Shown one piece after another: positions 1 to 64,000 of a stretch of DNA of 64,000 nucleotides. Source of the DNA: a bacterium (GTDB taxonomy: Bacteria > UBA8248). Location of the stretch: assembly GCA_965213685.1 (NCBI GenBank), contig CBDBZY010000051.1:32001-96000 (forward strand), in the 5' to 3' direction. Numbering within the stretch: position 1 is the stretch's first letter; each line of letters begins with the position of its first letter. The notes below the pieces were generated by a model. That model was not told the origin of the DNA, made no database searches, and saw nothing but the letters and a program-made list of their open reading frames with translations. The position numbers and the translations under genes are program-made.

Positions 1-3199
<3,199 letters not shown>

Positions 3200-3372
3200 G
3201 ACACGAGGACCACCGCTTAGTCAGCACTGTGGCCGGGCGAGCCCCTCCCATTCGCGTGTTGTGTACGTAATTATACAGAGTGCTACATGATTGCCATTGC
3301 AGGTATAAATCAACTGTGTCACTGCTGATAGTACAGTGAAGTCACTGATTGTGGCATACTTCTAGGACAGTG

Positions 3373-5537
3373 TCAGGTTGTGGTCCATAAAACAGCAGCA
3401 ACAATGGCCATCAGAACAGTCCCAGCCATCATCCACAAGTGCAGGGCTGTGAAGAGTTGTGTGAGGTTAGGGCAAAGATTGTACAAATATGTCTTACAGT
3501 TAAAGGATAAAACTGAAGTGCTTCTATCCTGGTCTGTCACTGTTGCTCTTTTCTCAACATCCTTCAGAATAATCTGTGCAGGCCTCACACTCAACACCTC
3601 AGCCACACGGTCCGTTAACTCCTATATATGTGCATGGTGAGAAGGCAGCTAAGAACTCCACTCCTTCCTAGACCTCTACTGAGCACACCTTCCTAGTTTC
3701 GTCTGGGAATTGGTATGCACACAAGCAGATCTTCTGTCCAGCTACCACCACTAAAACTCGCTTTGGTAACTGCCACACACACATCTCTGACTTTCCTGTA
3801 CCCAAAGAGAGTGGATTCACCTGGCTTCGTGCCAGATTCTGCCTCAGTTCTTCCTGCTTCTCTGCACTGTCTTCACAGAGTCTGGTCCAGCGCACTGCAG
3901 AGCTCCTCAGAATGTCCTCACCAAGTCTCTGCATAGCATACCATACAACTCTCTCCTTGCCAGTTGGTATGTCAGCCAAGGACTGCACAGCATACCTGAG
4001 CTCCATCCACTGCAGTTGCTTCAGGAGGAACATATGCAATGCCTGCTACCTCTCCATGCACTTGCAGCATGACTGCACATTCCATCAGAGTGCTGGAGCC
4101 ACACGTAGTCGGCTGTGCCAAGGAGTGGATGGTAGAGGGTCGTACACAGGAAAAGGCATCAGTACATAGTGTACTTGTCCAGGCAAGCCATATAGCAGAT
4201 GCTTCTAGTCTACAGGAAGACAAACAGTACTCCACCTTCTGCGTCGGGTGCAGAGTGCAGTGGGTGTGCCGTTCATGCATTTCAGTCTCCAGTGGCTCAT
4301 CTCTGGCATAGCACTTGTCCCCCACCACCACCAGCCCTGACTGCAAAGGAGCCAATGCCTGCAGCAGATGCTCCTGCACAAGAATTAATGCACCAGAGAA
4401 GTCATGAAAAGAACAGACCTACGGCCAACCACCGCCTCACACCTGCACAGTCTGGCAGATGTCACCAGCAGTGCTGGGCATGTAAATGTCCATCCTCAAA
4501 GGAACAGTGCAGTCCAAACGATGTAAGGAGTCAGCTTGTGTCTGGACGCTGAGAGTAGCTGGCTGGTATCCAGCCTGCAGGAAAAACACACACACACACA
4601 CACACACACAGAAATTGCTCTAACAGATTACAAAATTACCACTGAGTTACTGATATCCAGTCGCTGACATGAGAATCTGTACAAAGATATACATTCATCC
4701 TCTGTTGAGATTGGAGGGCAAAGGCATCGTGCTACCTGTGTGTGGTTGTTGACAAGTGCAGCAACACTCTGTAAGAATGTGGTTGATGCAAATAGTTTAA
4801 CAGGGGCTTGCTGATTTGGCACACTTTAGGAATCAAAAAGTGAAGTTTAGCCAGTGCAGAGCTGCTGAGTGCACCAGAGACCAGGTAGAGCCCCACGACG
4901 GTCAGGCCTCCAGGGAGCATGTCCCACACCTGCAGCCAAGTGCATACACACACAAGTAGCCAGTGGACACAAAACAATGGTCAGAACTATCCCTAGACTT
5001 GGTAATACCTGATGAGCATGATCATCCACCCACCACCCCTCAGCTGGTAGGTCATCTTTCCCTTTAAAAGAAACTGCCATACTAACTACACATGAGCAAA
5101 CACTCACAACCCCCTACTGTGCAATGCTACTGTGCAATGCTACTGTGCAATGCTACTGTGCAATGCTACTGTGCAAGCTACTGTGCAATGCTACTGTGCA
5201 ATGCTACTGTGCAATGCTACTGTGCAATGCTATCAATGGTACACTACAGATGAACCAATGTGTGGAGTGCAGCAAACCCTCACAAAAAAATGAAATGTTG
5301 AGGACTAAGCTCTTACCACTGTTGTCTCCCACAGCACCTTCCAGTAGTGGCGTAGGCGCGTGAAGTAAAACGCAATCCCTCTCCGCAGACAACTAGCAGT
5401 GACGAATGGCTGACAACCAAACTCATTCATCGTTCGTTATGCTCACTTACCAGGCCGACCAGCACGCCAATCCCCGTCCGCGGGCTGGTGATGAGCTGCT
5501 GTTTCACTCTCTCTTGCAGCACTACTTCATGAGTCAT
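3373..5537 (-). CDS. ODR4: Protein odr-4 homolog (ER GPCR-maturation factor), multi-exon
   Basis: MTHEVVLQERV...GVLVGL/LSAERDCVLLHAPTP, WWVDDHAHQV/WDMLPGGLTVVGLY and WQLPKRVLV are present, with a C-terminal transmembrane segment MMAGTVLMAIVAAVLWTTT*. This matches the recalled ODR-4 layout. Confidence 0.8.
5114..5232. repeat. 13-bp minisatellite (CTACTGTGCAATG) x~9
   Basis: Directly visible tandem array in an ODR4 intron. Confidence 0.9.
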
Positions 5538-5606
5538 TGTTCTTGTTGAAGCGCACCCAGACCAGCATGACACATGGGGATTTCCCGAATTGTAATCGGC
5601 GGGAAC

Positions 5607-7876
<2,270 letters not shown>

Positions 7877-7990
7877 TGGAGCCGGTGACAGGGACACATG
7901 TTGTGTAGGCAAATGTAATAATAATTATACAAGTAACAGTTTTGAGCTGATGTATATATGTGCTGGTTCTGAGCTGATGTATTGCTATGA

Positions 7991-9909
<1,919 letters not shown>

Positions 9910-10053
9910 CTGGCTTGCATAAGGAATACAGAAATATTGGAACAGAAATATTGGAACAGAGTTGGGACAGGCAAGAGGGTGTGCTATATTTGGAAAAGTA
10001 GTAGGTAAGTTGTGCTCTGTTGCTGTTTCTTACGGATAGAATTGTGAGAGAGT

Positions 10054-10980
10054 ATGGTGTTCTTAACGCGCGTGTGGCGACACGGAGTGGCCGCACTCTC
10101 GGAAACCCTTGGCCACTGTGTACCTGCGCACAAGCCGCTATCTGAGGGCGATCTGCAGACCCTCGAGCGATTTTTACTGAGTTCCCGGAGGCTCTTTGTT
10201 ATGAGTGGGGCTGGTATCTCCACGGAGTCCGGGATCAAAGACTACCGCTCAGAGGCAGTAGGACTCTACGCTACCTCCTCGCACCGACCCACCACCATTG
10301 CAGATTTCCTTCGCAGCGCCGGCGTGCGGCAGAGGTACTGGGCCAGAAACACGACCGCCTGGCCTGTGTTCAGAGCCTTCACCCCCAACGTCTCCCACAC
10401 GTTCTTTGCAGCGCTAGAAAAGATGGGTCGCTTGCATTGGCTGGTGACACAGAACGTGGACCGCCTGCACCACAAGGCTGGGTCGCAGCGTGTTACTGAG
10501 CTGCACGGCAGCGTGTTCTCGGTGTCCTGCCTCTCCTGCAGACGCAGCGTCAGCAGAGAACAGCTCCAGGAGCGCATCTATCAGGAGAACCCCACATGGA
10601 ACGCCACGCCCGAAGGCTTTGCTCCTGATGCAGATGTGTTTGTGTCGGAAGAGGCGGTCCAGACCTTCACCACTCCGTTGTGCCAGCGGTGCGGGGGAGA
10701 CCTCAAGCCAGACGTAGTGTTCTTTGGGGACTCTGTTCCAAGGGAGAGAGTGGACTTCATCAACAGCCGTTTGGCGGAAGCTGACAGTTGTCTGGTGGTG
10801 GGTTCTTCTCTGGAAACGTATTCCTCTCTCAGACACATTCGCCATGCCACTGAGCTGGGCTTGCCCCTGCTCATTCTGAACATAGGCCACACTAGAGCAG
10901 ATGCATTTGCAGATATAAAGGTCTCTGGAAGATGTGGAGAGGCCTTTGACTGGCTTTCCAAGAGGCTGATGCTGGACTAA
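10054..10980 (+). CDS. SIRT4: NAD-dependent sirtuin 4, mitochondrial; intronless ORF
   Basis: GAGISTESGIKDYRSEAVGLY, RQRYWARN..AWP, LVTQNVDRLHHKAG, ELHG, the CxxC...CxxC zinc site and LKPDVVFFGD match class II sirtuins. Confidence 0.95.
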   Translation: MVFLTRVWRHGVAALSETLGHCVPAHKPLSEGDLQTLERFLLSSRRLFVMSGAGISTESGIKDYRSEAVGLYATSSHRPTTIADFLRSAGVRQRYWARNTTAWPVFRAFTPNVSHTFFAALEKMGRLHWLVTQNVDRLHHKAGSQRVTELHGSVFSVSCLSCRRSVSREQLQERIYQENPTWNATPEGFAPDADVFVSEEAVQTFTTPLCQRCGGDLKPDVVFFGDSVPRERVDFINSRLAEADSCLVVGSSLETYSSLRHIRHATELGLPLLILNIGHTRADAFADIKVSGRCGEAFDWLSKRLMLD

Positions 10981-11063
10981 ATATATTGTGTGCATACATA
11001 GTGATATATTATTATACTTGTACATTTATTATGGTGGCCCGAACTGTCTCTTGCAGGTGGCCG

Positions 11064-12308
11064 ATGATTAGTAGACTCAGCAGGTTATTACACGCTGGTG
11101 CACAGTGGGCGGCAATGGACCTGCAGTCTGTGGTGGGCCACCTGGAGGCCATCTCCCCCTCCTCCCGAGCAGAAAGCTGGGACAATGTGGGGCTGCTGGT
11201 AGAGCCTTCAGGAAACCCTGCAGTGCACAGCATAATGTTAACTACTGACCTGACGGAGGCGGTGATGGACGAGGCCGAGGGTGTGGGGGCAGGGCTGATA
11301 GTGTCTTACCACCCTCCAATATTTCACCCTCTGAAGAGGCTCACCCAGAACACAGCCAAGGAGAAGATTATTGTGCGAGCGCTAGAGCTGAAGATGGCTG
11401 TCTACTCCCCCCACACTGCCCTGGACAGCATTGAGGGAGGAGTAAATGACTGGCTACTTCAGGGGCTGGGGGAAGGCCAGGTGCAGGTTCTGAATGTCAG
11501 CATGCTTTCTCCTCACCCATCCAAACTACTGACTGTCCATGGGCTGGCAAAGGAGGCTGCACCAGGGCTGGTCCAGGGGAGAGGCGTGACCTCCAAACCT
11601 TCTCAAAGGTCCGTGCCTTCTGCCAGCAGCACAATGTACCCACTCACTTCTCCTGTTTGATGTGCAGTGACCCGTCTCTCTGTGACCTGGAGCTGACCTG
11701 CACAGATGCTGAGGTGGCCTCTCTGCTCCTCCACCTCCACACCACTGCACCCAACACTCACCTCTCGCTCCAATCCAGAACTCAGGTAGACAGTCAACAT
11801 CATGGCAGGTGCTGCATGTGCCAGAGCTAACCTAGTGCCTCTGGTGGCAGGTCCCAGTGGCAGGAGCAGGGCGAGTACTCACCCTCACTGAACCCGTGAC
11901 CCTCTCACAGTTGGTGAGCAGAGTCAAAGCTCACCTACATCTTCCCTACGTGAGGGTGGCCTGCCCAGCTGGCTGGAAAGAGGAAGCTACTCTTTCCACC
12001 ATAGCTGTGTGCGCTGGCTCTGGGGGTCGAGTCCTCAAGGATGTGGATGCTAATGTGTACCTAACAGGTTTGTTCCTCTAGTCCAGCCACAGGCTCTGCA
12101 ACGTGACCCTCTGCCCCCTGCAGGGGAGATGAGCCACCATGACGTGCTGGCAGCCACCGCCAGGGGAGTGGTGGTGATCCTGTGTGAACACAGCAACACA
12201 GAGAGAGGGTTTCTGCAGTCCTACTTGTCCCTCCTACAGGCCAGGCTAGCACCAACTGTGGCCATGGCTCTGTCAAAGAGTGATGTGGACCCTCTCACAG
12301 TTGTGTAG
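11064..12308 (+). CDS. NIF3L1: NIF3-like protein 1, multi-exon
   Basis: AESWDNVGLLVEP, LIVSYHPPIF, YSPHTALDS..GGVNDWL, IAVCAGSGG, YLTGEMSHHDVL and CEHSNTERGFL, ending at stop 12306-12308. An alternative start at 11115 is possible. Confidence 0.92.
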
Positions 12309-12468
12309 GGCTGTTCTCATATTGTGCTAGGTTAGAGTTACTATCTATGTTTATAGCTACTCTCACAATAATTGTGTAGTACTGTTTTATGTTATAAAAT
12401 TGTGCTAATTGATAGCTACAAACAAATACTCTGACATGTTCTGAGTGTTCTTTGGCTGGCTCTGGTGG

Positions 12469-19538
<7,070 letters not shown>

Positions 19539-19611
19539 TTGGACAGTGGGCTTTAATTGGATACCAGTGTATATGATGCGCATCAAATAGATTTCGACGC
19601 ACGGAAACAGA

Positions 19612-21212
19612 ATGGGCGGAGGAGACCTGGTGAGGGCTGGGTAAGGTGGTACTGGGCCACTCACTCTGTGCCACTCCTGGCGGTAGATAATGGGATGAAT
19701 TCTGAGCACGCGTTCACTGGCCCACTCTGTGGCCCCCCAGAACCTCAAGAAGAGCTGGCACCCGTCCACCTTTCACAACTTGGAGAAGGTGTGGAAATTG
19801 GAGCAGAAAAATGAGGCAGAGAGGAAGAAAATTGAGCAGCTACAACAGGAGCTGAGGGAGGAGCGGTCCAGAGAGGATGTCCAGCGCATGGCAGTGGAGG
19901 CTGGGGTAGTGAAGTGAGCCGGCAACTGAGTTGAGGTACGTGTGTGTGCACAGTTACGTTGTGTCTGAATCACTGAAGGAAAAAAGATGACCGAGTGGAC
20001 TGGATGTATGCTGGGCCAGCGAGCCACGTGGACAGGGAGGAGTACCTGCTGGGAAAAAGGATTGACAGGCAGATTGACCCACTGCTGGCCAGTGAGGAGA
20101 AGGAGAAGGAGGTGAGGAGGAGAGGGTGGGGGCGTGGAGAGGGTGGAGGTCACAGTGTTCTTCTGGGGCAGGCACTGGCTACTGGACCAGGCGCGCTGTT
20201 CTCAGCTCCTGATGCAGCCAACAGTACAGCTGACCTGGCCATCAAGGTGAGGGAAGACCCTCTGTTTCTGATCAGGAAGAAGGAGGAAGAGGCCAAGAAG
20301 CAACTGGCCTCCAACCCTGTTAAGATGAAGCAACTCCAGGAGGTATGTCTCAACATACATGTACATAGGAGCTTGCATAACTCCTCCCACCACTCGCTCC
20401 ACTTGCCTCAGCTGCTGGCTAAAGAGAGGCACAGTAAGCACCACCACAAGTCAAAGAAGAAGAAGAAACAGAGAGAGCGCTCCAGATCACCACACAGGTA
20501 CTGCATGTTGTGTGGGTGTGGATGTGTGTGTAGTGTGAGTTGTGGCTCTGCTCACTACAGGAAGTCCAGCAAGAGGAGGAGGTGAGTTGTGTTGTGTGGA
20601 CCGCATGGCGGGAGGTGTGTTGCCGAACTCTCTGCTACATCCCACAGAGAGCAGTCCCCCTCTCCTGTGCGGCAGAGGCAACACTCCCCACTCCCAGCCA
20701 GGCACACATCTCATGCCTCACCCTCACAACGTCACCACTCACCTCCTCACAAGACCACCTCCACAGCCTACAAGTCCCATAGCAGGTGAGGTGTGAGATG
20801 GTGTGAGATATGTGGTCTGGGATGTGGGATGGTGTGAAGTGTGTGGTGTGGAGTGTGTGATTGGTGCCCTGTGTGTGCAGCCGACTCAGCCGGGAGGAGC
20901 TGGAGAGGAGGAGGGAGGAGATGATGGCGGATGCCAGGACCCATGGCCGGGAGAGGGAGCAGCGTCTGAGGAGGCATGAGGAGGAGAGGAGGTGGGAGGA
21001 GGAGGACAGCCACACCTCACACTCATCAGACTTCCTACAGTGAGCAAGGGAGAGGCTGACCAGAGACCGCATGACCTTCTCCCCCTCCACCCAGGCCCCT
21101 GCGTGTGCAGTCCATGTCAGCTGCCCGCTCTGTGGAGGAGAGGATCCACCGCAGCATCGGATCAGTGCAGAGAACCAGCGCAGCTCTTGACTCTCACTTC
21201 CTCAGGAAATAG
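19612..21212 (+). CDS. CWC25: Pre-mRNA splicing factor CWC25, multi-exon
   Basis: MGGGDL/NLKKSWHP..F.NLEKVWK.EQK, VDWMYAGP...REEYLLGK, KVREDPLFLIRK and ELERRREEMMADA. Confidence 0.93.
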
Positions 21213-21613
21213 TGCTCTCCTCGCATTTTCCTATCATGTTCACTGTACAAGCACCTACCAACTGCACTGCATAGTACCATCACTGTGTGTTTATGCCTGC
21301 ACTGTGACTGTGTATTTATATCTGCTGGCTGGCCTATATACTGGTTGAATTATGAAAAGAACTAAAGTGCAAACCCTCGATCGGCGCAGTTGCATTGCCT
21401 GCTACAACAGCCTGCACAAATGATGCGAGCATTAATATTGTTGGCTTAGGTCAAGCAAAGCATGCTGATCCCAGTTCAGTTCATCACAACTTACAAGCTT
21501 GGATCAGATGTCCATGTATAACAATTATTGCTACTGTGCATGTTCTGAATTGTGTGTGTATAATTATATAGTAACGCTGTGTGTACATATTGATTGCTGT
21601 TGGTGTTCTGCTG

Positions 21614-21656
<43 letters not shown>

Positions 21657-21913
21657 ATTGATCATTGATCATCCACGCAGTGTTACATAGCATCAGTGAT
21701 TCAAAGAGCAAGATGTGATTTGGAGACAGAACAGCATGGGGAAAGTGGATGTGTGTGGTGGAGGTTGAAGGTAAAGAGGTGAGGGGCGTAAAGGGATGGA
21801 GGAGAGTCCAGAAGTGATGGTTTGTGCCTGTGCAGAGAATAGTGGGAGTGAGCAGGGGGACGTCACTACTCATGAAGTCAATACCTGCACAATCCTATTA
21901 GGAGTGGTTGCTG

Positions 21914-30107
<8,194 letters not shown>

Positions 30108-30111
30108 GGCT

Positions 30112-30146
<35 letters not shown>

Positions 30147-31204
30147 GAGGAGGAGGAGGAGGAGGAGGAGGAGGAGGAGGAAGAGGAGGAGGAGGAGAGG
30201 TGTGAGGTGGTGAGGGAGGAGGGGAGAGAAGAGAGGGAGGATGGGAGGTGGGAGGGGGGGAAGGAAGGAAGGAAGTGAGGAGGGAGGGGAGGGGAGGGGA
30301 GGGGGGAAGGGAGAGAATGAGAAGTTTGATTGTGACATGCCACTCTGCACTGTGATCAGTGGTGTTGTGTACATGTACCATTACAACATTAGGCACTGGA
30401 TGCTTGCCGCTGGACAGAATACCTTGCTCCAGCCAATGTCCACTACCGGGAGGAGACATTTCACAGAAGAGACACACAGCACCACAGCAGGTGACCTGGA
30501 CTAACACCTACCACCCAATCACTGCTGCTGTGACTGGCCTAACATGCTGAAGTGACCAGATGTGGGCCACTTATCACTTCCCCCTCCCCCTTTCCATGAG
30601 TTGACCCAAACAAAGCCGTTGCCTAGATACATTTGAAGGCACCATCCCTCAATCCCACTGGGTATTGCTAGCAGGCTCTGAAGTGCAGCAAACATCGTGA
30701 GAACAAAGCCTGCAGAGGAACACCCATTGGGCCAGACCGAATGTGAATACTGGCAGTAGTGGGTGGTGAATGGCCTACTGGCCAGTGAATTCACTGTCCA
30801 GCGTGGCTGGAGACAGGCACCTCAGCCATGAATACCACTAGCAGGGCCTGCAGAGCAGCCTCTGTCTGGCACACACACTCACACCCACAGGAGGCCAGCA
30901 CAGACACCGCATGGTACACCAGCCACAGAGGGGGGAGGGAGGGACGTCCTATCAACAGGCCTTGGCATGCAGCAGTGCTGAAACCAGTCGTCTGTCGCCT
31001 CAGGCCTAATGCAGCAACACACAACCCCAGTCACGGGCCACTCACACACCTCCCACTGACAATGCCACAGGCCACTAGTCTCAGAGCAATGTGTCTGCTG
31101 TGCACCTTCCTATAGGACATATGGTTCACAGACATAGCCCACTGCCAGCCAGGAGGTAAAAATGGGCCCACAAATCACTCCTTCTGTCACCACCAAGGTG
31201 CCTG

Positions 31205-31362
<158 letters not shown>

Positions 31363-31933
31363 ACAGATGTCCACATAATGGGTGGGCCTCCCCCACAAAC
31401 TGTAAGTGTGCGACTAAACGGTGATCGATCTTCAGAGCTAGTGTGTGTATGTATTTGCTTGCGTGTTCGCGCGCTATAAAACGTCAAGTAAGGCCTACTT
31501 GGACCCTGATCTCTCGGTAACCGATCTCTCCACAACCCCATGACACGTGAGCCGCGGTTCTCTGCCCGTAGCCTACTGCCCGGCGTTACAGCCAAGCCCC
31601 CCAGTACATAGATACGCCAGTAGTGAAGTATTGCACTCACCTAATGGAAACGCCGCAGACAAGTCAGCGGTACCGTCTCTCCATGTAACTACCCCCTAAA
31701 CTGCCTAACGTCAGCATGCAGAGTGAATTCATAACTAAAGCAATTACACAATAATTGATTACGTCACGCATCATTATATCCGCCCACGCAAAAGCGAACG
31801 GGGCAAAAGCATTTGATCAGGGAATACGGTGCAAACATTCACTGGTCACAGAGGCAACGGAGACTTAGGGAATAGCTATAGTACAGCAGAGCATGTCTCT
31901 TAGCAACAGTCAAAGAAGTAGGTGGGGCCTGGC

Positions 31934-42963
<11,030 letters not shown>

Positions 42964-43089
42964 CTCTTCAGTAGGTCTCTAAGACGGGTAGGAAATGGAG
43001 CGCCTTTTTAACACCAACGTTGCGGGTACGAAGATATCACGTGTACAGCACGTGCTTCATGATGCCGCACGCGCAGGATTTGCTGGCAT

Positions 43090-43129
43090 CATAGATAATA
43101 CACGCTAACGTTAGCGTGTATTGTCTATG
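43090..43129. mobile_element. 40-bp palindromic micro-element (CATAG...CTATG) with a 7-bp flanking direct repeat CTGGCAT
   Basis: CATAGATAATACACGCTAAC|GTTAGCGTGTATTGTCTATG (one mismatch). CTGGCAT occurs at 43083-43089 and 43130-43136. Confidence 0.7.
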
Positions 43130-43500
43130 CTGGCATAAAGCAAACTCTAAGAGGTGCTACATTGTAACAACCAAGCAAAATCTTTTCTGGATGTATGTTT
43201 GAGATGGTATAGTTAAGAAAGTTTCAAAGTCCAGAAGTGTTTATTTGCAGCGGTTGCTCTTATGAGAGAGCAAGCATGAAAGTTCATAAAAAGGAGAATG
43301 ATACAATCTATCTATGATACAACATGTTTAGCAAGTATAGATAGGACATATTCTGGGAATGCAGTCCCGAGCAATGGGATCAAGAAGCACCACAAGCGCA
43401 GTCGTGAGTTGAGGTAAACATGCACACACTTCCGGGGCGTGTCGGGGGTGTGAGGCATGTGACCGAGCTGACCTTCTGACCGAGCTGCCTCGACTCTCTC

Positions 43501-43575
43501 CAGTGTGTGCTGCCGCCATGGGAGAGAAGGCTGGGTCAGTGTGTGCTGCCGCCATGGGAGAGAAGGCTGGGTCAG
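43501..43575 (+). repeat. 36-bp exact tandem duplication spanning the serine dehydratase Kozak/ATG
   Basis: CAGTGTGTGCTGCCGCCATGGGAGAGAAGGCTGGGT occurs twice head-to-tail. Confidence 0.92.
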
Positions 43576-45128
43576 ATCACCCGCTGTACGTGCAGACGCC
43601 GCTTCTCAGGAGCAAAAAGCTGTCGGAGAGAGTGGGAGCCAACGTGTGGCTGAAGATGGAGACGGTGCAGACCTCCGGCAGCTTCAAGACCAGGGGACTC
43701 AGCAACTTCGCAAAGAAGGTGGGCGAGCCAGCGCGCTGCATGTGAGGCTCGAGTTTGTCATGCATAGCAATACCCTCCTCGTCACCACAGGCTGTGGAGC
43801 GAGGGTGTACTCAGTTTGCGAGCTCATCAGGTACCGTACACGCAACTCCTCCGCTGATACGTGCATGTTTGCAATGTTTCTCTCTGTCTCCTCTCCTCCC
43901 TGCAGGCGGCAATGCTGGCCTCGCTGCTGCATACATTGCTCACGAGCTGGGCCTGCCCATCACCGTTGTGGTGCCACAGACCACACCCTCCTTCATAGTG
44001 GAGAAGCTGAGGGAAGAGGGAGCCACAGTGGAGGTGGTGGGGAAGGTGAGGAGGAGGTGGGGAAGGTGAGGAGGAGGCCACACAGGCAGTGGTATTGAAA
44101 CAATGCATGGAGGAAGGGCAGTGATTGCATTGGCTGCCGACACATGAGAGGCCCTCGTGACTGTCATCTGCCCTACAGGTATGGGATGAAGCCAACCAGA
44201 GGGCGCTGCAAATAGCCACCAGACCAGGTCAGTGACCCATACCTGCCCTCTGCACTGACCCTCCCCCACTAACTCACCTGACCTTGCACCTTCCACCATA
44301 GGATGCGAACTACTGCACCCATTTGACCACCCTGACATCTGGTGAGGATAGTTTGCTTGTCCTGACCTGTGAACTCTGTCCCCTCATCTGCCCTCTCCCC
44401 TGCCAGGGAGGGGCACTCCACCATAGTGGAGGAGATCAGGAGCCAGCTGCGGGGCATCACGCCCGACCTGGTGGTGGTGTCGGTTGGGGGAGGAGGGCTC
44501 ATGAATGGAGTGCTGCAGGGCATGCATGGCGTGGGCTGGGAGGGGGTTCCCCTACTGGCCATGGAGACGGAGGGAGCTCACAGCTTCTATGCATGTGCCC
44601 AGGCCAACGAATGGGTGGAGCTTGATGACATCACTAGGTATGTGGTAGCCACTAGTACACTGCTCATGGCCTCCCCTCCTAACTCGACCCTCCCCTCCCA
44701 TGCCCTCAGTGTTGCACGCTGTCTGGGAGCCAAGAGGGTGTGCAAGAGGTCATTTGAGTGGCTGTCCCAACACCCTATCATCCCACACAAGATCTCTGAC
44801 AGAGAGGCCGTTGCTGCCTGCATCAAGCTGGCAGGTCAGCCTTGCTGGTTCATCAGTGCTTTGTCACTGAGGGCACTGAGGTGCTGCAGTGTCCACACTG
44901 CGTTCCAGTATTGAGTTGACTATTCTCACCTCCTCAGATGACCACCGTGTGCTGATTCCTCCTGCCTGCGGAGCTGCAGTGGCTGCAATCTACTCCACAA
45001 CTCTTCAGGAGCTGCAGGAAGCGGGCCACCTGTCACGCCCCCTCTCACACATTGTGGTGATAGTGTGTGGCGGCAGTGGAGTGAACCTGGACACCATCCA
45101 GCAGTGGAAGGGAACCTACAACCTGTAG
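43518..45128 (+). CDS. L-serine/threonine dehydratase (SDS/SDSL family, PLP-dependent), multi-exon
   Basis: LYVQTPLL, LKMETVQTSGSFKTRG, SSGGNAGLAAAY, HPFDHP, VVSVGGGGLMNG, PACGAAVAA and VVIVCGGSG. Confidence 0.92.
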
Positions 45129-45358
45129 CCCCACCCCCCAGCCCTCACTCCTCAGAATAATTGCTGTATATATCATTTTTTCTGCATCTCATATCCATCA
45201 CCATACATAGCTACTGCTATTTATCATCCAGTGATTCATTACGTGACATGTAATTAAGGGTCATGTGAAGAGGCCACAGGCCTAGGCTGGTATAACAGTC
45301 ACAAGTACACACACACATCAGGACAAAGTAGTGGTAAAAATGTGAATATTTATAGTTC

Positions 45359-46479
<1,121 letters not shown>

Positions 46480-46586
46480 GGCCTCTCTCCGCCCTGCTGG
46501 CCCGTTGCACAACCTCCCTGCAGCGCAGAAAGGGTTACTTCACGAGCACATGTTTAAGGTTAAAGGTCGGTGCTGAGTCCGCTATC

Positions 46587-48868
<2,282 letters not shown>

Positions 48869-49064
48869 CAGCAGCAACAGCACTAGCCTTCGTGTGTGTG
48901 TGTGTGTGTGTGTGTGTGGACCTGTTGACTGTTGGCCTACAATCACCACATCTTACCAGTATGCATATTATGTACAATCATGTAATTCATTAAGTTATTG
49001 GAACTTCACGGTCACTGATTTCATGTATACAAACATAAGGAATATCTGATATGGTCATGAGGTG

Positions 49065-52000
49065 TCATGAGATGATGTCGTATGGCAGCTTCAGGTCCAG
49101 GTGGTGGAGGGAGCGTGATGGCTCATCGTAGCCGCTGGAGCACACAGAGGGGAGCATCCGGGTGTAGTAGAGCGGGTCCACTGTGAAGTCCATGACCCGC
49201 AGCAGGCCACGCTGCCGGCGAGACAGCTCCGCTGGGGACAGCTGCAGCCTCCTCTCAGGAATGTGGGCAGCCACCAGGTAGCGGCTATCAAACCAGCAGC
49301 CAGCCACCGGGTGCCGCTCATGAGTGCTCCAGAGCTCACCTGCCATCCTCTGGTCCCACACTATCACCATGCCATCCTTCCTGTGAGGAGTGGGAGCAGC
49401 CCAACACATCAGTGGCACTGTCACCAAATGCTACATGCCTCCACCTCATCACACCGCACACCCAACTGAGGTGACATGCCTCCCCCTCATCACACCGCAC
49501 ACCAACTGAGGTGACATGCCTCCCCCTCATCACACCGCACACCAACTGAGGTGACATGCCTCCCCCTCATCACACCGCACACCCAACTGAGGTGACATGC
49601 CTCCCCCTCATCACACCGCACACCCAACTGAGGTGACATGCCTCCCCCTCATCACACCGCACACCCAACTGAGGTGACATTCCTCCCCCTCATCACACCG
49701 CACACCAACTGAGGTGACATGCCTCCCCCTCATCACACCGCACACCCAACTGAGGTGACATGCCTCCCCCTCATCACACCGCACACCAACTGAGGTGACA
49801 TACCTCCCCCTCATCACACCGCACACCAACTGAGGTGACATGCCTCCCCCTCATCACACCGCACACCAACTGAGGTGACATTCCTCCCCCTCATCACACC
49901 GCACACCAACTGAGGTGACATACCTCCCCCTCATCACACCGCACACCAACTGAGGTGACATTCCTGAGTGCGAACTGAATTGAGACAAGCAGTGCATGCT
50001 AACTGAACATGAAAAGCCTCCTCACCCTTTTCTCATCACACACCTCTCATCACACACTGCACACCTCCCCACCCTCCTCTCATCACACACTGCACACCTC
50101 CCCACCCTCCTCTCATCACACACTGCACACCAGAGGCTGCATGATAGCTGGTTCACTCCACACTGTGAAGTGAAGATGAACTGTGTGTGCTAACTAGGAA
50201 CTAAAACAGCATGATGCTATGAAACCTCATACTCCACCCATCACACTGCACACCTCCTCACCCTCCACTGACCACCCTCCACCCATCACACTGCACACCT
50301 CCTCTCCCTCCACTGACCACCCTCCACTCATCACACTGCACACCTCCTCACCCTCCACTGACCATCTTCCACCCATCACACTGCACACATCCTCTCCCTC
50401 CACTGACCACCCTCCACTCATCACACTGCACACCTCCTCACCCTCCACTGACCATCCTCCACCCATCACACTGCACACCTCCTCACCCTCCACTGACCAC
50501 CCTCCACTTATCACACTGCACGCTGATGACAGTGCCACTGTGTCCACGCAGAGTGAGGCTGGGCTGGCTGCAGCGACAGTCAAACACACGCACCCTGCAA
50601 CAAGTGCACACACACACACACACACACACAGAGTGAATGGACATGTTGGGGCACCTAATGCCACTATCCTACACGCACAGTTAGGTATACAGTGGTTGGG
50701 GCATCTGGCAAAACACTAGCATTAAGAAGGCAAGTGTGACAATACATATTCCAGTACAGCCTGCTGGGCAGGTGTGGCTGCCATACCGTCTGTCTGCAGA
50801 GCCAGAGACAAGCATGTTGGCTGGACTGGAGTGGATATTGAGGGCAGTGACTGGCTGGCCGTGGCCCCGCAGGCTGGCCTGGTGGGCCCCCGTCTGCAGG
50901 TCATACAACTGAATCTGGTGGGAGGAGGAAGAGAGGGGGAGAGTCTGCAAGCAATCTTCTTGCTCGTAGCTGCTGGCATACATGGTAGCCCCAGGCACTG
51001 GTGCCACAGGCCACACTGTGGGGGGTGTGGTCAAACTGGTTGATGACTGTACTTCCTGCTGTGCCAGCAGACGTCAGTATGTGTGTGGGTGGTGAGGGGT
51101 GTTGGTGGAGGGTGAGGGTGGTTTGGGTGGAGTAGAGGAGTGGGAAGGGTGAGGAGGAGGACGGTGGGAGGAGGGCCAACTGGTTGATCTGCTGACAGGA
51201 TGAACATATCCATGAGAGGACAAAGGTCAGGTTTGCTGCACTCACTATGGAGGAGCCATGGCCCTGAGGGGGCTGGAGAGTGACCGTCTCCCAGCCCCCG
51301 CCCCTGTGGCAGCTCAGCACAGTGACATCACTGTACCAGAGAGGGGCAGCCACTCCTGAGGCAGGGAGAGGAGGGAGAGGGATGGAGAGGAGGGAGGGAG
51401 GGAGGGAGGGAGGGAGAGGAGGGAGGGAGGGAGAGGAGGGAGAGGGATGGAGAGGAGGGAGGGAGGGAGAGGGAGGGAGAGGGACGGAGAGGAGGGAGGG
51501 AGGGAGGGAGAGGGAGGGAGAGGGAGGGAGGGAGGGAGGGAGGGAGAGGAGGGAGAGGAGGGAGGGAGGGAGACAAGACACCCTGGGCATAACAGAGGAA
51601 GAGGGAGTAAGAGATGAAGACCAGGAGAAGTAAGGGAGGGAGGGAGTGCCCTACCAGGCTGGTAGAGCTGGCGGTTGGAAGCTGCAGCAATAGTCACACA
51701 GTCCTCCCTCCATTGGAGGTCCATGCATGCCATGTGAGCCAGGCCCGGCAGCTGGTGGGCCACTGAGCCAGTGCTGCAGTCATACAGTTCTAGTGTTCCT
51801 GTGGGGGGAGTGGGTGGTGGTGGGTGTGGTCACAAGCCCTCCTGCCCGGCATGCATACCTTGTTCACTGGCCACGGCAGCCCAACCTTGTCTCACTTTAC
51901 ACAAGATGGGTGTGGCCATATGGGTGTGGCCTCTCTGGCAGTTCACTGGACCATCCTCACTAGCCAGGCTCCACAGAAACACTGCACCAGAGGAGTAACT

Positions 52001-53243
52001 ATACAGCATGGGGAGAGGGGGAGAGGGGGAGAGGGGGAGAGGGGGAGAGGGGGAGAAGGGGAGAAGGGGAGAAGGGGAGAGGGGGAGGCAGAGAGGGAGA
52101 GAGTGTGAGAATAGGATGAGAGCTCAGTGTATGTGCACATGTGAGGCTGACCAGGCCAGCAGCTGCTGGTAGAGGGGGCAGTAGTCGACACACAGCAGCA
52201 CTCCCTCTGCCTCCGGCTGGTGCTCGCTCAGACCACAGATACGCTCCTGGAGAGGAGGTGGGCTGCAGTGAGGGTGAGGGTGGGGGGAGGGGCTAGCCAC
52301 AGCACCTTCCAGTTCCTCAGCTCCTTCTTCTTCCTCAGAACAATCTCCTTCACAACTGCCTTCCAGACAATGTGGCCATGGACACTGCACACCAGCACAC
52401 AACCCCACATCACTACCACCTCTCACCACTCCCACACACCCCTCACCACTCCCACATATCACCTCTCACCACTCCCACACCCCTCACCACTCCCACATAT
52501 CACCTCTCACCACTCACACACACCCCTCACCACTCACACATATCACCTCTCACCACTCACACACATGAACCCACTCACTCCACATTTGTCTCATAACCCA
52601 TTCTGTGGCAGACTTGACACCACAAGATGTTGTCTTCAGCCAGGGACAGCCAGCTGCGGCTCACCTGGGAAGGCAGTGAGTGGGTCAGAACTAAGGGACA
52701 GAGCAAGCCCCCATCCGCCACGTGCATACCCGTGCACAGGAGCAGATGTCGGCCGGGGAGAGGTAGCTGAAGATGACCAGTGCCACTTCCCTCGGGAGCT
52801 GCACCTCAAAGAACGGGATGGTGTTGATTTCATCCTGCCGGGGAGGGCAAGAGGTCAACTCAGTGACAGCTGCAGGAGGCCACCTCCTCTAGTGGGGGCC
52901 TGACCAGGTCGGCAATGAGGGTGTCCAGCAGGCCACTGCCAGAGCCCCGCCTGCTGCTCCCCTCTCCCTCTGCTGGAGGTGGTGGCTCCTCCTCCTCCTT
53001 CCTCCTCCCTGCTGGCAACACCAGCAGGGGGGATGGCTCTCGGGGAGCCAGCCGCTTCCCTACAGGCTCCTCCTCCGTCTCATCACCTCTCCCCCCATCA
53101 CCTGCTCTGTGGGATGGATGGTGCTCGCCTCTCTTCCCCAGCACCCCCTCCCTGGGTCTGGACCCAGACACGAGCAGTTCCCTCCTCCACTCAGTAAAAA
53201 ACTGATCTAGTGCAGCCTGCGGACACTCCTCTTCCTCATCCAT
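49065..53243 (-). CDS. FBXW8: F-box/WD repeat-containing protein 8, multi-exon
   Basis: LDQFFTEWRRELL and LLDTLIADL/DEINTIPFFEVQLPREVALVIFSYL (F-box). WD40 segments include LRGHGQPV...MLVSGSADR and LRGHSGTVISVQCDKWRVVSGG/KDGMVIVWDQRM, ending LPYDIIS*. Confidence 0.85.
49437..49964. repeat. 40/41-bp minisatellite (CCTCCCCCTCATCACACCGCACAC(C)CAACTGAGGTGACATG) x~13
   Basis: Head-to-tail units in the last FBXW8 intron. Confidence 0.93.
50233..50521. repeat. 45-bp minisatellite x~6.5 overlapping an FBXW8 exon end and 5' splice site
   Basis: Unit CCACCCATCACACTGCACACCTCCTCACCCTCCACTGACCACCCT. The last copy is coding (VQCDKWRVVSGG). Confidence 0.9.
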
Positions 53244-53290
53244 AATCAAGCGGTCAAAGGTCAACTTATTCGTTCACCGTGCCGTGCACC

Positions 53291-53542
53291 ATGAACGCTG
53301 AGGAGCGCGCTGTGCTGAGCAGCTTCCGCGAGTACGCGACGGTCTACAACGAACTGACGGAGACGTGCTTTTCTAACTGCGTGCACGACCTGGGGCAGCG
53401 CCGCCTGAACGAAGAGGAGTCGACCTGCGCAGATCTGTGTGCAGCCAAGCTTATCCAGGCAACCAACCGCATGGTGTGGCGCATTGCGGAACAGAACCCT
53501 CTGGGGGGCAGGATGGGTCAGCCGCCTCCCACTGCCAGGTAG
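53291..53542 (+). CDS. Small Tim chaperone (Tim9/Tim10B-like, twin CX3C), intronless
   Basis: FREYATVYNELTETCFSNCV...EESTCADLCAAKLIQATNRM contains the twin CX3C motif. Confidence 0.88.
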   Translation: MNAEERAVLSSFREYATVYNELTETCFSNCVHDLGQRRLNEEESTCADLCAAKLIQATNRMVWRIAEQNPLGGRMGQPPPTAR

Positions 53543-53715
53543 CAGCCGAACTGGTGTGATGCCTCGCGACCGCACCTGGCTCTCCGCTAGCTGAGAACCG
53601 AGACACTGATATGGGCCTAGGTGTGTAGCGTTTGTTTGCTCATAACTATGTACCTGCGGTGGCAGTATGTTAAATATTTACGTGAGAGAAGGGTTAATCT
53701 GTCTGCGGTCGAGGC

Positions 53716-54159
53716 ATGGCACAATCTGCTACGGCCAGTAGTGTTCCTTCCACAGGACAGAAAATTGGGGCGACCGGGGAGAGCAAGCCGGCAGAGACAA
53801 AGGGAAAGCCTACCGGTAAGCTTGATAGATTGTGGGAATTCCAGTAGACCGGTGACTTGCTGTAGGTTCAGCCGGGGTGCTGGTGGCCCCGCCCCCTCCC
53901 AAAGAGGCCAACCTCCAGACCCACTATGAGGAACTGCTGAGAGTGATAGCAGAAGTGGGCAAGGACATCAAGCCAGCCTACACCAACAACAAGGTGTCCG
54001 CTGACAGGCTGAAGCGAAGTGAGAAAGCTTGCTTAGTAAGGCTACATGTTTCACCACGTCACACTTTACCTCCCAACAGACATAGCAGTTGCCAGAGGAG
54101 TGCTCAGAGACTGCCTGAATGACATTGAGAAGCTGCATCAACTTCATGCTGATAAATAG
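53716..54159 (+). CDS. CDK2AP1: CDK2-associated protein (DOC-1 family, NuRD subunit), 3 exons
   Basis: Exons at about 53716-53815, 53867-54018 and 54079-54159 give HYEELLRVIAEVGKDIKPAYTNNKVSADRLKRNIAVARGVLRDCL. Confidence 0.8.
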
Positions 54160-54385
54160 CCACACATCATACCACGTGCATAGCTCATTCCACAGATCAT
54201 TTTGCAGTATCATAACAGCATCCATAAATGCCACAAACCCAATTAACTGAATGGCATAATTGTCAAAAAAATTTGAACTGTGCTCAAGCAGTGAAATGCA
54301 CAATCACACTGCCTTGTTTCTAGTGTTGTGTAACAATCAAGTAATAATTAATTACTTTCTAAAACGGGGACAATAGTACAGCTGA

Positions 54386-56527
54386 CTAAGAGCTGGGATC
54401 AGAGCCAGCATCCTTCTTAGCAGACTTCTCTGTGGTGTGTGACTCTTCCTTCGGCTGCTCCTTGGCAGCGTTAGCCTTGGGATCCACCAGCTGAAATGTG
54501 TCGAAGTAAACCACAATCACAGTCATGTTGTCTCCAGAGCCCTCTCTCCGTGCTGCGTCGACGATGCCCCGAGCCAGGTTCTGCTTGGTGCCTCCCTGCG
54601 TGAGGTGCCGGTACACCTCCTCTGCCATCTCCTTGTTGTCCAGCACGTCCCACACACCATCACAAGCAACCACCAGATAGTCTTCGGTGCCGTCCAATTT
54701 CACTGAGCGCTAGAAAGGGAACAGAAAGGCAGTGAAGGGAGGGTAGGATGTGAAGCTGACACATTCTGATAGCTCACCACTTCAGCCTCTGCTGTTATGA
54801 ACTTCTTGTCTGCTCCATCCCCAATGGAGCGGGAGACAGACAGGTTACCATTGACCCGCCACGCCCCCAGCCAGATGACCAGGCCCCCCAGTGCCTCGAT
54901 CCTCTTCCTCTCATCCTGAGGAGGGGAGGGCAACAGCACAGGGGTCAGGGGTCAACACAGGCCTCTCTCTGAAGATAGCACATCACTGTGCTGCTAGCTA
55001 CCTCTCTGTCAGGCTTGTGGGGGTCGACCAGCTGAATCCCCTCGCCCTTGCGGAACAGCATGGCCTGAGAGTCCCCCACCCACGCCACGTGAATCATGTC
55101 CTCCCTCAGCAGAGCCATCACGGCAGTGGTGCCAGCCTTCTGATCCTGGGGGGGGAGAGAAGGAAGGCAAAGAAGTGTCAATGGCTCTGTAAGAAGGTAC
55201 ATCTCCATCACTCACCATCTGGCAGAATCGCTTGTCAGTGAGGTCAATAGCTCCCCTCAGGGCACTCTCAGGGTTGGTACGGAAGTCAGGGTGGTGCACA
55301 AGGTTGGGGAGCACGTGAATGGACGCATACTCAGCTGCCTCCACTGAAACGTGGCCATCAAAAACACCGTAGAAAGACTGGGGTGGGTGGTCCTTGAAGG
55401 GAGAGGGGAGGAAAGGGAGGGAATGAGGGAAGGAGGGAGGACCATAGGAGGGAAATGTCCAGTGCCTTGTTTACCTTCAGGCCAAAGAGGCTGTTGATAT
55501 CGACGCAGAGAGCATGCCTGTCTTCCATCTTTCTCCGGGTGTTCTTGATAGCATGGAAACTTATCTCTATTTCTCCTGGCACCTGAGTGAGCTTTGGCAG
55601 GCCCTTCACCCACTTGGAGAACACATGTTTGATGGCAGAGAGCAAGGCAGCAGACACCAGATTCCCATCCAGCACTGGGGGGGGGGGGGGGGGGGGGAGA
55701 GTTCAGGTGAACACTAGTTAAGTGCAAGTTGACATGGACATACACTTCTGTTTTGCTGGTCCAGCTCCTCCACTTTTTCCCTCTCCTTTCCCCTCATCCT
55801 CCGGTTCCTCCTGTGCCCACAGCCCATCCAGCGGCTGAGACATTAGATACCGAACAGCATGGCAGGCAATGTGGTAGGAGAAGATTCCAGGGCAGCGTCT
55901 GGAGGAGGTGCAAAGGAGCACTTTTGTGAACTGCTTACTCATGGCTATGTAATATGCAAGTCCTTGCTGTAACACAACAGCATCGCAGCCCACTTCACCA
56001 CAGCTAGTGGATAGCAACGTGCAGGTTGGAGTCATCCCCATAGTACAGCCCATCCACCCAGCACAGCCAGCTGAGGCATTCATTTCAAAGGCCTATCACA
56101 GCCCTCCGCTTAGCAAGGGCCAGCACATGGTCAGTGGGTGATTGCCATAATGGCTGCTCTGGCAATGCACTGGGGCCTGCTACCACACCCACCCACCAAC
56201 ACGTTGCTGTCTGAACCTCTCTCTCTCCCGTGCCACCGCCATCCCTACCAGTCCCCACCACCACCGCCACCCTAGCTAGAGCCCGGCAGGGTTGCCACTG
56301 ACGACCCCTAACACCGCTCCGCGCAGACGGCTGGCGGTGGAGTGCTACGCAATCGCTCACTTTTCGCTCAGGTAGGTCCTGGCCATATGCAGACACTCTC
56401 CCTCCAGTTCCTCCTTGGTGAAACGAAGCCTTAACGGAGTAAACCGCGCTCCATCCGCCCACCTGGACAGATACTCCTGCATAAACTTAATGGCGTTGGC
56501 ATTTTGCTCCTCCGAGAACTTTTCCAT
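54386..56527 (-). CDS. PP2C-family phosphatase, PPM1E/PPM1F-like, multi-exon
   Basis: [65 protein letters not shown] and GSGDNMTV. Confidence 0.93.
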
Positions 56528-56865
56528 GGCTGGCTGAGATGGTGAAACGAGCTGCCTCTGTCTGTCTTCCTCAATTTCAAGTGGGAAAACCGAACAATCT
56601 TTACCACACCCCTCGAGCAATTTGTAACAGATCACGTGCACTGGACATGTGACCTGACTGTATTTTCGGCCAGGTCAGCTCTACCGCTAACTCCTGAAAC
56701 GTCTTCAGAGGTGAGAGCCGTGATTTCTTTTCTAGCTGAGGGCGAGGCGCGGGCTGTGTGGCTGTCGTGGCAGCCAGTCCGCCCCCTTCAGAGCGGGAGG
56801 GAGGGGGAAGGTCTCTGGATTAGAAGTATTGCTGTACTTGTTTCCCTGCAGGGCGCTCACCAGCC

Positions 56866-57489
56866 ATGCTGTGCGGCGTGCACCACCAGGTGGCCTACTA
56901 CACGGCCATCACCATCCTCATATGTGTTGCGCTCTACTACAACCTCGTGGGGCTGGGCAGCCAGGTGGACTTTGGCTGGTTCCTACAGAACACTAGCCCG
57001 TACATGTGGGCAGGGGTGGGGGCCGGCCTGTCCGTCTCCCTCTCCATCATTGGAGCTGCCTGGGGCATTTTCCTGACTGGAGTGAGCATCATTGGAGGGG
57101 GTGTGAAGGCGCCCCGCATCAAGACCAGGAACCTCATCAGCATCATCTTCTGTGAGGCTGTGGCCATCTATGGTATCATCATGGCCATCATTCTCGTGCA
57201 GAGACTGAAGTCTGTCTCCGATGACTCGTTGTTCACCGAGTATGGTACCTATGCCAACTCGGCCACTTTCGCTGGCTACTCATTATTTGGAGCTGGTCTG
57301 ACAGTGGGGTTCACCAACATTGCCTGCGGCCTGTCTGTGGGTCTGGTTGGAAGTGGAGCTGCTCTGGCCGATGCCCAGAACCCCTCCCTGTTTGTCAAGA
57401 TCCTGATCATCGAGATCTTTGCCAGTGCCATTGGACTGTTTGGAGTGATAGTTGGAATCATTCAAGCCACTAAAGCTAGCTTTCAATAA
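56866..57489 (+). CDS. ATP6V0B: V-ATPase V0 21-kDa proteolipid subunit c'', intronless CDS
   Basis: SPYMWAGVG...[40 protein letters not shown] and [20 protein letters not shown] probable 5'UTR intron spans 56711-56851. Confidence 0.96.
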
Positions 57490-57716
57490 CTTCAATAGGA
57501 GATGTTCATACCATTGTCTTGTGTGTAGTTCTGCATTGTCTGTTAAGGCAGTCCATTCACTGAGTGTGTTACACTGTGTTGACACTATTGAGTGGAATGT
57601 GATGAGACTATATATATATATAAATATATATTGGTGTTCACAGGTCTTAACACATGCAGTTTGAGAGTGAGAATGATCAAATAGTACTGTACAGATGATT
57701 GTGACGTGGGTGCCAG

Positions 57717-58238
57717 TCACCAGACTGGTCTGTGTGGCTCTGGCTGGGGCAGGTCAGCAAACTGCATCTCCCCCAGTGCCTCCACCACCACCCTGATCCG
57801 TGCCTTGATCTGGCTCTCCTGCCCAGTGAGCTCCTCGGCCCTCCCACTGAGGTGAGCCACTTTCTTGTCTATGAACTGCAGAGCCTCGCTGAGCGTGAAC
57901 TCCAGAAAGAAGCCAAACCCAATGGCCACAAACACATGGGAAGCATCTGGCACTCTGGCCTGTGCGTAAAAGTTACAGCCCAAGTCTATCATGGTCTTGA
58001 GGCTGGTTTGTGGCACTCCCCCTGCTATTAGCTTTTCAATCACATTCCTCAACTGAAGGTACTCAGCAATATCCGAATAGATGGCGTCCCTGCTGTCCAG
58101 GACTGACCTCAAGTCCACCTTCAGCCTCTCGTTGAGAAACGTCTCATACTCCAGCACCTTGCCCCGAACACTTCCACCATCAGCAGCCACGCCTCTTCCC
58201 CCAACTCTCCTGGATTCCCCACCTCCTGAGGTAGCCAT
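57717..58238 (-). CDS. UXT: Prefoldin-like protein UXT, intronless
   Basis: KVLEYETFLNERLKVDL, AEYLQLRNVIE, IDLGCNFYAQARVPD, VAIGFGFFLEFTLSEAL and QIKARI. Confidence 0.9.
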   Translation of the reverse strand: MATSGGGESRRVGGRGVAADGGSVRGKVLEYETFLNERLKVDLRSVLDSRDAIYSDIAEYLQLRNVIEKLIAGGVPQTSLKTMIDLGCNFYAQARVPDASHVFVAIGFGFFLEFTLSEALQFIDKKVAHLSGRAEELTGQESQIKARIRVVVEALGEMQFADLPQPEPHRPVW

Positions 58239-58376
58239 GTTCCCAACACCATACGTAATATGTTCACGCGTTGGGAGGGCGGAAATGAAATCAACCCAAG
58301 GACTTCCTCCACCTTCCCAGCAGTCCACGCCTTCCGCTCTAAAGACTGCCGTGTTTTAGGGAGCGCAAGTGATAGG

Positions 58377-58384
58377 TATAAAAA
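58377..58384 (+). promoter_or_regulatory. Putative TATA box of TGF-beta copy 1
   Basis: TATAAAAA about 75 bp upstream of ATG 58452; an equivalent element lies upstream of copy 2. Confidence 0.55.
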
Positions 58385-58451
58385 GCAACGCACCTACCGA
58401 GAGGTATGAAAATTACTCTCTGAAAAGAAAACTGTCTTGGAGCTGAGGAAC

Positions 58452-60240
58452 ATGCATCCCACCTCGCTGCACTGGAGCAGGGCGCTGGCCTGGATCTTCC
58501 CTACCATGATCCTGTCCTCCTACGCCATACAGTCTTGTATGCTGAACGATGCGGAGCTGCTAAAGCAGAGACGGCTGCGCACGCTGAAGAACGGTATCCT
58601 AGCGCAGTTAGGGATCAGCGAGCCGCCCACATACAACGCCACTGAGCCGCTACCGGGAGAAGAATCCATGAAGGACACGTTCAATGCCCTGCGTAGCGCG
58701 AGTGCCAGTCTCGAGCGGGAGAACGAAAGACGCTGCCATTCTGAAGACTTCTACGCTAAACCAGTCACCTCATTCGTAGGGGCATTGTCAGAAGGTAAAA
58801 AACTAATGGTAGAACATGGCAGCATGTGCTCCTGGCACCCGGCAGTTAGGTGCCCTTGGAATATGTTTATGGTAGATACAACACCAAAAAGAGTCAAAAT
58901 ATCCAAGTTTCTTGGATGTTACCACGTTGTGTTGGAGTCAACAGAAGCACCACAAATCCTGGCATTACAGTGAAGTTGCACCATACATGTCGGCTGCAGC
59001 TCCAGCTCCAACCTACTTGGGGCTGCTTGAAATTAGCTGCACTATGCTTTTAAGTCTGGGCAGTGTGCAGAGTGATGTGCAGAGTGTGGTGGATGATAAT
59101 GAAAGACCGCACCACACCAGACCAAGCTGGAAACCTCTCACTGGTCATTGGGGGGGGGGGTTAAGCTGCACAACATAATGTCTTTAGCACCAGACCACCT
59201 CCTGACTATATCTCAGCGAGACGACAGCCTAGTGCTGTGTGTGATAACATTAGCTATTACATGAGTGCCCCACTATTCACCACACTCCCTGGACGTAGCA
59301 CTGTGTACTTTATGCCTCCACCATTCATACCTCGCCTACTGCCTGTTTCCATCCCTCTACAGAAGTGGTCTACACTGCTAGGGCACGACGAGATGTTGGC
59401 AGCACTGACCCTCAGATGAACAATCTCCTCAACAGCTACTTCATCAACTTCAACTTCTCCCTTTCTGATAACCTCTCTGATGTGTCTCGTGCAGACCTTC
59501 TCCTCTACCAGCAGGACTCTGTCCGGCCAGACACTGTGGTCAAGGACCGCAAACAGTACATTGAGATCAGGACCATACTAGCATCCCTCAATCAGAGGTT
59601 TGTGGTGGAAGGGAAGTACATTGACGTGTTTGAGACCGGCTATCAGGTATTTGAGATCACCTCAGCCGTCAAACTGTGGATTGCCAAAGGACTCAATGGT
59701 CCTGTAACACTGGAGGTGAATGTGTTCTGTTACAGTTCCCTTAACTGCAGCCAGTCAGAAGGAGGTCTGAAGCCGGCCAGTGCTTCCTTCCTGTCCTCCC
59801 CATCTGACCGGGACAAGGCCCCTCGAATCATCACTGTCTCCAAGAACCCTTTGGATGTACAGCATCAACAGCGACAGAAGAGGAACACGGAACAGCTGAC
59901 AGGAGTGGGAACCTGCCGCACAAACCAGTCAACATGCTGCCTACAGCATTTAGAACTCAGTTTTCGTGATGACCTGGGGCTGGATTTCATCATCCTCCCA
60001 ACCACATTCACGGCCAACTATTGTGAGGGAGTGTGTCCTGAGGTGATGGGAGGCCAACTGATGACTCCTCGCATTTTTGAGTTATTCAGCAGACTGCCCG
60101 AGACAAATCCGGGCAGCTCTGTGGAGCCATGCTGCACAGGGAACCAATACAAGCCTCTGGAAATTCTCATGCAAAGGGAAGGCGAGTATGTCATAGAAGA
60201 GTTGTCTCATGTGACTGTTCTTTCATGTCGCTGCACTTAA
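58452..60240 (+). CDS. TGF-beta superfamily ligand precursor, copy 1 (2 exons: about 58452-58794 and 59362-60240)
   Basis: Signal-like N-terminus, prodomain (LKNGILAQLG..PP, FYAK), RQKR furin site and a nine-cysteine mature domain C..CC..CEGVC..CC..CRC. Confidence 0.92.
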
Positions 60241-60359
60241 CCTGTCACAGTCATACATGTACTCTCCTGTGGAATGTTATACACTTCTGTCCATCTTCAT
60301 TCACTGGTTCATTTCCAATTAAATTTTATTATAATCATATTAATCATTCGCCTTTTATT

Positions 60360-60365
60360 AATAAA
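60360..60365 (+). promoter_or_regulatory. Putative polyadenylation signal AATAAA for TGF-beta copy 1
   Basis: AATAAA 120 nt after the stop, in an AT-rich 3' region. Confidence 0.45.
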
Positions 60366-60840
60366 AGATGATTTATCAAAAGAAACTCCACTGTAACGGC
60401 CTCTGCAGTATGCTATGTGATATCTATGCATGCTTCTGTATGGTGCGAGTATAAGGATGTCAGTGTCTAGATCAAGTGGATGGATGCCGCGAGACACGCT
60501 ACGCCTTTCCGTATAATCTCCGTATACCACATCTGACGAGCGCCTGAATTTCATTCCGGCACAGTGTTCGGCACTAGATGTGAGGATTTATTACGTTGTT
60601 CTGGGGCACTAGTACAGTTTGCATGCTTTAGCAAATTTTCAGGAAACTCCCAACATTATTTGCAGTCCACACGTACCAAGTCCATCAGAATGCAGTCGAG
60701 AAACGGAAATGACGTCATATTTGTAGTTTCATGTGGGCGTACAATTCTAATATTCCTTCTTATTGCTTTCTACTTATAAAACGCACGCCATGCTAAACGT
60801 TTGTTTACAATTTATCGTTAGCTCCGCGCTCTCAGCTGGC

Positions 60841-60847
60841 TATAAAA
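60841..60847 (+). promoter_or_regulatory. Putative TATA box of TGF-beta copy 2
   Basis: TATAAAA about 65 bp upstream of ATG 60906. Confidence 0.55.
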
Positions 60848-60905
60848 GGTAGCAGCGTGGCATGAAGATTACTCCCTAAACCAAACTGTCTTGGAGCTGA
60901 GGAAC

Positions 60906-62506
60906 ATGCATCTCACCTCGCTGCACTGGAGCAGGGCGCTGGCCTGGATCTTCCCTACCATGATCCTGTCCTCCTACGCCATACAGTCTTGTATGCTGAA
61001 CGATGCGGAGCTGCTAAAGCAGAGACGGCTACGCACGCTGAGGAACAGCATCCTGGCGCAGTTAGGGATCAGCGAGCCTCCAACCGACATCGCCACTGAG
61101 CCGCTACCGGGAGAAGAATCCATGAAGGACACGTTCAATGCCCTGCGTAGCGCGAGTGCCAGTCTCGAGCGGGAGAACGAAAGACGCTGCCATTCTGAAG
61201 ACTTCTACGCTAAACCAGTCACCACGTTTGTCGGAACATCGTCAGACGGTAAGATACACAAATCGCTCTGCATGAGGTGCGCCCTGCAGTGAGCTACTAG
61301 CTAATGGCGGAGGAACGTATAGCAAGCGCAGCAGCCAACGGACGTTCTTACGTTACATGCAATTCCACAACATCCTCCGTTGTGAGCATGTTTTGTTGCC
61401 TCCACAGAAGCACTATAAAATGCCTGCACGGAGCTGTTGCCCTTTCAGTGGGAAATGTAACATCTGCTAAATGTAATTTGTAGTGTATGCGAATTAGCTA
61501 TAGGCTATCCTCTCAAGTACAGACAAGCACTTAACACATAGTTAAGTCTGAGTGGCTCTCAGCAGCTAACCAGGTAAAGGGGTGTGTGATTGCTGTCAGC
61601 ATCCTGTCTCTCTTCCATCCCTCTACAGAAGTGGTCTACACTGCTAGGGCACGACGAGATGTTGGCAGCACTGACCCTCAGATGAACAATCTCCTCAACA
61701 GCTACTTCATCAACTTCAACTTCTCCCTTTCTGATAACCTCTCTGATGTGTCTCGTGCAGACCTTCTCCTCTACCAGCAGGACTCTGTCCGGCCAGACAC
61801 TGTGGTCAAGGACCGCAAACAGTACGTTGAGATCAGGACCATACTAGCATCCCTCAATCAGAGGTTTGTGGTGGAAGGGAAGTACATTGACGTGTTTGAG
61901 ACCGGCTATCAGGTATTTGAGATCACCTCAGCCGTCAAACTGTGGATTGCCAAAGGACTCAATGGTCCTGTAACACTGGAGGTGAATGTGTTCTGTTACA
62001 GTTCCCTTAACTGCAGCCAGTCAGAAGGAGATCTGAAGCCGGCCAGTGTTTCCTTCCTGCCCTCCCCATCTGATTTGTACAAGGCCCCTCGAATCATCAC
62101 TGTCTCCAAGAACCCTTTGGATGTGCAGCATCAACAGCGACAGAAGAGGAACACGGAACAGCTGACAGGAGTGGGAACCTGCCACGTCAATCAGTCAACA
62201 TGCTGCCTACAGCACTTAGAACTCAGCTTTCGTGATGATCTGGGGCTGGATTTCATCATCCTCCCTGTCAATTTCACGGCCAACTATTGTGAGGGAGTGT
62301 GTCCTGAGATGACAGGAGGCCAACTGATGACTCCTCACATCTTTGAACTATTCAGCAGACTGCCCGAGACAAATCCGGGCAGCTCTGTGGAGCCATGCTG
62401 CACAGGGAACCAATACAAGCCTCTGGAAATTCTCATGCAAAGGGAAGGCGAGTATGTCATAGAAGAGTTGTCTCATGTGACTGTTCTTTCATGTCGCTGC
62501 ACTTAA
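60906..62506 (+). CDS. TGF-beta superfamily ligand precursor, copy 2 (2 exons: about 60906-61248 and 61629-62506)
   Basis: Near-identical paralogue of copy 1 with the same intron position and cysteine pattern. Confidence 0.92.
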
Positions 62507-63606
62507 CCTGCCACAGTCACATTCTCCCCTTCTCAGTGCATGTAGATCACCCCCACATCATCAACCAATCAATCATTTTCTAATTTACAATTTTCACATT
62601 CCTTATGTATAAAAAATTGTCACTTGTAGCTCTTCATCCTGATAATACATGAGTCAGATAATACAATGAGTTATGTATATAAACACACTCTTGGTCTACT
62701 GTACAACTAATGAGTAAGACTGCACAAGAGAGCCCAATAGAATAGAAATGTAGCAGTAGCTATATACTGAGCAGATGGTGGAGACAGTACACATAATGAA
62801 CACAAGTACAGGTCAAGGCATTACAATGTGGTGTGGGACTGAGCTAGAGAGTTAGTTAAGAGTATAATATGATCAGAATATGAGAAACTGCTGCGCTGTT
62901 GTGGAGGGAGGGGCACTAGGGTTTCTGGTTGCTGACAACTGGAGAGTTGTGGGAGTGGTTGGCTGAAGCTTCCTGTGCAAAGTAACCTGGGGGGACAGAG
63001 TGGAGAAGTAGCAAATGTACAGCACTAGGTTCTTTTTGTCTTTTTGAAACCATGTGAGCAGACCAAAGGCTACTGCGTGGTGTCTGCAGCTATATAGCAG
63101 GAAAGCATTCACACAGGCTTGAACTTGGCAAGTGCCTAGTCCTCAAAGGAAAGCTACATTTCAAAGGAGGACTTGCAAAGTGTTTGGCCAAACCACATCA
63201 GCCTATGATTTTACTGTACCACAAATGACTTCCCTCTCCCTCCCTCTCTCTCTCTCCCTCTCCTCCTCCCTCTCCCTCTCCCTCTCCCTTTCCTCTCTCT
63301 TCTTCTGCCTCCTCTCCCTCCCATACTAGCCTCTCACAAACACACCCAAAGAGCCATGCCACACTGAGTGGCTTCCCAGCACAACTGGGAGGGTGTGGAG
63401 GGTGAGGGGCGTGAGGGGTGAGGGTGAGGGTGAGTAAGGAGGGGCAAAGAACGACACACAAATTACTGGGCTGGACAGGAAGGGCAGGGTGGACATCTGT
63501 TGGAGAGTCTATAGCTAATTGCATTTGTCTCAGTTTTGTCCACACAATGTGGTCAACATCCCCAATAAGCCCAGAGGCAGGTCATAATGACAGTTGGTGT
63601 GCACAG

Positions 63607-64000
63607 CTACTTTTGATGCAAATCAAGTGCTGTCAGCAGGCGTGGGTGAGTCAGTGGGTGAGTCAGTGGGTGAGTCAGCGAGCTGAGAGGTTGTTGTGCC
63701 GCTGACCTTGAACAGACCGCATAAATGCCTTCATCTTGTCCAACATGAACTGAGGAACATGGAATTCTTGCAATTTCTTTACTGCACAGTAGACATCTTC
63801 ATTGTCTCTGGAAAGAGAGGAGGGGGGAGGGGAGGAAGGAGGCAAGGAAGTGGGGAGGGGGGAGGGGGGGGAGCAAAGGGGAGAACATGAAACTTATTAT
63901 TGATCAGAAATAGGACACAAAACTAGCAGCACATCCCGCCTGGCAGACGCTGGTGGACACAACCAGGAATGGCATGTGTGGTCTGTAACTCACTTGTAAC
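63607..64000 (-). CDS. 3' exons of an unidentified gene continuing beyond the right edge
   Basis: An AG/GT-bounded exon at about 63707-63807 reads DNEDVYCAVKKLQEFHVPQFMLDKMKAFMRSVQ, probably followed by ALDLHQK*. A donor GTGAGT lies near 63993. Confidence 0.4.

What the first reader, a model, noticed from the sequence alone, without database searches (positions are those of the whole stretch)
9980..12308. SIRT4 nested in a same-strand 5'UTR intron of NIF3L1: possible splice-controlled two-protein transcription unit
Seen: a perfect donor AG|GTAAGT at 10005 lies 49 nt upstream of the SIRT4 ATG (10054). SIRT4 is a single uninterrupted ORF ending at 10980. A strong acceptor TGTCTCTTGCAG|G at 11056 lies 7 nt before the NIF3L1 ATG (11064). 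Only 83 AT-rich nt separate the two ORFs, with no AATAAA and little room for a promoter. The AGs before the SIRT4 ATG would give introns of only about 35-48 nt, shorter than others here. Inference: splicing 10005->11056 removes all of SIRT4 and makes NIF3L1 mRNA, whereas retaining the intron (or polyadenylating within it) makes SIRT4 mRNA. One promoter could therefore switch between two unrelated proteins. Both have basic, amphipathic-looking N-termini suggesting mitochondrial targeting. SIRT4 is multi-exon in vertebrates, so a processed copy may have inserted into the NIF3L1 leader intron and taken over its promoter.
Basis: partly seen in the sequence, partly recalled or inferred. Interest (0 to 1): 0.8.

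Follow-up and report, generated by a model that had tools for sequence, protein, structure and literature searches.

The report
Conserved SIRT4–NIF3L1 gene pair in sponges
An intronless SIRT4 gene sits 83 bases in front of NIF3L1 on sponge DNA, a pairing kept in dozens of sponge lineages, but whether one spliced transcript switches between the two proteins could not be tested because no RNA data exist for this animal.

Summary
The window is demosponge host DNA inside an assembly filed as a prokaryote.

New here: SIRT4 and NIF3L1 share the same contig in at least 40 other sponge-like lineages, 18 of them on contigs of 2.2-14 kb. SIRT4 is one uninterrupted ORF in all of them. So both the intronless state and the pairing are old, not a recent retrocopy insertion.

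RNA-derived contigs from two relatives appear to run from SIRT4 sequence through the spacer into spliced NIF3L1. In one relative the RNA is colinear with the genome across the acceptor-like AG.

The proposed junction 10004/11057 could not be tested. The only four runs holding this locus are DNA.

My odds:
- about 0.4 for two tightly packed genes with abutting or overlapping transcripts, NIF3L1 starting in the AT-rich spacer;
- about 0.08 for true bicistronic translation;
- about 0.04 for spliced-leader trans-splicing.

Interest is moderate. The conserved pair is new in print as far as one search shows. The mechanism remains open.

The parts
9864..10004 (+). Putative leader / promoter region of SIRT4. 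It has no ATG, holds a TATA-like CTATATTTGG at 9984-9993, and holds a direct repeat at about 9928-9958.
   Evidence: the ATGs in 9700-10053 are at 9780 and 9861 only. Sequence read. The transcription start is not known (inferred).
10003..10010 (+). Perfect 5' splice-site motif AG|GTAAGT.
   Evidence: the only match in the window on either strand; the only GT between 9860 and 11040 that matches at least 6 of 8 consensus letters. No variant among 4 individuals.
10005..10039 (+). Candidate 35-nt mini-intron ending in GGATAG|.
   Evidence: 18 nt shorter than the shortest of 11 verified introns, and TAG acceptors are 1 of 11. Variants at 10015 and 10034 in runs X3 and X4.
10054..10980 (+). SIRT4 coding sequence, one exon, 308 aa.
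   Evidence: Catalytic His151 and Cys159/162/210/213 are invariant columns.
10981..11063 (+). 83-nt AT-rich spacer with a TATA-like TATATTATTATA at about 11005-11016 and an in-frame ATG at 11031.
   Evidence: Variants at 10988 and 11022. Its roles as poly(A) region and promoter are inferred.
11044..11057 (+). 3' splice-site-like motif CTGTCTCTTGCAG|G.
   Evidence: a CAG acceptor, as in 10 of 11 verified introns, with 8 of 12 pyrimidines. No variant in 4 individuals.
11064..11608 (+). NIF3L1 exon 1.
   Evidence: The start M aligns with M1 of the Geodia full-length protein.
11668..11785 (+). NIF3L1 exon 2.
11851..12067 (+). NIF3L1 exon 3.
12124..12308 (+). NIF3L1 exon 4, including the stop codon.
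5607..7910 (+). LUC7L-like gene, 9 exons, 421 aa (neighbour).
8000..9660 (-). Unidentified multi-exon gene with coiled-coil-like pieces, divergent from SIRT4 (neighbour).
   Evidence: No Pfam match. The gene model is not verified.
12499..18626 (-). MED23-like gene, convergent with NIF3L1 (neighbour).

Best explanation
SIRT4 and NIF3L1 are an ancient head-to-tail pair of genes for two probably mitochondrial proteins, in a very compact demosponge genome.

Most likely each gene makes its own mRNA. SIRT4 would start in the roughly 400-bp divergent promoter region before 10054 and end in the 83-nt AT-rich spacer. NIF3L1 would start in that spacer or in the last part of SIRT4. The two transcripts would abut or overlap, and read-through RNA would span both genes.

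The pair would stay together for two reasons: the signals of the two genes interlock, and an 83-nt gap is a tiny target for rearrangement. On this reading the perfect donor at 10005 and the acceptor at 11056 are real motifs, but they are not shown to be partners.

What is shown:
- both gene models;
- the motifs;
- the compaction of the locus;
- the conserved co-location of the two genes.

What is inferred:
- where the transcripts start and end;
- that RNA spans both genes in relatives.
For: Compaction. Convergent stops lie about 185 nt apart for NIF3L1 and MED23 and roughly 100 nt apart for LUC7L and the minus-strand gene.

Spacer. It is AT-rich with TATA-like runs about 59 nt before the NIF3L1 ATG. 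A similar TATA-like run lies about 69 nt before the SIRT4 ATG.

Conserved co-location.
- 42 of 118 NIF3L1 exon-1 hits share the exact contig length with one of 120 SIRT4 hits.
- 2 of the 42 are impossible by size, which is about chance level.
- 18 of the remaining 40 lie on contigs of 2,252-13,991 nt.
- Further shared contigs come from cluster members: 5448, 4130, 481697, 3743, 3933, 12843, 21661 and 100825.
- Linked lineages are spread over the whole SIRT4 tree.

RNA in one relative. Fully spliced RNA-derived NIF3L1 ORFs (P0401, P0404) carry the same 13 upstream residues as the genomic ORF P0405. That RNA therefore runs unspliced through the AG before the start. P0404 sits on a 1,246-nt contig, which is the size of a single-gene mRNA.

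RNA in Geodia. Contigs of 2279, 2332, 2386 and 2439 nt step by 53-54 nt, the size of retained NIF3L1 introns. The SIRT4 protein P0061 is on 4 contigs, the longest 2439 nt.

N-termini. NIF3L1 N-terminal extensions in 73 ORFs are 13.5% R+K and 0.8% D+E.
Against: - The unique perfect AGGTAAGT 49 nt before an intronless gene's ATG is hard to put down to chance, and this reading gives it no role.
- The acceptor-like motif 7 nt before the NIF3L1 ATG is also left unexplained.
- A W codon (TGG) directly before the start M recurs in 5 other lineages with readable upstream frames, and two residues before it in the window and its sister species P0153.
- No promoter or poly(A) site has been mapped.
- The TATA-like runs are my own reading of an AT-rich stretch.
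- Contig ends in short-read assemblies are poor markers of RNA ends.
Confidence: 0.4

Rival explanations
1. One promoter before 10004 makes a primary RNA that covers both genes. If the 1052-nt segment 10005-11056 is kept, SIRT4 is the first ORF. If it is removed, the short leader joins 7 nt before the NIF3L1 ATG and NIF3L1 becomes the first ORF. This is the layout of the cholinergic locus.
For: - The donor is unique and perfect. Only 1 of 11 verified introns has GTAAGT.
- It is the only strong donor between 9860 and 11040.
- The acceptor fits the local CAG consensus.
- There is no ATG in 9864-10053, and the spliced form would have 11064 as its first ATG.
- There is no AATAAA in the spacer.
- Neither motif varies among 4 individuals.
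- Conserved linkage is expected if NIF3L1 depends on the SIRT4 promoter.
- RNA contigs that seem to hold both ORFs in Geodia fit the form that keeps the segment.
- The annotated Geodia model P0395 uses an acceptor directly before the NIF3L1 M.
Against: - No RNA exists for this organism.
- The intron would be 3.2 times longer than the longest of 11 verified introns.
- In one relative the spliced NIF3L1 RNA is colinear with the genome across the AG before the start.
- The Geodia model comes from a pipeline that mixes ab initio prediction with evidence. It also fuses LUC7L, so its joins may be predictor artefacts.
- Same-strand nesting with a shared promoter is rare.
Confidence: 0.28
2. A true bicistronic mRNA. 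One capped RNA carries both ORFs, and NIF3L1 is translated from it by reinitiation or internal entry after the SIRT4 stop.
For: - RNA contigs of bicistronic size in Geodia, and contigs reaching several hundred nt upstream of NIF3L1 in a second relative.
- The only ATG in the spacer is in frame with NIF3L1.
- The linkage is conserved.
Against: - Reinitiation after a 308-codon ORF is inefficient by general knowledge of eukaryotic translation (recalled).
- Assemblers fuse neighbouring same-strand genes whose ends overlap, so the contigs do not prove that single molecules exist.
- NIF3L1-only contigs of 1246, 1273 and 1521 nt exist.
Confidence: 0.08
3. An operon resolved by spliced-leader trans-splicing at the AGs before each ATG (10039 and 11056).
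For: - An acceptor-like AG lies close before both start codons.
- The spacer is short and has no AATAAA.
- Spliced leaders are reported for glass sponges (passages read).
Against: - The passages read name hexactinellid sponges only and report no operons there.
- One search for spliced leader with hexactinellid and demosponge found only the glass-sponge paper.
- The RNA in one relative is colinear through the AG.
- My motif scan of 4.9 Mb of sponge contigs for a leader-RNA-like gene gave 14 hits. Five of them are copies of one inverted-repeat element with 324 blast hits. The other nine were not followed up.
Confidence: 0.04
4. The donor belongs to SIRT4's own 35-nt 5'UTR intron (10005-10039). 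This could hold alongside the best explanation.
For: - GTAAGT is followed by a pyrimidine run, a CTTAC branch-like site and TAG at 10039.
Against: - It is 18 nt shorter than the shortest of 11 verified introns.
- The branch-like A is only 7 nt from the AG.
- TAG acceptors are 1 of 11.
- Two variants fall inside it in 2 of 4 individuals.
Confidence: 0.05

Closest known systems
Cholinergic gene locus (VAChT inside the first intron of ChAT, same strand, shared upstream exon)
   Same: An intronless gene lies between a leader donor and the acceptor of the first coding exon of an unrelated but functionally linked gene. The arrangement is kept over long evolutionary time. The abstract of bioRxiv 10.1101/2021.03.29.437568, seen in the listing, says the locus structure is conserved from invertebrates to mammals. 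The other details are recalled.
   Different: Here no shared exon or junction has been seen. The 'intron' would be only 1 kb. The genes encode a sirtuin and a NIF3 protein. The clade is sponges.
Conserved microsyntenic pairs in compact genomes, held together by interlocked regulatory sequence
   Same: Two unrelated genes are kept adjacent in many lineages, with the signals of one lying in or at the other.
   Different: The 83-nt spacing and same-strand order are at the extreme end. This pair was not found in print.
Spliced-leader operons (nematodes, tunicates, others)
   Same: Short same-strand spacers, and an acceptor just before the downstream ATG.
   Different: No leader is known for demosponges in the passages read. 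The RNA in one relative is colinear across the AG.

Membership tests
SIRT4 (class II sirtuin) | SIR2 catalytic domain over the whole core. | tested here: met
   Pfam PF02146 at 3.4e-49, profile positions 1-179 of 180.
SIRT4 (class II sirtuin) | Closest to Sirt4 rather than to other sirtuin classes. | tested here: met
   5oj7, which I recall as Xenopus Sirt4, at 4.3e-92. Next best are 8.5e-32 for archaeal and bacterial Sir2 and 1e-26 for SIRT5. Named relatives are Halichondria and Amphimedon sirtuin-4.
SIRT4 (class II sirtuin) | Catalytic His and four zinc-binding Cys. | tested here: met
   H151, C159, C162, C210 and C213 are invariant columns in 22 sequences. Their roles are recalled.
NIF3L1 (DUF34/NIF3) | NIF3 domain at both ends, with an insert in between as in animal NIF3L1. 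| tested here: met
   PF01784 positions 1-128 in exon 1 and 200-251 in exon 4. Colinear with Geodia and Nematostella proteins. The spliced ORF is 354 aa.
Same-strand nested gene with shared promoter (cholinergic-locus type) | A donor upstream of the nested ORF and an acceptor before the host's first coding exon. | tested here: met
   The motifs are at 10003-10010 and 11044-11057. This is sequence only.
Same-strand nested gene with shared promoter (cholinergic-locus type) | Transcripts that join the shared exon to the host exon. | not testable with these tools
   No RNA run is listed for the organism, and the laid contigs are DNA.
Spliced-leader operon | A non-genomic leader on the downstream mRNA. 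| tested here: not met
   This was tested in one relative only. RNA-derived ORFs P0401 and P0404 keep the genomic sequence upstream of the start.
Bicistronic mRNA | Single RNA molecules that carry both ORFs. | tested here: inconclusive
   This is inferred from the contig-length series 2279/2332/2386/2439 and from P0061 lying on 4 contigs. The contigs themselves could not be fetched, and assembly fusion is possible.

The most novel reading that the evidence does not exclude
Across demosponges, SIRT4 and NIF3L1 form one transcription unit with a single promoter and a single 3' end. One alternative splice, from the leader donor to the acceptor just before the NIF3L1 ATG, decides which of two mitochondrial proteins is the first ORF. 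This would be a cholinergic-locus-type switch, hundreds of millions of years old, in an animal lineage without nerves and without known spliced-leader operons.
Probability: 0.25. Interest if true: 0.75.

Novelty: new member of a known kind. Interest (0 to 1): 0.45.

Why it matters
If the pair is only tightly packed, it is still a clean example of a gene pair kept together across many sponge lineages, and a useful marker for sponge comparative genomics.

It also hints that NIF3L1, whose function is poorly known, works in mitochondria alongside a lipoamidase/deacylase sirtuin.

If the splice switch is real, it would show that splice-controlled two-protein units exist in early-branching animals. 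It would also give a simple system for studying how one promoter serves two proteins.

Tried and rejected
- RNA evidence. The look-up of sequencing runs did not complete 19 times and then listed 4 runs from one study. No RNA holder is listed. Laid on 9000-13000, they gave only genome-colinear contigs with no joints.
- Complex prediction with the Geodia SIRT4 and NIF3L1 alignments was counted but not folded. The tool does not pair such chains, so there is no result.
- The search for related loci in metagenome contigs and in genome contigs returned only bacterial class II sirtuins at 49% identity or less. No sponge DNA from other species could be fetched, which left spacing, orientation and motif conservation unmeasured.
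- A search of 42 genomes of the bacterium's family found no other host-type SIRT4.
- No NIF3 gene lies beside the sirtuin in the 162 fetched non-window loci searched, nearly all bacterial sirtuin loci. The pairing is therefore not inherited from bacteria.
- A donor-to-acceptor distance histogram and a survey of close same-strand ORF pairs were too noisy to use.
- MED23 homologues were too divergent to define introns.
- A scan for a leader-RNA-like gene gave 14 hits. Five of them belong to one inverted-repeat element family. The rest were not followed up.
- Rfam at gathering threshold gave 0 matches in the window.
- The idea that the Geodia RNA contigs start 18 nt before the SIRT4 ATG was dropped. 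The leading V of P0061 may simply be a GTG start chosen by a prokaryotic gene caller.
- 'VS' dipeptides upstream of SIRT4 starts, a possible trace of GTAAGT, occur in 4 of about 19 extended ORFs. That is too weak to count.
Full report
**What the window is**

The window is contig C51 (481,697 bases) of an assembly held as a prokaryote genome: 7.97 Mb in 71 contigs, 94% complete, 3.7% contamination. The assembly is a mixture. About 3 Mb are contigs of 61-69% G+C that are 76-100% covered by long ORFs (nearly all 84% or more). About 4.9 Mb are contigs of 42-54% G+C with 10-64% ORF cover, and C51 is one of these.

The SIRT4 protein of the window is 98% identical to unnamed database proteins. It is 62-67% identical to proteins named sirtuin-4 of the demosponges Amphimedon and Halichondria panicea. 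In a tree it falls inside a clade that also holds the Geodia cluster. So the window is demosponge host DNA binned with a symbiont.

**Checking the observation**

- AGGTAAGT at 10003-10010 is the only copy on either strand of the 64-kb window (1.31 expected over the whole window).
- SIRT4 is one 308-aa ORF, 10054-10980. It matches Pfam SIR2 at 3.4e-49 and the Sirt4 structure 5oj7 at 4.3e-92. The catalytic His and four Cys are invariant among 22 relatives.
- The spacer is 83 nt, 63% A+T, without AATAAA.
- CTGTCTCTTGCAG|G ends at 11056, 7 nt before the ATG at 11064.
- That ATG aligns with residue 1 of full-length Geodia NIF3L1.
- The four exons join into one 354-aa ORF.
- The in-frame ATG at 11031 is not kept in the sister species P0153.

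**Local splicing habits**

I verified 8 LUC7L introns and 3 NIF3L1 introns by joining exons and checking the frame and the match to Geodia proteins.

- Lengths are 53, 53, 56, 59, 61, 65, 70, 82, 139, 221 and 325 nt.
- Donors are mostly weak. One of 11 is GTAAGT, and none has the full AG|GTAAGT.
- Ten of 11 acceptors are CAG.

So the donor at 10005 is unusually strong and the acceptor at 11056 is typical. A 35-nt intron ending at 10039 would be shorter than any verified intron. A 1052-nt intron would be longer than any.

**Neighbourhood**

- LUC7L lies on the plus strand at 5607-7910.
- An unidentified multi-exon gene lies on the minus strand at about 8000-9660, divergent from SIRT4.
- MED23 lies on the minus strand and ends about 185 nt from the NIF3L1 stop.

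Gaps between genes here are roughly 80-400 nt, so an 83-nt head-to-tail gap fits the local compaction. The minus-strand gene also argues against one transcript running from LUC7L into SIRT4 in this species.

**Main new result: the pairing is old and widespread**

No sponge DNA from other species could be fetched. I therefore compared the 'longest contig' lengths that the protein database lists for SIRT4 hits and for NIF3L1 exon-1 hits.

- Of the 120 NIF3L1 rows, 2 had no contig length (P0357, P0376) and were dropped.
- Of the remaining 118, 42 share an exact contig length with one of the 120 SIRT4 rows.
- Two of the 42 (1154 and 1331 nt) are too short to hold both ORFs. They are taken as chance. 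A uniform model expects about 0.45 chance matches among the short contigs, and the real figure is probably somewhat higher.
- Of the 40 left, 18 are on contigs of 2,252-13,991 nt, so the genes there are close together. The others are on contigs of up to 2.5 Mb and show only a shared contig.
- Cluster members add further matches: the window's own species (4 of 4 contigs shared), the 91%-identical species (3933), and the Geodia cluster (12843, 21661, 100825).
- On the SIRT4 tree the linked lineages are scattered through nearly all clades, including the earliest-branching one. That tree was built with FastTree and rooted on three bacterial sirtuins. 'Not linked' on it means only that no match appeared in the listed rows.
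- All 120 listed SIRT4 hits are single ORFs of 278-387 aa that cover 83-100% of the query. In the linked cases NIF3L1 appears as an exon-1-sized ORF, so those contigs are genomic.

Intronless SIRT4 next to NIF3L1 is therefore ancestral to a large part of the sponges sampled. It is not a recent retrocopy.

No NIF3 gene lies beside the sirtuin in the 162 fetched non-window loci that were searched, nearly all of them bacterial sirtuin loci.

**Geodia**

The annotated protein CAI7988994.1 (P0395, 857 aa) is a fusion of three parts:

- LUC7L;
- the first roughly 58 residues of SIRT4;
- one W, followed by NIF3L1 from its start M.

It shows that the same-strand order LUC7L, SIRT4, NIF3L1 is shared with the window. 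The annotation pipeline combined StringTie evidence with ab initio predictors (passages read), so the joins may be predictor artefacts.

JGI-derived proteins of the same cluster include fully spliced NIF3L1 and forms that retain introns:

| Protein | Form | Contig length (nt) |
|---|---|---|
| P0154 | fully spliced NIF3L1 | 2279 |
| P0393 | last intron retained | 2332 |
| P0415 | starts after intron 2 | 2386 |

The SIRT4 protein P0061 is on 4 contigs, the longest 2439 nt. The steps of 53, 54 and 53 nt fit three retained introns. A length of 2279 nt leaves 284 nt beyond the two ORFs.

I infer that these RNA-derived contigs carry SIRT4 and NIF3L1 together. There are caveats. I could not see the contigs. 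Assemblers fuse neighbouring genes whose ends overlap. Total-RNA libraries also contain precursors.

NIF3L1-only contigs of 1273 and 1521 nt also exist.

**A second relative**

The genomic ORF P0405 and the fully spliced RNA-derived ORFs P0401 (1962-nt contig) and P0404 (1246-nt contig) share the same 13 residues upstream of the conserved start. So that RNA is colinear with the genome through the AG that precedes TGG-ATG.

This speaks against obligatory cis- or trans-splicing at that site in that species. It fits transcripts that begin in, or read through, the spacer.

**Other points**

- A W codon directly before the start M recurs in 5 other lineages whose upstream frame is readable, and two residues before it in the window and its sister species. 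This is a weak hint of a conserved motif.
- NIF3L1 N-terminal extensions in 73 ORFs are 13.5% R+K and 0.8% D+E, against 9.3% and 11.2% in the rest of those ORFs. SIRT4 N-termini are 14% R+K and 4.7% D+E. Both look like mitochondrial presequences. No predictor was run.
- Within the 4.9 Mb of host DNA held, there is one host-type SIRT4 and no second copy of the locus. The rest of the host genome is not held.

**RNA for this organism**

After 19 unanswered tries, the run search listed 4 runs from one study, none on record as RNA. Laid on 9000-13000, they gave colinear contigs without joints, so they are DNA.

Among these four individuals there is no variant in either splice motif. Variants lie at 10015, 10034 and 10051 in the leader and at 10988 and 11022 in the spacer. 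These numbers are too small to argue for constraint.

**Interpretation**

The conserved head-to-tail pair is well supported (about 0.8). How NIF3L1 is expressed remains open.

The motif evidence favours the splice switch by perhaps 20-50 fold. Prior odds against so rare a layout are of similar size. The colinear RNA in one relative and the extreme compaction tip the balance slightly towards two ordinary, abutting transcripts.

| Reading | My odds |
|---|---|
| Separate or overlapping mRNAs with read-through | 0.40 |
| Splice switch | 0.28 |
| Bicistronic translation | 0.08 |
| Spliced-leader operon | 0.04 |
| 35-nt SIRT4 leader intron (compatible with the first) | 0.05 |
| Something else | the rest |

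**Literature**

- No paper in the searched library holds both SIRT4 and NIF3L1. Supplements were closed, and synteny tables there may list the pair.
- Spliced leaders in sponges are reported for hexactinellids, and no operons are reported there (passages read in PMC7986045 and PMC10282587; one further search).
- The cholinergic locus is the closest known layout (abstract in the listing; details recalled).

Noticed in passing
whole assembly G000 (window = C51:32001-96000): An assembly filed as one prokaryote genome is a mixture: about 3 Mb of bacterial contigs at about 65% G+C, and about 4.9 Mb of low-coding-density eukaryotic (sponge) contigs. Marker-gene contamination reads only 3.7%. Its relatives in the same genus are 2.9-4.6 Mb.
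   Followed up: partly
relative: protein P0395 (CAI7988994.1, Geodia barretti): The public 857-aa 'NIF3-like protein 1' is a chimeric gene model that fuses LUC7L, the first roughly 58 residues of SIRT4, and NIF3L1.
   Followed up: yes
window 5607-7910 (+): A LUC7L-like gene with 9 exons. It has a long RS-rich exon (7335-7793) with repeated RSRSKERRP units, and a (GT)n microsatellite of about 150 nt inside intron 7 (about 7140-7290).
   Followed up: partly
window about 8000-9660 (-): A multi-exon gene with coiled-coil-like pieces and a possible signal-like N-terminus (start near 9657). It has no Pfam match. It shares a roughly 400-bp divergent region with SIRT4.
   Followed up: partly
window 9928-9958 (+): A direct repeat ACAGAAATATTGGA(A) occurs twice in tandem in the presumed SIRT4 promoter or leader.
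   Followed up: no
window 11031 (+): This is the only ATG in the spacer. It is in frame with NIF3L1 and has A at -3 and G at +4. An RNA starting upstream of it would encode an 11-residue longer NIF3L1. It is not conserved in the sister species.
   Followed up: partly
G000 contigs C64 and C41 (e.g. C64:513297-513996): An abundant inverted-repeat (MITE-like) element of about 500 nt gives 324 blastn hits at E 1e-5 or better. The listed ones are all on C64 and four motif copies were seen on C41 and C64.
   Followed up: partly
window 13691-13864 and 14000-14200: A long (CA)n/(GT)n microsatellite and a proline-rich ORF stretch lie on the minus strand downstream of the MED23 end.
   Followed up: no
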